64,000 nucleotides of DNA from an uncultured Candidatus Saccharibacteria bacterium (GTDB taxonomy: Bacteria; Patescibacteriota; Minisyncoccia; Phycocordibacterales; UBA2100). Below, one piece after another: positions 1-64,000 of the stretch; within the stretch, counting starts at the first letter, position 1, and every line of letters starts with the position of its first letter. The position numbers and the translations under genes were made by a program. The notes under the pieces were generated by a model. That model was given only the letters and a program-made list of their open reading frames with translations. It did no database searches and was not told the origin of the DNA. The DNA lies in contig CAZELA010000001.1 of NCBI GenBank assembly GCA_964512835.1, forward strand, positions 105,372 through 169,371. Direction: 5' to 3'.

Positions 1-476
1 ACGCATATACCGCCACACAATCAATCGTCGACGCTCCTGCAGCAGACGACTTTCGCCGCGGTCGCGCGGGGGCGCATAACCTTGCACCGTCCTCGACCGG
101 GGCAGCAAAAGCGACCGCACTCGCATATCCCCAGCTTGCGGGTAAGTTCGATGGTATATCGATCCGTGTACCGGTCATTGCCGGTTCAATGGTGGACGTA
201 ACATTCGTCCCGAAACGCGCAACAACCGTTGAAGAAGTAAACAATGCCCTCAAAGCGGCTGCCGCGTCCGACCGCTGGAAACGAGTGTTTGCTGTCTCTG
301 AAGAGCCGTTGGTATCGTCCGACATCCTCGGGCTTCCGTACGGTTCAATTGCTGATCTTGCGATGACACGAGTCGTCGACGGTATGCTCGTGAAGGTGCT
401 TGCCTGGTACGACAATGAAATGGGGTATACGCACACGCTCGTCGAGCACGCGGTTTCTATAGCTTCACGAAAATAG
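1..476 (+). CDS. gap: glyceraldehyde-3-phosphate dehydrogenase, C-terminal part (5' end lies outside the window)
   Basis: Frame-3 translation from nt 3 reads ...APSSTGAAKA...IRVPV..GSMVDVTF...LAWYDNEMGY, the GAPDH catalytic-domain motifs; ORF is open at the window edge and stops at 474-476. Confidence 0.9.
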   Translation, partial: AYTATQSIVDAPAADDFRRGRAGAHNLAPSSTGAAKATALAYPQLAGKFDGISIRVPVIAGSMVDVTFVPKRATTVEEVNNALKAAAASDRWKRVFAVSEEPLVSSDILGLPYGSIADLAMTRVVDGMLVKVLAWYDNEMGYTHTLVEHAVSIASRK

Positions 477-477
477 A

Positions 478-984
478 ATGAAAATTTATTTCGCGGCAGA
501 CCATGCCGGATTCGATCTCAAGAACGTCTTGATGAATTACGTGCGCGGCGAACTCGGTCATGATGTCGAAGACTGCGGCGCGTTCGAAAAAGATCCGAAC
601 GACGACTATCCGGACATTATTGCGGGTGCGTGCCGCATGATTGTGCGTGATATTCACGACGGCATCGAATGTCGCGGCATCATTCTGGGTGCGTCCGGCC
701 AGGGTGAGGCAATGGCGGCCAATCGTTTTAACGAAGTACGCGCCGCCGTCTATTACGGTCCTACAGGTATGCAAACCGATAACGGCGGTTTGTCGCTGGA
801 TATGCTTGCATCGATCCGCGGACACAATGACTCAAACGTGTTGTCGCTCGGTGCACGATTTTTGTCGGAGAATGATGCAAAACGGGCAGTGAAAGCGTGG
901 CTCGAAGCGCCGTTTACGGGTGATGAGCGGCACGTGCGTAGGATCGGAATTCTGGATACACTGCAGGGAAATACCGGCATATGA
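478..984 (+). CDS. rpiB: ribose-5-phosphate isomerase B (RpiB/LacAB family)
   Basis: MKIYFAADHAGFDLK start; GIILGASGQGEAMAANRF and GHNDSNVLSLGARF motifs match RpiB. Confidence 0.85.
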   Translation: MKIYFAADHAGFDLKNVLMNYVRGELGHDVEDCGAFEKDPNDDYPDIIAGACRMIVRDIHDGIECRGIILGASGQGEAMAANRFNEVRAAVYYGPTGMQTDNGGLSLDMLASIRGHNDSNVLSLGARFLSENDAKRAVKAWLEAPFTGDERHVRRIGILDTLQGNTGI

Positions 985-1724
985 AATACCTTTGCGACCC
1001 GCACGTGTTACCCACGAACACCTGCCCGCCCGACCTTGCCGAACTTGAAAAGCGCACTGCCGCTGCCATGGGCTTCGCGCCGGAGATACAGCTCGACGCG
1101 GCAGACGGAGTATTTGCGCCGGTCACATCATGGCCATATTTGGAAGGGCAGTGGACTGGCCTCGAGGAGATGGCTGCTTCCGGAACGAAGCTCCCGCATG
1201 CCGACAAGATTCGATACGAGGCACATTTGATGGTGAATGATCCGCGTCCGTTGGGCACGCTCTTTGCAAAGATCGGTTGCATCCGCATTTTGCCGCACAT
1301 CGAGACCTTCAACGGGGTCGACGACGCGAAGACGATGTTCGCGGAGTGGAAAGCCGCGGGTGCAAGCGAGGTCGGTATATCACTGTTGCTTGATACACCG
1401 CTATCCGAGATCGACCAGTATGCGGACATGATCGACGTCGTGCAGCTGATGTCGATTGCAAAAGTGGGCGCACAGGGTCAACCGTTCGACGAAAGCATCT
1501 ATTCCCGTATCGAAGAGCTTCACGCAACGTATCCCGATATGATGGTGTCCGTTGACGGCGGAGTTGCCGAGAACAACGTGGAAATGCTGACTCGCGCGGG
1601 CGCCAATCGTCTGTGTGTCGGTTCAGCGATCTCGAAGGCAGAAGACCCGGCAGCCGCATACGCTGCTATCCACGCTCGCGCTATGAAAGGGTGTGCGCCT
1701 GTCACCATCGAAATGGGCATGTAG
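981..1724 (+). CDS. rpe: ribulose-phosphate 3-epimerase-like protein
   Basis: EAHLMV, LMSIAKVGAQGQ and VDGGV..VGSAIS motifs of RPE TIM barrel; 4-nt overlap (ATGA) with rpiB; the first metal-binding His is replaced by Gln. Confidence 0.7.
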   Translation: MKYLCDPHVLPTNTCPPDLAELEKRTAAAMGFAPEIQLDAADGVFAPVTSWPYLEGQWTGLEEMAASGTKLPHADKIRYEAHLMVNDPRPLGTLFAKIGCIRILPHIETFNGVDDAKTMFAEWKAAGASEVGISLLLDTPLSEIDQYADMIDVVQLMSIAKVGAQGQPFDESIYSRIEELHATYPDMMVSVDGGVAENNVEMLTRAGANRLCVGSAISKAEDPAAAYAAIHARAMKGCAPVTIEMGM

Positions 1725-1739
1725 CCGCCAACCGCGCGC

Positions 1740-1745
1740 TATACT
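1740..1745 (+). promoter_or_regulatory. -10 element TATACT 6 nt upstream of the tkt N-half ATG (leaderless-type promoter)
   Basis: gcgcTATACTtgtgcgATG; no SD present. Confidence 0.35.
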
Positions 1746-1751
1746 TGTGCG

Positions 1752-2612
1752 ATGGAACCGCTTACAGACGCCGAGGTCCGGGATCTGACCCTGAAGGCGA
1801 ATCAGATCCGTCAGACGGTCATCGAAATGTTGCTTGCTGCAGGATCCGGTCATACCGCCGGTCCGCTTGGCATGGCCGACATATTTACGGCGCTCTATTT
1901 CCGGGTACTCAAACACGATCCGAAAAATCCGAACTGGGCAGACCGCGACCGGCTACTGCTCTCCAACGGGCACATCACGCCCATTCGGTATGCCACGATG
2001 GCTCACGCGGGATATTTTCCCGTCGAGGAGTGTCTCACGCTGCGAAAATTCGGCTCACGACTCCAGGGTCATCCCGAGCGTCACATGTTGCCGGGAGTTG
2101 AAACAACATCAGGTCCGCTCGGTAGCGGGTTGTCACAGGCAGCGGGCATGGCATACGCCGCGCGTATGGACGACAAAAAGTTCCGTATTTTCTGTGCGAT
2201 GTCGGACGGGGAGCACAACGAAGGAAATCTGTGGGAGGCAATGATGTTCGCCGGCAAGAATCGCCTGTCCAATCTGACCGGTATCATCGACCGCAATAAT
2301 ATCCAGATCGACGGCATGACCGAAGACATTATGCCGCTCGAACCGTTCGCGGATAAATACAGAGCGTTCGGATGGCATGTACTCGAAGTGGACGGGCACA
2401 ATATTCCGCAGTTTATAGCGGCGTGTCACGAGGCGCAGGCAATATTTGAGAAACCGACCGTTATCATTGCCCATACAATCCCCGGAAAAGGCGTCAAAGA
2501 GATTGAGGGAGACTACCGCTGGCACGGCAAACCGCCGAGCAAAGACGAGGCAGCACGATTTTTGCAGGAACTACGGACCTTCGGCGGCCAGATGGCGGGT
2601 GAGCATCAGTAG
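1752..2612 (+). CDS. transketolase, N-terminal subunit (split transketolase, TPP-binding half)
   Basis: GSGHTAGPLGMADIF, LSNGH, GPLGSGLSQAAGMA, CAMSDGEHNEGNLWEA motifs of the transketolase N domain; 286 aa only. Confidence 0.9.
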   Translation: MEPLTDAEVRDLTLKANQIRQTVIEMLLAAGSGHTAGPLGMADIFTALYFRVLKHDPKNPNWADRDRLLLSNGHITPIRYATMAHAGYFPVEECLTLRKFGSRLQGHPERHMLPGVETTSGPLGSGLSQAAGMAYAARMDDKKFRIFCAMSDGEHNEGNLWEAMMFAGKNRLSNLTGIIDRNNIQIDGMTEDIMPLEPFADKYRAFGWHVLEVDGHNIPQFIAACHEAQAIFEKPTVIIAHTIPGKGVKEIEGDYRWHGKPPSKDEAARFLQELRTFGGQMAGEHQ

Positions 2613-2621
2613 GAGGGTTTT

Positions 2622-3704
2622 ATGAACATGCAGCGTCTATCCCGCCTCGTTTCCGGTATGCGGGCGGTGTATCTGGCAGCGGGCGCTGTAGCAATTTTTG
2701 CAGCGGTACTGATCGGTGGCACATACCTGCATGTACCGTCGTTCGACGACACATGGAAGATTGCTCAAAAGGAAGAATTTTGGTCCGCGCGTATCGAGCG
2801 GGTGGGGCCGGAGGCGGCCTACAAAGAGATGGTTGCGGACATGGAGGCGACCAAGCCGAAATTGTGGCATCTCAATGCGCATGTCTTCGGCGAAGCGCTC
2901 TATAAGCATGCGGGGACCGCCTCGATGAACGTGTGCGGATCGGAATTCGCATACGGGTGTTTGCACGAAGTATTCAAGTGGATCATTGCAGAACATGGGG
3001 TCGATCCGCTGGCGGCAGAGTACGAAAAGGGATGCGCCTTCGACAGCCACCGGGCACATCAATGTGAGCACGCGATCGGGCACGGTCTGCTTTCGTACTA
3101 CGGATACACACCGCCTGCGCTGCATACTGCGCTCGATATCTGTAAATCGTCGTTCTACAAGGATCCGATCAACGGTTGTGTCGGCGGCGTGTTCATGGAA
3201 TACAACTTATACACGACGCTGGGGCCCGAAGTAAGTGCGCGTGCAGTCACTCATGGTGAGTGGCATGCGCCGTGCACATCACTGCCCGACGAATATAAGA
3301 AGGCCTGTTATACGTGGCTCGCACAGTGGTGGAATGTTGTATTGACGCAACAGAAACTTCCGCGTTCTGATATTGCTGAGCGTTTAGGCGAACTCTGCAG
3401 AGAAGATCCGCACGAGTATATCCTTGATTGCTTTGAACGAGCGGGACAGCAGCTCTCCGACGGGGAGCGTTATGATCCCGCCCGTACTCGAGCAGACTGC
3501 AAACTGGCGGCTGGGGGCAATGCTGCGCAATATGTATCGTGCGTCACCTATGCCGCGTGGGTCACCAACTACGCGAATCCGCAGCTCCATGACGCCGCGC
3601 TTTCGATGTGCGAAGGGCTTCCGAGAGACGACGCTGCATATTGTGATGCCTACGCCCGTGGCGAAAATTCAAAGGGTAAGCCGCTTCCACAGCCTGTCGA
3701 GTGA
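2622..3704 (+). CDS. hypothetical membrane-anchored Cys/His-rich protein (14 Cys), inserted between the transketolase halves
   Basis: AGGAGG RBS 6 nt upstream; N-terminal TM helix, then a Cys- and His-rich soluble domain (e.g. SHRAHQCEHAIGHG); no family recognised. Confidence 0.6.
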   Translation: MNMQRLSRLVSGMRAVYLAAGAVAIFAAVLIGGTYLHVPSFDDTWKIAQKEEFWSARIERVGPEAAYKEMVADMEATKPKLWHLNAHVFGEALYKHAGTASMNVCGSEFAYGCLHEVFKWIIAEHGVDPLAAEYEKGCAFDSHRAHQCEHAIGHGLLSYYGYTPPALHTALDICKSSFYKDPINGCVGGVFMEYNLYTTLGPEVSARAVTHGEWHAPCTSLPDEYKKACYTWLAQWWNVVLTQQKLPRSDIAERLGELCREDPHEYILDCFERAGQQLSDGERYDPARTRADCKLAAGGNAAQYVSCVTYAAWVTNYANPQLHDAALSMCEGLPRDDAAYCDAYARGENSKGKPLPQPVE

Positions 3705-3728
3705 TTCGCGGTATACTTACGAATATCT

Positions 3729-4715
3729 ATGCTGAATCCCGACATGCACATACGTGATGACTGGGCCGCCGTAACCGAAAAGGGTGCCACCCGCGACGGC
3801 TTCGGGAAGGGGGTCGTTGAGGCGGGGCGCGCCGATGAGCGCGTTGTTGTGTTATCCGCAGACCTCGCGGAATCCACGCGGGCTGAATGGTTTCAAAAAG
3901 AATTTCCGAAGCGGTTCATAGAGATCGGCGTTGCAGAGCAGAATCTCGCGACCGTTGCGGCAGGAATGGCGAATTACGGAAAGATCCCGTTCTTTACTTC
4001 GTATGCCGCATTTTCTCCCGGACGTAACTGGGAACAAATCCGCACCACGATCGCACTCAATGATGTGCATGCGGTTGTATGCGGCATGCATGCAGGCATT
4101 TCCGTCGGTCCCGATGGTGCAACCCACCAGATGCTCGAAGATATAGCGATTATGCGAGCGCTACCGAATATGATTGTGATCTCCGCGTGTGACGTCGAAG
4201 AGGCACGAAAGGCAACCATTGCGGCTGCTACGGTAGGAAAGCCTGTCTATATGCGTTTCGGTCGCGAGAAAACGCCCGCGATCACGACCGCAGAAACGCC
4301 GTTTGTGATCGGGAAAGCAAACGTGCTCATATCGCACGATGCACCGAAGGTTGCACTGTTTGCGACCGGTCCGCTCGTGCATGCCGCACTTGTTGCCGCG
4401 TCCGCGCTCGAACAGGAGGGTATTCCGGCCAGCGTGACCAATGTTCATACGATTAAGCCGCTTGATGTGGAGACCATTGCTCGCGAGGCGTCGCGTGCCG
4501 GTGCTGCCGTCACTATAGAAGAGCATCAGACGACCGGAGGAATGGGTAGTGCCATAGCCGAAGCGCTCGCACGCACGACACCGGTTCCGATGGAATTCAT
4601 CGGCGTGCAGGACAAGTTCGGACAGTCCGGTACACCGGACGAGCTGTACACCCATTACAATATGGACGCTGCGCACATTATCGAAGCTGCAAAGAAAGTT
4701 ATTTCACGAATATGA
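3729..4715 (+). CDS. transketolase, C-terminal subunit (pyrimidine-binding and C-terminal domains)
   Basis: FIEIGVAEQNLATVAAGMA, PDGATHQMLEDIAIMRALPNM, FIGVQDKFGQSGT motifs. Confidence 0.9.
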   Translation: MLNPDMHIRDDWAAVTEKGATRDGFGKGVVEAGRADERVVVLSADLAESTRAEWFQKEFPKRFIEIGVAEQNLATVAAGMANYGKIPFFTSYAAFSPGRNWEQIRTTIALNDVHAVVCGMHAGISVGPDGATHQMLEDIAIMRALPNMIVISACDVEEARKATIAAATVGKPVYMRFGREKTPAITTAETPFVIGKANVLISHDAPKVALFATGPLVHAALVAASALEQEGIPASVTNVHTIKPLDVETIAREASRAGAAVTIEEHQTTGGMGSAIAEALARTTPVPMEFIGVQDKFGQSGTPDELYTHYNMDAAHIIEAAKKVISRI

Positions 4716-5737
4716 ATCTGATCCGTTCAGTCTGCTCAGTACTTTTGATCATGCTTGTTGTGCTGCCGCTCACCGCCGGGGCGCAAACATCCGACGAGAT
4801 CATCGCGGATCTGTTACGCACACTCGACGGTACGACGCCGGTCCGAGTTGTTTCTACATCGACGGCTTCCACCACAGCGCCGAAACCCGCGCCGAAGCCG
4901 GTCTCGTACTCAACAGCGGTTCCTACACCGACAAATCAGCCGGTCCTCGGTCCGATGTTTGTATTCGGTATCGACGGCAATGCTCCCCAGGTAGACCCGC
5001 AGGTATCAGGATTGAAGGGGACTGTAGAGCTTCTCATGGTGCAGCTGGAGGCGCTCAGGGCTCCCGCTGCCCCCGCAACGACCACAGCAACGACGACCGC
5101 AACCACGACACCCGTGAAAAAAATGTTCAGTCGCGACCTCACGATCGGTTCCCGCGGCGAAGACGTGTCCCGTTTGCAGACACTCCTTATCGCTCAGGGA
5201 TTTCTTTTTGGTGAGGCGACAGGCTACTACGGCATTCTCACAAAAACAGCGGTGATAGCGTTCCAGACGGAGCATTCGCTGCCGCCGGTCGGGAATGTGG
5301 GCCCGCGTACACGAGTCGTGTTAAATGAGATGCCGACTGAGCCGGGACAAGAATCCGCGCAGCTCATCATCGGTCCGCCTGCGCGCCCGTTCATTGCGTC
5401 GTCCACCAGTGCGATATTGTCCGCATCGTCGACTGCAACATCTACGACCGGTATGGCCTCAACGTCGGTTTCGTTCGATCCGTTCTATCCGCCGGTGTCA
5501 GTTTTTATGTCGGTGCTTCCTCCTGAGGCGCCTGTTGGCGGGTCGTCCGCCGTTACATGGATCTCACAGAACGCGACCAGTTGTCAGGCAAGCGACGGAT
5601 GGGACGGACCCAAGGCAACACTCGGCGCTGCACGCATTGAGCCGCTGCAGTTCACATTGAATCTCGTGCTTACGTGCACCGGTCCGGGCGGAATCGCCAG
5701 CACGACCGCTGTAATTGTGGTTGGTGGGGAGCAATAA
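4712..5737 (+). CDS. secreted Pro/Thr-rich protein with a peptidoglycan-binding domain (PG_binding_1-like)
   Basis: Signal peptide; ATTTATTTATTTP low-complexity segment; LTIGSRGEDVSRLQTLL..GYYGILTKTAVIAFQ matches the PG-binding repeat; ATGA overlap with the upstream gene. Confidence 0.6.
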   Translation: MNLIRSVCSVLLIMLVVLPLTAGAQTSDEIIADLLRTLDGTTPVRVVSTSTASTTAPKPAPKPVSYSTAVPTPTNQPVLGPMFVFGIDGNAPQVDPQVSGLKGTVELLMVQLEALRAPAAPATTTATTTATTTPVKKMFSRDLTIGSRGEDVSRLQTLLIAQGFLFGEATGYYGILTKTAVIAFQTEHSLPPVGNVGPRTRVVLNEMPTEPGQESAQLIIGPPARPFIASSTSAILSASSTATSTTGMASTSVSFDPFYPPVSVFMSVLPPEAPVGGSSAVTWISQNATSCQASDGWDGPKATLGAARIEPLQFTLNLVLTCTGPGGIASTTAVIVVGGEQ

Positions 5738-5756
5738 ATAAGTCAACTCAAACACG

Positions 5757-5786
5757 TAAAATACGGCTCTACAGAGCCGTATTTTA
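5757..5786 (+). terminator. rho-independent terminator (AAAATACGGCTCT-aca-GAGCCGTATTTT)
   Basis: Perfect 12-bp inverted repeat whose T-run is built into the descending arm, immediately after the stop at 5737. Confidence 0.7.
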
Positions 5787-5809
5787 CTATGGACACAGCG
5801 TTGTATAAG

Positions 5810-5818
5810 TGGTATAAT
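5810..5818 (+). promoter_or_regulatory. extended -10 promoter TGgTATAAT
   Basis: TGGTATAAT lies 50 nt upstream of the 5869 ATG, which has a GGGGGT RBS. Confidence 0.4.
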
Positions 5819-5868
5819 AGCGACAGGTTAACTATCGAGTTTCATCCATCAACAACGGGGGTTACCGA

Positions 5869-6552
5869 ATGCAGAAATGGATTCAAAATACCTGGCTCGT
5901 CATCTTGGCGATGTGGGAACCATTCCACCGGCTGCTCGTGTCGTTCAAGTGGCCGATCGCATTTGCGGTCGCCGCTATCGGATCGGTCGCGGCGCTCGCG
6001 ATCGTTGGATTCATGTGGTGGGAGGATGCCTTCAAGCACAAGAAGACCGTCGACGAAAAGCGTATCGAGACCGTGCAGAAGCTGAGGGATGATGAGCGGA
6101 CGTATCTCGCGACCGCCATCATTCGCGATGCGATGCTGACATCGGAACCGATCCGCGTACAGGAAGGTGTCGGTTGGGCTGTCTTGAACTATCGCAAGAA
6201 GTTCAACGTAGATATCCCGACCATCGTGAAAAATTCACTCACGATGCTGCCGTTGAATCACAAAGGCGGCGGACCGTTACTCCCGACGAGCAGTCGCTTC
6301 GTGATGAAAGAGGCGAGCGACGGGCAAATCACCGAAGCGTACGCCTTGGCTGACCGCCTCGTCGCGATGCAGGCCGCTGTCCTTTCGGATCCGGCACTTT
6401 CGTGCGCAACACAATATGTGCGCAAGAAGCGGATCACCTGGTCGCCCTCGAAGGAAATCGTCGAGAAATTCGAGTCATCCGAATACAAGGAGGTGCCGAA
6501 GAGCAACGCTCCGAACCCGGGTGACGGCAGGTTCTTCTGCTACGCAAAGTGA
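5869..6552 (+). CDS. hypothetical membrane protein
   Basis: RBS gggggt; two N-terminal TM helices; no recognisable domain. Confidence 0.55.
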   Translation: MQKWIQNTWLVILAMWEPFHRLLVSFKWPIAFAVAAIGSVAALAIVGFMWWEDAFKHKKTVDEKRIETVQKLRDDERTYLATAIIRDAMLTSEPIRVQEGVGWAVLNYRKKFNVDIPTIVKNSLTMLPLNHKGGGPLLPTSSRFVMKEASDGQITEAYALADRLVAMQAAVLSDPALSCATQYVRKKRITWSPSKEIVEKFESSEYKEVPKSNAPNPGDGRFFCYAK

Positions 6553-6573
6553 TCTGACTCACGCTCTTTGATC

Positions 6574-6607
6574 GAGACCGCTACGGTGTAGCGGTCTCTT
6601 TCTTTTG
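6574..6607. terminator. bidirectional terminator between convergent genes
   Basis: GAGACCGCTAC-ggt-GTAGCGGTCTC followed by TTTCTTTTG; it overlaps the stop codon of the minus-strand gene. Confidence 0.65.
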
Positions 6608-7390
6608 TATGAGTTCTGTTTCCAGAAATTGCAGGATGAGCGCCTGTACATCAGCGCGGCCCTCGCCGTAAAAGATGCCGTGACTTTTGTTATCCAGTAT
6701 AACGGCTTTGTTGCGCGGATTCCGTGCGGTCTGCTCCAGAATCGCATTGCCGCTGTCAGGCCATGCAAGCGAATCCGAGTTGCCGTGCACCGTAAGTACC
6801 GGGGCTTTGATCGTATGCAAAATCTCGTGCACGCGCTGCTTACCCTCAAGCAGAAGCCACAGCGCCTTGCCGGGCATATGTTGATAATAAAACTTTCCGA
6901 CGCGTTCGTTCATTTCTTTCTCAGACAGTTTTTTCTCCCAGGTCCTTTTCAGTCTAAGTAGGTAGGACATGAGCGGCAGATTGAACGGGAATCGCATGTG
7001 ATACGGCATAACGGTTATCACGACGGCTTTCGGAGGGAATTCTGCGGCACACAATAGCGCCAAGTATCCGCCGAAACTATGACCGATCAGCGTGAGCGGT
7101 TTGCCGCTTTGGTACGCCTCGCGCACATGCGCCTGCGCTGCGGAATAGATATCGTCGAACGACAAGGGGAGAAGATCGTCGATAGCGGTTCCGTGTCCTG
7201 GCAAGAGCGGCGCTGTCACGTACGCATTCAGTCGTGTTGCAAGATCCTTCGCAAAATCCCTGAACTCATCGGGGGAGCCCGTATAACCGTGGAGAATAAC
7301 AACGCGATTATCCGCGTCGGGATCGCCGACCGCTATCGGGGACGACATCATCATGCAGGGTAGTGTATGGCTGCGCTCATAGCTCAGCAA
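6581..7390 (-). CDS. alpha/beta-hydrolase fold esterase/lipase
   Basis: HGYTGSPDEF and the GHSFGG nucleophile elbow; a later Asp/His is plausible; the true start may be the internal MMMSSP. Confidence 0.75.
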   Translation of the reverse strand: MLSYERSHTLPCMMMSSPIAVGDPDADNRVVILHGYTGSPDEFRDFAKDLATRLNAYVTAPLLPGHGTAIDDLLPLSFDDIYSAAQAHVREAYQSGKPLTLIGHSFGGYLALLCAAEFPPKAVVITVMPYHMRFPFNLPLMSYLLRLKRTWEKKLSEKEMNERVGKFYYQHMPGKALWLLLEGKQRVHEILHTIKAPVLTVHGNSDSLAWPDSGNAILEQTARNPRNKAVILDNKSHGIFYGEGRADVQALILQFLETELIQKKETATP

Positions 7391-7402
7391 TACCGATGTT
7401 CA

Positions 7403-8398
7403 TTAAGCAAGCGGTGATGCCTTGAAGTCCGCGGGGCGCTTTGCGTACCACTCTTCGATCTGCTCGGGAGTCAGCAGTCCTTTTTGTGCACCGATTTCCT
7501 GTACAACAGACGCAGAATTGATCTGGCCGCGAAGTAATGACTCTTCGAGATTCATACCTTTGTTGAGATACGCGACGCAGGTCGACGCACTCGCGTCGCC
7601 CGCGCCGGTTCGCTCAAGCGGCGGCTTCGGGTCCGGATACATCGGTGCGTGCCACATGGCACCGTCTCGTTCACGGGCATAGCTGCCTTCGCGACCGTCG
7701 GTTATGACTACAAGTTTCGGTCCGAGTGCGGCGAGACCGTTGAGAAGTTCCTTGATGTCGTGCGTTTCCGTCTTGAGGATACGCTGCGACTCTTCTTTGT
7801 TGCAGAAAAATATCTCGGTGTGGCCGTAAATTTCCGCGAGGGCCTCGGTGCCCATTTTCATTTGGAATGTGCCCGGCTGGAACGCGACTTTTACATTCGG
7901 GTGCGCAGCAAGATACTTGCCGAGTTCCTGGTGGTAGGGAAGCGTGCCGTCGGCCATCGACGAGAGGTAGATCCATGCGGGCTCTTCGTCGAGCTGCGGC
8001 ATCGCGTAGTCGAACACCTCGTGCTTGATGAGAATCGTGCGTTCGGATTCGAACCACAATACGTAGTGGTAGTTCGTGATCTTGCCGTCCTGCTTGACGA
8101 TCAGTTCCGTATGCACACCGTTTTTCTCGAGTGCCTTTATGCAGCGCTCGCCGTCTTCGTCGTTGCCCACGTAGGTGCGCAATCCGGAATTCACTCCCAA
8201 GCGTGCGCACGCGACGGCGGCGTTGGCTGAATTGCCGACTCCGTAAATGACCTCGGCGAATTCAAAGGGGATCTTGTCGCCGAACCGCATGGAGATCATG
8301 CAGTTCTCGTTGTTGATATCGCAGGTAACTCGCGCGTCCTTCAATCGGATAAATGCGTCGACGACGGTGTCGCCGAGCGCGAGAATGTCATATTTCAT
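7403..8398 (-). CDS. PfkB-family carbohydrate kinase (ribokinase-like)
   Basis: DILALGDTVVD N-terminal motif and a C-terminal TGAGDA anion hole; start trimmed to MKYDIL (8398), which lies 6 nt after a TATAAT. Confidence 0.75.
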   Translation of the reverse strand: MKYDILALGDTVVDAFIRLKDARVTCDINNENCMISMRFGDKIPFEFAEVIYGVGNSANAAVACARLGVNSGLRTYVGNDEDGERCIKALEKNGVHTELIVKQDGKITNYHYVLWFESERTILIKHEVFDYAMPQLDEEPAWIYLSSMADGTLPYHQELGKYLAAHPNVKVAFQPGTFQMKMGTEALAEIYGHTEIFFCNKEESQRILKTETHDIKELLNGLAALGPKLVVITDGREGSYARERDGAMWHAPMYPDPKPPLERTGAGDASASTCVAYLNKGMNLEESLLRGQINSASVVQEIGAQKGLLTPEQIEEWYAKRPADFKASPLA

Positions 8399-8438
8399 GA
8401 GCGAATTATACCGTATATGGCGCCCGTAAATTACAAAA

Positions 8439-8463
8439 CCGAGACTTTCTGTCTCGGTTTTTG
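8439..8463. terminator. hairpin terminator (CCGAGAC-tttct-GTCTCGG), flanked by A-run and T-run
   Basis: Sits downstream of the minus-strand gene 8507..9091; on the minus strand it reads hairpin + TTTTGTAATTT. Confidence 0.55.
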
Positions 8464-8506
8464 TAAAGAACTTTTCGGCATCCACATTCTGTGTAGCCGT
8501 ACCCGT

Positions 8507-9091
8507 TCAGACGCTGGTCCGCATCGGGGTAACGCATCCTTTTTTGTCGCGATACGCAGTATGCGACCCGAATGTGCCGACGGGCACGAGCGCGCGGTCG
8601 AACCATTTCTGACTCTTTTCGCTGACACCCTTGTTATCGGTCCGCTTGTAGTACCGAACGCACTGCCAACCTTTCGGCATGACGAGCGAGTTGTCCGGAT
8701 CGTTCACGATAGAACGTGCGATCTGAAGAGCGGTTTCCCACTTTTCTTTTTCGCCGCGCTTGGTCGCGATCTTGTGATCGAGTACCCAGCTAAACGCACG
8801 ATCCTGCGCGATGGTTGCGATGACCGACTTCGGCCATTGCTTGTCCTGATCGGCCGCACGCGCGAGCGTGATGAGCGCGATCTTTCGCTGACTGTCGACG
8901 GACTCACCACGACCTTCGTGGTAAATATTTTCGCCGAGCACATACTCCAGCTTTTCGCGCTTACTCGTCATCGTGAAGCTGAAACACAGCAGCGCGATAC
9001 AGAGTGAGCCGGTGAAGGCAGAGGACGCCTTGCTGACCGAAACACGACGGGCGAGGGAAGGGATAGCCTTCAGATATCCAAGGATACGCAT
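8507..9091 (-). CDS. cell-wall hydrolase, SleB/CwlJ (Hydrolase_2) family, membrane-anchored
   Basis: N-terminal TM; HEGRGES...KIALITLAR motif resembles the EARGE..AVA.VVLNR signature; GGAGAAG RBS. Confidence 0.5.
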   Translation of the reverse strand: MRILGYLKAIPSLARRVSVSKASSAFTGSLCIALLCFSFTMTSKREKLEYVLGENIYHEGRGESVDSQRKIALITLARAADQDKQWPKSVIATIAQDRAFSWVLDHKIATKRGEKEKWETALQIARSIVNDPDNSLVMPKGWQCVRYYKRTDNKGVSEKSQKWFDRALVPVGTFGSHTAYRDKKGCVTPMRTSV

Positions 9092-9210
9092 CAGTCTTCT
9101 CCGTACTGGTTACAAATCGGAGGACACTATTGTCCGACTGCAATAGTACCACAAACTGTGGATAAGTCAATACGCGAATTATGAAGCAGGAGAGCCGTGT
9201 TTTGGTCGTT

Positions 9211-9235
9211 TTGACACTTTGTAGCGTGGTAAAAT
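9211..9235 (+). promoter_or_regulatory. promoter with extended -10 TGgTAAAAT; fba ATG 6 nt downstream (leaderless)
   Basis: TTGACActttgtagcgTGGTAAAATcggggcATG. Confidence 0.45.
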
Positions 9236-9241
9236 CGGGGC

Positions 9242-10102
9242 ATGAAGACACTCAGAGAGACAGTCTCGGAAGCCCGAGAAAAAGGCATAGCAATCGGTCA
9301 CTTTAATATTTCGGATTCAAATCAGATCAAAGCGATAGCTGATGCGGCGCACGAAACCGGCATGCCGGTCATCATCGGATTATCCGAAGGCGAGCGCGAT
9401 TACTTTCCGCTTGCGCACGCACGCGCGCTCGTGACCGAATATCAGAAGGCCGGACTCCCCTTGTATCTGAATGCTGATCACACCTACTCTATAGACAAAG
9501 TCCGTGCCGCAATCGATGCGGGTGTGGATTCGGTGGTCGTCGACGGGGCCAAACTCCCCTTCGACCAGAATGTGCAATTTGCCAAGGATTCAGTCGCCTA
9601 TGCCCGCGCAAGCGGACGCGACGTCATCATCGAAGGTGAACTGGGCTACATCGGTTCATCGAGCAAGGTATTGGATGCGTTGCCGGAAGGCGCACAGGTT
9701 ACCGAGGAGCTCATGACCAAGGTGGACGAGGCAAAGGCGTTTATGGAACAGACGGGCGCTGACATGCTCGCGCCGGCTGTCGGTAACGTGCATGGGATGG
9801 TCAAAGGCGGTGACCCGAAGCTCTCGATCAGTCGTATCGCGGAAATTTCCGCGGCGGTCGGGAAGCCGCTCGTTTTGCACGGCGGATCGGGGAACTCGAA
9901 TGAGGAATTCATCAACAGTGTAAAAAACGGTATTGCGATAATTCATATCAACACTGAGCTGCGTTTGGCATACCGCGAGGGTCTGGTGCAGTCGCTCGCA
10001 CATAATCCCGACGAAACAACGCCGTATAAGTTTGTTTCGCCGGCGGTTTCCCACATGAAAGACTTTCTGGTACAAAAGATCCGGCTGTTTGCAGGTCAAT
10101 AA
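9242..10102 (+). CDS. fba: fructose-bisphosphate aldolase, class II
   Basis: GIAIGHFN, LNADH, DSVVVDG, GELGYIG, HGGSG motifs of class II FBA/TBP aldolases. Confidence 0.9.
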   Translation: MKTLRETVSEAREKGIAIGHFNISDSNQIKAIADAAHETGMPVIIGLSEGERDYFPLAHARALVTEYQKAGLPLYLNADHTYSIDKVRAAIDAGVDSVVVDGAKLPFDQNVQFAKDSVAYARASGRDVIIEGELGYIGSSSKVLDALPEGAQVTEELMTKVDEAKAFMEQTGADMLAPAVGNVHGMVKGGDPKLSISRIAEISAAVGKPLVLHGGSGNSNEEFINSVKNGIAIIHINTELRLAYREGLVQSLAHNPDETTPYKFVSPAVSHMKDFLVQKIRLFAGQ

Positions 10103-10114
10103 CAGGAGGCGCAG

Positions 10115-10414
10115 ATGCGCTCGCAAGCCCCCTTTTTCTCCGCGCCGCATCATTCGGCCTGGTTTATCGTGACCGCGTTCATGTTCGTGCTCGCGGGATT
10201 CCGTCTCTGCGAGGGAGAAACAGACGTATCCGCTCTCTTTCTCGTTTTGCACGGCCTTATCCTGAACAACGCGCTTTCTGCATTGCAGTACGGCCGTATC
10301 GAACGCACCGAGATCTACACGATCGACTGTGTCTGGTACAACCTTGTTATGGTCGAGATGCACGCCCTTTCGATGCTTATGTTTGCACTCGCCAAACGCC
10401 CGGTCGGACTCTGA
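10115..10414 (+). CDS. small hypothetical membrane protein (99 aa)
   Basis: Two predicted TM helices; AGGAGG RBS 8 nt upstream. Confidence 0.5.
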   Translation: MRSQAPFFSAPHHSAWFIVTAFMFVLAGFRLCEGETDVSALFLVLHGLILNNALSALQYGRIERTEIYTIDCVWYNLVMVEMHALSMLMFALAKRPVGL

Positions 10415-10426
10415 CCGGGCGTTCTG

Positions 10427-10454
10427 TTGCAAAATCGGAATAAATCCGTATACT
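10427..10454 (+). promoter_or_regulatory. sigma70-type promoter TTGCAA-16-TATACT for rplY (10-nt leader, no SD)
   Basis: TTGCAAaatcggaataaatccgTATACTtcgcggcgatATG. Confidence 0.55.
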
Positions 10455-10464
10455 TCGCGGCGAT

Positions 10465-11097
10465 ATGATCATGACGTTGAACGTAGAGAAGCGCGACTCA
10501 AACGAGAGCGCAGCAGACATCCGATCGCGCGGTTTTGCGCCGGCTGTTTTTTATGGACCGAAAGAAGAGGCTACATCCGTTGTGATCAATGCCCGCAAGC
10601 TTGCTTCCGTATGGAAGGAGGCGGGCGAAACCACCATCATCAAGCTCGAAGGAGCCGGTGAAGGCATTGATACGCTCATCAAAGACGTACAAATCCACCC
10701 AGTAACGGGCGAAATCCTGCACGCGGACTTTTACGCCCTCGAAAAGGGTAAGAAGATCGAGATCTCCGTACCGCTCCACTTCGTGGGCGAGGCGCCGGCT
10801 GAAAAGCTCGGTCATGTGATCTCCAAGGCGCTGCACGAAGTCGAGATCGAGGTATCGGCCGCAGAACTCCCCCATGCTCTCGACGTCGACCTCTCGGTAC
10901 TTGCCGATATCGGTGCGCACATCACCGCAGGCGACATCAAGCTCCCGCCGAGCGCATCATTGAAAACCCCGGCAGACGAGATCGTTGCATCGGTCACGTC
11001 GCACGAGGACGAACCGGAGCCGACCACGACAGAAGGCGAAGTCCCGAATCCGATCGTCGAAGGCGAGGAGAAGAAGGAAGAGGCTCAGGCTGAGTAA
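10465..11097 (+). CDS. rplY: 50S ribosomal protein L25 / general stress protein Ctc form
   Basis: VFYGPKEEATSVVI...VQIHPVTGEILHADF with an acidic C-terminal tail, typical of Ctc-type L25. Confidence 0.85.
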   Translation: MIMTLNVEKRDSNESAADIRSRGFAPAVFYGPKEEATSVVINARKLASVWKEAGETTIIKLEGAGEGIDTLIKDVQIHPVTGEILHADFYALEKGKKIEISVPLHFVGEAPAEKLGHVISKALHEVEIEVSAAELPHALDVDLSVLADIGAHITAGDIKLPPSASLKTPADEIVASVTSHEDEPEPTTTEGEVPNPIVEGEEKKEEAQAE

Positions 11098-11112
11098 TCC
11101 AAATTACAGATC

Positions 11113-11141
11113 AAAAAAGGACCGCGGCGCGGTCCTTTTTT
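11113..11141 (+). terminator. rho-independent terminator
   Basis: AAAAAAGGACCGC-ggc-GCGGTCCTTTTTT. Confidence 0.7.
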
Positions 11142-11198
11142 CATTCACGGGGAAAGATGAACGGCAGCGGACCGTCTTGGTATAATCGAAAGACGGAT

Positions 11199-12551
11199 AT
11201 GCGACTACGGTTCGTAACGAAACAGAGTGTGTTCGCTGTGCTCGCTGCACTGATCGGGATTTTTATGGTATTCGGGCAGTCCGTATACGCCCTGTCGAAC
11301 GAAGAGCGCGCCGCACTCGAGCGTCAGCTCGCCGAAGTGGAGGCTCAGATCGAAAAGAATAAAAGCGACCTCACGGTCACGCAGCGCGAGCGCACGTCGC
11401 TCGAGCGCGATGTGGCCGTGCTTAACGCAAAGATCCAGGCGGCGCAGCTTGGTATCAAGCAGCGCGATCTTGCCATCAAAAAAATCAACGGCGATGTCGG
11501 TGATCTGAAGGCCGGCATCGGAAACCTTGATAGTAAGGTCGTTGCAGGTCAGCAGTCGCTTGCGCAGATTTTGCGTCGGACCCGCGAGATCGACGACATG
11601 ACGCTTGTCGAGCTTGCGCTCGGCCAGTCGCTCACGGACCTGTTCGAAGATATCGACGACTTCGAACGAATCCAGATGGAGCTGGATTCGTCGTTCAAAG
11701 AAATTGCCGTAACACGATCGGATCTCGCCGCCCGTAAATCCGCACTGGAAGACAAGAAGCGCGAAGAGGCCGATATGCTGCAGCTGCAACAGCTCCAAAA
11801 GAAGGATCTACAGTCGACCGAATCCGAAAAGAAAACGCTCGTAAGCGCCGCCAAGGGCAAGGAGTCGACCTACCAAAAAATCATCGCTGAACAGGTGCGT
11901 ACCGCGACACAGATCAAGAACGCGCTGTTCGGTCTGCGCGACGGCGGGGCAATCCCCTTCGGTACGGCATATCAGTATGCAAAAGAAGCCGAGGCAAAGA
12001 CGGGCGTAAATGCCGCGCTTACGCTCGGCGTGTTGCGTCAGGAGACAAATTTGGGCGAGAACGTAGGGAAGTGTCTCGTAACAAATACGCCCAACAAGGG
12101 GGACGGCATCGGCAAAAATTCCGGCACACTCATTCGCGGGGTGATGAAGCCCGACCGCGACGTTGATCCGTTCATGGCTATAACCGCAGAACTTGGTATC
12201 GATCCTGCCTCACAAGTCGTGTCATGTCCGCAGTCGGTCGGATACGGCGGGGCAATGGGACCCGCGCAGTTCATTCCGTCGACCTGGGTTTTGTATAAGG
12301 CGAGGCTTGCAGCGGCGACGGGCGATAACCCGCCAAACCCGTGGCAGGCGCGCACTGCAATTTTTGCGACCGCGATGCTCATGGCGGATAACGGCGCGGA
12401 TCAGGGAACGCGCGAATCGGAACGCAGAGCAGCGCTCCGATACTTTGCAGGCGGGAACTGGAGCAAGCCGTCGTACGCCTTCTACGGCGACGGGGTCATG
12501 AAATACCGCGACCAGTATCAGGCGGACATCAACGTGCTCCTCGGTAAATAG
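11199..12551 (+). CDS. secreted coiled-coil protein with a C-terminal lytic-transglycosylase-like (MltB/Slt) domain
   Basis: Signal peptide from MRLRF; long coiled coil; the C-terminal GAMGPAQFIPSTW resembles the MltB GAMG.QFMPST motif; an alternative upstream start is 11157. Confidence 0.5.
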   Translation: MRLRFVTKQSVFAVLAALIGIFMVFGQSVYALSNEERAALERQLAEVEAQIEKNKSDLTVTQRERTSLERDVAVLNAKIQAAQLGIKQRDLAIKKINGDVGDLKAGIGNLDSKVVAGQQSLAQILRRTREIDDMTLVELALGQSLTDLFEDIDDFERIQMELDSSFKEIAVTRSDLAARKSALEDKKREEADMLQLQQLQKKDLQSTESEKKTLVSAAKGKESTYQKIIAEQVRTATQIKNALFGLRDGGAIPFGTAYQYAKEAEAKTGVNAALTLGVLRQETNLGENVGKCLVTNTPNKGDGIGKNSGTLIRGVMKPDRDVDPFMAITAELGIDPASQVVSCPQSVGYGGAMGPAQFIPSTWVLYKARLAAATGDNPPNPWQARTAIFATAMLMADNGADQGTRESERRAALRYFAGGNWSKPSYAFYGDGVMKYRDQYQADINVLLGK

Positions 12552-12573
12552 CGCATAAAAAATGTAAAAAAAG

Positions 12574-12603
12574 AAGGGGAGCCGCGGTGATGCGACTCCC
12601 CTT
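12574..12603. terminator. hairpin between convergent genes (stronger on the minus strand)
   Basis: AAGGGGAG-14 nt-CTCCCCTT; the minus-strand reading is followed by CTTTTTTTACATTTTTT. Confidence 0.45.
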
Positions 12604-12627
12604 GTGACTTCCCTGTTTTCCAGGTGT

Positions 12628-13062
12628 TCAGATCTTGCCGTCGTCCTTCTCCCCTTGTTTCTTTTCGAGCTCCTCGTCCTCGGCATCCGCCATTTCGCGG
12701 AGTTTGATTGAGGCCGCGTCCATGCAGCCGTCGAGCGCCCTCCGGTAGAGGAAGTTCGTAAAGAACGACGGTGCCTCGAGCTCATATGAGTAGCTCACTG
12801 CCACGACGCCACCGATATCGGTGATGGCGCTCGTCATATGGCAGCGAATACTCGGCGCATACGTGAGCGACGACACGAGCTCGACCTTTTCGAGCGACTG
12901 CGACCGTGCGTTCTTGGTCTCGTGGACTTCGTCGACCTGCCACAGATCGCCGCGGAACGGCATCGACGCAATGTCGATGAAGTCGAGCCAGAACCACAGT
13001 CCGAATATGACGCTCACGACACTGAGTGCTGCGATCTTCGTCACGCGAATGAGCCTATCCAT
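12628..13062 (-). CDS. hypothetical membrane-anchored protein
   Basis: N-terminal TM; acidic C-terminus; no plausible overlapping gene. Confidence 0.45.
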   Translation of the reverse strand: MDRLIRVTKIAALSVVSVIFGLWFWLDFIDIASMPFRGDLWQVDEVHETKNARSQSLEKVELVSSLTYAPSIRCHMTSAITDIGGVVAVSYSYELEAPSFFTNFLYRRALDGCMDAASIKLREMADAEDEELEKKQGEKDDGKI

Positions 13063-13190
13063 CGGAACCCCCGGGTTGCTATCTGATGTCTATCAATCTG
13101 TGCGGATACTGCGTATAAATCGGTCCCGGGTCAAGGCGTTGCATGGCCAGGATTTGCCCTGAAAGCGTCGCTATGTTACAGTGCCGCGAC

Positions 13191-13442
13191 ATGAAAAAGG
13201 ATCTGCACCCGGAAGAATATCGCATGGTCATCTTCGAGGACGTAACCTCGGGGAAGCGTTTTTTGATCGGATCCACAATCGAGACCTCCAAAACCGACAA
13301 GTGGGAAGACGGTAAGGAATACCCGGTCTTCCAGGTAGAAATCTCATCCGCTTCGCACCCGTTCTACACCGGCCAGTCCAAGACGATCGACACCGCAGGA
13401 CGCGTCGAGAAGTTCAAGCAGCGACTCGCTAAGAAGAAATAA
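13191..13442 (+). CDS. rpmE: 50S ribosomal protein L31 (type B, no Cys)
   Basis: [13 protein letters not shown]...[16 protein letters not shown]; start trimmed from the track ORF. Confidence 0.85.
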
Positions 13443-13455
13443 CGACCCTATATGA

Positions 13456-13492
13456 GCAGAGGCCCGCTTCGCGGGCCTCTGCTGTATGTTTT
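13456..13492 (+). terminator. rho-independent terminator
   Basis: GCAGAGGCCCGC-ttc-GCGGGCCTCTGC followed by TGTATGTTTT. Confidence 0.7.
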
Positions 13493-13507
13493 ACTTACTA
13501 CAACGCT

Positions 13508-14494
13508 ATGGCAGACAAACCTTTTGACCCGAAAGAATACGCGGATGACCCGCGTGTTTCGTACATGGTGGTGGAATGGAACCGTCTCACGCAGGCCGAA
13601 AAGGACGCCGAGGAGCTGGTCGAAGTCGATCCCTCGATGAAGGAGCTTGCCGAAAAGGAAATCCAAGAGATCGAGTCTCAGAAAGAGGCACTGATGAAGC
13701 AGATGAGCGATATTGTGGCATCGGATAACGAACGCGAATGGCCGAATGAAATCGTGCTGGAAGTCCGTTCCGGCGTCGGCGGAGACGAGGCGGCGCTCTT
13801 TGCGGAAGAGCTTGCGCGCGCATACCTGCGCTATGCAGAATCCAAGGGATGGAAGCACCGCATGCTCGACGAATCGCGCAGTGCGGGCGGCGGCTACAAG
13901 GAAGCCCAGTTCGAGATCAAAGGTCTCGATGTGTTCAAGGAATTGCAGTGGGAGACAGGCGTGCATCGCGTGCAGCGTGTACCGACCACAGAAAAGGCAG
14001 GGCGCATCCACACGTCCACCGCGTCGGTTGCGATCATGCCGATTTACAAGCGCACGAAGATTGTCATTAACCCGTCGGATCTTGAACGCGAGACATCGCG
14101 CTCGGGCGGTGCGGGCGGTCAGAACGTAAACAAAGTAGAAACCGCGGTGCGACTCATTCACAAGCCGACCGGACTCGACGTGCGCTGCACATCTGAGCGC
14201 TCTCAGAATGCGAACTATGAAAAAGCGCTCCAGCTCCTCACAAGCCGATTGCAGCTGTTGCAGGACGAACAAGAGGCTCGAGAACGAGCGGCTGACCGCA
14301 AGGCGCAGGTAGGCACCGGCGACCGCTCGGAAAAGATCCGTACCTACAACTTCCCGCAGGATCGTGTGACCGACCACCGCATCAAGCAGAACTGGTCGAA
14401 TTTGGAGGCAATCATGGAAGGCCGGCTGGGCCCGATCCTTGAGGCATTGGCCGCGGCAGACGGGGGAGACGGGACGGTTGCAGACGAGGATTAG
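13508..14494 (+). CDS. prfA: peptide chain release factor 1
   Basis: RVPTTE (PxT-type tripeptide), a GGQ motif in [20 protein letters not shown], and [14 protein letters not shown]. Confidence 0.85.
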
Positions 14495-14544
14495 GTGTAG
14501 TAGTATCCATCCACGCCGCAGACGCGGCATTTCATTTGTAATCT

Positions 14545-15246
14545 ATGTCAGCAAGCGATATCAAGACACTCTTTGAAGCCGGAGCACACTTCGGTTTCCC
14601 TCGCGCACGCCGACACCCGACAGCAGCACCGTACATTTTCTCTACTAAAGACCGAACCGATATCTTTGACCTCGAATTGACCGAGCAGCGCCTCGAGACC
14701 GCGAAGGCATTCGTAGCCTCGCTCGCAGGCACCGGCCGCCAGATCCTCTTTGTCGGCGGCAAGAACGAAGCAATTTCCGTTGTGCGATCGCTCGCAGAGC
14801 AGGTCGGCATGCCGTTTGTGGCAGGTCGCTGGATCGGTGGCACGCTCACGAACTTCAAGAACATCCGCAAGCGATTGGAGCGCCTTGAGCGCCTCACCAA
14901 GGAGCGAGAGAGCGGCGAGCTCGAAAAGTACACCAAGCGCGAGCGCCTCATGATCGATCGCGAGATCGATGAGTTGACCGCACGATTCGGCGGACTCATT
15001 TCCATGAGCGACCTCCCGGGTGCACTCTTTGTTGTCGACTCCCGACACGAAGACACTGCAGTGAAGGAGGCAAACCAGCTCGGTATTCCGGTTGTCGGTC
15101 TTGCATCATCTGACTGCGACTTCTCGCTCGTGCAGTATCCGATCCCGGCCAACGACACATCGGTCCGTTCCATTCGTCTCTTTGCGGAAGAAGTCGCTGC
15201 TGCGGTATCCGAAGGCAAGCGCGCTCCGGCGAAGACAACAGCGTAA
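14545..15246 (+). CDS. rpsB: 30S ribosomal protein S2
   Basis: LFEAGAHFGF..., WIGGTLTNFK, PGALFVVD motifs. Confidence 0.9.
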   Translation: MSASDIKTLFEAGAHFGFPRARRHPTAAPYIFSTKDRTDIFDLELTEQRLETAKAFVASLAGTGRQILFVGGKNEAISVVRSLAEQVGMPFVAGRWIGGTLTNFKNIRKRLERLERLTKERESGELEKYTKRERLMIDREIDELTARFGGLISMSDLPGALFVVDSRHEDTAVKEANQLGIPVVGLASSDCDFSLVQYPIPANDTSVRSIRLFAEEVAAAVSEGKRAPAKTTA

Positions 15247-15328
15247 GTGGCGGTACAGCCGCGTAGGGGAAGCGGCGTGTGGCCGCTTTTTTCTTAGAAA
15301 TAGTTAATAACGTATAATACGAATCCAT

Positions 15329-15916
15329 ATGGCAGAGATCACAACAGAACTTATCAAGGCACTCCGTGACGAGACCGGCATCTCGGTGATGCAGGTGAAA
15401 AAGGCGCTCGAAGAAGCGGGGGGCGACGTGGAGAAGGCGAAGGTCATCCTCCGCAAGACATCGGCTGCTATCGCCGCAAAGAAAGGCGACCGTGAGCTTG
15501 GTGCGGGTGTTGCATCGGCATACGTGCATGCAGGCGGTCAGGTAGTGGGCGCTGTTGTGCTTTCGTGCGAAACCGACTTCGTTTCGAAGAACGAGGAATT
15601 CGTAAAGCTCGCATACGACATCGCCATGCACGTGGCCGCGATGAAGCCGATTTACAAGTCCAAGGACGACGTGACCGAGGATTCGATCAAGGCAGCACGC
15701 GAAGTATTTGCATCCGAAGCGGCAAACGTGCCGGAGGCAAAGCGCGACATCGCGATCCAGGGCAAGCTCGATGCATACATCGCAGAGCGCGCGCTCATGG
15801 AGCAGCCGTTCGTAAAGAATGGTGATGTAACCATCCGCGAGCTCATCGATCAGGCAGTACAGAAGTTCGGCGAAAAGGTAGAAGTGACCCGATTCGCACG
15901 CTTCTCGGTCAAATAA
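15329..15916 (+). CDS. tsf: elongation factor Ts (short form)
   Basis: ITTELIKALRDETGISVMQVKKALEEAGGD UBA-like N-terminus; the ATG lies 10 nt after a TATAAT. Confidence 0.9.
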   Translation: MAEITTELIKALRDETGISVMQVKKALEEAGGDVEKAKVILRKTSAAIAAKKGDRELGAGVASAYVHAGGQVVGAVVLSCETDFVSKNEEFVKLAYDIAMHVAAMKPIYKSKDDVTEDSIKAAREVFASEAANVPEAKRDIAIQGKLDAYIAERALMEQPFVKNGDVTIRELIDQAVQKFGEKVEVTRFARFSVK

Positions 15917-15920
15917 CGAT

Positions 15921-16319
15921 ATGGTGCTCGCGACCGCAGCGTTCTTCGTGTCGCTTGTGCTCATCATCGGGCTCTTCGTGCTGCGCATGGTAGAAGAGCG
16001 ACGCGGCGCACGCTTCGGCGCACGCCCGCGACACCTGGCCGACAACGCGGCACTTAATCTGAAAGACGCGCTCGTGCACGGCCGCACGCAGTTGGAAAAG
16101 CTTCCGCCGGAAGTTGCCCATATGTCGATGCGCACCGCACACAAAGGCGCGCTCGGCGCAGCATCGCTTGCGCGATCGCTCGAGGCACAGGCGCACCGCT
16201 TTGCGGACTTTGTGTCATCGAAGGGGAGCTTTCAGCGCCGTGAACCGAAGAGTGAATTCCTGAATCAGGTGCAGAATTTCAAACAAACAAATACGGGAGG
16301 CGAGTCTGCGGACGAGTAG
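15921..16319 (+). CDS. hypothetical membrane protein (N-terminal TM helix)
   Basis: Starts 5 nt after the tsf stop; basic/Ala-rich; unknown function. Confidence 0.45.
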   Translation: MVLATAAFFVSLVLIIGLFVLRMVEERRGARFGARPRHLADNAALNLKDALVHGRTQLEKLPPEVAHMSMRTAHKGALGAASLARSLEAQAHRFADFVSSKGSFQRREPKSEFLNQVQNFKQTNTGGESADE

Positions 16320-16336
16320 CTACGTATTTGTTATAA

Positions 16337-16412
16337 GCCGCTTTAGCTCAGTTGGTAGAGCAACGCTTTTGTAAAGCGAAGGTCCCCGGTTCGAGTCCGG
16401 GAAGCGGCTCCA
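16337..16412 (+). tRNA. tRNA-Thr (anticodon TGT), CCA encoded
   Basis: Cloverleaf folded by hand: 7-bp acceptor GCCGCTT/AAGCGGC; D-arm GCTC..GAGC; anticodon loop TTTGTAA with U33, TGT at 34-36 and A37; T-arm CCCGG/CCGGG with a TTCGAGT loop; discriminator T; CCA. Confidence 0.75.
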
Positions 16413-16421
16413 AATAAAAAC

Positions 16422-16448
16422 CCGGCCAGTGGCCGGTGTTTTTATTTT
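16422..16448 (+). terminator. rho-independent terminator after the tRNA
   Basis: CCGGCCA-gt-GGCCGG followed by TGTTTTTATTTT. Confidence 0.7.
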
Positions 16449-16642
16449 GAGCACGCTTCAGGACAGTGCCTGCGCACTGTCCGTCCGGACTCGAAAGGCG
16501 GAGCCATGTCGCTCTGCGACGGGCGAGCCAGGGCAGGAGCCACTTAGTATTTTCGGCCCGTTAAGAGGCGAAAATACTTAGTGAGCTGCGCCGAGTCCTG
16601 AAGAGGCCGGGGAAACTGTAGTTTCCCCGCTATACTTCCACC
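16449..16642 (+). other. structured non-coding element (nested hairpins) between tRNA-Thr and the GNAT gene
   Basis: 9-bp long-range helix CTTCAGGAC/GTCCTGAAG encloses hairpins GGACAGTGC..GCACTGTCC, GTCGC..GCGAC, the 15-bp CACTTAGTATTTTCG..CGAAAATACTTAGTG stem, and GGGGAAAC..GTTTCCCC. Confidence 0.35.
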
Positions 16643-17179
16643 ATGTCCATCAAGATCGAGAACACCCGCCCCGAGCAAGTCGAAGAAGTGCAGGAGGTGT
16701 TTTACCGTACATGGCTCACTACGTATCCGAATGCCGAGGCGGGCATCACGGTCGAAGACATCCAAGACCGTTGGAAAGATCGCAATGCACCGGAGCGGCT
16801 TGCAAGACGGCGTGCGGAGATTGAGAAGAACGACCCCAATCAAAAATTCATCGTAGCGACCGACGACGACAAAGTCGTTGGCGTTTGTGTGGCAACCAAG
16901 AATGATGACGTTGGTCGCTTGAACGCGATCTATGTGTTGCCTGAATATCAGGGGCAGGGAATCGGCAGACTACTATGGAACGAGGTGAAGCGATTCTTTG
17001 ACCCCAACAAAGACATCGTTGTTGGCGTTGCCACCTACAACACTGACGCTATCGGTTTCTATACAAAGCTTGGATTCGTGGACTCCGGCCACCGCTATAC
17101 CGATGACCGGTTCAAAATGAAAAGCGGCACGGCCATTCCCGAAATGGACATGGTGCTTGTTGCTGGTGACACAGTCTAA
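16643..17179 (+). CDS. GNAT-family N-acetyltransferase
   Basis: Motif A IYVLPEYQGQGIGRLLW; the ATG lies 7 nt after a TATACT (leaderless). Confidence 0.85.
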   Translation: MSIKIENTRPEQVEEVQEVFYRTWLTTYPNAEAGITVEDIQDRWKDRNAPERLARRRAEIEKNDPNQKFIVATDDDKVVGVCVATKNDDVGRLNAIYVLPEYQGQGIGRLLWNEVKRFFDPNKDIVVGVATYNTDAIGFYTKLGFVDSGHRYTDDRFKMKSGTAIPEMDMVLVAGDTV

Positions 17180-17221
17180 TCCCTATGTTACTTTGCACTC
17201 CGCTCAACAAAGGAGGCAGAC

Positions 17222-17992
17222 GTGCCAGGCAGGAACATTCTCCATAACGAACCACCGTCGAAATCAGTAGCCGCGTACCTGAACAACGGCTCCCGAGCTT
17301 TCGTGGAGACGCGATGCGGCAAGGTGTTCTCGTACGACAACACCCGGCCCAAGGGCCAGCGGTTCAAGGAGGAGGCGCTTGGATTCCATCCGGGCTTCTT
17401 CATGCAGCCGGCGCTGAGCCGGCAGCTCGGCAACCCGGTCCTCACGGTGGACCCGGGTGAGTATCCGTTCACGGACTTCGAGAACCTCATGGAACTCAAG
17501 AGTCGAACGTACGAAGCGCTCACATTCTTCCTGCATTCGCTCAACATCGAGTTCGAGCCGGCAGATCGCGAGATGTATGCCCGCAAGGCGACGCATTTGC
17601 TGAAGGAGGACGCCGTTCGTGCGGAAGTCGAGCCAGTGCTCATCCGCAATCCGATGCCGCCGAACTTCGACACCACGTATGGTCCCAAGGAGGATCACGC
17701 GGGTCGCATTTTGCAGGCGATGATCGAGACCTGGCGTCCGGCCGATCCGAACGAACCGCGCGAATACGCAGTCTCGTTCCGTCGCGGCAAAAAGATCCAC
17801 GATCTTGCGCCGGGCGACGGCGCGTTGCTCGTCGATTATTTGCGAGCCCAGGGCATCGAGATCGTCGAGATCATGCAAACGCAGGAGATGGTGATCGTGA
17901 AGCTCACGGTCCAAGGCGCGAGCGATCTGTATGACGCGATTCACGCCACGTGCCACGTGGTCCTGCGCACGACCGGCACGGTCAAGGTCTGA
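17222..17992 (+). CDS. hypothetical protein (very high GC3 codon usage)
   Basis: GTG start with an AAAGGAGG RBS; composition is protein-like while the antisense ORF is Arg-rich; the stop is embedded in CTGATCTTTCAACTG. Confidence 0.6.
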   Translation: MPGRNILHNEPPSKSVAAYLNNGSRAFVETRCGKVFSYDNTRPKGQRFKEEALGFHPGFFMQPALSRQLGNPVLTVDPGEYPFTDFENLMELKSRTYEALTFFLHSLNIEFEPADREMYARKATHLLKEDAVRAEVEPVLIRNPMPPNFDTTYGPKEDHAGRILQAMIETWRPADPNEPREYAVSFRRGKKIHDLAPGDGALLVDYLRAQGIEIVEIMQTQEMVIVKLTVQGASDLYDAIHATCHVVLRTTGTVKV

Positions 17993-18007
17993 TCTTTCAA
18001 CTGTTTC

Positions 18008-18039
18008 AAAAGCCGGGTTCGCACCCGGCTTTTTGTTGT
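18008..18039 (+). terminator. rho-independent terminator
   Basis: AGCCGGGT-tcgc-ACCCGGCT followed by TTTTGTTGT. Confidence 0.7.
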
Positions 18040-18053
18040 ATACGGGTGTTACG

Positions 18054-19301
18054 ATGAGCGGCATCATGATGCTGTCGCTGACACAGTTCCGTGCGCTTCG
18101 TCCGCAGGTGCGGGCACTCGTGTACCTCTATTGGATCTACATGTTCGCTACCGCTGTGATCGGCGTGTTCACCCAGATCTACGTATATCAAACGTTCAGC
18201 AGCGTCTCGTTCAATATCGTTACCTCGATGCTCAGCTTTACCGGACTGATGCTCAGTTTCTGCGGGTACGGTGCGGTCGCTGCGCGCCTCGGTATCAGTT
18301 CTCGCTACGGGTTCCTCCTCAGCTTTTTGTTCACGAGCGTGGGCATCGTTATGCTTGCCGGAGCGGGGGATATTCCGGGCGCGGCGTCAGCAATGACCAT
18401 GATAGGCACGGGCGCGGGATTCTTTTGGCTCACGATTCATACGTATGAATTGGTCGAAACGCACGATCACGAACGCGACGTGTATTCTACGTACCTTTCT
18501 GCGGGTACGCAGATCATTTTTCTCGTCGGTCCTGCTGTTGCAACGGCGCTCATTTACACAGCTCACGTACTCGGTTGGTCCGAGCTCGTCCTTCTGTTCC
18601 TCGCAACGCCGTTTATATTCATATTGGGATTTTTCTTTTTTGACTCACTGTCGGATTACCGACCGGCCCCGATACGGGGAGTGGATGTCGCGCACTTTGT
18701 CTCCGATTCCCGTAATCGGGCTGCACAGCTCTACCTGTTCGGGGGAGCCGCCTCGCACATTCTCCAGGAATCACTCCTGCCGCTCGTACTCATTACCGTG
18801 CTCGGCACTACGCTACATGTCGGTAGTTTTAATACCGTCTTTGCTATCGTGGGTGCGGCTGCGCTCTTACTCGTCGGTGCGCATCGTCACTCGGGGAATC
18901 GGCTGCACATACTCGGTATCTGCGCAGGCGTGATCATGATCCTCAGTATTCTCCTCGGGCATGCACTCTCGGTCCTGATGCTCATTGTGTACGCATTCGG
19001 CACCAACATCGCGCAGCCGCTGTTGCGTGTGTCGGAGCACGTGATCGATCTGCAAACACTCGGTTCCGTCGGGCATCACGAAAGCGACTTTTATCCCACG
19101 ATGATTTTCCGCGATTTCTCGCTCTGGGCGTGGCGCATGGTGGCCGGCTTTGCGCTCCTTGCCGTTATTTCGTCGGTCGATGTCGATGCGCAGGCGCTCA
19201 CGATCGGTATGTACTTTATCGCCGGCTCGTTTGTACTGTTGTACGTGGGTGCTTCTATACTCCTCGCCGCACAGAAGCGCTCGCAGGGTGGCGCGGCATA
19301 G
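18054..19301 (+). CDS. polytopic membrane protein, possible MFS-type transporter (about 12 TM)
   Basis: Start trimmed to MSGIMML, past the upstream terminator; hydrophobic throughout. Confidence 0.5.
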   Translation: MSGIMMLSLTQFRALRPQVRALVYLYWIYMFATAVIGVFTQIYVYQTFSSVSFNIVTSMLSFTGLMLSFCGYGAVAARLGISSRYGFLLSFLFTSVGIVMLAGAGDIPGAASAMTMIGTGAGFFWLTIHTYELVETHDHERDVYSTYLSAGTQIIFLVGPAVATALIYTAHVLGWSELVLLFLATPFIFILGFFFFDSLSDYRPAPIRGVDVAHFVSDSRNRAAQLYLFGGAASHILQESLLPLVLITVLGTTLHVGSFNTVFAIVGAAALLLVGAHRHSGNRLHILGICAGVIMILSILLGHALSVLMLIVYAFGTNIAQPLLRVSEHVIDLQTLGSVGHHESDFYPTMIFRDFSLWAWRMVAGFALLAVISSVDVDAQALTIGMYFIAGSFVLLYVGASILLAAQKRSQGGAA

Positions 19302-19352
19302 GGGATGCGGTTTTTATGTACTCGCGAGTCGAAGGGGCGTAGTATTCCACGT

Positions 19353-19928
19353 ATGATCTCGGATTCGCAGATATTCATTGTGGTTGACATCGAGGCCGAC
19401 GGCCCCGATGTCGGCCTGCATTCCATGCTCAGTATTGCGGCGGTCGCCACGACCGAAACTTCAGAAGTATCGCGGTTTTATCGCAAGCTCGCGGTATTGC
19501 CGGGTGCGACCACGTTCCCGCAAACGATGGAGTTTTGGAGCGAATTTCCCGAGGCGTGGAAAGAGGCGACCACCGACCCCGAGCCGCCCGAAACCGTCAT
19601 GAAAGATTTTTATGACTGGGTCCAAGGCCACGGCCGCGAAGCGATATTTGTCGCAAATCCGACCAGTCTCGATTACGTATTTACCACGTGGTACCTCGCG
19701 CGGTTTGCACCGGGCAATCCCTTCCGCAGTTCAAACAACAGCATCCGCGCGCTCGACCTCAAGTCGTATGTCGCGGCCAGATACAACTTTACGTTCGATG
19801 AAGCCAAGCGCACCAACTGGCCGCCGGAGCTCACGCAGGGCATGCCGGAGCACACACACAATGCGCTTGACGACGCTGCCGGATACGCAATCGTGTTACG
19901 GAATCTTATCGCGCTCGGTGGTACGTAA
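19353..19928 (+). CDS. 3'-5' exonuclease, DEDDh (DnaQ-like) family
   Basis: Exo I motif IVVDIEADGP and Exo III motif HNALDDAAGYA; start trimmed to MISDSQ. Confidence 0.7.
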   Translation: MISDSQIFIVVDIEADGPDVGLHSMLSIAAVATTETSEVSRFYRKLAVLPGATTFPQTMEFWSEFPEAWKEATTDPEPPETVMKDFYDWVQGHGREAIFVANPTSLDYVFTTWYLARFAPGNPFRSSNNSIRALDLKSYVAARYNFTFDEAKRTNWPPELTQGMPEHTHNALDDAAGYAIVLRNLIALGGT

Positions 19929-19985
19929 GGCTGCTCTCTGAAAGCAACACAGGATACTCTGCGTTTTGCAGGCTAGAATATTCCG

Positions 19986-20795
19986 ATGCGAACCGGAGCA
20001 TTCCTCGAGGCAGGGGGCAACAAAGTCTTTTTTGTGAACGGCGTGCTTTCGGAATTGTCGCGCGTGGGTATATCGCTCGACTATCTGGCGGGCTTCAGCT
20101 CGGCAGCGCCTATCATCCTCGCGCATTTTGCGGGGCTGCACACACCTATACTCGAGGATTTTACGGGACGGCTCGACGCGAACAAAAAGAATTTCTACTG
20201 GTTCAAGCGCCCGCATTTTCCGCAGGATCGCATTTACGGCGGTGCTGTACACGCGCTCGTGCACGAATACCGCACACATCTGCCGTTCGGGAGCTTTGCG
20301 ATATATGGCGCCGCAACTAATCCCACGTATCCCGTACTCAAGAGCCTGACTGCATCCTTTTTTCTACTTGTGCGATATGGCCTCCGCATCAATCTGCTGC
20401 CGCTTGCACGATGGCTGCTCGGCATTGAACAAATAACGATCGACGAAGAAACCGATATGAGTCGCGAGCGACTCGCGCGGTTCATTATGGGTTCGTCGTC
20501 GCTGTATCCGTATATCAGTCACTATCGAGTCGGGCATCATCTGATCCTCGAGGGAGCGCTGCTCGAAGTTGATCCCATCCAGGCGCTTTCGGAGTGCGAA
20601 AAGAAAATCATTATCCATACCGAACGAGGAAAGACGGGGATTGAGAACGGTGTATTCCACATCTACGCGAGCGAACCAATTCCGGAAAATATCCTTGATT
20701 ACACGAACGGCGATGCGATCCGTGCGCTTCACGCACATGGCAAAGAGGTGGCCCATCGCCACCTCTTGGAAATCAAAGACTTTCTCTCCGCGTAA
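19986..20795 (+). CDS. divergent patatin-like phospholipase-domain protein
   Basis: LEAGGNKVFFVNGVLSEL...DYLAGFSSAAP parallels the patatin GGGxKG / GxSxG blocks with substitutions (GG-NK, GFSSA). Confidence 0.4.
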   Translation: MRTGAFLEAGGNKVFFVNGVLSELSRVGISLDYLAGFSSAAPIILAHFAGLHTPILEDFTGRLDANKKNFYWFKRPHFPQDRIYGGAVHALVHEYRTHLPFGSFAIYGAATNPTYPVLKSLTASFFLLVRYGLRINLLPLARWLLGIEQITIDEETDMSRERLARFIMGSSSLYPYISHYRVGHHLILEGALLEVDPIQALSECEKKIIIHTERGKTGIENGVFHIYASEPIPENILDYTNGDAIRALHAHGKEVAHRHLLEIKDFLSA

Positions 20796-21512
20796 CTATT
20801 TCTTCTTCGTTGTCGTCGTCGCTGCGGTGCTCGTCGATTGTTTGAGTGTCGAGAGTTCCGGCAGCACCTGCTCGATGTCGTCCATCGTGTGCAGTCCGTA
20901 ATAGACCTCGTTGTTAATCACGAGTGCAGGCATTTCGTCGCGGATGTTATTGATGTCGACGAGGGTGCGGAGTGCCGAGTTAGTGAGGTTGTAGTCAAAC
21001 GAGTAGATTCGCAGTGTCGGGTACTTCTGTGCGAGACCGGTCAGCACATAGCCCTGCTGCTCGCACTCTTTGCAGTCACCGGCGTTGGAATAGAAGTATA
21101 GGATGAACACCGGCTTCAGCTTGCACTTGTCGGCCACTTTTTGCATGAGCAGCAGGTCTTTGATCTGGAGCAGGGTGTAGTAGCGCTTGAGGCCCATCAG
21201 TTCATCCTGGTTTACCTGCGACTGTGATTCCAGATAGGAGAGTCGCTGTGCGAGCGGCTGGATTTCGGTCGACAGTACCGAATTCTCGGAAATGTCTTTG
21301 CATGAATGCTCGGCCAGCAGGTCGAACTGTGTTTCGAGCGATAGGATGTCGATCGAGATCTTATCTTGTGTCGCCTGGATATCAACGACACGGCGATTAT
21401 TGAAATAGTTCGACGCGTAGACCGCCGTCGCAAAAATAAATGCGGTGATCAAAAAGGCTACGATGTAGCTCGAAAGTCGGGCGGTGCGCGTGTTTACGAC
21501 AGGATCTTCCAT
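20796..21512 (-). CDS. membrane-anchored thioredoxin-fold protein with a CxxC (DCKEC) motif, possible thiol-disulfide oxidoreductase
   Basis: N-terminal TM; FILYFYSNAGDCKECEQQ resembles a Trx/DsbA active site; immediately follows the GT2 gene. Confidence 0.4.
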   Translation of the reverse strand: MEDPVVNTRTARLSSYIVAFLITAFIFATAVYASNYFNNRRVVDIQATQDKISIDILSLETQFDLLAEHSCKDISENSVLSTEIQPLAQRLSYLESQSQVNQDELMGLKRYYTLLQIKDLLLMQKVADKCKLKPVFILYFYSNAGDCKECEQQGYVLTGLAQKYPTLRIYSFDYNLTNSALRTLVDINNIRDEMPALVINNEVYYGLHTMDDIEQVLPELSTLKQSTSTAATTTTKKK

Positions 21513-21531
21513 AGAGACTATTCTATTCGAT

Positions 21532-22758
21532 TTAGCGCCACTTTACGCCAGTTTTCAGCGCAGCGCGAACGACAGCTGTGCCTAACCAAAACGGTACGAG
21601 AAAGCTGTAGAACAACAGGAATATCGGCGTGGACTTAGGCGGCGCCTTATGGCCGGTACCGATGAACGATCCGATTGAGATAAGCACGAGGATCATCGCA
21701 ACCGATACCCATACCAAAAACCAGATCGCGCTTGTATTTACATAAAACAGCTCAAACGACGGACTTCCGAAGTGGACACCGCCGTAATACACACGTTCGA
21801 TCAATCGGTATAAGCCCCTCAGCGCGTAAAACGCGATGCGGGTAAAGAAATAGATACCGGTAAAAATCGAAATGATTGCGGTCGGCAATACGATCAGCCC
21901 TAGATTTCCGTAGCGATGATTGCCGATCATGTACCAGTAGTCCATCGCATTGCGCAGCCAGCCGTACGTCCACCGCACGCGCTGATGGAACAACTTACGC
22001 AATGTTCGTGGCGTTGCAGTGTGCACGACCGCCTTCGGAGCATTCGCGATCAAGTGACCGGCAAGCTGAATGCGGAGTGCGAGCTCCATGTCTTCGGTGG
22101 AGTGTGCGTACTTCCAGCCTCCAAGCTCGTGCAATACGGATGATCGGAAGAATGAGAACGGACCGGGTGTGATGAACACGGAACCGAGTGCGGCAAAAAT
22201 CCACCGGTTGAATATCGAGAGCCGGTATTCCACATTCTGCATGTGCTGCAGCATTGTTTCCGGTGTTCGTACATGAATTCCCGGCGTGACGGCGGCGATT
22301 TTACGGTTCAAAAAGATCGGCACGATGCGCTTCAGCGCGTCGGGCTCGACAACCGAGTCGGCATCGAGGCATCCGATCAGATCGGCGTTTGTGTGCTCGA
22401 GGGCAAAGTTCATCGCAGTGTGCTTGCCGCCGTTTTCCTTGTGGAACAGACGCACGCGCGGATTGTTCGCATATGCCTGGAGATTTTTCCACGTGTTGTC
22501 GGTTGATCCGTCGTCGACGACGATGATCTGGAGCTTGTCGTCGGGGTAGTCGAGCTTGAGCAGCGAGTTCATGGTGAGCTGCACGGTGTTCTCTTCGTTG
22601 AAGCAGGGCACCACAACGGCGACCGTCGGGAGTTCACCCTCCATCATGACGACCGGCTCGATTCGGGTGAACCGTTTTTCAAGGTAGGCAACAAGCAAAA
22701 AAACCTCAAAATAGAGGGAAAAGAATAAAAGGACGTACATTACGCCTTCGCCGAACAT
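21532..22758 (-). CDS. family-2 glycosyltransferase, processive polysaccharide-synthase type, with TM helices
   Basis: VVVPCFNEE, VVDDGSTDNT, DADS, QRVRW (QxxRW) motifs; multiple C-terminal TM helices. Confidence 0.85.
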   Translation of the reverse strand: MFGEGVMYVLLFFSLYFEVFLLVAYLEKRFTRIEPVVMMEGELPTVAVVVPCFNEENTVQLTMNSLLKLDYPDDKLQIIVVDDGSTDNTWKNLQAYANNPRVRLFHKENGGKHTAMNFALEHTNADLIGCLDADSVVEPDALKRIVPIFLNRKIAAVTPGIHVRTPETMLQHMQNVEYRLSIFNRWIFAALGSVFITPGPFSFFRSSVLHELGGWKYAHSTEDMELALRIQLAGHLIANAPKAVVHTATPRTLRKLFHQRVRWTYGWLRNAMDYWYMIGNHRYGNLGLIVLPTAIISIFTGIYFFTRIAFYALRGLYRLIERVYYGGVHFGSPSFELFYVNTSAIWFLVWVSVAMILVLISIGSFIGTGHKAPPKSTPIFLLFYSFLVPFWLGTAVVRAALKTGVKWR

Positions 22759-22841
22759 AGTTCAGTATTATACCAAATTTTGGCCAAATTTCTACCCCCT
22801 GTGGCGCTTACAGTGTTCATGCGCGGGGTATACTAGCCCGA

Positions 22842-23573
22842 ATGGATACAGGCCATCTGCACCCGATATCGCATCTGATTCGCGAAGCAAATCGCATTTT
22901 TGGGGCGATGGGATTCACGATGGCCGAGGGTCCGCTCTTGGAGAGTGAGTGGTACAACTTTGATGCACTCAATGTGCCCAAGGATCATCCGGCGCGAGAC
23001 ATGCAGGACACGTTCTTCGTCAAAGACGAACCCGGCTACGTGCTTCGCACGCAAACATCGCCGGTGCAGGTACGCTACATGGAGGCGCAGATGAAAGCCG
23101 GTGTGCAGCCGCCGTACCGCGTGATCGTGCCGGGCAAGGTGTTCCGCAACGAAGCAACCGACATGACGCACGAAGCGGAATTCTTCCAGCTCGAAGGACT
23201 TGCGGTCGGTCCCGATGTTTCGCTCGCACAGCTTAAGGGCACCATCGATCGCTTTTACACGGAGCTTTTTCAGGGAGCCGATGTCGAAGTCCGATTCCGC
23301 CCGAGCTTTTTCCCGTTTGTTGAACCAGGCGTCGAAGTCGATGCGCGTATCAACGGCGAACACGTTCCGGAAAAATTGCGCGGTAAGTGGATCGAAATGA
23401 TGGGGGCCGGCATGGTGCACCCGAATGTGCTCAAAGCGGCAGGAGTAGATGCCGACAAACATCAGGGATTCGCCTTCGGTATGGGGCTCGACCGCTTGGC
23501 TATGCTTCGATGGGGGATCGACGACGTACGCCTGATGCACTCAGCAGACCTCCGGTTCATCAACCAATTTTAG
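22842..23573 (+). CDS. pheS: phenylalanine--tRNA ligase alpha subunit (short catalytic-core form)
   Basis: HPARDMQDTFF, class II motifs 2 and 3 (FRNEA..THEAEFFQLEG; GFAFGMGLDRLAML); the ATG lies 7 nt after a TATACT. Confidence 0.9.
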   Translation: MDTGHLHPISHLIREANRIFGAMGFTMAEGPLLESEWYNFDALNVPKDHPARDMQDTFFVKDEPGYVLRTQTSPVQVRYMEAQMKAGVQPPYRVIVPGKVFRNEATDMTHEAEFFQLEGLAVGPDVSLAQLKGTIDRFYTELFQGADVEVRFRPSFFPFVEPGVEVDARINGEHVPEKLRGKWIEMMGAGMVHPNVLKAAGVDADKHQGFAFGMGLDRLAMLRWGIDDVRLMHSADLRFINQF

Positions 23574-23575
23574 CT

Positions 23576-25375
23576 ATGAAAATCTCCCGCAATTGGTTGC
23601 AGCAGCATTTTGAACAACCGCTCCCGGATGCGGAGACACTTTCTACTGCACTCACGTTCCACGCCTTCGAGATCGACGGTGTCGAGCAGCACGGTGATGA
23701 TTTCGTACTCGATGTAAAAGTCACACCGAATCGCGGACATGATTGCCTATGTCATCGCGGCATTGCCAAAGAACTCTCGGCGATCCTCGAGATGCCGATG
23801 AAGGCCGATCAACTGAAGATCAAGCCGACACTCTCGCCGACGACAAGCAGGGTCTCCGTCGTTATTTCAGAACCTTCGCTCTGCGCGCGATATGTAGCCG
23901 GCCATATCAAGGGCGTCAAAGTCGGCCCGTCGCCCGCATGGCTCGTACAAATGCTCGAAGCGATCGGCCAGCGCTCGATCAATAACGTGGTCGATGCGAC
24001 GAATTTCGTTATGTTCAATCTGGGGCAACCGTTGCACGCATTCGACGCGAGCAAGCTCTCATCAGTGGGCGGGGAGTACGGCATTCAGGTGCGTCGCGCA
24101 CGTGCAGGCGAAAAAATTACAGCGCTTGATCACAAAGAATATACGTTGAGCGAAAGCATGCTTGTGATCGCCGAGGTGCACGCAGATGCTGCAATCGGCA
24201 TTGCCGGTGTAAAGGGCGGACTGCCTGCCGGTGTCGACGAAACAACGACCGACATCATCATTGAGTCGGCGAATTTCGACGGCGTATCCGTACGCAAGAC
24301 GGCGGCAGCGCTCAAGCTTCGCACCGATGCTTCGTCGCGTTACGAGCAGGTAATCTCGCCGGAACTTGCAGGCTACGGTATGCAGGCAGTCGTCGACATG
24401 ATCCGATTGCTCGCCGGCGGCGAACTCGTCGGCTTCACCGACGTGTATCTCGCGCCGCAGGCGATCAATCCGGTCTCTGTGACTGCAGCAAAAGTGAATT
24501 CCGTCCTTGGCACGCAATTTCCCGCAAGCGAGATGGAGAAAGCGCTCGTCCGATTGGATCTCGCCCATATGACGCAGAGCGACACTTTTACCGTCACGCC
24601 GCGCTTCGAGCGCCTCGACCTGACGATCCCCGAAGACCTCATAGAGGAGATCGGTCGCATCATCGGATACGACAAGGTAACGGCATCGGAACTTCCTGCG
24701 ATCCCGAACGCGGCGGCAGCAAACGACACATTCCAGCGCATCGAATACACGCGCGAACAGATGATACGGGACGGTTATTCCGAGGTGTATACATCGGTCT
24801 TTGCGGACAAAGGCGAACGCGCAGTGCTCAATAAAGTCGGCGGCGACCGGCCTTTCATGCGCAGTAACATAAAGGATTCGCTTGCCGATGCGCTCACGCG
24901 CAATGCCCGCATCAAGGATTCGCTCGGTCTCAAAAAAGTAAAACTGTTCGAGATCGGCACGGTGTGGAGCGCGGCCGGAGAAGAGATTCGAGTTGCCGCT
25001 GTCGAGGAAAAAGGCGAGGTCAAGGAGTACGCGCTTTCCGATGTTCCGAAACCGGATGAGCCGGTTGTCGGTGAGCGCTCCCGACTCGAGCAGTACAAAG
25101 CGTTCTCGAAATATCCGTTCATCTCACGCGATATTGCAATGTGGGTGCCGACCGGCACGACCCCCGAAACAGTATTCGGGATCATGGCTGAAATCGGCGG
25201 TCCGCTACTTACGCGGATTGATTTGTTCGACACGTTCGTAAAGGGCGACAAGACATCGCTCGCATTCCGACTTATCTTTCAGTCGTTTGATAAAACGTTG
25301 ACCGACGACGAAGTTGCGGCGATTATGACGCCGCTCACTGCGGCGCTTACTGAACACGGGTTCGAGATCCGCTGA
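23576..25375 (+). CDS. pheT: phenylalanine--tRNA ligase beta subunit (short, 599 aa)
   Basis: MKISRNWLQQHF start 2 nt after the pheS stop; B3/B4 and B5 region motifs; start trimmed from the track ORF. Confidence 0.85.
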   Translation: MKISRNWLQQHFEQPLPDAETLSTALTFHAFEIDGVEQHGDDFVLDVKVTPNRGHDCLCHRGIAKELSAILEMPMKADQLKIKPTLSPTTSRVSVVISEPSLCARYVAGHIKGVKVGPSPAWLVQMLEAIGQRSINNVVDATNFVMFNLGQPLHAFDASKLSSVGGEYGIQVRRARAGEKITALDHKEYTLSESMLVIAEVHADAAIGIAGVKGGLPAGVDETTTDIIIESANFDGVSVRKTAAALKLRTDASSRYEQVISPELAGYGMQAVVDMIRLLAGGELVGFTDVYLAPQAINPVSVTAAKVNSVLGTQFPASEMEKALVRLDLAHMTQSDTFTVTPRFERLDLTIPEDLIEEIGRIIGYDKVTASELPAIPNAAAANDTFQRIEYTREQMIRDGYSEVYTSVFADKGERAVLNKVGGDRPFMRSNIKDSLADALTRNARIKDSLGLKKVKLFEIGTVWSAAGEEIRVAAVEEKGEVKEYALSDVPKPDEPVVGERSRLEQYKAFSKYPFISRDIAMWVPTGTTPETVFGIMAEIGGPLLTRIDLFDTFVKGDKTSLAFRLIFQSFDKTLTDDEVAAIMTPLTAALTEHGFEIR

Positions 25376-25442
25376 TACTCCTGTTGCTTGCGTCGGGGTG
25401 GCCGTTTGCGCATAGTGCCGATAGGTACTGATGGAGGTCCGG

Positions 25443-25832
25443 ATGGATAGCATAACGCTGCTGCTCGGCATCGTGGTTGTTGTCGTAAGTTTGGTCGTTG
25501 TTCTCGCGCTGGTGTTTATGGTGGGGTCTCGTGTGTTCATTTCGCGGTGTCTCGGGCTCGTGCCGACGGACTCATTTACCTCACCGTGTCATGTCACCGC
25601 GATGTGCCATAGCGTGTACGGCCGAGGATTTTTCCCCGGGGATCCGATGGCGGATACGAAATTCCTACGCGAGGCATTCGTGTTCTACGAACAGCAGGGT
25701 GAATTGACCGGCATGCCCAACTACAGCGCCGAATGCGGCTGTCCGCGTCTCTTCAAACTTTCGCCGAGCGCATCGCTGCGTCGTGAAAAAGCAGGCGAGA
25801 TATTGGTGCGTTCGATCCAACCTTCGTCCTGA
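25443..25832 (+). CDS. small hypothetical membrane protein
   Basis: GGAGG RBS before the second ATG; N-terminal TM helix. Confidence 0.45.
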   Translation: MDSITLLLGIVVVVVSLVVVLALVFMVGSRVFISRCLGLVPTDSFTSPCHVTAMCHSVYGRGFFPGDPMADTKFLREAFVFYEQQGELTGMPNYSAECGCPRLFKLSPSASLRREKAGEILVRSIQPSS

Positions 25833-25882
25833 AAAAAGAAAGCTCCTGCACGGTTTCGTGCAGGAGCTTCGTTTCTGAAAGG

Positions 25883-26347
25883 TCAGCGCGGTTGTGCGGT
25901 CGCGTATGTCGGGTACGACCGTCCGCATGGAGCGAACATCTCGGTGAGCTGTCTGCCCTTGAGATTGATGAGCGTCGGCGTCAATCCGCCGTTCCGGCGG
26001 ATCCACTGTTGCACGTCGCTCGGGTACAGGCTGAAGAGCAGATTCGTTGCTTCGGAGTTGGTGAGTGCCGTCCCGTTCGGTCCCGGGTCCCACGCTGCGT
26101 GAAAGGCAAAGTCGGCCTTCGGTGTCACGCAGATGCGGTCACGCGGAATTGAGCCGAGGAGAATGGTGCACGCCGATGCGCAGAGGCCGTCCACGACGAC
26201 CAATAGATTCTGAGCACGCATCTCCTTGAACTTTTCCATATACGTTCCGATCTGGCCGCCGCGGTCACCGGCGACGACCACCTGTGCCTGGGCACAACAG
26301 TAGGTGAGGATGAGCATGGTCAGTGCCGTCAAAAGGCGATACGCCAT
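25883..26347 (-). CDS. hypothetical secreted protein
   Basis: Signal peptide MAYRLLTALTMLILTYCCAQA; no homolog recognised. Confidence 0.5.
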   Translation of the reverse strand: MAYRLLTALTMLILTYCCAQAQVVVAGDRGGQIGTYMEKFKEMRAQNLLVVVDGLCASACTILLGSIPRDRICVTPKADFAFHAAWDPGPNGTALTNSEATNLLFSLYPSDVQQWIRRNGGLTPTLINLKGRQLTEMFAPCGRSYPTYATAQPR

Positions 26348-26492
26348 CGTCCGCTCCCGTATGTACGAGGTATGTTGCCGCGGGCATTCTACTGCACGGT
26401 TTCATTTTATGCAACAAAAATCGGTATCTGTAAATGAAGCGCTCATACGTCTCAAAACCCCCAAAAAACCGATAGGCAAGCACGCCGAATTT

Positions 26493-26501
26493 TGGTATAC
26501 T
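26493..26501 (+). promoter_or_regulatory. extended -10 TGgTATACT upstream of gyrB
   Basis: TTTGGTATACT lies 14 nt before the ATG; no SD. Confidence 0.45.
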
Positions 26502-26515
26502 CAAACGACAAAAAT

Positions 26516-28546
26516 ATGGCTGAAAAGAAAGGAAAAACCAGCTCGTACGGAGCAAGTGACATTACCGTTTTGGAAGGGTTGGAAGCAGTCCGACGACGAC
26601 CGGGCATGTACATCGGTACCACCGGTCCCGATGGTTTGCATCACCTGATTTGGGAAATTTTTGATAACTCTCGCGACGAAGCGATGGGTGGCTTTGCCAA
26701 CGACATCGAGATTGCATTGTTACCGGACAACATGGTCCGTGTCGTCGACAACGGCCGCGGTATTCCCGTCGACATCCATCCGAAAACAAAAGTTTCGGCA
26801 CTCGAAACGATCATGACCACATTGCACGCCGGCGGTAAGTTCGGCGGCGAAGGTTACAAAGTATCCGGCGGTCTGCACGGCGTCGGTGCATCAGTCGTGA
26901 ACGCACTTTCTACGTATGCGCGCGTCGAGGTTCACCGCGACGGCGGTCAGCATGTGCAGGAATACAAGAACGGCGGCAAAGCAGTCGCAAAAGTAAAACA
27001 GATCGGCAAGTCCAAGTTCCACGGCACCATCACCGTATTTCAGGCCGACCCGTCGATCTTTCCGAGTGTTGAATACAACTGGGATCGTATCGTCTCGCAC
27101 ATGCGACAGCAGGCATACCTCGTCAAAGGGCTGCGCATCGCAATGTACGACCTGCGCCAGGCAGGCAAGGTAAAACACGAAGACACTATTTATCTGCGCG
27201 ACCTCGGACTCGATGCCCCGTCGTTCTCGTTCTATTTCGAAGGAGGTTTGCGCTCGCTCGTCGGATTCCAAAACCATCACCTCGAAGCGGTTCACAAGAC
27301 CATTTTCTACGTCGAAAAGGAGCAGGACGGGGTGCAGGTGGAAGTGGCGCTGCAGTACGTCGACGACATTTCCAGTCGTATTTCCGCATTCGCCAACAAC
27401 ATCTACACCGCAGAAGGCGGTACACACATCACCGGTTTCAAAACCGCGCTCACGCGAACGCTGAATGCGAAGAACGGCGGCGGCAAAGACTCAGACAACT
27501 TCACCGGCGACGACGTGCTCGAAGGGTTGACCGCGGTTGTCTCCGTGAAGCTCGCGGAAATCCAGTTCGAGGGCCAGACCAAGGGCAAGCTCGGCTCAAT
27601 GGAAGCGCGCGGCGCGACCGAAGCCGTGTTCGGCGAAGCGTTCAACACATTCCTCGAAGAGCATCCGGATGAGGCGCGCGCGATCATCGGCAAAATCACG
27701 CTCGCGATGAAGGCTCGCAAAGCCGCCAAAGCCGCCAAGGATTCGATCCTGCGAAAGGGGGCGCTCGACGGCATGACATTGCCGGGCAAGCTCGCTGACT
27801 GCCAAAGCAAATCAGCAGAGGAATCAGAGATATTCATCGTAGAGGGAGATTCCGCAGGCGGCACGGCCAAGATGGGTCGGGATCGCCGCACACAGGCGGT
27901 GCTTCCGCTTCGCGGAAAGATCCTCAACATCGAACGCGCTCGTCTTGATAAAATGCTTGCATCCGAACAGATCAAGAACCTGGTCGTTGCCATGGGTACC
28001 GCAATCGGCGACATCTTTGATCTCTCGAAACTCCGCTACCACAAGATCATCATCGCAACGGATGCAGACGTCGACGGAGCGCACATCCGTACGCTATTGC
28101 TGACGCTCATGTATCGACATTTCCGACCGGTCGTTGACGGCGGATTCCTGTACATCGCACAGCCGCCGCTCTTTAAGATAAAAAAGGGTAAGGAAGTGCA
28201 CTACGCATATTCTGATGCAGAGCGCATCAAATACGCGGGCGTAGAGACCCCGATCGAAGCCGAAGAAGGCGGCGAGGAGCCCGAAGAGGGCGCGGAAGAA
28301 ACGCCGGAAGTCGCAAAGAAAAAGGCGAACAAGGTATCAGTACAGCGATACAAGGGTCTCGGCGAAATGAACTCGGAAGAATTGTGGGAGACCACCATGG
28401 ATCCGACGCGGCGCATTCTCAAACAAGTGCGTATTGAAGACGCTGTCGAAGCGGACATCGTGTTCGACATGCTCATGGGTACCGACGTACCGGCACGTAA
28501 GAGCTTTATCCAAAGCCACGCCAAGGAAGCTACGCTCGATATTTAG
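26516..28546 (+). CDS. gyrB: DNA gyrase subunit B
   Basis: YGASDITVLEGLEAVRRRPGMYIG, GHKE ATPase, Toprim (EGDSAGG), QRYKGLGEM tail; start trimmed to MAEKKG. Confidence 0.95.
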   Translation: MAEKKGKTSSYGASDITVLEGLEAVRRRPGMYIGTTGPDGLHHLIWEIFDNSRDEAMGGFANDIEIALLPDNMVRVVDNGRGIPVDIHPKTKVSALETIMTTLHAGGKFGGEGYKVSGGLHGVGASVVNALSTYARVEVHRDGGQHVQEYKNGGKAVAKVKQIGKSKFHGTITVFQADPSIFPSVEYNWDRIVSHMRQQAYLVKGLRIAMYDLRQAGKVKHEDTIYLRDLGLDAPSFSFYFEGGLRSLVGFQNHHLEAVHKTIFYVEKEQDGVQVEVALQYVDDISSRISAFANNIYTAEGGTHITGFKTALTRTLNAKNGGGKDSDNFTGDDVLEGLTAVVSVKLAEIQFEGQTKGKLGSMEARGATEAVFGEAFNTFLEEHPDEARAIIGKITLAMKARKAAKAAKDSILRKGALDGMTLPGKLADCQSKSAEESEIFIVEGDSAGGTAKMGRDRRTQAVLPLRGKILNIERARLDKMLASEQIKNLVVAMGTAIGDIFDLSKLRYHKIIIATDADVDGAHIRTLLLTLMYRHFRPVVDGGFLYIAQPPLFKIKKGKEVHYAYSDAERIKYAGVETPIEAEEGGEEPEEGAEETPEVAKKKANKVSVQRYKGLGEMNSEELWETTMDPTRRILKQVRIEDAVEADIVFDMLMGTDVPARKSFIQSHAKEATLDI

Positions 28547-28595
28547 TCCAGTCCCAGTCACGCATAAATCGCTGCTGCGATTTTGTAAGATCCGA

Positions 28596-28621
28596 AAAAC
28601 AGGACTAACGTCCTGTTTTTC
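28596..28621 (+). terminator. rho-independent terminator after gyrB
   Basis: ACAGGAC-taac-GTCCTGT followed by TTTTT. Confidence 0.7.
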
Positions 28622-28644
28622 AATGACGCCGACGCGCTCGGGCC

Positions 28645-29814
28645 TTGCGACCAGGGCCCACCCCCAGTCTCACTAAATCAGCTACACTCGACATCGAGCG
28701 AGGCGATATACTGAGGGCTGTGCGGAATGCCCTCGAATTTTTCAAAAAGAAAAAACGCGAAGAACTTCTGAAAGCAGAAGAATCTTTGACTGCGCCCACG
28801 CCGGAACCGCTCATCGAAGAAGAGATTGTTGATCAGGGGAGGCGCTCACTGTTGTTCGGTCTCGGTGCGACTGCTGCCGTCGCTGCGATGCCGACGGTGC
28901 TATCGAGTACCGAAGCGGTCGCGGCGTCACTCGACCCAATCAGAAAGAACGAGAAATTCATCAGCGAGACAATGGCACATTTCAAGCGCGACCTTGCGAC
29001 ACCGGAGCTTCGCGATGCCCGTTCAGGCAAAGGTCCGCTCATCGGTACCATGATGCGCACACTCAAGCGTTTTGATCCGAAGGAGGTGATCGGTACCTCC
29101 TATGACTGCACGAGGGAACTCATGCAGCACTGCGTACAATATGCGTACGGCAAGAACCGGGAAGGAAAGCACGTCAGCGTGTGTATCCCCGCATCCGCCG
29201 GTCCCGAGCGCTATATGCCGCCGACCGTCGGCTACGGCAACGGATTTTTTTGGGGCGCAAAGAATATATTCGTCACCGCCCACCACGTATACGACTTCGC
29301 TATGGGTCGGCAAGACTCGAAAAAGAAAGCCGATATTTATATTCAGCGGATGGCTCCCGAGTTCGAGGCACGACCGGAACAGGTGATCCGCGATTGCCCG
29401 TCGATAACAGACGCAGATGTCGACGGCGCATTCGTGTCGATCGTCGGTATCGACAAGGACGCGACGGCTATGAAGGAGGGTGCGGTCGGCTGCAAAATGT
29501 ATTCGGGCGGGGCAGTGCGACTTACGCGTGAATGGGTAGATGTTGCGTTCGGTAAAGCCGATGACTATTTCAAGGAGCGACTCTATCGATCTTTCATTGT
29601 GGAGATTCCGCGCGGCGAAGCGATCGAAGCGCCGGGCGTCGAGAAGCCGAGCGCGGGCATGTCCGGCGCACCGGTATTCATGGTCAAGGACGGCATAAAA
29701 GTGTTCGCCGGATTCATCCACGCAGTAAAGCAGGGACCCGATAAAGACTTTGCGATATTCTACGGACCTGAGTTCGTACGCGAGTCGTTCGCACAATTCA
29801 ACCGGACCGCATAA
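28645..29814 (+). CDS. trypsin-like (S1) serine protease with a Tat-like RR motif; start uncertain
   Basis: His motif VTAHHV and Ser motif GMSGAPVF; GRRSLLFGLGATAAVAA resembles a twin-arginine signal but sits about 65 codons into the TTG-initiated track ORF; a nearer TTG start exists around 28783. Confidence 0.55.
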   Translation: MRPGPTPSLTKSATLDIERGDILRAVRNALEFFKKKKREELLKAEESLTAPTPEPLIEEEIVDQGRRSLLFGLGATAAVAAMPTVLSSTEAVAASLDPIRKNEKFISETMAHFKRDLATPELRDARSGKGPLIGTMMRTLKRFDPKEVIGTSYDCTRELMQHCVQYAYGKNREGKHVSVCIPASAGPERYMPPTVGYGNGFFWGAKNIFVTAHHVYDFAMGRQDSKKKADIYIQRMAPEFEARPEQVIRDCPSITDADVDGAFVSIVGIDKDATAMKEGAVGCKMYSGGAVRLTREWVDVAFGKADDYFKERLYRSFIVEIPRGEAIEAPGVEKPSAGMSGAPVFMVKDGIKVFAGFIHAVKQGPDKDFAIFYGPEFVRESFAQFNRTA

Positions 29815-29816
29815 AC

Positions 29817-29846
29817 AAACAGGCCACCCTGCGGTGGCCTGTTTTG
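29817..29846. terminator. bidirectional terminator
   Basis: CAGGCCACC-ctgc-GGTGGCCTG, flanked by AAAA and TTTT. Confidence 0.7.
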
Positions 29847-29861
29847 TAGTTCGTACCGATC

Positions 29862-30875
29862 CTAGTACTGGTACGGGTACTGCGGGTAGCTCGGGTAGGG
29901 ATTGTATGCGCCGGTCACCCAACGGCTCGCCGTATTGTTCGACTGATTGTTGTCGTAGGCTCGGACAGTGACGGAGAATGTTCCGTCGACTGCGGGTGTG
30001 AAGCGAAGCGTGTTGATCACATGCGCTCCTGCGCCAAGCGACGGTTGCAGTTGTGAGCTGAACACGTACGGCTGTGACGTCGGGATGTTCGCTTCAAACG
30101 TGTACGAACCGGATGCGGTGCCGCCGACGTTCTGAATGTCGAACTGCACGGCAGATACGTCAGACGGTGAGTATGCCGGGCGCGATACGAATGCGCCGGT
30201 GTACGGATCGATCACACCCACTGCAACGACACGGACCGAAAGGTCTGCGGGCGTTACCGGTTTCGGGCTCGAGGATCCGGTATTCGACGTGGTCGGCTTC
30301 GGCTTCGTGACGACCGGAGTTTCTTCATGGGGTGCCGGGGATTCTTCAACAGGAGTCGGCTGCGTAACAACCGGTGCGCCCTTTACGATTTTTACCGCGG
30401 TGTTGCCGGTCGCTTCAGGTCCCGTGGTGCCGGCCGCGCTCGGAATAAAGAGGACCGAGATCTGACTTTGGACCGACGTTGTACCGGTGAGCGTCGGGAG
30501 GATCGATGCGGAGCCTGTTGCGTTACCGAGTGTGTATGCGGCGCCGCAGGGGATCGGGTTACCGTCGACCGAGATTTTGAGTCCGGTCACGCACTGGTAC
30601 AAGACTGCGTACGTACCGCGGCTTGAGGTGTTGTACTTCCACGACACCGTGAACGGCTGTGACGCCGTTGCGGTGGATGGCGCGCTCACGGAAATCTCCT
30701 TTTTTGAAGAGAACATGCCCGAGAACCACGGGGTAGAGAGGTTGATGATATGGAGCAGACCCCAGATCACGATGATGATCAAAATGACGAATCCGATGAT
30801 CGCGAGAATGTTCGCAACCACACCCGGCTTACGTGCGGGTCCTTTCGGTCGAATTTCCGGTGCTGCATCTGCCAT
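29862..30875 (-). CDS. membrane-anchored surface protein with a CARDB-like beta domain and a Tyr/Pro-rich C-terminal tail
   Basis: N-terminal TM; Thr/Pro-rich linker; ...QYPYQY end. Confidence 0.5.
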   Translation of the reverse strand: MADAAPEIRPKGPARKPGVVANILAIIGFVILIIIVIWGLLHIINLSTPWFSGMFSSKKEISVSAPSTATASQPFTVSWKYNTSSRGTYAVLYQCVTGLKISVDGNPIPCGAAYTLGNATGSASILPTLTGTTSVQSQISVLFIPSAAGTTGPEATGNTAVKIVKGAPVVTQPTPVEESPAPHEETPVVTKPKPTTSNTGSSSPKPVTPADLSVRVVAVGVIDPYTGAFVSRPAYSPSDVSAVQFDIQNVGGTASGSYTFEANIPTSQPYVFSSQLQPSLGAGAHVINTLRFTPAVDGTFSVTVRAYDNNQSNNTASRWVTGAYNPYPSYPQYPYQY

Positions 30876-30988
30876 ATATCTTTTGTAAGTGAAGAGTTAA
30901 CCTCAAAAATTAGTAAAAATCTATGAGGCCGCAATTGTAACATCTAATACCGCATTGTCAAGTATTAGAGCGACGCATGAGTGGTTCA

Positions 30989-31050
30989 TTGACACTTCAC
31001 CTGTGCGACGGTAGCGTCGCCCGTAGCGACACTGTCGAATGTGGCAGGTC
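30989..31050 (+). promoter_or_regulatory. TTGACA -35 plus overlapping alternative hairpins upstream of 31068
   Basis: TTGACA at 30989; GCGACG-gtag-CGTCGC (31005-31020) overlaps GTCGC-ccgta-GCGAC (31016-31030). Confidence 0.3.
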
Positions 31051-31067
31051 GAACAGAGGAGGATCCG

Positions 31068-31418
31068 ATGAAGCGTTTACTCACTGCACTCCTCGGTCTC
31101 GGCACGTTCCTCGTGCTCGCGACCGATGCGTCTGCCGGCGGGTACCCCGGCTGCAACTGCTACAGGCCGCGTCCCGCGGTGCGGCAGTACTCGCCGCCGC
31201 CGCCTCGCCCCGCTCTCGTCTGTCAGACGCTGCGTATGGCGGATGCAGACTGGGCTGCCTGTCAGACCAAGTCCTGGTCGCTCTCGAGTAAGGACGAGCG
31301 GATCTGGACCCACAGCTACCGGTCGCAGGTCATCCAGGTCTGTCGACCCGCGGGGCATCCGAACCTCGGATATCGGGGCAAGGCGACGGGTGCGCAGTAC
31401 GTCGTGCGGTTCCAGTAG
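31068..31418 (+). CDS. small secreted cysteine-rich protein (6 Cys)
   Basis: AGGAGG RBS; signal peptide MKRLLTALLGLGTFLVLATDASA; high GC3. Confidence 0.6.
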   Translation: MKRLLTALLGLGTFLVLATDASAGGYPGCNCYRPRPAVRQYSPPPPRPALVCQTLRMADADWAACQTKSWSLSSKDERIWTHSYRSQVIQVCRPAGHPNLGYRGKATGAQYVVRFQ

Positions 31419-31439
31419 TTCATTCCGCGGATGCGGATA

Positions 31440-31483
31440 CAAAAAAGGCGGCAACACTCGTGTGTTGCCGCCGATCTTTTTAT
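31440..31483. terminator. bidirectional terminator
   Basis: GGCGGCAACAC-tcg-TGTGTTGCCGCC, with AAAAAA upstream and GATCTTTTTAT downstream. Confidence 0.7.
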
Positions 31484-31494
31484 GCTGGTGCAGT

Positions 31495-32823
31495 CTAGTT
31501 CTGCAGCATGTTGTTCTTTGTCCAATAGTCGTATCGCCATTTGTACGACATGATCGGAAACCGTCGCCCCACCCACGCGAACATGCTGTGATTGTCCATA
31601 TAGAGAGCGTACTTTACATAGTTTGCATCAGTCGAGAGTAGTCGTTCTTCGCCGAGTGCACGACCCACGTAGATCGCGCATACGAGCAAGAACAAAATGC
31701 CTGACTGGATCGGATTCACGACACCTACCGCGTTCAGTACGGGGAAGTACAGGAGCGCCCACTGAAAACATTTTGATACATAGATGGGATGTCTGGTGAA
31801 CGCGAACGGTCCCGTTGTGATGATGCCGCGCATCGAGATGTTTGCTGCGCGGATACCCACGATCGCTTCGCCCCATAAGTGGATGATTGCGAAGAAAATG
31901 ATGAGCGCCGCGACGGCAAAAAGGATCATCGGTTGCGACAGTGTGTGATATGCCCACGCCGGAGTGCCGTTGTAGATCGCATCGGTTTCCGACGCGGGAA
32001 CGTAGCGCACCCATCCGCCGAAGAGCGCATTGTTGATCGGCGGATAGCAGGAGAGGTTGATCGCCCACGCAAACCACGTGCGGTCGACCTTTTTGAGTTC
32101 GGTGCCGATCAAGCGCGACGCAAAAATGTAGCCCGGCAAGATTGATCCGACGATCATGCCGAAGATCGCAAGATCAAGGCGTGAGACGAACGTGACGAAG
32201 TCGCCGGAGATATCGGGCAAACCGAATGCGCGAAGGTAATGGATGTACCATACGATCGCGTAGAAGTTGATCAGCAGGAAAAAGCATCGCAAGAGCCATT
32301 CACGAACGCCGTCAAAGAATATTTTCCATTCGATCTCGCGCACGCGCAGGCGTGCCAACAATCCGATCTGGAATGTGCCGTCGCGCTTTTCGCCGAGGAT
32401 ATATTCGGTCACGTAGATCAGAATGAACGACGCCGGTATAACGAACGTGAGTGTCGGAACAATCGCTTCGAAGAGGCGACGGAGGTTCGTTTGGTTATCG
32501 TACGCAGGGAATAGCCACACGAGAAAAAAGATGAATCCGATACCGACGAGCACTCCGAGGAATTTGGTGACGGTCGATTCGAGAACCTCTGTATGAGTGC
32601 GCTTCGGCCGATCGGCGACCTTCCACGGCGCCCGCATGATCTCGGAGGTGAAGAGGTAGGCGCATGTCAGCAGTGCGATTATGAGTGCGATGTAGACATC
32701 TGACGTTCCTGTCCGGTAGAGGGCCAGAAACACCGCATTGATGATGCCGACGGAAACGATCGGGTCGAACCATCGACCGACCGACATTCGGTAGATTTCC
32801 TGTTTCGTAGGCTGTGCTTCCAT
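31495..32823 (-). CDS. polytopic membrane protein with a C-terminal ICMT/PEMT-like methyltransferase domain
   Basis: GIITTGPFAFTRHPIYVS matches the isoprenylcysteine carboxyl / phospholipid methyltransferase motif; more than 8 TM helices. Confidence 0.5.
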   Translation of the reverse strand: MEAQPTKQEIYRMSVGRWFDPIVSVGIINAVFLALYRTGTSDVYIALIIALLTCAYLFTSEIMRAPWKVADRPKRTHTEVLESTVTKFLGVLVGIGFIFFLVWLFPAYDNQTNLRRLFEAIVPTLTFVIPASFILIYVTEYILGEKRDGTFQIGLLARLRVREIEWKIFFDGVREWLLRCFFLLINFYAIVWYIHYLRAFGLPDISGDFVTFVSRLDLAIFGMIVGSILPGYIFASRLIGTELKKVDRTWFAWAINLSCYPPINNALFGGWVRYVPASETDAIYNGTPAWAYHTLSQPMILFAVAALIIFFAIIHLWGEAIVGIRAANISMRGIITTGPFAFTRHPIYVSKCFQWALLYFPVLNAVGVVNPIQSGILFLLVCAIYVGRALGEERLLSTDANYVKYALYMDNHSMFAWVGRRFPIMSYKWRYDYWTKNNMLQN

Positions 32824-33009
32824 AGACGTGTCGGGACTACACCATAAGCTGCTTTTTAAAGCAAGTTGTCCCCGAGGGCGTAAGGGCGTATCGTTGCCCC
32901 GGAAACGTGATGAGGCCCTCTCATGCGGCCTTCATCAAACCGGACGTAGTCTACGACCGGACAAGCGTTCGCTCTCATTTATTTAATTTCAGTAGTACCG
33001 CACCCTGTT

Positions 33010-34977
33010 ATGGCAGCTCAATCCCGCACGAAGGGAATCGGATTTTCATTTTTGCAGACACTCGGCACGGCGTTCATCGCGCTCGTGCTCTTCGGATTTG
33101 CGATGTTGCTTGTGATGCGCGCGAATGCGCAGTTTTCTATGAATGATTCGCATGGCATCGCGAAACTTTTTACCGCGCGCGCAGACGGCGGAGGCGGCGA
33201 CTCGGGCGGCGGTGGTGACTCAGGTGGTGGAGGAGACAGCGGCGGCGGAGGGGATTCCGGCGGCGGAGGGGATTCCGGCGGAGGCGGCGACTCGGGCGGC
33301 GGCGGTGACTCAGGTGGTGGAGGAGACAGCGGCGGCGGCGACGGCGGCGGTTGTTCAGGCTGTGGCTGCGGCGGCTTCTGCTACCCGCAGTGTCCGGCGG
33401 GAACGACCGGTGTGTATCCCATCTGCATTCCGCAGACATGCCCGGCAGGAACAACCGGCACGTACCCGAACTGCACAACCATTCAGTGTCCGGCGGGAAC
33501 AACCGGCACCTACCCGAATTGCACGACGCTGCATTGTCCTGAAGGAACAACCGGCACGTACCCGAACTGCACGACCATTCAGTGCCCGGCGGGAACCACC
33601 GGTACCTATCCGAACTGCACGACGATCCAATGCCCGGCGGGAACGACGGGAACCTACCCGAACTGCACGACGATCACATGCCCTGCAGGTACAACGGGAA
33701 CGTATCCGAATTGCACACCAAACACGGGATGCATCGACGTGCTGAAGGAAACGTACAACACGCTCGGTCTTCCGATCATGCCGGTTGCACAGTTCTCGTT
33801 TAAGCTCGATGGGGGAACGCAGACCGTGTTCAACAACTCTGCCGGTAACGCACGATTCACCGGCGTCTCGGTCGGTGCACACACCGTAACGGAAACTCCG
33901 GTTGCCGGATGGGCACTTATTTCCACGACGCCGCAGGGCGGCATCGTAAATGTGCTTGCTGGTTCGCAGTGCGTGACGGTTGTATTCAAAAACAAGCAGG
34001 TTATCAACGAATGCCCGGCAGGAACGACAGGCACGTACCCGAACTGCACGACCATTCAGTGCCCGGCGGGAACCACCGGTACCTATCCGAACTGCACGAC
34101 GATCCAATGCCCGGCGGGAACGACGGGAACGTATCCGAATTGTGTTTCTATCCAGTGTCCGTCGGGTACAACGGGAACGTATCCTAATTGCGTCTCGATC
34201 CAATGTCCGGCAGGAACATACGGCACGTACCCGAACTGCATCCAAATCCTGTGCCCGGCCGGGTCAACCGGCACGTACCCGAACTGCTACACGCAGCAGT
34301 GTCCGGCAGGGACGTACGGAACCTATCCGAACTGCTACACGCAGCAGTGTCCGTCGGGAACCACCGGGACGTACCCGAATTGTTACTCGCAGCAGTGCCC
34401 CGCAGGAACCTACGGAACCTACCCGAACTGCGTCCAGATCTTGTGTCCTGCAGGTTCAACGGGAACCTACCCGAACTGCCTCACGCCGCAGGCTCCGTAC
34501 TGCACACTGACCGCAAACCCGACATTCGTTTCGCACGGTCAGAGCTCAACGCTGTTCTGGTCGTCGCAGAATGCGATCAACGCGCAGCTCTCATCGTTCG
34601 GAACGGTCGGTGTGAACGGCTCGACGAACGTATCGCCGTACCAGACGACGACGTACACACTCACCGTGTGGAACAATCAGGGCCAGCAGGCAACCTGCCA
34701 GACGACGGTGCAGTTGAACTATCAGCCGCCGTATAATCCGCCGACCTACTACCCGCCGCAGCCTCCGACGATTTATCCGCCGATCACGTACTACCCGCCG
34801 AGCATTCCCGTTTCAAACATCCCGTACACGGGAACGGGTTCGACGACCGGCAACGTGATCCTCATGAGTCTCATCGTTCTTGCATCAATCTCCGGTGCAT
34901 ACTTGATTCTGTACTCACGGGGCGGTGCACGGAACATGCTTGTCGAAGCGGGCATCCTGCAAACCTCGCGACTCTAG
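33010..34977 (+). CDS. repetitive cell-surface protein: (GGGGDS)x8 linker, 17 copies of a 16-aa CPAGTTGTYPNCTTIQ repeat, and a C-terminal IPYTG sorting signal
   Basis: N-terminal TM/signal; repeats read directly; C-terminal IPYTGTG + hydrophobic helix + YSRGG tail; adjacent to the sortase gene. Confidence 0.8.
   Translation: MAAQSRTKGIGFSFLQTLGTAFIALVLFGFAMLLVMRANAQFSMNDSHGIAKLFTARADGGGGDSGGGGDSGGGGDSGGGGDSGGGGDSGGGGDSGGGGDSGGGGDSGGGDGGGCSGCGCGGFCYPQCPAGTTGVYPICIPQTCPAGTTGTYPNCTTIQCPAGTTGTYPNCTTLHCPEGTTGTYPNCTTIQCPAGTTGTYPNCTTIQCPAGTTGTYPNCTTITCPAGTTGTYPNCTPNTGCIDVLKETYNTLGLPIMPVAQFSFKLDGGTQTVFNNSAGNARFTGVSVGAHTVTETPVAGWALISTTPQGGIVNVLAGSQCVTVVFKNKQVINECPAGTTGTYPNCTTIQCPAGTTGTYPNCTTIQCPAGTTGTYPNCVSIQCPSGTTGTYPNCVSIQCPAGTYGTYPNCIQILCPAGSTGTYPNCYTQQCPAGTYGTYPNCYTQQCPSGTTGTYPNCYSQQCPAGTYGTYPNCVQILCPAGSTGTYPNCLTPQAPYCTLTANPTFVSHGQSSTLFWSSQNAINAQLSSFGTVGVNGSTNVSPYQTTTYTLTVWNNQGQQATCQTTVQLNYQPPYNPPTYYPPQPPTIYPPITYYPPSIPVSNIPYTGTGSTTGNVILMSLIVLASISGAYLILYSRGGARNMLVEAGILQTSRL
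33187..33342 (+). repeat. 18-bp tandem repeat encoding (GGGGDS)n
   Basis: About 8.5 imperfect copies of ggcggNggNggNgaYtcN. Confidence 0.8.
33391..33729 (+). repeat. 48-bp tandem repeat array 1 (7 copies, CPAGTTGTYPNCTTIQ module)
   Basis: In-frame coding repeats. Confidence 0.8.
34012..34491 (+). repeat. 48-bp tandem repeat array 2 (10 copies of the same module, more diverged)
   Basis: In-frame coding repeats. Confidence 0.8.
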
Positions 34978-35044
34978 GCAAACCTGCCGCTTTCCGAAAA
35001 GGGAAGCGGCTTTTGCTTTGAGCGGATCGTCTGCTTGACAGCCT

Positions 35045-35072
35045 TGACAAATGTGTCGTAATGGCTTATAAT
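35045..35072 (+). promoter_or_regulatory. consensus sigma70 promoter TTGACA-16-TATAAT (second TTGACA copy at 35035)
   Basis: ccTTGACAaatgtgtcgtaatggctTATAATatggctATG; the first ATG overlaps the -10, so the transcript is probably leaderless from ATG 35079. Confidence 0.6.
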
Positions 35073-35822
35073 ATGGCTATGAATAAGGGTTTTCACCCCA
35101 AAGAGACAGGAAATAAGCCCCCGTTCGCCGTGTACCTCTCGGTGACGGTGATTCTGTTTGTGCTCACCCTTTCCGTTGCCGACTCCATCGGTCTCGTGCC
35201 CGACTACATCGACGGTACTCAGTCAGAACACATGGCAGTATCGGATTCACAGTCGAATTCTCCGGATGGTGATTGGAGCGAATTCGATCAGTCAGTCTCG
35301 GTTTCAAATCTGCCTGAGCTCGGCGAAGCGGTGTCGGCACCGACTCCCGTCGTAGAGCAGCAGCACTCAGCGGCGCTTTCGAAGCCGACGAAGATCCTGA
35401 TCCCGGCGATCGATATGAATCTTCCGGTACAGAATCCGTCGACCCGCGATCTCTCTGCGCTCGATACGCTGTTGCAGAAAGGTCCGGCTCGATACGTCGA
35501 TTCCGCAAAGCTTAACGAGCGGGGAAACGTCATCATCTTTGCTCACTCGTCGCATCTTCCCGTCGTACACAACCAGATGTACAAGGCGTTCAATCGTGTG
35601 CCTGAGCTCGTAAAGGGTGACACCATCACGCTCGTGGGAGACGACGGTCAAAAGTATCTCTACAGCGTGACATCGGTCCGAAAGGCGGATGCAAATGATG
35701 CAACGATCGACCTGTCTCCGCTCCACGGCACAAAGCTCACACTCGTCACGTGCGACACGCTCACGGGCAAAAGCGCACGCTTCATCTTAGAAGCAGACTT
35801 TATCGGCACCGTCGACCTGTAA
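35061..35822 (+). CDS. sortase (transpeptidase), membrane-anchored
   Basis: N-terminal TM; IFAHSSH His motif; TLVTCDTL catalytic Cys motif near the C-terminus; KILIPAIDMNLPV start of the beta-barrel; likely true start 35079 (MNKGF). Confidence 0.8.
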   Translation: MAYNMAMNKGFHPKETGNKPPFAVYLSVTVILFVLTLSVADSIGLVPDYIDGTQSEHMAVSDSQSNSPDGDWSEFDQSVSVSNLPELGEAVSAPTPVVEQQHSAALSKPTKILIPAIDMNLPVQNPSTRDLSALDTLLQKGPARYVDSAKLNERGNVIIFAHSSHLPVVHNQMYKAFNRVPELVKGDTITLVGDDGQKYLYSVTSVRKADANDATIDLSPLHGTKLTLVTCDTLTGKSARFILEADFIGTVDL

Positions 35823-35840
35823 TTACGTTTAAAAAAATAT

Positions 35841-36467
35841 ATGAAAAATCTCACCATCGCATTCGTAACCGTTTTCGCGCTCGCACTTCCTGCAATTGCA
35901 GATGCCGCATCGTATCCGACGGGTGGCTCGTACCGGACCGGTGTCTCGGCTCAGACCGGGGTACCGTGCTACTACGGCGGCTCTGCATTCACCGGCAGTT
36001 CCTATGCGACCGGAGTCTCGTATGACACAGGGGATTCGTATTCAACGGGATCGTCCTATCAGACCGGCTACTCCTATCCGACCGGTATGTCTGCCGGCCC
36101 GGTGGGCACGTCGTACACAACTGGTGTCTCTGCCGGCCGTGTCGGCACATCGTATGCGGTCGGTGTTTCGTACCCGACCGGATACTCCATGGCAACCGGC
36201 TCATCGGTTCCGACCGGATACTCGAGCGCAACATCACACCCGAAGGGAACGAAGTACGGTACACCAAACTACGCACAGTATTCGTATCCGAACTACTACA
36301 ACGAAACGCCTACGTACATGCAGGACTACACCGGCTACATGTATAACTCGTACTACCCGCAGCAGAATCAGTACACGGAGACTGTGGGTGGCATGGGCTA
36401 CGCGTACATGAACACCGCGCACTACGCATACGATCAGGTGACTGGTGTCTACTACATCAGCTACTAA
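35841..36467 (+). CDS. secreted Tyr/Gly/Ser/Thr-rich low-complexity protein
   Basis: Signal peptide; (S/T)Y.TG(V/Y)S repeats; Y-rich C-terminus; 18 nt after the sortase stop. Confidence 0.55.
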   Translation: MKNLTIAFVTVFALALPAIADAASYPTGGSYRTGVSAQTGVPCYYGGSAFTGSSYATGVSYDTGDSYSTGSSYQTGYSYPTGMSAGPVGTSYTTGVSAGRVGTSYAVGVSYPTGYSMATGSSVPTGYSSATSHPKGTKYGTPNYAQYSYPNYYNETPTYMQDYTGYMYNSYYPQQNQYTETVGGMGYAYMNTAHYAYDQVTGVYYISY

Positions 36468-36539
36468 GCAAAACGTTTGACGCATCCACGTAAGCGATGT
36501 ATTGCTTACGGCGGGTCAACAAGCAGAAAGGGGGCAATC

Positions 36540-37007
36540 ATGCCCGATCCGGATACCTCGGCTCAACCGGGGAAGGTGAAGCTATTCTTTCGCGGGTGCC
36601 GCACCGTCATTGGTGCGGTCTCGTGGGTGATTCCGTTTGTCATCATGGGAGGTGCGTACTACCTCTTCCCGGCGCTACGAGTCAACATTACATTCGACGG
36701 CAACGTGCCGCACGAAGTCGCGTGGGGACTCCTGGCATCACTTGCCTCCGTCGGTGTTTGGCTCGGCTACGAGATGTGGTTTGCGGTCAGTCGCAAGACA
36801 TCGGTCGGCCAACTCCAGGCTGACGGACTCATCAGCACCTTCTTTGCTATCGTGCTGACGGGCATCGGCGTACGCTGGGCGACACTTGGCACCTTGCCAT
36901 ATTGGTTCGTGCTGCCGTGGATCGGCACACTCATCGATGCGCTCGGCTCCGGGTTCCTCGCCATCAACAACGCCGCCCAGAAGCCGATCATCCAGCAGGA
37001 CCGCTAG
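36540..37007 (+). CDS. hypothetical membrane protein (4 TM)
   Basis: AAAGGGGG RBS before ATG 36540; start trimmed. Confidence 0.55.
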   Translation: MPDPDTSAQPGKVKLFFRGCRTVIGAVSWVIPFVIMGGAYYLFPALRVNITFDGNVPHEVAWGLLASLASVGVWLGYEMWFAVSRKTSVGQLQADGLISTFFAIVLTGIGVRWATLGTLPYWFVLPWIGTLIDALGSGFLAINNAAQKPIIQQDR

Positions 37008-37030
37008 GGTCGATCACGCACTTTTACGAA

Positions 37031-37072
37031 TAAGCGCCGCAGACAAAGCGGCGCTTATTTATTTGCTATTTT
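37031..37072 (+). terminator. rho-independent terminator
   Basis: TAAGCGCCGC-agacaaa-GCGGCGCTTA followed by TTTATTTGCTATTTTC. Confidence 0.7.
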
Positions 37073-37097
37073 CATGAAAAGGGGGTTAGAGAATCAT

Positions 37098-37128
37098 TTG
37101 ACAAATGCGTCAAATGTGATAGTATATT
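37098..37128 (+). promoter_or_regulatory. sigma70 promoter TTGACAAA-N16-TAGTAT(ATT)
   Basis: TTGACAaatgcgtcaaatgtgaTAGTATatt. Confidence 0.55.
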
Positions 37129-37188
37129 AGCGGTTAATCAACCGTCCCGCCAATTCCGGTCGGGTCCATGCCAAACAGGAGTTATCCC

Positions 37189-38109
37189 ATGGCAATCGAA
37201 GTCATCGCACGCGGCAAGATCCACGCCGGCAAGAAAAGCGGCAACAACTTCCGCTTTCAGCCCGGCAGGACGCAGGGTATCGGCAAAACCGCCAATCAGA
37301 CCCTGTTCCGCTCGCTGACGTACGTTCGCGGCACGATCGCCGGGACCGACGACGGCTCGTTCAAGTACGGTGCGGTGATGGGACCCAACCAGGTGGTGTC
37401 GGGATCGGGTAATCACGCGATCCTCGATCCCAACTCCAAGGTCATCCCGGTCGTTGCGAGCAACGACACGCAGCTCGTGCCGATCCGGAAGTTCTACACG
37501 CCGGAGGAGCTCAAGAAGCCGCATCACCAGCGCGTCGCCAAGACGTTCATCGACTGGGCATCGTTCCAGTCGCAGCAGAACGGCGAGGCCAGCCTCGTGA
37601 AGTATCTCGGCAACAACACGGTGAACGTCGAGATCTGGACCGGCCTGTTCGAGAAGATGACCGAGGAAATGTACCAGCTCATCTTCGGGCTGGAGCATGG
37701 ATCGATCAACTACTCGGGCAGCAAGACTGTCGCCAGGGCCAAGAAGAAGTTGGTCGTCGACGAAACTGCGCCGGAAGGCGAGGCGATCGTCGAGGCGAAG
37801 GCGAAGTTCTCGGCCAACCTCGTGCTCGAGGATCACGCGACCGTCGTCAACAACAACGACGTCCCGCTCTGGTCCGTGCGTACGTGGGAGATCGAGTACT
37901 CGCCCGGCGACAGCGCGATCGTGCTGGTGCGTCACTTCGACGCGTTCTACGTCGTCGAAGTGAAGAAGGGCGAAGAGCTCGTCATCACCAAGTACACCGA
38001 CAAGGACGCCGCGGTCTGGAAGCGTCGCTTCCTCAAGGACTGGTCGGCGGCGCTCGCGGCGGAACGCACGAAGGCGGAAATCGACGCCAAGCTCGCTTCG
38101 GCAGCCTGA
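37189..38109 (+). CDS. hypothetical protein, 306 aa, no signal peptide, very high GC3 / expression-optimised codons
   Basis: AGGAG RBS; strong promoter and terminator; the stop is embedded in CTGATCTTTCAACTG. Confidence 0.65.
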   Translation: MAIEVIARGKIHAGKKSGNNFRFQPGRTQGIGKTANQTLFRSLTYVRGTIAGTDDGSFKYGAVMGPNQVVSGSGNHAILDPNSKVIPVVASNDTQLVPIRKFYTPEELKKPHHQRVAKTFIDWASFQSQQNGEASLVKYLGNNTVNVEIWTGLFEKMTEEMYQLIFGLEHGSINYSGSKTVARAKKKLVVDETAPEGEAIVEAKAKFSANLVLEDHATVVNNNDVPLWSVRTWEIEYSPGDSAIVLVRHFDAFYVVEVKKGEELVITKYTDKDAAVWKRRFLKDWSAALAAERTKAEIDAKLASAA

Positions 38110-38133
38110 TCTTTCAACTGGGTCTATGACCCG

Positions 38134-38172
38134 CGCGCGGCAGTGTGAACTGCCGCGCGTTTTCTATTTTTT
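38134..38172 (+). terminator. rho-independent terminator of the hairpin-TTTTCTAT type
   Basis: CGCGCGGCAG-tgtgaa-CTGCCGCGCG followed by TTTTCTATTTTTT. Confidence 0.75.
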
Positions 38173-38190
38173 GTAAGCTATCATGAATGC

Positions 38191-40323
38191 ATGTCCGCAG
38201 AGGGCCCTCAGGAACCCAAACAAAGCTGGGAGAAAGTTCGATTACTGAAAACGAATGCGGGGCTGCTTTGGTATCGCACAAAAACGGGCGAAGTGGTCGT
38301 TCTCGACGATGCCGCAGAAATGGAGCGTGACCGACAGAACGATGAACCGGGCACTCCGCCGCAGGAAGGTTATCCGGAATTTTCCGGGCGTATCGGTACC
38401 GAGGAGTTGCCGGTTACCGACGCAAATGAGATTGAGCAGAAACGCGCCGACCTCCATACGCTCGTCAATAACCTCGTCGATATTTCTACCGACTTGCGTA
38501 CGAACCTGGTGGAAGAGATCGTTGCCGCGGAGGACGACGGCGACCTCGAAGCAATTCGGCAGGGTATTGATCAATTGCTGAAAGACAAGCGCGATGCAGC
38601 GCGAGCGGCAGGTTCGGCTGCAGGACCCGCCGGTGGTGCGGCAGGGGGAGCAGCGGGCGCGGGTGCACAGACTGTGGACCAGCTGTACGACGAAACGAAG
38701 CAGAAGCACAAAGATAAGACCGCGCGTAAGCGCGCGATGCAGCGTGCGGAGCGCGATGCGATAGCGGAGCTCGATGCCGAAGAATCGGCTGCGAATCCGC
38801 TTGTGCCGAAGACTGACGACGAGGTCTTTACCGATATAGAAAAAGCAGAGGCCGATAGACTCTCCAAGCGGGATCTTGAGGATCGTGCAAAGAAAAAGGC
38901 AAAAGATGCATTCGATGCCGCGAAGGCCGCGGCACGCGTGCAGGCTGAGCAGGACGCTCAAGCAGAGAATGCGGCGAAGGTTGCGGCTGAGTTAGCGTTG
39001 GACAAGGATTACTACAACGCCCGGTTCGATAACCTCCGGCTCCACGGCATCATAGATGACACGAACGCAGTTTTTGCGCAGGACGAGGTCGCGAACGCGC
39101 AGACGAGCGAAGCGCTACGCGAGCGGTTTGATACGGAGCTCCAGGGATTAGAGTCGCGACTGCCCGAAAACCCTGCGCCGCCGGATCATGGGATCAACGC
39201 TGTCCGCAATGATACGGAATTTGCACAAATGACCGTCGAAGCGATACGCAACATCGAAGCGGTGATCGCGGTGGGCGGCAATGCAAACAGTTTGTACCAG
39301 CGGTACCGCAAACGTCTCCGTGCAGGCGATTTGAAACAGTTCGATACGAGTCTTGCACGACGCGAGAAACTGACGGGCAAACAGTTCGGTATTGATTACC
39401 GCACTATGACTCCGGCAGAGCGATTGCGAATCATGAATCCGCCCCCTGGCTTTGCAAACAGATACACGGCTAACGGTCGGATTGATCGCATCTGGATGGC
39501 GCACGATTCTGCGAAATATAAAGATCTCGTGCCGTTTTCGATGGAGGAGATACGAACGGACGATAAGAAAAAGGTCCTCTACGACCGCTTTATGAAAGCG
39601 ATCGAATACGATAATTCGCTCAAAGCCACAGTCGAGGCGGGGCAACCGTTTGATGATGCACAGCGGCAACTGCAGGAGTATTCGCAGTATGAGTTCACGT
39701 ATCAGTACAAACGTGCCGAAGTGTTGAGCGAGATGTTCACGCCGGAATTCACGAAAAAGCTCATTTATCAGAATGAATTTGTGAACTCGATCGCGGTCAT
39801 GTACGGCGTCGAGAAAACAGCCGCATTTTTGAAAGACGACGTGTTTCGTATCGCGGTTGAAGATCTCGGAACCTTTGATCGGCTCGCGCTTGCGGCCTCG
39901 CGCCTCCAGCATCTGGGTAGTGGACGATTCACAGCGATGAGTCGGGGTGAAGAGCAATTCGACATGGCTGAGATTTTTGAAACGCGGCTTCGCGATGCGG
40001 ATATACAAACCGCCATTCAGAAGGAGGCTGCGACCGGTACGAAGACGGTGGAGATGCTACCGCCCGCAAAAGAAATGAAAGACGAATTTTCTGCGGCGAA
40101 CCTGCAGAAATATTTCGACCGCGACAAAATGAAGGCAAAGATCGGCGACCGGGGCTGGGACAAGTGGACTGCGGCGGAGCGCGCAGACTTTAAGCGCAAG
40201 TGGGAGCCGGAAGAGGTCGTTAAGCGACGCGAACACAAAGAAGCGGGGCTCTACGCGCAGCTGAAGGCGGTTCTTATGGAGTCACTGTTCGGAGAGCAAA
40301 AGAAGCAGGTGAAGGCTCACTAA
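38191..40323 (+). CDS. large acidic hypothetical protein (710 aa), coiled-coil rich, Ala/Gly-rich linker
   Basis: Long ORF with protein-like composition; no TM; no recognised domain. Confidence 0.6.
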   Translation: MSAEGPQEPKQSWEKVRLLKTNAGLLWYRTKTGEVVVLDDAAEMERDRQNDEPGTPPQEGYPEFSGRIGTEELPVTDANEIEQKRADLHTLVNNLVDISTDLRTNLVEEIVAAEDDGDLEAIRQGIDQLLKDKRDAARAAGSAAGPAGGAAGGAAGAGAQTVDQLYDETKQKHKDKTARKRAMQRAERDAIAELDAEESAANPLVPKTDDEVFTDIEKAEADRLSKRDLEDRAKKKAKDAFDAAKAAARVQAEQDAQAENAAKVAAELALDKDYYNARFDNLRLHGIIDDTNAVFAQDEVANAQTSEALRERFDTELQGLESRLPENPAPPDHGINAVRNDTEFAQMTVEAIRNIEAVIAVGGNANSLYQRYRKRLRAGDLKQFDTSLARREKLTGKQFGIDYRTMTPAERLRIMNPPPGFANRYTANGRIDRIWMAHDSAKYKDLVPFSMEEIRTDDKKKVLYDRFMKAIEYDNSLKATVEAGQPFDDAQRQLQEYSQYEFTYQYKRAEVLSEMFTPEFTKKLIYQNEFVNSIAVMYGVEKTAAFLKDDVFRIAVEDLGTFDRLALAASRLQHLGSGRFTAMSRGEEQFDMAEIFETRLRDADIQTAIQKEAATGTKTVEMLPPAKEMKDEFSAANLQKYFDRDKMKAKIGDRGWDKWTAAERADFKRKWEPEEVVKRREHKEAGLYAQLKAVLMESLFGEQKKQVKAH

Positions 40324-40325
40324 GT

Positions 40326-40538
40326 ATGGACGAAAACGACATCAAGGAAATCGTACAGAAATTCGAAGCGACCGTACCGCCGGGGGATGATGAGGCGGCG
40401 CGCGTGTTTTTTGAAGAAGTGTTCCCGAATTTCTCGCAGGATTTGAAAGACGCGTTTTTGCGCGAGGCACTCGTGAGCGCCATCGAGCAATCCGCCGAAG
40501 AACTCATGGCGGGGCGAAAGGGTGATTCCGAGGCTTGA
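40326..40538 (+). CDS. small acidic hypothetical protein (70 aa), translationally coupled
   Basis: ATG lies 2 nt after the upstream TAA; its stop TGA lies inside the downstream TTGACA. Confidence 0.45.
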   Translation: MDENDIKEIVQKFEATVPPGDDEAARVFFEEVFPNFSQDLKDAFLREALVSAIEQSAEELMAGRKGDSEA

Positions 40539-40626
40539 CAGAGCCGTATTTTTATGAATTAATATTGCCGGCATCCGATCGGAGGATCGGTATAGTCGTA
40601 GTACGAACAAACCTGCGGAGGGCACC

Positions 40627-41508
40627 ATGGCGGACATCGCCGCGGCGCTTGCCGCTTTCACGCTCGCTCTATGGTCGCTCGGTATCGTGCTCATGAGCAC
40701 GGTGTATCAAGAGACCGGTGTACTGCTTGCGGCACTCGGGTTTCTGACCGGAGTGATGCACGCGATACTGCAATGGCGATCGGCGAACTCGGAATCGCAA
40801 CTTCAACCTGAACGTACAGAAAGGAATGAAACCATGACTGCACCCGAAGCTTCGGCTGCACAGCCGGTCCACATTCACCCGATGGTGGGGAAGGAGAGTC
40901 ACTTCGTCGCGTGGGTCGGATTCTTTTCGACCCTGTTGGTGAGCTTGCTCATCTTCTCGATCCTGACCGGCAACTGGATCCCGCCGACGTTCGCCATCGG
41001 TGACGCGTCGGTCGGCCCGGAGACGTACATCCCGATCATGGCGATGATCGTCTATCACTACCAGGTCAAGGTCTCGCTCGAACGTCCGGACACGCTCTTC
41101 TACGCGTGGCTGGATCTCATCGGCTCCGTGCTTCCGTTCGCGATCGCATTCATCGCGATCATGTCGTGGTTCCCGGCGGTCCGTTGGATCTTGGAGACCA
41201 TGCGGCTCTGGATCACGCCGTACACCACGCTGACACTGGTGACCGCCGGCACGTATCTCATCCTCTCGGCATGGGACGTGTTCTGGAATCACTGGCGTCG
41301 GTCGCGTGTGTTTGGGCATGGCGGCGGCGCGAGCAATGCGTTCATCGATGATGTCATCATCGGGCAGGGGGTCTCGCGCAAGCGCGTCATGCCGCTCGAG
41401 ATCATCTGGGAACCGCAGCACTTCGTGCAGCAGCCCGACGGCACGCTTCGTCGCGTGCAGCCCGAGCTGATCGAGCAGCAGACCGGTCCGGCGCCGGAGA
41501 CCCACTAA
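40627..41508 (+). CDS. hypothetical polytopic membrane protein (high GC3)
   Basis: GGAGGG RBS; 6-7 TM; flanked by the split halves of the 5757 hairpin. Confidence 0.6.
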   Translation: MADIAAALAAFTLALWSLGIVLMSTVYQETGVLLAALGFLTGVMHAILQWRSANSESQLQPERTERNETMTAPEASAAQPVHIHPMVGKESHFVAWVGFFSTLLVSLLIFSILTGNWIPPTFAIGDASVGPETYIPIMAMIVYHYQVKVSLERPDTLFYAWLDLIGSVLPFAIAFIAIMSWFPAVRWILETMRLWITPYTTLTLVTAGTYLILSAWDVFWNHWRRSRVFGHGGGASNAFIDDVIIGQGVSRKRVMPLEIIWEPQHFVQQPDGTLRRVQPELIEQQTGPAPETH

Positions 41509-41536
41509 ATACGGCTCTACGACGAGCTCTTTCGAC

Positions 41537-41572
41537 CCGGCGGCACAGCGATGTGCCGCCGGTTTTCTATTT
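41537..41572 (+). terminator. rho-independent terminator of the hairpin-TTTTCTAT type, abutting a TTGACAAA promoter
   Basis: CCGGCGGCACA-gcga-TGTGCCGCCGG followed by TTTTCTATTTGACAAAAG. Confidence 0.75.
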
Positions 41573-41599
41573 GACAAAAGTGATTTTATATGATACTTT
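41571..41599 (+). promoter_or_regulatory. promoter TTGACAAA-N17-TACTTT
   Basis: TTGACAaaagtgattttatatgaTACTTT. Confidence 0.45.
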
Positions 41600-41659
41600 A
41601 TCTGCGGTCTCTTTCCGTACAGGAGAGGGTTTTACAGTCACACAAACATGGGAGGCGTA

Positions 41660-42301
41660 ATGGCCGCTCCGGTATCACCGGGATCGCGATGGCGTATCCC
41701 GATCGTCACACCGCAGCCGTATGTCGTGCCACCTCGGCCCGTGCATGCAGCTGCTCCGGTAGTTTCCAACCAACAGCCTTCCTCGCACGAAGATGCGCGT
41801 ATGCGCGGCTTCGAGGACGGCAGGGCATATCAACGAAATGGAGGTCAGAATATGTCTGCGAAGGCCGACGACCACGGACATCACGGCAGCGGTCCGCCCG
41901 AGGGGGTAAAAAAGGCCCTCTGGTGGATCGGGGTGATCCTGATTGCGTTCCTGTTGTTCAATTGGTTCACGACCGCCTGGGATCGGTTCACCGATCCTGT
42001 CGGCTTCCGCGCCAATGAACAGCAGCGCGTGATCGACGATCTGAAGGATCGTCTGCGCGCGTACCAAAGCGGCGATGTCGGTCCGAGCCCTCGCGGTGGC
42101 ACGGGCGGCAACATCTCGCGGCTCGGAAACAACAATGCGCCTCGTCAACCGACGGCACAGGAGATCTGGGATCGTACGTTCCATCGCACGACCAGTACCT
42201 GCGCCCCGTGCGATCAGACCAGGGGATGGAATTACATCCAGGACCCCGAAACCTGTCAGTGCGATGCGGCTCGGTGGCGGCCTGGTCCGCCCCCGCGCTA
42301 A
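41660..42301 (+). CDS. single-pass membrane protein with a C-terminal Cys4 domain (CAPCDQTRGWNYIQDPETCQCD), paralog A
   Basis: GGGAGG RBS before ATG 41660; central TM helix; the last 34 aa are identical to 42482..42979. Confidence 0.6.
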   Translation: MAAPVSPGSRWRIPIVTPQPYVVPPRPVHAAAPVVSNQQPSSHEDARMRGFEDGRAYQRNGGQNMSAKADDHGHHGSGPPEGVKKALWWIGVILIAFLLFNWFTTAWDRFTDPVGFRANEQQRVIDDLKDRLRAYQSGDVGPSPRGGTGGNISRLGNNNAPRQPTAQEIWDRTFHRTTSTCAPCDQTRGWNYIQDPETCQCDAARWRPGPPPR

Positions 42302-42342
42302 GTGATCTTTCGTCCTCAAATCGAAACAATTGCGGGGACATG

Positions 42343-42375
42343 CAGACGGCTAGCGATAGCCGTCTGTTTCTTTTG
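42343..42375 (+). terminator. rho-independent terminator
   Basis: CAGACGGCTA-gcga-TAGCCGTCTG followed by TTTCTTTTG. Confidence 0.7.
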
Positions 42376-42381
42376 TAGCCC

Positions 42382-42409
42382 TTGACAAAAAGGGTAAATA
42401 TGGTAATAT
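42382..42409 (+). promoter_or_regulatory. promoter TTGACAAA-N16-TGGTAATAT
   Basis: TTGACAaaaagggtaaataTGGTAATAT. Confidence 0.55.
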
Positions 42410-42481
42410 TCTCATTAGAAGGGAGGTACCATTCGGTGCTTTCCGCTTCACATCACACAATTACAGAAAGAGGAGTGGCCA

Positions 42482-42979
42482 ATGAACAGGCTTATCGTTG
42501 CTCTCTGTGCGATTGCGTTCTTCGCATTCGCATCGCTCGGCACGGCGTCCGCGCAATACGGAGCCGGTGTCGGCACCGGCGGTACCATGGCTCTTCGCCA
42601 GGGCGTTCCGCATGCCCAGACTGTCTACGAGGACCAATGTCGGCGCATCGGTGCATATAACCATCCGATGTGCATGACCGGTCAGCGTCGTGGTCACGGC
42701 CATGGTGTTCAGGGCCGTCGCGTGATCCCGGTTTTCGCGACCGGCGCACACTACGACCGTCGCGTGGCAGCTGGGCACTACGGCCGCACAGCCGTGGTTC
42801 GCCCCGTGGCACCCCCGCCGCCCCCGCCTTCGGCACAGCAGATCTACTCTGCAGTGCCGCACAAGACGGTCAGCGTCTGCGCCCCGTGCGATCAGACCAG
42901 GGGATGGAATTACATCCAGGACCCCGAAACCTGTCAGTGCGATGCGGCTCGGTGGCGGCCTGGTCCGCCCCCGCGCTAA
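42482..42979 (+). CDS. secreted protein with a C-terminal Cys4 domain, paralog B
   Basis: AAGAGGAG RBS; signal peptide; His/Arg/Gly-rich middle; Pro7 linker; identical C-terminal 34 aa. Confidence 0.65.
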   Translation: MNRLIVALCAIAFFAFASLGTASAQYGAGVGTGGTMALRQGVPHAQTVYEDQCRRIGAYNHPMCMTGQRRGHGHGVQGRRVIPVFATGAHYDRRVAAGHYGRTAVVRPVAPPPPPPSAQQIYSAVPHKTVSVCAPCDQTRGWNYIQDPETCQCDAARWRPGPPPR

Positions 42980-43019
42980 GTGATCTTTCGTCCTCAAATC
43001 GAAACAATTGCGGGGACAT

Positions 43020-43052
43020 GCAGACGGCTAGCGATAGCCGTCTGTTTCTTTT
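43020..43052 (+). terminator. rho-independent terminator (duplicate of 42343)
   Basis: Same hairpin within repeat copy 2. Confidence 0.7.
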
Positions 43053-43059
43053 GTAGCCC

Positions 43060-43087
43060 TTGACAAAAGGGGTAAATATGTTAATAT
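43060..43087 (+). promoter_or_regulatory. promoter TTGACAAA-N16-TGTTAATAT (duplicate)
   Basis: Within repeat copy 2. Confidence 0.55.
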
Positions 43088-43147
43088 GGCAGAGGAAGGT
43101 AATCACATCCGTGATCTACCCGAAATGGCAACCATCGGAGGAATACC

Positions 43148-43537
43148 ATGCAGATTCGTATCGCCCTTGCCCTCGTGCTCGCTCTCGCCACGACCTCGGT
43201 CTACGCTCAGGCGCCCAAGAGCTACAATCCGGGACGTGTCGAGGTCGCTGCTCCTCAGCAGCAGGTGCCGCCCGCGATCGCGAAGGCGAACGCCCAAGCT
43301 GCTCCCGCTGCTCCCGCTGCTCCCGCTGCGCCGGCCCCCAAGGTCGACCGCGCCGAGGAAGCTCGCCAGGAGATCGCGCAGTGGCACAAGGCCCGCAAGG
43401 ACTGCTACAACGCGCTCGGCCTCAAGGAAGGTGTGCACTATCGTCTGAATCCGGCGGATGCGAACAACTACCAGGTGCTGAAGCAAGCGCACTTGATGTT
43501 CAACTCGGCCGGCATCACGAAGTGCGACGCCATCTGA
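43148..43537 (+). CDS. small secreted protein (129 aa, 2 Cys, PAA repeats)
   Basis: GGAGG RBS; signal peptide; high GC3; the stop is inside CTGATCTTTCA. Confidence 0.6.
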   Translation: MQIRIALALVLALATTSVYAQAPKSYNPGRVEVAAPQQQVPPAIAKANAQAAPAAPAAPAAPAPKVDRAEEARQEIAQWHKARKDCYNALGLKEGVHYRLNPADANNYQVLKQAHLMFNSAGITKCDAI

Positions 43538-43552
43538 TCTTTCACTACCGGA

Positions 43553-43630
43553 GGGGTGTGTCGGCAACGACACACCCCACCACACTTCTCGTTGAGATCT
43601 CTGTGTCCGCGTACAACGTGCACACAGAGA
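43553..43630 (+). terminator. two consecutive stable hairpins (no clean U-tract)
   Basis: GGGGTGTGTCG-gcaa-CGACACACCCC, then TCTCTGTGT-15 nt-ACACAGAGA. Confidence 0.4.
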
Positions 43631-43668
43631 CCCCAGTGAGGGTCGGATAGCACACAAGGGAGCAATCA

Positions 43669-44172
43669 ATGCGTGCGATCAAAAATGTTCTTTGCGTCGT
43701 TGCTCTTGCGCTGTTCAGCCTCACCTCCATGGTGAACGCCGCATGCGTCGAGCAATCAAAGCGGGGCCCGTTGCCCAGTGGATACGAACCTGTGCGGATC
43801 GTGTTCGCTGCGGCACAGGACGATCGCGTGTCGGATGACACGAAGGAATCGACCCTGCGCTTCCTTGTCGACGGCCTCGTTCGCGTGGCATTCGACAAAC
43901 TCGGACACGTCAAACAGGTCCATCAGTGCAGCTTCGGAAATGGGTCTGTGCTGAAGAATCAGACGTTCGTCCAGGTCCGGTACGTCAAAGTGCCGGGGAA
44001 TGATGATCTGATTCACGGGGAATCGTGGATCGGCCTGCCGAAACAGGCGATCGCGTCTAAACCGAATGTGGGCGTCGAGCTCACCTCGGGCACCGAACTC
44101 AAGGGTGTCTGGGGGAGGTCGAATGCTCACGGCCGTGAGGTCGCGACCATCACCATCAGTCCGGTCGACTGA
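43669..44172 (+). CDS. hypothetical secreted protein (167 aa)
   Basis: AAGGGAG RBS; signal peptide MRAIKNVLCVVALALFSLTSMVNA. Confidence 0.6.
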   Translation: MRAIKNVLCVVALALFSLTSMVNAACVEQSKRGPLPSGYEPVRIVFAAAQDDRVSDDTKESTLRFLVDGLVRVAFDKLGHVKQVHQCSFGNGSVLKNQTFVQVRYVKVPGNDDLIHGESWIGLPKQAIASKPNVGVELTSGTELKGVWGRSNAHGREVATITISPVD

Positions 44173-44197
44173 TTTGACCAACGGCCGAAACCATTGT

Positions 44198-44241
44198 GCG
44201 GGAGGGCAAAGTCGTGTACTTTTGCCCCCCGCATTTTCTAT
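44198..44241 (+). terminator. rho-independent terminator of the hairpin-TTTTCTAT type
   Basis: GCGGGAGGGCAAA-9 nt-TTTGCCCCCCGC followed by ATTTTCTAT. Confidence 0.7.
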
Positions 44242-44250
44242 AAGAATTGC

Positions 44251-44279
44251 TTGACAAACTAGGAATCGTGTGGTAATAT
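44251..44279 (+). promoter_or_regulatory. promoter TTGACAAA-N17-TGGTAATAT
   Basis: TTGACAaactaggaatcgtgTGGTAATAT. Confidence 0.55.
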
Positions 44280-44340
44280 AAACGGGTCGAAAATTATTCA
44301 CTTTTTATTGGAGATTTAGAAGACGTTAAACAAAAAAGTT

Positions 44341-45840
44341 ATGACAAATGTATCGAAAAACATGCTCTTTGCCTTCTTGGTCGCCGTAAGTGCAACAGTG
44401 CTTTCATTGGGTGCATTTGCCACGACTGTTCACGCAGCTGACTTCGACGGAGGTTCCTTCGACGGAGGCGGCTGGTACGACGCCGGCTCATTCGGCGGCG
44501 GTGGTTTCTACGACGCGGGTTCGTACTCCGGTTCCGACTGGTACGATGCCGGTTCGTACAACAATGGCGGTTTCTACGACGCGGGTTCGTACAGCGGCGA
44601 TTTCTACGACGCTGGCTCACAGAACAGCGGTTGGTATGACGCCGGTTCACCGAATGGCGGCTGGTACGATGCCTCGACCGGTTACTGGGAGACTGACTCG
44701 TACAATCCGGGCTACTATGAAAAGGATTCGTACAACCCTGGGTATTATGAGACTGACTCCTACAATCCTGGTTACTACGAAACTGATTCGTACAACCCTG
44801 GTACCTATCAGACTGATTCGTACGTAAGCTCGTACATGGATCAGTACGCAGCAGGCAACCCGATCATGTCGGGCGGCAGCTACGGAGGTGGTTCGTACGG
44901 CGGTGGCTACACCACCGGCGGTGGGTACAGCATGCCGAGCATCAGCACCGGCGGCTGCACGACCTGCCACTCACAGAGCTACCCGAAGCCTGTTCCGACT
45001 CCGGTCTGCACAACCTGCAATCATCCAGTCCCGACTCCGACCTGCACGACCTGCGGCGGATCAAGCGTGACTAACACGAACATGTGGATCGATAACTCGA
45101 TCATCGACAACTCGATCAACGGTTCGTTCAACACCACGATCAAGGACAGCTACAACACGACCATGCTTACTCCGGTCGTACCGCAGCAGCCGATCGTGTA
45201 CACCCAGCCGGCACCGTACTGTGTGATCACCTTGCAGAATGCGGGTGCATACACGGCACAGGCAACGCTCGTATGGTCCTCGACGAATGCACAGTCCGCG
45301 TACATTACGCAGGTGGGTTCTGTAGCTCCGAACGGCACTCGAGTTGTTACCGGCTTCGCGAATCAGATGTACTCGCTCACGGTTACCGGTCAGGGCGGCA
45401 CCTACACGTGCAATACCCAGCCGTACACCCCGACGTACATCCCGCAGGCTCCGATCACACCGTCTGTCTCGCTCACGCAGATCCCGTACACGGGTCTCGC
45501 ACTGAGCCCGATGGCACAGGCGATGTACTGGCTCGCGCTCCTCTCGGTCGCAGCAGCAGGTGGTTACTTGCTCGTCTACTACAAGGGAGGCGCACTTGCT
45601 CTCGCAGGTGCAATGAACCGCCTGACTGCGCAGGCAGGCCGACAGAATCACTTCGTCGTCTCTGAACAGGAGACCGAGGAAGTGATTACTCCGGAAGCAG
45701 TTGAGACCGAAGAGGTCGCAGCTCCGACCGTAGACGCAATGAGCTTCCTCCCTGCGATGCAGGAAATGAAGACCCGAGATGTCATGTCGGTCATGCACTC
45801 GGAAGACGGAACCCCGCGACTCGTCATCGCACGCGCGTAA
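44341..45840 (+). CDS. secreted repeat protein with an IPYTG sorting-signal-like segment, a TM helix and an about 80-aa C-terminal tail
   Basis: Signal peptide; (F/W)YDAGS and DSYNPGYYET repeats; Cys/Pro/Thr spacer (CTTC x3); a domain alignable to the C-terminal domain of 33010..34977; TQIPYTGLALSP + TM + YYKGG. Confidence 0.75.
   Translation: MTNVSKNMLFAFLVAVSATVLSLGAFATTVHAADFDGGSFDGGGWYDAGSFGGGGFYDAGSYSGSDWYDAGSYNNGGFYDAGSYSGDFYDAGSQNSGWYDAGSPNGGWYDASTGYWETDSYNPGYYEKDSYNPGYYETDSYNPGYYETDSYNPGTYQTDSYVSSYMDQYAAGNPIMSGGSYGGGSYGGGYTTGGGYSMPSISTGGCTTCHSQSYPKPVPTPVCTTCNHPVPTPTCTTCGGSSVTNTNMWIDNSIIDNSINGSFNTTIKDSYNTTMLTPVVPQQPIVYTQPAPYCVITLQNAGAYTAQATLVWSSTNAQSAYITQVGSVAPNGTRVVTGFANQMYSLTVTGQGGTYTCNTQPYTPTYIPQAPITPSVSLTQIPYTGLALSPMAQAMYWLALLSVAAAGGYLLVYYKGGALALAGAMNRLTAQAGRQNHFVVSEQETEEVITPEAVETEEVAAPTVDAMSFLPAMQEMKTRDVMSVMHSEDGTPRLVIARA
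44452..44821 (+). repeat. in-frame tandem repeats (about 21-24 bp YDAGS units, then 30-bp DSYNPGYYET units)
   Basis: Read directly from the sequence and its translation. Confidence 0.7.
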
Positions 45841-45891
45841 CACGATAGACTCCAAGTCCGCCGCCTCGCGCAGCTCCAAAAAGTGAAACGA

Positions 45892-45926
45892 AACGACCCG
45901 CCGAAAGGCGGGTCGTTCTCGTTTTG
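45892..45926. terminator. bidirectional terminator between 44341..45840 (+) and thrS (-)
   Basis: AACGACCCGCC-gaaa-GGCGGGTCGTT followed by CTCGTTTTG. Confidence 0.7.
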
Positions 45927-45940
45927 CGTCTCTGCAAATG

Positions 45941-47680
45941 CTAGAGACGTCGCGATGCGATATCGTTCTTCAATTTCTCGATGAACGGCCCGATCGTTTC
46001 GGTTTGCTTGTCACCGGAACGATTCTCGATGGTTACGGTGTTGCCGTTCACTTCTTCGTCGCCCACGACGATGTAGTACGGCACCTTGTGGAGTTTTACG
46101 TTGCGGATGCGCTTACCGAGGCTGTCTGCATAGTCGAGTTCGGCACGGATGCCGCTTTGCAATAGTGTGTCGACAACACCAGCGGCGTAATCGGTGTGTT
46201 TTTCAGAAACGGGGAGCACGCGCACCTGTGTGGGCGCCATCCAGAGCGGGAACGCGCCTGCGTAGTGTTCGATGAGGATTCCCATAAACCGGTCCGGGGA
46301 GCCGATAAGTGCGCGGTGGATCATGACCGGCGTTTTCTTCGTGCCGTCTTCGCCCTGGTATTCCAGTTCGAATCGTCCCGGCATGGTGCGATCCACCTGG
46401 ATCGTCGAGATCTGCCACTCGCGGCCGAGCGCATCCACTGCCATGATGTCGAGCTTCGGTCCGTAGAACGCCGCTTCGCCTTCGACTGCTTTGAACTCCA
46501 CGTCGCTCTTTTCAAGAATGTCGCGCAGCTGCGATTGCGACTGCTCCCACGCCTCGTCCGAACCCAAATATTTTTCCTTGTTGTTCGGGTCGCGAAGTGA
46601 CAAGCGGATCCAGTAGCCGACGCCGTATGTGTTCAGGGTTTCCTTGATGATTGCGAGCACGTTCAACAGTTCGCCCTCTACCTGGTCTTCGCGGCAAAAG
46701 ATGTGGCCGTCGTCCTGTGCGAACGAGCGAAGGCGAGTGAGTCCCGAGAGCTGTCCCGGACGCTCATCGCGATAGAGGTTCGCGAAGTCTGCGTAGCGCA
46801 GCGGCAGGTCGCGGTAACTGCGCGGACGCGACGCATAGATCTGTGTGTGCTGCGGGCAGTTCATGGGCTTCAGGAACATTTCGTCGTCCACGTACTGCGA
46901 ACGCACGGTCATCATGTCTTCCTTATACGCGTCGTAGTGGCCGGAGAGTTTGAACAGCTCGGCTTTGTTCACGTTCGGGGTGTGTACTTCACCGAAGCCG
47001 AGCTTCGCGTTCTGCTCACGCGAGTAGTTGATGATTGCATTTCGGATTATGTTTCCTCGTGGCGTATAGAGCGGCATACCGGAGCCGACGAGGTCCGAAA
47101 AGGTGAACAGATCCTGTTCGACGCCCACTTTGCGGTGGTCGCGCTTGATCGCTTCTTCGCGCTGTATGATGTAGGTGTCGAGTTCCTCGGCCGTATTGAA
47201 CGCGAGTCCGTAGATGCGGGTGAGCATTTTATTTTTCTCATCGCCGCGCCAGTATGCGCCCGCGAGTCGATCGAGCTTGAATGCGTCCGCGCTGATCTCT
47301 TTGGACGGGTTTTCCGCGTGGCCGCCGCGGCACAGGTCGGTGAACCCGCCGCACGTGTAGAGTGTGATCTTCTCGCCGCGCTCTGCGATCTCATTGATGA
47401 GTTCAGTCTTGTAGGGGTTGCCCTCGAAGCGCTTGAGGGCTTCGTCTTTCGAGACTTCCTCGTGGGTGAACTCGGTCCACTTGCTCAGCGATTTGCGCAT
47501 GGTTTTCTGGAATCCTTTCAGGTGATCCTCGGTGACTTTGTCGTCGCCGAAATCGATGTCGTAGTAGAAACCGTTGTCGATCGCCGGGCCGAGCGTAAGG
47601 ATCGCGTTCGGAAACTGCTCCAGCACCGACTGTGCGAGCAGGTGAGCGAGCGTGTGTCGAATGTGTTCGATGTGTGCCAT
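45941..47680 (-). CDS. thrS: threonine--tRNA ligase (short form without the N-terminal TGS/editing extension)
   Basis: HRDLFTF-like, FRNE...HQF class II motifs, C-terminal anticodon-binding domain; start trimmed to MAHIEHIRHTLAH, directly after the leader terminator. Confidence 0.9.
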   Translation of the reverse strand: MAHIEHIRHTLAHLLAQSVLEQFPNAILTLGPAIDNGFYYDIDFGDDKVTEDHLKGFQKTMRKSLSKWTEFTHEEVSKDEALKRFEGNPYKTELINEIAERGEKITLYTCGGFTDLCRGGHAENPSKEISADAFKLDRLAGAYWRGDEKNKMLTRIYGLAFNTAEELDTYIIQREEAIKRDHRKVGVEQDLFTFSDLVGSGMPLYTPRGNIIRNAIINYSREQNAKLGFGEVHTPNVNKAELFKLSGHYDAYKEDMMTVRSQYVDDEMFLKPMNCPQHTQIYASRPRSYRDLPLRYADFANLYRDERPGQLSGLTRLRSFAQDDGHIFCREDQVEGELLNVLAIIKETLNTYGVGYWIRLSLRDPNNKEKYLGSDEAWEQSQSQLRDILEKSDVEFKAVEGEAAFYGPKLDIMAVDALGREWQISTIQVDRTMPGRFELEYQGEDGTKKTPVMIHRALIGSPDRFMGILIEHYAGAFPLWMAPTQVRVLPVSEKHTDYAAGVVDTLLQSGIRAELDYADSLGKRIRNVKLHKVPYYIVVGDEEVNGNTVTIENRSGDKQTETIGPFIEKLKNDIASRRL

Positions 47681-47870
47681 AGAAAAAAATAAGGTAAATA
47701 AAAACGCCCGAGTGAACACACGATCGTTCGTGTACTCACTCGGGCGATTCAAGTAAAACCGCGGTTCCACCGAGCTTTTCCCTCTGCAGGGCAGTGGGAC
47801 TCATTCAGTATCGGCTTGGGCCTGATGGCGCAGTGTGCTCCCGGTTGGTGGCCGAGACGTTCACCGATAG
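47681..47870 (-). promoter_or_regulatory. T-box riboswitch leader of thrS (Thr specifier candidate ACC-A), with terminator 47704..47745
   Basis: The minus strand reads ...AGCTCGGTGGAACCGCGG (T-box consensus GGUGGNACCGCG) immediately 5' of CGCCCGAGTGAGTACACGA..TCGTGTGTTCACTCGGGCG + TTTTTATTT, then the ATG; GCCACCAACC lies in a stem-I-like region. Confidence 0.6.
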
Positions 47871-47873
47871 CGG

Positions 47874-47901
47874 AATGATAACGCCCGCACTCGTGAAGTC
47901 A
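47874..47901 (-). promoter_or_regulatory. thrS promoter TTGACT-16-TATCAT (minus strand)
   Basis: Reverse complement reads gtcaTTGACTtcacgagtgcgggcgtTATCATtcc. Confidence 0.5.
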
Positions 47902-47956
47902 ATGACACATACAACAGAACCGCGCCTTGGGAGGCGCGGTCGGTGAGTAGCGGCAC

Positions 47957-48310
47957 TTACGCGGCCGCAACGTTCTCGAGAAAAGTTCCGATTCGACCGC
48001 GACGGTCCGGCTCCGCATGGTGCGGCCGATTCGTTGCGCCGAACGCTTCTGAGAGAAAGTTCAGGAGCATGCTGTCATTGCGGGAGAATCGGGGATTCAC
48101 CGTCCCCGCCGCGATGCGCAGCTTTTCTCTGGCACTGTCTTCCAGTCGTTCAAAGTTCTCGCGGTCCCTGATGCGTTTGAGAATGCGCGCGACCTCTCCG
48201 CACGGGGCGAGATCGGGCGACTCTCCGTCATTCAGTTTCTTGAGGACTTCTCCGGCCTTCGCGAATGTTTCCGGTGTCAAAGCGACTTCCGGCACATCTG
48301 CTTTTGTCAT
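47957..48310 (-). CDS. hypothetical protein (117 aa)
   Basis: AAGGA RBS 8 nt before ATG 48310; the minus frame looks more protein-like than the overlapping plus ORF. Confidence 0.4.
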   Translation of the reverse strand: MTKADVPEVALTPETFAKAGEVLKKLNDGESPDLAPCGEVARILKRIRDRENFERLEDSAREKLRIAAGTVNPRFSRNDSMLLNFLSEAFGATNRPHHAEPDRRGRIGTFLENVAAA

Positions 48311-48429
48311 CAGTTTTGTCCTTGTGTACGCGCACCCCATCGGTACGTGCGTGTACCTTAAATCCTGTGCAGACGATGTCAATACTTTTATGTGAAAATC
48401 GCGGCGGGAGCGTGTCCCGCCGCGATGAG

Positions 48430-48822
48430 TCATCTCGGTCCGTTACCGGTCTCCGGTCCGGGTTCCGCAAGGTGCATACAGAACGAATGTGCTTCCAAGA
48501 TCTTGATCTCGTCGGATCTCGATTTGTTCACGAGGAGACGCTCGAGCGTGACGACCACGTCGGCGACGTCACGAACAATCAGGAGCGCGTGTGCATACGG
48601 AACATCCGGGTGCATCTCGCGTAGTGCCGCGCGAAGTACCTCGACCGTTTTGGTGGGAGGGTCGGTGTTCAATAGTTCGCGCAGATAATCGCGCAGTGTG
48701 GTGCACGCGACACGGATAGACTCCTGTTCTTCGTCGGTCGCGTTGTCGGCGCCCCTCCCGTGAACCGTAAGGATTGCCTTCATGCACCGCCCGAAGACGT
48801 GCCGGTGGATTTCATTCGTCAC
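48430..48822 (-). CDS. hypothetical protein (start uncertain: GTG 48822 with an AGGAG RBS, or ATG 48783)
   Basis: The track ORF starts with TTG; an internal AGGAG-9nt-GTG is present. Confidence 0.35.
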   Translation of the reverse strand: MTNEIHRHVFGRCMKAILTVHGRGADNATDEEQESIRVACTTLRDYLRELLNTDPPTKTVEVLRAALREMHPDVPYAHALLIVRDVADVVVTLERLLVNKSRSDEIKILEAHSFCMHLAEPGPETGNGPR

Positions 48823-48878
48823 TACAGATAACTCCTGGTTACGCCCGTTCTCTTTTAAACACAAAAAAGCGGCCGGCG

Positions 48879-51800
48879 CTAGAGCGCCTTCGCTTTCTCG
48901 GCAACAAAGCTGTCCTCTCCGTTTCGCTCCGATATCTTGCCTTTGAGCATGATGCAGTTCCCGGAGACGATGAGTTTTTCGTTTTCCTTGAGGAGATTGG
49001 GAAATATCACGACCTCGATCGAGTCGGATAGGTCCGATATCTTGAGGAATGCCATTTTCTCGCCCTTTTTGGTGAGAATAGTCTGCACCGTTTCTACATA
49101 TCCGGCGATCACGGTCTCGACGTTCTTTAGGTGTTCCTTTGCATGTTTGATCGAATTCTTTGCGTTCGCGAGTTTTGCTTTGTGCTTATCGAGCGGGTGG
49201 CCGGAGATGTAGAGACCGAGCAGCTCCTTTTCCCACGCGAGCTTTGTGTCCTGGTTTGCAGCGGGCGAGGGATCGAGCTTGAGTTTTGCGAGTGCGGGTG
49301 CTGCGGCGAGACCGCCGAACAAATTACCCTGATCAACGGGGGCTTTGTTGAGTTCGCGGTGGAACTCGAGCAGACGTTCGATATTCGTGAGCAGCTGACC
49401 GCGTTCACTGAGCTCGTCGAGCGCGCCGGACTGAATAAGCGACTCCATCGATTTTTTGTTGAGGTTTTTGTCTGCGATGCGCGAGACAAAGTCCGAAATA
49501 TCTTCAAACGGTCCTTTTTTCTCGCGATCGGCGCGGATAGAGTCGCCGACTCCAGTGCCGAAGTTCTTGATCGAATAGAGACCAAATCGGATCGTGCTTT
49601 CGTCGACGACCGTAAAGTTGCCGCGGCTTTCATTGACTGACGGCGGCAGAATCTGAATACCCATGCGCTTACATTCGTTCACAACCTCGGAAATCTTTTC
49701 GGTATCACCCGCATCCGCGGTGAGTACTGCAGCCATGTAGTCGACGGGGTAATTCGCCTTCATATACGCAGTCTTGTACGCGAGGTTGCCGTAGGAAGCC
49801 GCATGCGCCTTATTGAAACCGTACGCGGCAAACGTTTCGATCTGTTCCCAGAGTGTTTGTACGACCGCCGGCTTCATGCCGCGTTCCAGACAGCCTTTTT
49901 GAAACTTTTCTTTTTGTGCGGCCATTTCCGCGGGGACTTTTTTACCCATCGCTTTGCGGAACTTGTCGGCCTCGAGCCATGAGTACCCCGCCAGATCGAT
50001 TGCAATCTGGAGCACGTCGTCCTGATACGTAATGACGCCGTAGGAATTCTTGAGGATTGCTTCCATTCTCGGATCCAGATAGCTGACGAGCGCCGGGTTC
50101 TTTTTGCGCTCGATGTACTGCGGGATGAAGTTCATCGGTCCCGGGCGGTAGAGTGCAACCATCGCGTTGATGTCGTGGATCACCGTCGGTTTGAGGTCTA
50201 CGAGGTATGCGGTCATGCCGCCGCCAGCGAGTTGGAATACACCGAGTGTTTCGCCGCGCGAGAGCATCTCGAATGTTTTTTTGTCGTCGAGCGGAAAGTT
50301 ATCGAGATCAATGTCGATCCCGAGGCGTTCTTTTACACGCGCGACGGCGTCGGCGAGGATCGAGAGGTTCGTGAGTCCAAGGAAGTCGAACTTCAATAGA
50401 CCCGCGTCTTCGACCGCGTGCATGTCGTACTGTGTGATTTTCTTGCCGCCTTTCGGGTCGGGTTGAATCGGTACGAAGTCGGTTACCGGTGTCGGTGCGA
50501 TGACGACGCCTGCGGCGTGCACACCGACGTGACGCGCGTTACCCTCTACCTTTACCGCAAGATCAAGCACTTCGCGCGCATCGGCGTCGCGTTTGTAGAG
50601 TTCTGCCAATTCAGGCACCTCTTCGAGCGAACCTTTGATGGTTACGGGAAATCCCTGTTTGCCGAACGGAATGATTTTTGCAATTGCATCACCGAGCGCA
50701 TAGGGGTGACCGAGTGCGCGTGCTACGTCGCGTACCGCCGCGCGCGCCATCATGGTGCCGAACGTGCCGATCTGCGCCACGTGGTCATCGCCGTATTTTT
50801 CGCGCACGTAATCGATCATGTCGTCGCGTCGGTTATCGGCATAATCCATGTCGATATCCGGTGCAGACGGTCGCTCAGGGTTAAGGAATCGCTCGAACGG
50901 CAGACCGTATTCGAGGGGATTCACGTTGGTGATCCCGGAGAGATAGGTAACGAGCGATCCGGCGACTGAGCCTCGGATGTTCGTCAGAATACCGTTCTCT
51001 TTAGCGTGACGGAGCAGATCGGATACGACGAGGAAGTACGGTGAATAGCCCTTGTTCTTGATGACGGATAGCTCGTAATCCACACGGGTGAGCGTCGCAT
51101 CGTTTTTCTCTACGCCGCGCTTTTCAAATCCCGCATAGGTCAGTTCGCGGAGCACGTCGTCGGCGTTTGCGTTATTCGGCAGTTTGAAATCGGGAAAGAG
51201 CCACTTACCCAAAACGAGCTCCACATTGCATTCTTCGGCGATCTTCATGGCGTTGTCGAGGGCCTCCGGTAAGTCCTTGAAAAGATCGATGGCTTTTGCG
51301 CGCGAGATGAATGAAAAATCGTTCGCCGTGCCTTCAAAATCGCGGTTGAGCGTTCCGCCGCTTCTGATCTTGGTGACAAGTTCGCGTGCAATGGCATCCG
51401 ACTGCGTGAGGTAGTAGGTATCGTGGGCGGCTACGAGCGGTATGTCTGCGTCCCGGGCGAACGAAATGATCCGCTGCATCCGCTCCTCGTGTCCTTCAAT
51501 TTCATGGTGCCGGGTTATTTCGGCATAGCAATCGGATCCGAATGTTTTCTTGTACCAGTCGAGCGATTCGCGAGCGCGGTCGTCGACACCGTCTTTCAAA
51601 GCTTTTGCATGTTCGCCGCCGAAGCTCGGGAGGATTGCGATCAGGCCTTCTTTGTATTCGTTGATAAGCTCGCGATCGAGACGAGGACGATAATAAAATC
51701 CTTCGATATACGCCCGGGAAACCACTTTCAGGAGATTTTTGTACCCCGTCTCGTTCTTCGCGAGGAGAACCAGGCGAGATGTCTTGTCGTCGATACGGTG

Positions 51801-52043
51801 CTCTTTGTCGTGGCGACTGCGCGGCGCGACAAAGAAGTCGACGCCAAGGATCGGTTTTATGCCCGCGGATTTACACTCTTTGTAAAACTCGATTGCCGCA
51901 TACATGTTGCCGGCGTCCGTAAGTGCAAGGGATGTTTGGCCGTCCGCTTTGGCTGCAGCGACCAGATCTTCGATCTTCGGGATGGCCTCTAGGAGAGAAT
52001 AGTGCGAATGCGTATGGAGGTGTACGAAATCGCGCTCGCTCAT
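48879..52043 (-). CDS. dnaE: DNA polymerase III subunit alpha
   Basis: PHP domain FVHLHTHSHYSLL, polymerase core, OB fold; start trimmed to MSERDF, which lies 7 nt after a TACAAT (leaderless). Confidence 0.95.
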   Translation of the reverse strand: MSERDFVHLHTHSHYSLLEAIPKIEDLVAAAKADGQTSLALTDAGNMYAAIEFYKECKSAGIKPILGVDFFVAPRSRHDKEHRIDDKTSRLVLLAKNETGYKNLLKVVSRAYIEGFYYRPRLDRELINEYKEGLIAILPSFGGEHAKALKDGVDDRARESLDWYKKTFGSDCYAEITRHHEIEGHEERMQRIISFARDADIPLVAAHDTYYLTQSDAIARELVTKIRSGGTLNRDFEGTANDFSFISRAKAIDLFKDLPEALDNAMKIAEECNVELVLGKWLFPDFKLPNNANADDVLRELTYAGFEKRGVEKNDATLTRVDYELSVIKNKGYSPYFLVVSDLLRHAKENGILTNIRGSVAGSLVTYLSGITNVNPLEYGLPFERFLNPERPSAPDIDMDYADNRRDDMIDYVREKYGDDHVAQIGTFGTMMARAAVRDVARALGHPYALGDAIAKIIPFGKQGFPVTIKGSLEEVPELAELYKRDADAREVLDLAVKVEGNARHVGVHAAGVVIAPTPVTDFVPIQPDPKGGKKITQYDMHAVEDAGLLKFDFLGLTNLSILADAVARVKERLGIDIDLDNFPLDDKKTFEMLSRGETLGVFQLAGGGMTAYLVDLKPTVIHDINAMVALYRPGPMNFIPQYIERKKNPALVSYLDPRMEAILKNSYGVITYQDDVLQIAIDLAGYSWLEADKFRKAMGKKVPAEMAAQKEKFQKGCLERGMKPAVVQTLWEQIETFAAYGFNKAHAASYGNLAYKTAYMKANYPVDYMAAVLTADAGDTEKISEVVNECKRMGIQILPPSVNESRGNFTVVDESTIRFGLYSIKNFGTGVGDSIRADREKKGPFEDISDFVSRIADKNLNKKSMESLIQSGALDELSERGQLLTNIERLLEFHRELNKAPVDQGNLFGGLAAAPALAKLKLDPSPAANQDTKLAWEKELLGLYISGHPLDKHKAKLANAKNSIKHAKEHLKNVETVIAGYVETVQTILTKKGEKMAFLKISDLSDSIEVVIFPNLLKENEKLIVSGNCIMLKGKISERNGEDSFVAEKAKAL

Positions 52044-52105
52044 GCGGGGCATTGTAACAAAACGGTACGGCGGTAGAGTGGTATCAGGAAACGGAGGATA
52101 ACCGG

Positions 52106-52570
52106 ATGTCTACAGTGTATGAGGCGCCGTCCATCGACGGATTTATCGACTTGTTTCTCGCGGCGCTTGTGATGCGCGGTAAGCGCGAGGTGTGGGTGCG
52201 CACTGATGCCGCCTATGCGGAGCGTCGGCGGATGTACGCGATGTACGAGTACCTTGATCGAGCAGTCGACGAGTACAAGGAAACGCCGAAGGACGAGGTT
52301 GAAAAAGATTATCTCTACTTCCTGGTGCGACTGCGCAATCACGTTGCGCCGGGCCTCATCGGCTCGTTCGATGAACTGTACGGTTCGATACTGCGAAAGA
52401 TGGCAACTATTGTGTCGGTCGACCTTGTGTACTGCTGGTACTACAAGATCGATCTGCAGAAAGTGACTGCACAATGCTGGCTCGAGCGGGCGCCGGAGCG
52501 CATCCGGAAACTCGCCGAGGAAGCGGCCGACGAATACATGAAGCCGCTCGAAAAGGAACGTGCCGCCTAA
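52106..52570 (+). CDS. hypothetical protein (154 aa)
   Basis: AACGGAGGA RBS; transcribed divergently from dnaE; no domain recognised. Confidence 0.5.
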   Translation: MSTVYEAPSIDGFIDLFLAALVMRGKREVWVRTDAAYAERRRMYAMYEYLDRAVDEYKETPKDEVEKDYLYFLVRLRNHVAPGLIGSFDELYGSILRKMATIVSVDLVYCWYYKIDLQKVTAQCWLERAPERIRKLAEEAADEYMKPLEKERAA

Positions 52571-52581
52571 ACGACACACGC

Positions 52582-52615
52582 AGGACCGCTCAAAAGGGCG
52601 GTCCTTCTATATATT
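52582..52615 (+). terminator. rho-independent terminator
   Basis: AGGACCGC-tcaaaagg-GCGGTCCT followed by TCTATATATT. Confidence 0.55.
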
Positions 52616-52689
52616 GACTGCGTACACGGGTCGGCCTAGAGTGGTAACGGAATTACGACACACAGAAACTCGTAACGGGAGGACACTCG

Positions 52690-52845
52690 ATGCTCAACAA
52701 AGTGCGTCACCTTCGTAAGGAGGGCACCTACAAGCTGGTCGCGTTGTGCGGCCTTGTCTGCACGGCAGTCGTGTTCGGGATCATGATGGTCGGCGGCCTC
52801 GTTTTGCAGGGCATTGCCACCCTGGGACACCGCCTGTCCACATGA
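52690..52845 (+). CDS. small membrane protein (51 aa), below the ORF-track length cutoff
   Basis: GGGAGG RBS 7 nt upstream; MLNKVRHLRKEGTYKLVALCGLVCTAVVFGIMMVGGLVLQGIATLGHRLST; TTGACT-17-TAGAGT upstream; terminator downstream. Confidence 0.4.
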   Translation: MLNKVRHLRKEGTYKLVALCGLVCTAVVFGIMMVGGLVLQGIATLGHRLST

Positions 52846-52873
52846 AGTTCGTGCCTATTTATGCACTGTTCGG

Positions 52874-52905
52874 GGCCGCGCACTTGCGCGGCCTTTGCTA
52901 TTATT
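52874..52905 (+). terminator. rho-independent terminator
   Basis: GGCCGCGC-actt-GCGCGGCC followed by TTTGCTATTATT. Confidence 0.65.
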
Positions 52906-52913
52906 AGTTGGTA

Positions 52914-53546
52914 ATGAGATACGTGATCGGCATCGACGAAGCGGGTCGCGGCGCACTTGCCGGGCCGGTTTGTGTCGGGGCGGTCATGATGCCCTTGGAT
53001 CTTGATTGGCGGGTCGCGTATGCCCTCGTAACGGCGCGGGGTGAACCGCGGCTCCGGGACTCAAAACAGCTCTCGGCGCAGCAGCGAGAGATACTCTACG
53101 AATACATCATCACTCACGGCCGCCTGAAACATGCGGCCGCGTTCGTTGATGCCCCGGTCATTGATTCCATCGGTATCGTGAACGCTGCGCACGAGGCGGC
53201 GGCCGTTGCGCTTTCGCGACTGGGTATCGGTCATGACAAGGCGGAAGTATTGCTCGATGCGGGCCTGCGCGTGCCTGATATGTGGCAGCAGCGCTCGTTT
53301 ATCCGCGGCGACGAAACAGTCCCGGCAATATCGTTTGCGTCGATCATCGCAAAGGTAACGCGCGACCGCCTGATGGAGAGCTTGCCGGAGAGTTTTTCCG
53401 AATATCAATTCAATGAGCACAAGGGCTATGGGACGCTCGCGCACCGTAAAGCGATCGCACGGTCGGGATTGTCGGTACTGCACCGGGCGTCGTTCTGCAC
53501 CCGGCTCACGGGATCTGCCCGAGAGGCCGTTTCGTCCGAGGAATAG
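52914..53546 (+). CDS. rnhB: ribonuclease HII
   Basis: YVIGIDEAGRGALAGPV DEDD motif; a GTG at 52908 is an alternative start. Confidence 0.9.
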   Translation: MRYVIGIDEAGRGALAGPVCVGAVMMPLDLDWRVAYALVTARGEPRLRDSKQLSAQQREILYEYIITHGRLKHAAAFVDAPVIDSIGIVNAAHEAAAVALSRLGIGHDKAEVLLDAGLRVPDMWQQRSFIRGDETVPAISFASIIAKVTRDRLMESLPESFSEYQFNEHKGYGTLAHRKAIARSGLSVLHRASFCTRLTGSAREAVSSEE

Positions 53547-53584
53547 CCCCGCGCGACTCCCGGCGCCCCTGCATCGCGACCGTG

Positions 53585-53612
53585 TTGCAAAAGGGCTGAT
53601 TATCTGTATAAT
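53585..53612 (+). promoter_or_regulatory. promoter TTGCAA-16-TATAAT, 10 nt before the rpmF ATG
   Basis: TTGCAAaagggctgattatctgTATAATcggccgcactATG. Confidence 0.55.
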
Positions 53613-53622
53613 CGGCCGCACT

Positions 53623-53892
53623 ATGGTAGTACGAATGCGTCGTAACCGATCCCAGACCGCCAAGCGGCGTTCTCATCATGGGCTCACAACCTCCCGCGTC
53701 ACCGCGGACAAGCAGGGCAATACGCACCTGCGACACCGCGTTGATCCTGAGACCGGCATGTACCGCGGCAAAATGATCATAGATGTCGTGGCTCGCGCAA
53801 AGCGACAGCAGCGCCGAGACAAGCGCAAGGAGCAGGAGCTCCGTGCAAGCGGTCAGATCAAGGAAGACAAGGCGACCGAAGCAACCAAATAA
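53623..53892 (+). CDS. rpmF: 50S ribosomal protein L32 with a Lys/Arg-rich C-terminal extension (89 aa)
   Basis: MVVRMRRNRSQTAKRRSHHGL...HLRHRVDPETGMYRGKMII matches the L32 R.RRSH / HLRH..P.TG.YRGK signature; it is hidden inside the longer track ORF 53413..53892. Confidence 0.7.
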   Translation: MVVRMRRNRSQTAKRRSHHGLTTSRVTADKQGNTHLRHRVDPETGMYRGKMIIDVVARAKRQQRRDKRKEQELRASGQIKEDKATEATK

Positions 53893-53897
53893 CAAAC

Positions 53898-53935
53898 AAG
53901 AACAGACCGGCGAAAGCCGGTCTGTTCTTTTAAAT
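53898..53935 (+). terminator. rho-independent terminator
   Basis: AAGAACAGACCGG-cgaaa-GCCGGTCTGTTCTT followed by TTAAAT. Confidence 0.7.
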
Positions 53936-54010
53936 CCACAGTTTTCGGTCCATTCATACGCTGTTTATGTTTTTGCGTGTACACTAGTGAGGTGTCCAGT
54001 TCCTTCGCTT

Positions 54011-54931
54011 ATGGCAAATAGACATCTCGCACGATCAGTAGCACTTCAAGTGCTCTTTGAACGCGACTCCGCGGGCGGGCAGTTGTCTATGGATGATTGT
54101 TTCGGACGATTGGCAGACTATGCCAAGGAGTTCGGTGCGCGAGAGTCCGACATGCCGTTTATGAAGAACCTCCTCCAGACGGCCTGCGCGAAGCAGGGCG
54201 AGATTGACGATGTTATCGTGCGTGCCGCACCGGAGTGGCCGCTCGAGAAAATTGCGGCGATTGATAGAAATATTTTACGCATCGGTCTGACTGAGCTGTT
54301 ATTTGCAGACCGCACACAGGTGCCGGCAAAAGTAGCGATCAATGAAGCGATCGAGCTTGCAAAGGCATTCGGCAGTGCTTCATCGGGCCGCTTCGTAAAC
54401 GGTGTGCTCGGCGCGGTGTATGTGGAACTCGGTGAACCGGGTAAAAACGAAGGCGGGTCGCGCAAAGCACCGATGAATACCGCGAAGATGCCGCTCGAAG
54501 AGCTTGCGGGAGCGGTTGTATTTGCGGAACAAGACGGAGAATACTATCTCGCATTCGTTCACGACATTTTCGGTCACTGGACCATCTCGAAAGGCAAGGT
54601 GGAAGCCGGTGAAGACGTGCAGCAGGGAGCGATTCGCGAGATCAAAGAAGAAATGGGATTGGATATCGAAATTGTCGAAGAGATCGGCGTCAATGAATAC
54701 ATCGCCAATGACTCCAAGATCCAGGGCGGCAAAAAGAAAAAACGCGTCACGTACTTCCTTGCGAAATCACCCTTCACGGATATTAAGCTCGGGCCATCAG
54801 GAGGCCTCGACGATGCACAGTGGTTTCCGCTTGCAGCTGTGGGCGACCTTAACTTTTACGATGACTCGCTGACGAAGATCGTCATTCCGGCGATCAAGGC
54901 GCTCGCAAAGATCCGCGAAGGAAAGAAGTAG
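54011..54931 (+). CDS. nusB: NusB antitermination factor fused to a C-terminal NUDIX hydrolase domain
   Basis: The N-terminal half carries [33 protein letters not shown] (NusB); the C-terminal half carries the Nudix box [23 protein letters not shown]; start trimmed to MANRHLARS. Confidence 0.75.
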   Translation: [306 protein letters not shown]

Positions 54932-54932
54932 G

Positions 54933-55625
54933 GTGCGTATGGATTTCGCACCCTTTGAAGCGAGAATCGGCTACACATTTCGCCGGAAAGAACTGCTTGA
55001 GCAGGCGTTTACGCACCGCTCCTATCTCAACGAGCATCGCGGCAGCGGTCGCGAACATAACGAACGACTCGAATTTTTGGGCGACGCTATTTTGGAACTG
55101 GTCGTTACTGAATTTTTGTTCAATAAATATCCGGACAAACCGGAAGGGGAGCTGACTGCGTTTCGAGCGGCGCTCGTAAATACGGTATCCATTTCCGACG
55201 CGGCACAGTCGCTTGGGATGAATGATTTTTTGCTTCTCAGTAAAGGAGAATCGCGCGATACCGGGCGTGCACGACAGATTATTCTTGCCAATGCGTTTGA
55301 GGCGGTGATCGGTGCGATCCATCTCGATGCAGGTTATCCAGCCTCGCGCGACTTTATTTCGAAACAACTGTTCCATAAAGCCGATGCTGTGGTTGAGCAA
55401 AAGTTGTGGCAGGACGCAAAAAGCAAACTGCAGGAGCTTTCACAAGAAAAGCTGGGCATTACACCCATCTACGAGGTTGTAAGTCAGACCGGGCCTGATC
55501 ACAACAAAGTGTTCGTAACGGGTGTGCGTCTCGGTGCTGAGCGCGTTGCTATCGGCGAAGGACGTTCCAAGCAGGAGAGTGAGCAGGCAGCGGCGGAAAA
55601 GGCGATTGCTGCAAAGGGGTGGTAG
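54933..55625 (+). CDS. rnc: ribonuclease III
   Basis: ERLEFLGDA signature, catalytic domain plus a C-terminal dsRBD. Confidence 0.9.
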   Translation: MRMDFAPFEARIGYTFRRKELLEQAFTHRSYLNEHRGSGREHNERLEFLGDAILELVVTEFLFNKYPDKPEGELTAFRAALVNTVSISDAAQSLGMNDFLLLSKGESRDTGRARQIILANAFEAVIGAIHLDAGYPASRDFISKQLFHKADAVVEQKLWQDAKSKLQELSQEKLGITPIYEVVSQTGPDHNKVFVTGVRLGAERVAIGEGRSKQESEQAAAEKAIAAKGW

Positions 55626-55930
55626 GGCGCTCGCGACCCGTATTATTTTTTGGGTACGAAATTTCCCTGCTGGGAAATTTCTCCGTTCTCGTTTCGCCAA
55701 ACTCGAAAGCCCCAAAAATAATACGGATTCACTCGCTTCTATATGACTCGCTCGGGCCGTCGCGCTCGCGAGCCTCAAAAAAGTACCTATACGCTCGCTG
55801 CGAGTGGTGGATTCGGGTGACATAAAACGTAGCTGCATGCCCGCGTGGGTCTGCGAGCACTTCCTTGTGATTCCGGGCTAGCGGTGGCAGAGTGCCGAAA
55901 GTGTATCGGATGTAGCTAACTGAGGAGGAG
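55626..55930 (+). other. structured non-coding region after rnc
   Basis: 17-bp long-range helix CCGTATTATTTTTTGGG/CCCCAAAAATAATACGG (55636-55653 with 55709-55725) encloses GAAATTTCCC-tgct-GGGAAATTTC; GC palindromes GCTCGCGAGC lie downstream. Confidence 0.3.
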
Positions 55931-55932
55931 TC

Positions 55933-56307
55933 ATGTCACCGATAAGTAAGGACTATCTCGGCGAGGTAATCGCCACGGCGTACCTATTGTTTCTAGGGCT
56001 CTTGTTCAGCGGCCTTGTGGCGGTGTTCGCACCGCGCGATGTCTCGCCGCTCGGGCTGTTTCAGGTCGGGTTTGCATTGTATTTCGTTGCGATCGCGACG
56101 GTGAACAAGACAACGTTCGACCTCTCGGCGCTCGCCGTCACGATTGGCGGCCTTGCCATCAACGATTATGGGCTCAAGATCGTCACCGGCATGACTACCG
56201 AACAGTGGTGGGGCATGTTGCTGATCGCTCACGGAATGCCCGTGGCGATCGTGACCATGATCACGCACTACCGTGACGGCATTTTCAAGCGTTCACCGAT
56301 ATTCTGA
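55933..56307 (+). CDS. hypothetical membrane protein (4 TM)
   Basis: GAGGAGGAG RBS. Confidence 0.6.
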   Translation: MSPISKDYLGEVIATAYLLFLGLLFSGLVAVFAPRDVSPLGLFQVGFALYFVAIATVNKTTFDLSALAVTIGGLAINDYGLKIVTGMTTEQWWGMLLIAHGMPVAIVTMITHYRDGIFKRSPIF

Positions 56308-56321
56308 CCCGGAGGAGAAAA

Positions 56322-56636
56322 ATGATGAGAATTGCTAAGATCGTCGGATTGTTCGCGGCGGTGCTCGCCACTGCGTGGGTCGCGTATGCGTTCTCTGCAT
56401 TGAATCAGCCGAGTGCGTCGTGCCGTGCATACGGCGGCGTCGCCGGGGAACGCGCCTGGAATCAGACTACGCCGACTTGTACCTGGACCGAGGCCGGTAA
56501 CAAGGACCTTCCGCCGGTATTCATGGACGGTCACTCGATGAAGCCCGCGATCCATGCGTTTCGCTGGTGCACCGAGCGGAAAGGCAGGTACACGCTCACC
56601 GGCAACAGCATCACCTGCTACCTGCCGAAGGTCTGA
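56322..56636 (+). CDS. small secreted protein (104 aa, 6 Cys)
   Basis: GGAGGAG RBS; signal peptide MMRIAKIVGLFAAVLATAWVAYA. Confidence 0.55.
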   Translation: MMRIAKIVGLFAAVLATAWVAYAFSALNQPSASCRAYGGVAGERAWNQTTPTCTWTEAGNKDLPPVFMDGHSMKPAIHAFRWCTERKGRYTLTGNSITCYLPKV

Positions 56637-56722
56637 ATCGCGCTTCTATCAGCTCTTTGAAACGTCCCGTAAGCCCAGGCTTGCGGGCGTTTTGCTTTGT
56701 TACAATGAGCGGAACATAGGAT

Positions 56723-58924
56723 ATGTATCTGAAGTCCATCGAACTCGCGGGTTTTAAATCGTTCGGCAAAAAGTCCGAGCTTGTTTTTACGTCGTCCATC
56801 GCGAGTATCGTCGGACCAAACGGCAGCGGTAAATCTAACGTGGCCGAAGCATTTCGGTTCGTCTTGGGCGAACAATCGATGAAGAGTATGCGCTCGAAAA
56901 AGGGCGAGGATCTTATTTGGGGCGGTTCGCCAACGCTTCCGCGCGGAAATCGTGCGGGCGTCAAAGTCACGTTCGACAATTCCACTCGACTGTTGGATAT
57001 CGATTTTAAAGAAGTTGCGATTGAACGCATTGTGTACCGCGACGGTCAGAACGAATATCTGATGAACGGCACCGCGGTCCGCTTGAAAGATGTTATCCGC
57101 CTTCTTGCAGGTGCGAACATCGGCGGCTCGGGCTATCAGATTATCTCGCAGGGAGAAGCAGATCGTATCTTGAATGCATCGCCGCGCGAACGTCGCGAAA
57201 TGGTGGAAGATGCGCTCGGCCTCAAGCTCTACCAGCACAAAAAAGCCGAAAGCGAACGCAAGCTCGAGGAAACAGGCATCAATATTGATAAGACGCGTTC
57301 ACTGCGCCGCGAGATTGCACCGCACCTCAACTTTTTGCGTGTGCAGGTAGAAAAGATCGAGAAGGCGCGCGAAATGAAAGAAGAGCTTGCCGCAAAGCTC
57401 GCGGACTACCTTTCTCGAGAGCACGCGTATCTTACCCAGGAAGACGCGCGGCTGTTAGAAGACGCGCGGGCACACGAACATGAGCTGAAGGCGCTCAACG
57501 AGCGTTTGCGTGAGGCATCGGGCAAAAGCGGACGCGCGGGAGACGATGCCGCACAGGAATTGCAGCGTCGCGTACAGGAACTCACGCAGCGTGTGCAGGA
57601 GACGCGCCGCCGTCGCGAAGAGATCACGCGTGAACTCGGCCGTGCCGAAGGGGCGCTTGAAGCAACCAACATCACGGTAGAGAGCATCGTGCCGGTGCCG
57701 CACGTGCGTCAGTTTGTGCACGAGGTAGACGACTCGCTCTCGGGTGCTGAGCGCTCGGGTGATGTGTCGACGATGCGCACGGTCATTACCGACGTGCGCG
57801 GCCGAATCAAGGCATTCGTCGAAGGACTCTCCGGCACCGCCCCCGAAACAAATCAGGAGGTACAGCAGCAGATCGAACGATTGTCAGCGTCGCTGAAGCA
57901 GGTCAATGAAGAAGAAGCACATCTGACAACCGATATCGAAATGGCGCGGGCCGGTATTGCACAGAGCCGCGAAGCGTCGTTTGCCGCTGAACGTGAATCT
58001 GTGGAATTGCAGGGCAAGGTGCGCGAAGTGCGCCAGATGCTCGATTCTGCAAATGCGGCACGCGGACAGCTTTCGGGGCTGCGCCAGCGCTTTGAAGAAG
58101 AAGTGCGCGAAGGTATCGCGCTGATCGGTGCGGCGGTCCACGCGTGGGACAAAAATTCGATACCGGACGGTGCGCTTTCCGAAGAGCGAAACGTGCAAGA
58201 AAAGCGCCGCCGCGAGATCGAACGACTGAAGATCAAGATCGAAGAGAGCGGTATCGGCAACGGCGACGCGATCGTCAAAGAATTTACGCAGACCAAAGAG
58301 CGTGACGAATTTCTGACGCGCGAGCTCGCTGATCTGGAAAAGAGTGCAGAATCCCTCAAAGACATCATTGTCGAACTGGAAAAAACCATCGACGCGCGGT
58401 TCCACGACGGACTCAAGGACATCAACGTGGCACTCAACACCTTTTTTGCAAAGCTGTTCAACGGCGGGGAAGCGAAGTTTATGGTGGAGAAACCGAAGCG
58501 CGCCTCGCGCAAGGACCTCGATGACGACGAAGAACTCGAGGATACTGTTCCCGAAGAAGAGGAGATCTATGCGGGACTTACGGTATCAGTGCATTTGCCG
58601 CGCAAAAAAGTACACGGACTCGAAGTGCTCTCCGGCGGTGAGCGCGCGCTCACATCGATCGCGATGATCTTTGCGATGTCGCAGGTGAATCCGCCGCCGT
58701 TTTTGATCCTGGACGAAACCGATGCTGCACTCGACGAGGCGAACAGCAAGCGCTACGCCGACATGATCCGCGAATTGGGTCAGAAGTCGCAGCTGATTGT
58801 CATCACGCACAACCGCGCAACTATGGCGGCTGCGGGTGAGCTCTACGGCGTCACGATGGGAAGCGACGGCGTATCGAAACTTCTTTCAGTTAAATTTGAA
58901 GAGGCGACCAAGGTTGCAAAGTAG
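56723..58924 (+). CDS. smc: SMC-type chromosome segregation ATPase, short form (733 aa)
   Basis: N-terminal GFKSF...VGPNGSGKSNV Walker A; C-terminal LSGGERALTSIAMIFA..LILDETDAALD signature/Walker B; a coiled-coil middle about 400 aa shorter than canonical SMC. Confidence 0.7.
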   Translation: MYLKSIELAGFKSFGKKSELVFTSSIASIVGPNGSGKSNVAEAFRFVLGEQSMKSMRSKKGEDLIWGGSPTLPRGNRAGVKVTFDNSTRLLDIDFKEVAIERIVYRDGQNEYLMNGTAVRLKDVIRLLAGANIGGSGYQIISQGEADRILNASPRERREMVEDALGLKLYQHKKAESERKLEETGINIDKTRSLRREIAPHLNFLRVQVEKIEKAREMKEELAAKLADYLSREHAYLTQEDARLLEDARAHEHELKALNERLREASGKSGRAGDDAAQELQRRVQELTQRVQETRRRREEITRELGRAEGALEATNITVESIVPVPHVRQFVHEVDDSLSGAERSGDVSTMRTVITDVRGRIKAFVEGLSGTAPETNQEVQQQIERLSASLKQVNEEEAHLTTDIEMARAGIAQSREASFAAERESVELQGKVREVRQMLDSANAARGQLSGLRQRFEEEVREGIALIGAAVHAWDKNSIPDGALSEERNVQEKRRREIERLKIKIEESGIGNGDAIVKEFTQTKERDEFLTRELADLEKSAESLKDIIVELEKTIDARFHDGLKDINVALNTFFAKLFNGGEAKFMVEKPKRASRKDLDDDEELEDTVPEEEEIYAGLTVSVHLPRKKVHGLEVLSGGERALTSIAMIFAMSQVNPPPFLILDETDAALDEANSKRYADMIRELGQKSQLIVITHNRATMAAAGELYGVTMGSDGVSKLLSVKFEEATKVAK

Positions 58925-58970
58925 TTCAAAGAACAGGTAGTCTCTCGGTAGGAAACAGGGAGAACATCGC

Positions 58971-59780
58971 ATGAACTCGGGAAGAGTTGTGTGGGTCATT
59001 TCGGACTCATCGGGTGAGACAGGCCATCACTTGGCAGAAGCGTGCTTGGAGCAGTTCAGCTCCGTTCATGTTCGAGTGCAGCGCGTGGCACATGTTCGTA
59101 CGACGGAAATGGTGGCGCCGGTGTTTGCACAGGCAGCCGACGCGAAAGCGCTTGTTTTTTATTCGTTCGTGAAAGATCGAATGAGAGAGGCGGCGAAAGA
59201 GAGTGCGGAACATTTCGGAGTGTTTGCGGTTGATGTAATCGGCGGTCCGATGCAGATCGTGGGACAGTGGCTGCAGATGGAACCGTCGCACAAGCCCGGC
59301 CGTGTGCTCGATAAGCAGTACTTTACCCGCATCGAGGCGCTTGCATTTGCGCAAAAACACGACGACGGGCAGCGGCCCGAAGATCTGCCGCTCGCCGATG
59401 TGGTCTTGCTCGGGCTCTCGCGGAGCGGGAAAACGCCGCTCATGCACATGCTTGCGGATCACGGATTGCGGGCGGCGAATATTCCGCTTGTTACGGAGGT
59501 CCCGCCTCCCGAACAGCTTTCGCTCGTGGAGCCGAATCGTGTGTTCCTGCTTCGCATCCAGCCGGAAAGACTCCGTAGTATTCGTATGCAGCGACTGAAA
59601 AAACTCGGCCTAGACGAAAGCTCACCGTACGTGAACCCGCGACTCATTCAAGAAGAGGTGCGGATGATCGAGCGTTTGCATGCGGATCACCCCGAATGGC
59701 GTACCGTCGATATGACACGTCGCGCGGTTGAAGAGGCTGCCGGCGAGATCATTCAGTTGCTCGGTCCGATCGAGGTGTAA
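58971..59780 (+). CDS. PEP synthetase / pyruvate-phosphate dikinase regulatory protein (PSRP/PDRP, DUF299 kinase-pyrophosphorylase)
   Basis: VWVISDSSGETG and the LLGLSRSGKTPL P-loop match YdiA/PpsR. Confidence 0.75.
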   Translation: MNSGRVVWVISDSSGETGHHLAEACLEQFSSVHVRVQRVAHVRTTEMVAPVFAQAADAKALVFYSFVKDRMREAAKESAEHFGVFAVDVIGGPMQIVGQWLQMEPSHKPGRVLDKQYFTRIEALAFAQKHDDGQRPEDLPLADVVLLGLSRSGKTPLMHMLADHGLRAANIPLVTEVPPPEQLSLVEPNRVFLLRIQPERLRSIRMQRLKKLGLDESSPYVNPRLIQEEVRMIERLHADHPEWRTVDMTRRAVEEAAGEIIQLLGPIEV

Positions 59781-59787
59781 AAGGAAC

Positions 59788-59824
59788 GAAGGCCGGTGAG
59801 ATTCACCGGCCTTCTTTGTTTTTT
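59788..59824. terminator. bidirectional terminator
   Basis: GAAGGCCGGTG-agatt-CACCGGCCTTC followed by TTTGTTTTTT. Confidence 0.7.
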
Positions 59825-60398
59825 AGGATGAGGGTCGTTCGCGCTTACGCTTTTCGACTTCGCGCGCCCATGCCTCGTTTGCTTTTTTAGCTAAAGCCGC
59901 GGCAAGGGCTTCGCGTTCGGCTTTGCGGGCGCGCATGACCTCTATCGGAGCGATGTCGCCGATTCCGGCCTCGTACGCGAGATCGGAATTCACGTCTTCC
60001 TGCGATGGGGCAAATGCCTGCTTTGGGTTCTCGTATGCATGGCCGGCTTCACCCACATTAGTCGCACGTCGGTCTTCGATGTTCTTTGAGCGGCGCCAAT
60101 CGGGAAATGAATGTGTTTTGTGTATGTCTGCGTCTTTGAGTTCCTGCGCGGCTTCGGTTGTGCGGCGGGCGATCTCGCCGTCTGTCGCACCCAACAGAAT
60201 GCCTGTACCGAATACGGCAGCGCGAGCCGCGTCTTTGAGGCGGGCCTTCTTTTCCTTTATGTCCTTCTTCTTTCGCTCTAAGCTCACGACCCCATAATAC
60301 CGCACGCGGAGAGTCGCATCGCTGCGTATTTCAAAAGAAAAGGACCGGACGAATCTGTGTTCGCTCCGGTCCCAAGGATCATCGGCTGTTCGCGGCAT
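59823..60398 (-). CDS. hypothetical protein (191 aa)
   Basis: GGAGGA RBS 6 nt before ATG 60398 (MPRTADDPW); the track ORF extends to 60440. Confidence 0.45.
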   Translation of the reverse strand: MPRTADDPWDRSEHRFVRSFSFEIRSDATLRVRYYGVVSLERKKKDIKEKKARLKDAARAAVFGTGILLGATDGEIARRTTEAAQELKDADIHKTHSFPDWRRSKNIEDRRATNVGEAGHAYENPKQAFAPSQEDVNSDLAYEAGIGDIAPIEVMRARKAEREALAAALAKKANEAWAREVEKRKRERPSS

Positions 60399-60642
60399 GT
60401 CGCTCCTCCACGTCGACGGTACATTCGGAAATTTTTTCACCGAGGATGCTCGTTACCACACCCTCAATGTCGGCTTTCTGCTTACACGTGTGCAGGTATG
60501 CACTCGCGAGCGTGATCGCCGCTTCTACAACACACATGGAGTTGTAGATTGCGCCGATCCGCTCAAGCGCATCGCAGAGTTGCCGGTACTCGTCGTGAGT
60601 GAACGTGCCGCGGAGCATAATGCTCGCGCGGGGTCTGTGCAC
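60379..60642 (-). CDS. small hypothetical protein (about 88 aa); start uncertain (GTG 60642 with an AAGGAGG RBS, or TTG 60672)
   Basis: Strong SD; 20-nt overlap with the downstream gene; a competing plus-strand ORF 60397..60678 cannot be excluded. Confidence 0.35.
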   Translation of the reverse strand: MHRPRASIMLRGTFTHDEYRQLCDALERIGAIYNSMCVVEAAITLASAYLHTCKQKADIEGVVTSILGEKISECTVDVEERHAANSR

Positions 60643-60773
60643 CTTTACCACCTCCTTTCGACCTTCACTCAATCATGAATCGGCTGTGGTGCAAATGAAG
60701 GGCGGATGGAGGCCGAAAGGGCAAGATTGGACCACGATTTGACGGTCGATGCCAACTTTGCTAAAGTCCTGCC

Positions 60774-61154
60774 ATGTTGAAAATTCGTATGCAGCGAGTG
60801 GGCCGCATTAACATGCCGTCATACCGCATTATCGTGGTGGAACACACCGAAGGACCGAAGACCGGCAATATAGTCGAGAAGGTAGGTACCTATAATCCCC
60901 GCTCAAAGGAGCGCGCGATCGATGCCGATCGTGTGAAGTACTGGATGTCAGTCGGCGCACAGCCGTCGGACACCGTGCACAATATGTTGGTCAGCCTTGG
61001 TATCTTGAATGCCAAGAAGATCAACGTACTTCCGAAGTTTGTAGAGCCGGAGAAGCCGGCAGAGGAGGTAAAGGAGGAACCGAAGGCAGCAGCACCGGCA
61101 GCCGCTGAAGAAGCAGCACCGGAAGCAGCAGCTGAGGAAACTCCGGCCGCTTAA
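60774..61154 (+). CDS. rpsP: 30S ribosomal protein S16 with an Ala/Glu/Pro-rich C-terminal tail
   Basis: MLKIRMQRVGRINMPSYRIIVV...EKVGTYNP. Confidence 0.9.
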   Translation: MLKIRMQRVGRINMPSYRIIVVEHTEGPKTGNIVEKVGTYNPRSKERAIDADRVKYWMSVGAQPSDTVHNMLVSLGILNAKKINVLPKFVEPEKPAEEVKEEPKAAAPAAAEEAAPEAAAEETPAA

Positions 61155-61230
61155 CCACACAAGGGTTTTGACCCGACGCTCTCCGAGCGTTACTCTGTAG
61201 GTAATTACCTCTAACGACTGTACGACTGAT

Positions 61231-61620
61231 ATGGAACGCGACCAGCAATTTTTGGACTACGTGATCAAGGCGCTCGTAGATCATGCGGAAGATGTAAAAA
61301 TCACCCGTGTTGTCGACGAGATGGGAGTGCTGTTGACGCTTTCGGTCCACAAGGACGACATGGGCAAGGTGATCGGACGCTCGGGTGCAACCGCCAAGGC
61401 GATCCGCACCATCCTGCGCGTGGTCGGCATGAAGTACGACGCCCGCGTGAACCTCAAGATCGAGGAGCCGGAAGGAAGCGAGCGCGGTAACGGGCGCGAC
61501 ATGGCAAGCTCTGACGACGAATCAGACACGCCGGAAGATCCGGGAGCGTCCGCAGGTAGCTACCAGCGAGACACGACCGTAGACGACGTGATCAACGACC
61601 TCAAAGAGGGTCGAATGTAA
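61231..61620 (+). CDS. KH-domain RNA-binding protein (KhpA/UPF0109-like) with an acidic tail
   Basis: VIGRSGATAKAIRTIL KH GxxG loop; sits in the conserved position after rpsP. Confidence 0.8.
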   Translation: MERDQQFLDYVIKALVDHAEDVKITRVVDEMGVLLTLSVHKDDMGKVIGRSGATAKAIRTILRVVGMKYDARVNLKIEEPEGSERGNGRDMASSDDESDTPEDPGASAGSYQRDTTVDDVINDLKEGRM

Positions 61621-61635
61621 TCAAGCCTCAAAACA

Positions 61636-61673
61636 AAAACACCGCCCGAAGTAAAAATCGGGCGGTGTTTTTA
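61636..61673 (+). terminator. rho-independent terminator
   Basis: AAAACACCGCCC-11 nt-GGGCGGTGTTTT. Confidence 0.7.
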
Positions 61674-61738
61674 ATTGCTCGACAGGGTAGGTACAAGGTC
61701 TATACTCAGGGTCCTTTAGAGGAACTTATTTCATATAT

Positions 61739-62518
61739 ATGAATCCGCAGATTCCGACCCGTCGCATCGCGCAGGCTATTGCGCTCCTTATCATTGTTGT
61801 TCTTGGATACGCGTTTTTCCCGTTCACCATCATCAATGCGGGTGAGCGCGGTGTGGTAACGCGCCTCGGCGCATACGTGCGCACCGTGGATCCGGGTATC
61901 AACTGGGTCACACCCATCATCGAACGCGTGAGTGTGTTCGACGTTCGTACGCAGAAAGAGCAGACCGACGCATCAGCAGCATCGAAGGACCTGCAGACCG
62001 TAAACGCTGTTGTGGCGGTGAACCACAATGTGGACCCGCAGAAGGTGGGCGAACTCTATGTAAAAGTCGGTCCGGAATACAAGACTCGCATCATCGACCC
62101 GGCAGTACAGGAAGTCGTGAAAGCGGTAACTGCACGCTATACGGCGGAGGAGTTGCTTACCAAGCGCGCTATCGTGACCGAAGAAATTCAGTCGCTCCTT
62201 TCGAATCGCTTGTCGACCAACGACATAGAGGTAACGGCTGTGTCGATCGTGAACTTCAACTTCTCGCCCACGTTCAATGCGGCGATCGAAGCAAAGGTAA
62301 CGGCAGAACAGAACGCGCTCGCCGAAAAGAACAACCTTGCCGCGGCGCAGTACCAGGCACAGGCGATCCGCGTAAAGTCCGAAGCGGCGAACAACGAGAA
62401 ATACATTCAGCTTCAGCAGCTCGAGGTGGAGCGAGCCGCGATCGAAAAGTGGAACGGCGTGTTGCCGACTCAGATGATTCCGAACGCTACGCTCCCGTTC
62501 ATCAACCTGACGAAATAG
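61739..62518 (+). CDS. SPFH/band-7 (prohibitin/HflK-like) membrane protein
   Basis: N-terminal TM; ERGVVTRLG...V.PG.NW..P; a coiled-coil C-terminus. Confidence 0.8.
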   Translation: MNPQIPTRRIAQAIALLIIVVLGYAFFPFTIINAGERGVVTRLGAYVRTVDPGINWVTPIIERVSVFDVRTQKEQTDASAASKDLQTVNAVVAVNHNVDPQKVGELYVKVGPEYKTRIIDPAVQEVVKAVTARYTAEELLTKRAIVTEEIQSLLSNRLSTNDIEVTAVSIVNFNFSPTFNAAIEAKVTAEQNALAEKNNLAAAQYQAQAIRVKSEAANNEKYIQLQQLEVERAAIEKWNGVLPTQMIPNATLPFINLTK

Positions 62519-62530
62519 GGAACGTCTCCG

Positions 62531-62563
62531 AAAGCACCGCCGAACGGCGGTGCTTTTTATTTG
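62531..62563. terminator. bidirectional terminator
   Basis: AGCACCGCC-gaac-GGCGGTGCT followed by TTTTATTTG. Confidence 0.7.
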
Positions 62564-62739
62564 TTGCGAAGGCGACTGTCCGGGGTGTCCATGGGGATGG
62601 TGATGTCTGCACCGTTGTCGGAAAGCGACATGTCGTCAATCGGATTCCGTATTGCTGCTGCGGGGTTTGCCGATAGCAGCATCGCCGCGAGAATCGGGAT
62701 TGTTGAAATGTGCTGAAGTCGCCGAAACTTCTTTGCCAT
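62557..62739 (-). CDS. possible small secreted peptide (60 aa)
   Basis: Signal-peptide-like MAKKFRRLQHISTIPILAAMLLSANPAAA; no SD; weak support. Confidence 0.25.
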   Translation of the reverse strand: MAKKFRRLQHISTIPILAAMLLSANPAAAIRNPIDDMSLSDNGADITIPMDTPDSRLRNK

Positions 62740-62797
62740 ACCTGTAATACACCGAGGCATCGTTGTTTATTTCATGGGCCTACAGTAAGGTGGCCGC

Positions 62798-63481
62798 ATG
62801 GCCTCAGCCAAAACTCAAAAACCTACCCATTTTCATATCGTCACGTTGTTTGCCGAGAGCATCGAGCCGTATTTGAACAGCTCTATTTTGGGACGCGCGG
62901 TGAAGGACAAGAAGATCAAGGTCTCGTACTACGATCCCAAGGACGTTACCCGTGACCGCTACGGTCGCGTGGACCGCCGTCCGTACGGCGGGGGCCCGGG
63001 CATGGTGCTTGAACCGGATGCAATGCTCCGCGCAGTAGAGAAGGCGCAGAAAAAGTGTGCCAAGGGCAAGAAGCCCGAGATTGTGTTCTTTGCGACCGAC
63101 GGGGAACAGTTCGATGAACCAATGGCGCAGAAATTGTCGAAGAAAAAAGACATTATTTTTATCTGCGGTCGCTACGAAGGAATTGACGCACGTGTGCAGA
63201 AAATTCTGAAAGCAAAAAAGGTGACTGTGGGCCCGTATGTGCTCACCGGCGGCGAATTGCCGGCGGCGACCATGATCGATGCAATCGCGCGATTCATTCC
63301 CGGCGTGCTCGGCAAGGCCGAATCGCTTGAGCGCTCGCGAGTATCTGCGCCCGAGGTCTACACCCGACCCGAGGTATTGGAGTGGAAGAAAAAGAAATAC
63401 AAAGTTCCGTCTGTGCTTCTGAGCGGTAATCACGCCGAAATGGATAAGTGGAAGCAGGGAAAACAGCCCGGTGACAAATGA
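62798..63481 (+). CDS. trmD: tRNA (guanine37-N1)-methyltransferase
   Basis: FHIVTLFAE..., GGGPGMV, ICGRYEGIDARV SPOUT-knot motifs; AAGGTGG RBS. Confidence 0.9.
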   Translation: MASAKTQKPTHFHIVTLFAESIEPYLNSSILGRAVKDKKIKVSYYDPKDVTRDRYGRVDRRPYGGGPGMVLEPDAMLRAVEKAQKKCAKGKKPEIVFFATDGEQFDEPMAQKLSKKKDIIFICGRYEGIDARVQKILKAKKVTVGPYVLTGGELPAATMIDAIARFIPGVLGKAESLERSRVSAPEVYTRPEVLEWKKKKYKVPSVLLSGNHAEMDKWKQGKQPGDK

Positions 63482-63820
63482 GGTGAATATCTCAATTGAC
63501 CTCTGCGCAAAGCGGGCGTAGTGTTTTGGCAGACTTAAGCTGTGGTGCGGTATCGCAGTACGGTCTCTTCGCATGGGGTTATTTGCGATGACTGATGAGA
63601 CGGGAACGGAAACTCCCAAAGTGGTGAGATGCAGCGACATTCCGACATCCACGTGGCCGTTCGGCCACAAGGGGGGTGGGGGCACGCTGGATCCGCTGAG
63701 TCCGGCAGCACTTGCCGGACAACCGGCCGGGCGATTCCGCCAGGGATCGCCGGGGGTGTCGCAGCGGATGCATCCGCTGCCGAAGAAGTCGTAGACTTCG
63801 AAATAGTTCTGCGTAATGGG

Positions 63821-63856
63821 GGCCTGGAACCTTGAATTCCAGGCCTTTTCATCTTG
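63821..63856 (+). terminator. rho-independent terminator
   Basis: GGCCTGGAA-ccttgaa-TTCCAGGCC followed by TTTTCATCTTG. Confidence 0.6.
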
Positions 63857-63958
63857 TGAGAATGCGACAGACCAGCCACGTGCTGTACAGTCTCTAGGCG
63901 GATACAGGGTCCAAAATCGCCCCAAAAGCCCCCAATATGGGCTTCATAGAGCCTTAAT

Positions 63959-63987
63959 TTGACAGGTCACCGGAATCCGACTATATT
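63959..63987 (+). promoter_or_regulatory. promoter TTGACA-17-TATATT at the window edge
   Basis: TTGACAggtcaccggaatccgacTATATT; the target gene lies beyond the window. Confidence 0.45.
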
Positions 63988-64000
63988 ACGCACACATTTG

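Follow-up and report, generated by a model that had tools for sequence, protein, structure and literature searches.

NusB is regarded as a small, single-domain, near-universal factor, ordinarily a stand-alone protein of about 140 residues. One gene in the 64,000-nucleotide stretch of DNA analysed here (the window), from an uncultivated, Kaiserbacteria-like bacterium, encodes a NusB that continues into a second domain, and the locus raises two questions: whether this fusion is real, and what such a domain would do on an antitermination factor. An earlier note on this DNA had proposed an in-frame fusion of NusB to a NUDIX hydrolase, and domain searches bear this out, since both PF01029 and PF00293 are detected within a single uninterrupted ORF on the plus strand (53783-54931). 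It is as good as certain that the gene (Table 1) is a genuine nusB with a tethered C-terminal Nudix domain of the diadenosine-polyphosphate-hydrolase type, occupying the slot that stand-alone nusB holds among related CPR bacteria.

Table 1. Coordinates of the fusion gene, its domains and its neighbours, in positions of the window
Feature	Position	Strand	Remarks
Promoter-like TTGCAA-16-TATAAT	53585-53612		near rpmF
rpmF (ribosomal protein L32)	53623..53892	+	upstream gene; Pfam Ribosomal_L32p, E 3.4e-08
G+C-rich hairpin, 14 bp, GAAA loop	53898..53929	.	between rpmF and nusB; scan match to consensus
BoxA-like motif GTTCTTTTAAA	53924..53934	+	10/11 match to GYTCTTTAANA
nusB-nudix fusion gene	54011..54931	+	306 aa + stop codon
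NusB domain (aa 1-140), seven helices	54011..54430	+	Pfam, TIGR01951, PDB matches, Foldseek
Flexible linker (aa 141-160)	54431..54490	+	opens with conserved GEPGK motif
Nudix domain (aa 161-306), Ap_nA-hydrolase type (NUDT2 / aq_158 / MutT1 N-terminal domain)	54491..54928	+	Pfam, PDB, Foldseek
Nudix box (aa 195-217)	54593..54661	+	E201, R209, E210, E213, E214 all present
rnc (RNase III)	54933..55625	+	Pfam Ribonucleas_3_3, Ribonuclease_3, dsrm

The 306-residue product starts at the ATG at 54011, where the earlier note had placed it, and not 228 nt upstream at the beginning of the ORF. Several observations support this start. Homologues of 302-306 residues begin with M-A-N-R-H and span 98-100% of the query, and the NusB profile begins at residue 1 of the ORF in most related genomes. 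Furthermore, the 228-nt upstream extension, which runs from 53783, overlaps the 3' end of rpmF in another frame and crosses the 14-bp hairpin at 53898-53929.

The N-terminal half matches Pfam NusB (PF01029) over residues 7-136 (E 4.7e-30, 105 bits against a cut-off of 23.1) and the NCBIfam nusB model TIGR01951 (111 bits against a cut-off of 88.35), and its PDB sequence matches are the NusB proteins of T. maritima, M. tuberculosis, E. coli and Aquifex. The AF2 model places helices at residues 2-20, 27-41, 45-60, 62-72, 83-98, 106-120 and 125-140 with pLDDT above 90, which gives the all-alpha, seven-helix NusB fold, and Foldseek aligns this half with 1tzw (TMt 0.83, rmsd 1.8) and 1eyv (TMt 0.80). 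Two arginines of the Arg-rich N terminus, R4 and R8, are invariant in 44 diverse fusion proteins, as are F128 and G131. F128 sits in a KFVNG-type motif and aligns with F122 of E. coli NusB (mapped by alignment to the E. coli sequence), a residue needed for BoxA-dependent antitermination (PMC3177189). In fold, Arg-rich N terminus, BoxA-contacting Phe and genomic slot, the fusion is like the NusB proteins of E. coli, Aquifex, T. maritima and M. tuberculosis; it departs from canonical NusB in adding a GEPGK-led linker and a C-terminal Nudix domain of 146 residues. From established NusB biology, the N-terminal half would be expected to pair with ribosomal protein S10 and to bind BoxA RNA on nascent pre-rRNA, and it may also bind a BoxA-like site in its own leader.

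The leader displays a candidate for such a site. A BoxA-like motif lies 87 nt upstream of the nusB start and overlaps the hairpin at its 3' arm and T-tract; the consensus to which it was compared is taken from PMC5725501. The shorter string GYTCTTT occurs at most 60 nt upstream of nusB in 19 of 81 related loci, compared with at most 4% for other ORFs (p ~1e-9), and the motif is a candidate NusB/S10 autoregulatory site. The hairpin itself is terminator-like as judged by its consensus match, and may either separate the rpmF and nusB-rnc units or attenuate read-through between them. Downstream, the TAG stop codon of nusB-nudix (54929-54931) is followed after 1 nt by the GTG start codon of rnc at 54933, and rnc is probably co-transcribed and translationally coupled with the fusion gene.

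The same fusion is present in all 120 of the nearest database proteins, drawn from independent NCBI, JGI, ENA and Logan assemblies, and in ~60 clusters at the 50% identity level. A survey of related lineages, which the earlier note had recommended, finds it in 52 of the 80 top-ranked loci from species-representative genomes (Kaiser-, Nomura-, Zambryski-, Ryan- and Niyogi-bacteria, and others), with NusB halves that diverge to ~27-35% full-length identity. The gene order rnhB - rpmF - nusB - rnc is shared with relatives whose nusB stands alone, and rnc is immediately downstream in the 52 fused and 28 unfused species. Within 6 kb of nusB, the 28 unfused species have no Nudix gene of the fusion's family. 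Among the best 80 species-level loci, no fusion member is split into two intact genes; in L003 and L048, where a split is seen, a frameshift appears to be the cause.

Some apparent departures from this arrangement were rejected. Short hits from the search of representatives (P0208, P0199, P0220, P0152, P0196 and others), which might have been stand-alone orthologues of the Nudix half, have their starts within the linker or the end of NusB and are apparently truncated gene calls. A gene of 1.1-1.6 kb that had seemed to intervene between nusB and rnc in some relatives was likewise discarded, because rnc directly abuts or overlaps the nusB stop codon in these loci as well.

The identity of the Nudix half is clear at the level of the domain. 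Pfam NUDIX (PF00293) matches residues 167-277 (E 1.7e-16, 60.9 bits against a cut-off of 21.1), and the canonical box that the earlier note had reported is complete, fitting GX5EX7REUXEEXGU at every defined position. The model of this half displays the alpha/beta/alpha Nudix fold, with strands and a helix at residues 203-215 at pLDDT of ~95, and its top fold matches are all Nudix proteins. In both sequence and predicted fold, the nearest proteins are diadenosine-polyphosphate hydrolases: Aquifex aq_158, the mycobacterial MutT1/Rv2985 'Nudix diadenosine polyphosphatase' and NUDT2. A phmmer search of the PDB returns 3i7u (Ap4A hydrolase, 2e-08), 9cxx (3e-07), 1kt9 (2e-06), 3u53 (3e-06) and 4ilq (5e-06), and Foldseek places 3i7u first (TMt 0.87), followed by 9cxx, 5ggc, 1vc8, 1ktg and 4ijx. 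Foldseek ranks 1-10 are the same proteins as the PDB sequence matches, and the Nudix domain of NrtR appears at rank 11. Among the ligands that the earlier note had suggested, Ap4A and cap-type ends fit best; Nudix enzymes specific for ppGpp or NAD, which it had also considered, are not the closest.

Assignment to a subtype goes less far. The fusion and the Ap_nA hydrolases (aq_158 3i7u, Rv2985, M. smegmatis MutT1, T. thermophilus Ndx1, C. elegans and human NUDT2, and Chlamydia CT771) are 25-32% identical, with TMt values of up to 0.87, and have in common a W-x-x-[PS]-K-G stretch before the Nudix box, the Tyr/Lys of a beta-hairpin and a C-terminal W...Y pair. The Ap_nA hydrolases are stand-alone proteins (MutT1 has an additional histidine-phosphatase domain) with strictly conserved catalytic Glu residues, whereas the fusion family lacks the RE Glu in about half of its species. 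The MutT1 model NF052459 gives 38.4 bits against a cut-off of 475, below equivalog level, and in the NCBIfam search the window protein reached no Ap4A-hydrolase equivalog profile. By these comparisons the Nudix half is similar to the Ap_nA hydrolase subfamily, but the scores do not allow it to be classed as an orthologue. Identification as RppH finds no support, as the profiles NF001936, NF001938 and TIGR02705 score 25.5, 18.7 and 16.8 bits, far below their cut-offs of 118, 116 and 154; that the domain might work like RppH is a hypothesis about mechanism.

The catalytic residues have not been kept uniformly across the family. All four Nudix-box Glu are retained in 117 of 120 close relatives of the window protein, and the window's own clade retains the catalytic set. 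Among species-level genome copies, all four are kept in 24 of 51 and the box is incomplete in the other 27. The 'RE' glutamate E210 is present in 23 of the 46 genome copies of full length, and on an NJ tree its state changes at least 9 times. E210 aligns with E58 of NUDT2, and the NUDT2 E58A mutant is inactive on ppp-RNA (PMC8616924). The replacement of the RE glutamate in half of the fusion species, as read from the aligned copies, is new here.

Despite these losses, the Nudix half appears to be under constraint. In copies without the full Glu set, it is 51% identical on average, compared with 43% for the linker. V183, D185, F187, G188, W190, T191, K194, Y230, G265, W271, F272 and Y283 are invariant, and W190, K194, Y230, K241/K244, Y248, W271 and Y283, all invariant or nearly so, are shared with Ap4A hydrolases. 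From pairwise alignments with Ap4A hydrolases, we tentatively assign the invariant residues to the ligand pocket, with Y230 and Y283 presumably stacking on adenine; a literature search found no published roles for Tyr76 and Tyr121 of the C. elegans Ap4A hydrolase. Because about half of the species have another residue in place of E210 while pocket-type residues are invariant or nearly so, the balance of the evidence leans towards binding of a nucleoside-5'-polyphosphate group, and not its hydrolysis, as the job that the Nudix half would perform family-wide. The earlier note had proposed that NusB is coupled to a nucleotide pyrophosphatase. Such coupling is plausible for the window's clade, but it does not provide a rationale for the whole family, given the loss of the RE Glu in so many species.

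The two halves are joined by a linker that is 13-36 residues long in relatives and always in frame. Its identity is 0.43, and its GEPGK motif is found in unfused relatives too. In the AF2 model, pLDDT falls below 50 at residues 147-152 (10-residue blocks of 53 and 70), and the model of the whole protein has a mean pLDDT of 92.9 with a pTM of 0.63. With this pTM and a disordered linker, the model is uninformative on how the domains are arranged. Such a tether, flexible and variable in length, would suit reaching for an RNA end better than allosteric coupling.

The mechanism that we tentatively prefer, as a possibility short of an expectation, is that the Nudix half reads or processes the 5'-polyphosphate end of RNA while tethered to the NusB-S10-BoxA complex. 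The ligand would be the 5'-triphosphate or Np_nN-capped 5' end of the same nascent transcript that bears BoxA, and at the antitermination complex the tethered domain would keep hold of this end. In the rRNA antitermination complex, 5' regions of the transcript are believed to stay close to the RNA exit tunnel. Where the box is intact, as in the window's lineage, the Nudix domain would act like RppH and NUDT2 and trim the end down to a monophosphate. The fate of the rRNA leader 5' end, whether processing or retention, would thereby be coupled to antitermination and to cleavage by RNase III, the product of the next gene. RppH and NUDT2, Nudix enzymes related to the Ap_nA hydrolases, turn RNA ends that carry 5'-ppp or a cap into 5'-p ends and thereby license downstream RNases (PMC8616924); RppH, unlike the Nudix half of the fusion, is untethered. 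The eukaryotic decapping enzyme Dcp2 offers an analogous layout, with an N-terminal all-helical partner-binding domain, a hinge, and then a Nudix domain acting on RNA 5' ends, but its helical domain is not homologous to the NusB half. Full-length Foldseek matches to Dcp2 were discarded, because at an rmsd of ~10-14 A the superpositions are meaningless.

Several findings weigh against action on RNA ends. The Nudix half is acidic, with a mean net charge of -6 (-7 in the window protein), and so gives little reason to expect an extended RNA-binding surface. The RppH profiles match weakly, and free dinucleoside polyphosphates are the substrates of the closest relatives. The 64-kb window contains no rRNA operon. 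In its fullest form, the proposal would make the Nudix module a built-in reader and eraser of ppp- or Np_nN-cap groups at RNA 5' ends, within the NusB-S10-BoxA complex of a large CPR lineage. At the rRNA leader, it would sense and process the chemical status of the 5' end, or the level of a capping dinucleoside-polyphosphate alarmone, while transcription proceeds, and dead versions of the domain would act as pure 5'-end clamps. We consider this full version somewhat unlikely; if true, it would represent a previously unknown link from the chemistry of RNA 5' ends to processive antitermination and the maturation of rRNA.

The acidity of the Nudix half, a property of NUDT2-type enzymes, and the action of all the nearest characterised relatives on free Ap_nA or nucleotides fit an alternative role, that of a sensor or hydrolase of alarmones. 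The domain would bind free Ap4A, Ap5A, Ap6A or a related nucleotide and hydrolyse it where the box is intact, and occupancy would modulate NusB, so that stress or nucleotide status would bear on rRNA antitermination. Pocket-type residues that persist where E210 has been lost are consistent with a sensor. The NrtR match at rank 11 provides a precedent for a degenerate Nudix domain used as the effector sensor of a DNA-binding domain. As may hold for the fusion, the NrtR Nudix domain, often with a degenerate box, is a ligand-binding module joined to a nucleic-acid-binding transcription factor. However, its partner is a winged-helix DNA-binding domain and it senses ADP-ribose, whereas the partner in the fusion is RNA-binding NusB and the Nudix half is Ap_nA-hydrolase-like. 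The Pfam search found no wHTH domain in the window protein, and NrtR serves as an analogy only. An allosteric signal would pass poorly through a disordered linker of 13-36 residues, the model predicts no interface between the domains (pTM 0.63), and the literature search found no tie between Ap_nA and NusB. Altogether, the alarmone reading seems unlikely.

It is also possible, though about as doubtful, that the Nudix fold has a scaffolding role, through protein-protein or protein-RNA contacts that stabilise NusB/S10 in the antitermination complex, any enzymatic activity being vestigial. In E. coli, an enzyme-fold protein, SuhB, already serves the rRNA antitermination complex as an accessory that integrates NusB/E and stabilises them on the rrn leader RNA (PMC6614801), and the domain would be a lineage-specific, built-in analogue of it. 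SuhB, in contrast, is a separate dimer of the inositol-monophosphatase fold, neither Nudix nor fused to NusB. Half of the species do without a full set of catalytic residues, as a scaffold would allow, and V183, F187 and G188 of the 'VHDxFG' stretch are specific to the family and not invariant in Ap4A hydrolases, so they could form an interface. On the other hand, several invariant residues, including the WxxPKG Lys and the Tyr residues, coincide with those of active Ap_nA hydrolases, and the intact Glu set in 117 of the 120 close relatives argues that chemistry still matters there.

Another explanation is that the fusion is incidental: as the genome was streamlined, a housekeeping Ap4A/Np_nN hydrolase gene would have been joined to nusB for co-expression only, leaving the halves mechanistically uncoupled. 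CPR genomes are compact, with genes that often abut or overlap, as the single nucleotide between nusB-nudix and rnc illustrates, and the disordered linker without a predicted interface is what uncoupled domains would display. The distribution of the fusion makes this account distinctly improbable. The fusion has persisted over a deep radiation and no member has been seen to split back into two intact genes, and the unfused relatives have no neighbouring Nudix gene as a possible fusion partner. Moreover, a purely enzymatic passenger would not have been kept under purifying selection once a catalytic Glu had been lost in about half of the species. Last, the prospect raised in the earlier note, that a sequencing or assembly error at ~54400-54500 joined two genes, has next to no likelihood, since the single-ORF architecture recurs in the 120 nearest proteins, ~60 clusters and 52 species genomes and the linker is in frame with a conserved GEPGK start.

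A NusB that carries an extra nucleotide-binding or hydrolysing module throughout a lineage would be a natural experiment on what an antitermination complex needs besides BoxA binding. To our knowledge, the transcription machinery of CPR bacteria is almost unstudied, and the fusion provides a testable candidate for RNA 5'-end or alarmone chemistry coupled to rRNA synthesis in these organisms. Nudix boxes that look active and others that are degenerate form a clean evolutionary series within a single orthologous context, which should help to separate the binding from the catalytic roles of Nudix domains. A literature search found no publication on a NusB-Nudix fusion. The current annotation of these proteins, 'transcription antitermination factor NusB', hides the Nudix domain. 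In two further proteins, P0230 (on a 601-bp contig, L081) and P0238, a different N-terminal Nudix stretch precedes a C terminus of the fusion family.

The nusB-nudix gene lies in a single open frame (53783-54931, + strand) that gives a 306-aa product when read from the ATG at 54011. Residues 7-136 match the Pfam NusB domain (E 4.7e-30) and residues 167-277 the NUDIX domain (E 1.7e-16), and at 111 bits the product also clears the cut-off of 88 for TIGR01951, the NCBIfam nusB equivalog. These profile E-values are far beyond chance; the in-frame fusion of NusB and NUDIX proposed in an earlier note from sequence alone is confirmed, and the Nudix box described there as canonical satisfies every defined position of GX5EX7REUXEEXGU (aa 195-217). 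The start placed at 54011 is also borne out: homologues of 302-306 aa open with MANRH and span the entire query, the NusB profile starts at ORF residue 1 in most related genomes, and the 228 nt further upstream overlap the end of rpmF in another frame and cross a 14-bp hairpin.

Features of the nusB-nudix neighbourhood, in local order (blank cells, nothing recorded)
Feature	Position	Strand	Remarks
dnaE		-	first in local order
Unknown ORF	52106-52570	+	between dnaE and rnhB; no Pfam match
rnhB	52908-53546		upstream of rpmF
rpmF (L32)	53623-53892		between rnhB and nusB-nudix
Hairpin, 14 bp	53898-53929		between rpmF and nusB-nudix
BoxA-like motif GTTCTTTTAAA	53924-53934	+	end of the hairpin after rpmF
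nusB-nudix	54011-54931	+	Pfam NusB + NUDIX
GEPGK motif	54425-54445		aa 139-145, ELGEPGK
Nudix box	54593-54661		aa 195-217
rnc	54933-55625		begins one base past the nusB-nudix stop
Small unknown ORF	55933-56307	+	no Pfam match; small multi-pass membrane protein by appearance
Small unknown ORF	56322-56636	+	no Pfam match
SMC-like gene	56723-58924	+	SMC/RecF/RecN-type ATPase
Kinase/pyrophosphorylase gene			downstream of rnc

The 64-kb window has a G+C content of ~56%, one tRNA as its sole Rfam match, and no second NusB or further Nudix-box ORF. Its best-named relatives are Candidatus Kaiserbacteria and Paceibacterota (Parcubacteria group, Patescibacteria/CPR). The SMC-like product is only 733 aa long, against ~1200 aa for a canonical SMC, and the SMC_N profile is split across its residues 2-718, so its coiled coil is much shorter than the canonical one.

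What is secure is that the protein is a true NusB to which an Ap_nA-hydrolase-type Nudix domain is tethered, an architecture that persists across a deep radiation of CPR bacteria. Both Pfam domains occur, within ~300-350 aa, in all 120 of the best proteins among 5.8 billion; these 120 come from NCBI, JGI, ENA and Logan sources and are 77-92% identical. When representatives of 50%-identity clusters were scanned exhaustively, 99 clusters matched at E <=1e-30, and roughly 60 of the representatives listed align over the full length, with 31-60% identity to the query. With each GTDB species represented by a single genome, the search found 594 relatives; the fusion is encoded at 52 of the 80 top loci, under labels that include Kaiser-, Nomura-, Zambryski-, Ryan-, Niyogi- and Komeilibacteria and Paceibacterota, and the remaining 28 have a NusB of 140-192 aa that stands alone (e.g., Azam-, Moran-, Yanofsky-, Nealson- and Wildermuthbacteria). 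Since the fusion recurs across independent proteins, clusters and species-level genomes, the assembly error considered in the earlier note is ruled out, and it is extremely improbable that the fusion is an artefact. The fused gene is split in only two loci, L003 (6001-6956) and L048 (5992-6546), each with two ORFs and a break inside the NusB half. They are best read as frameshift errors or pseudogenes, not as natural unfused versions. Public annotation calls the fused proteins only "transcription antitermination factor NusB" or "N utilization substance protein B", despite both Pfam domains being on record.

Fused and unfused genomes alike carry rnhB a few hundred bases upstream of nusB and an rnc start at the nusB stop or overlapping it. 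Because no Nudix gene of the fusion family lies within 6 kb in unfused genomes, the Nudix domain was added at, or dropped from, the nusB 3' end, and two neighbouring genes did not merge. Fused and unfused NusB halves form largely separate groups in a rough neighbour-joining tree, with few exceptions: the fused L050 and L052 fall among the unfused and the unfused L071 among the fused. L050 and L052 may branch basally or represent a separate fusion event. Their fused genes (L050, labelled Komeilibacteria, 6001-6912; L052, 5992-6912) have canonical Nudix halves; that of L050 scores 104 bits against the family profile, where complete orthologues score ~135-185, and L052 is scored there by a spurious fragment only. 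Two stand-alone Nudix proteins of 142 aa each, P0230 and P0238, are very near the fusion family from the Nudix box on, with four residues of the P0230 box different from the box in the window, and resemble MutT-type Nudix proteins in their N-terminal strands. P0230 (L081, 62-490) is possibly a chimeric assembly, as its contig is only 601 bp.

Many unfused CPR NusBs (L053-L069) carry GEPGK(D/E) directly after the NusB domain, as at the start of the fused linker, and there it leads into a charged low-complexity tail of 20-50 aa rich in Lys, Glu and Asp. Its occurrence after unfused NusB domains points to a motif older than, or outlasting, the Nudix domain, and one that may be functional in its own right.

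The NusB half matches T. maritima, M. tuberculosis, E. coli and Aquifex NusB in the PDB (E 1e-16 to 3e-14), and the model superposes on the T. maritima protein (TMt 0.83, rmsd 1.8 A). R4, R8, E95, F128 and G131 are invariant in this half among 44 diverse fusion proteins, R4 and R8 belonging to its Arg-rich N-terminus. The Nudix half is an Ap_nA-hydrolase-like domain, as evidenced by both sequence and fold: its top PDB sequence match is the Aquifex Ap4A hydrolase (2e-08), followed by M. tuberculosis Rv2985/MutT1, the C. elegans and human Ap4A hydrolases, Chlamydia CT771 and T. thermophilus Ndx1; Foldseek on the AlphaFold model places the same Ap4A-hydrolase-type proteins first (3i7u, TMt 0.87, 30% identity); and the RppH, NudC and MutT profiles score far under their cut-offs. 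The two halves are joined by a flexible tether, 13-36 aa long in relatives, and the AlphaFold model (mean pLDDT 92.9, pTM 0.63, pLDDT <50 at aa 147-152) predicts no interdomain interface.

Conservation in the fusion family does not centre on catalysis; the family-wide constraint falls on ligand-pocket-like and family-specific surface residues, not on the catalytic glutamate, and this conclusion is secure. The full G..E..RE..EE signature is kept in only ~8 of 43 diverse cluster representatives. All four glutamates are kept in 24 of 51 species-level genome copies, and the commonest loss in the remaining 27 is of RE to RK, RV, RA, RI or RS. The Nudix half is nonetheless well preserved: mean pairwise identity is 0.64 in the NusB half, 0.53 in the Nudix half and 0.43 in the linker, and the Nudix half stands at 0.51 among copies without the full glutamate set. 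V183, D185, F187, G188, W190, T191, K194, Y230, G265, W271, F272 and Y283 are invariant in the Nudix half, with E213 89% and E214 96% conserved. In pairwise alignments W190, K194, Y230, K244, Y248, W271 and Y283 match residues of the Aquifex, mycobacterial, nematode or human enzymes (the Aquifex counterpart of W271 is Phe), at positions that we take to serve polyphosphate-chain binding and base stacking in Ap4A-hydrolase structures. E210 is kept in 23 of 46 full-length copies, and its state has changed at least nine times by Fitch parsimony on a neighbour-joining tree built without the box columns. Its alignment partner in human NUDT2 is E58, and the E58A form of NUDT2 shows no activity towards either ppp-dinucleotides or ppp-RNA (PMC8616924); crystal structure 4ijx is of this mutant.

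One clade (L022, L023, L026 and L028; Nudix box at ~6580-6660 in each locus) has lost E201, R209 and E210 jointly (G..V..[NA]K..EE) and kept every non-catalytic invariant residue; judged by sequence, its members would offer the most clear-cut natural "dead" proteins to compare against. Hydrolase activity has probably been retained in the clade to which the window belongs. The box is fully canonical in 101 of the 120 nearest proteins, 16 deviate at the non-catalytic G22 alone and 3 have RK, which is also found in the species-level relatives L001 and L002 (71% identity).

The favoured mechanism, itself tentative, is that the Nudix half reads or processes RNA 5' ends. NusB-S10 sits at the BoxA of the pre-rRNA 5' leader, and the flexible tether would let the Nudix domain capture a nearby 5'-ppp or Np_nN-capped end; catalytically dead variants would clamp the RNA end without trimming it, and the stem formed by the 5' region and its 3' partner would be cut by RNase III. 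Beyond the placement on BoxA and the tether, this mechanism is favoured because NUDT2, a member of the Nudix half's closest subfamily, trims ppp-RNA like RppH (PMC8616924), the antitermination complex is proposed to keep 5' regions by the exit tunnel until 3' partners emerge (PMC6614801), and RNase III, encoded immediately 3' of nusB-nudix, is functionally linked to Nus factors (Bubunenko et al., as cited in PMC5725501). However, the Nudix domain is acidic (net charge -7 in the window protein, mean -6), and RppH profile matches are poor. NusB, Nudix hydrolases, Nudix pseudo-enzymes acting as sensors (NrtR) and enzyme-fold accessories of Nus complexes (SuhB) are already known. A sensor or hydrolase of free Ap_nA or alarmones following NrtR-like logic is rather unlikely, and a SuhB-like structural accessory is neither more nor less so. 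Still less probable is an incidental fusion for co-expression; the persistence of copies with a degenerate catalytic site speaks against it. No published description of a NusB-Nudix protein was found in the literature searched; the fusion would be a mild surprise for transcription specialists and offers a testable handle.

The BoxA-like sequence between rpmF and nusB overlaps the hairpin 3' arm and T-tract and matches the consensus GYTCTTTAANA (PMC5725501) at 10 of 11 positions. Of 81 related loci, 19 have the core GYTCTTT no more than 60 nt before the nusB start, 18 of them in the fused clade; in loci from among L001-L050 it is found 7-47 nt upstream, often at -7 to -16, the Shine-Dalgarno position. 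Before other ORFs it occurs in 25 of 593 cases, nusB genes still among them, a frequency of 4% or less (binomial p ~1e-9). This enrichment, often at the Shine-Dalgarno position, agrees with what is known of Nus-factor genes, which are autoregulated through BoxA by translational occlusion (PMC5725501), and suggests that nusB-nudix is autoregulated by NusB/S10 in the style of E. coli suhB.
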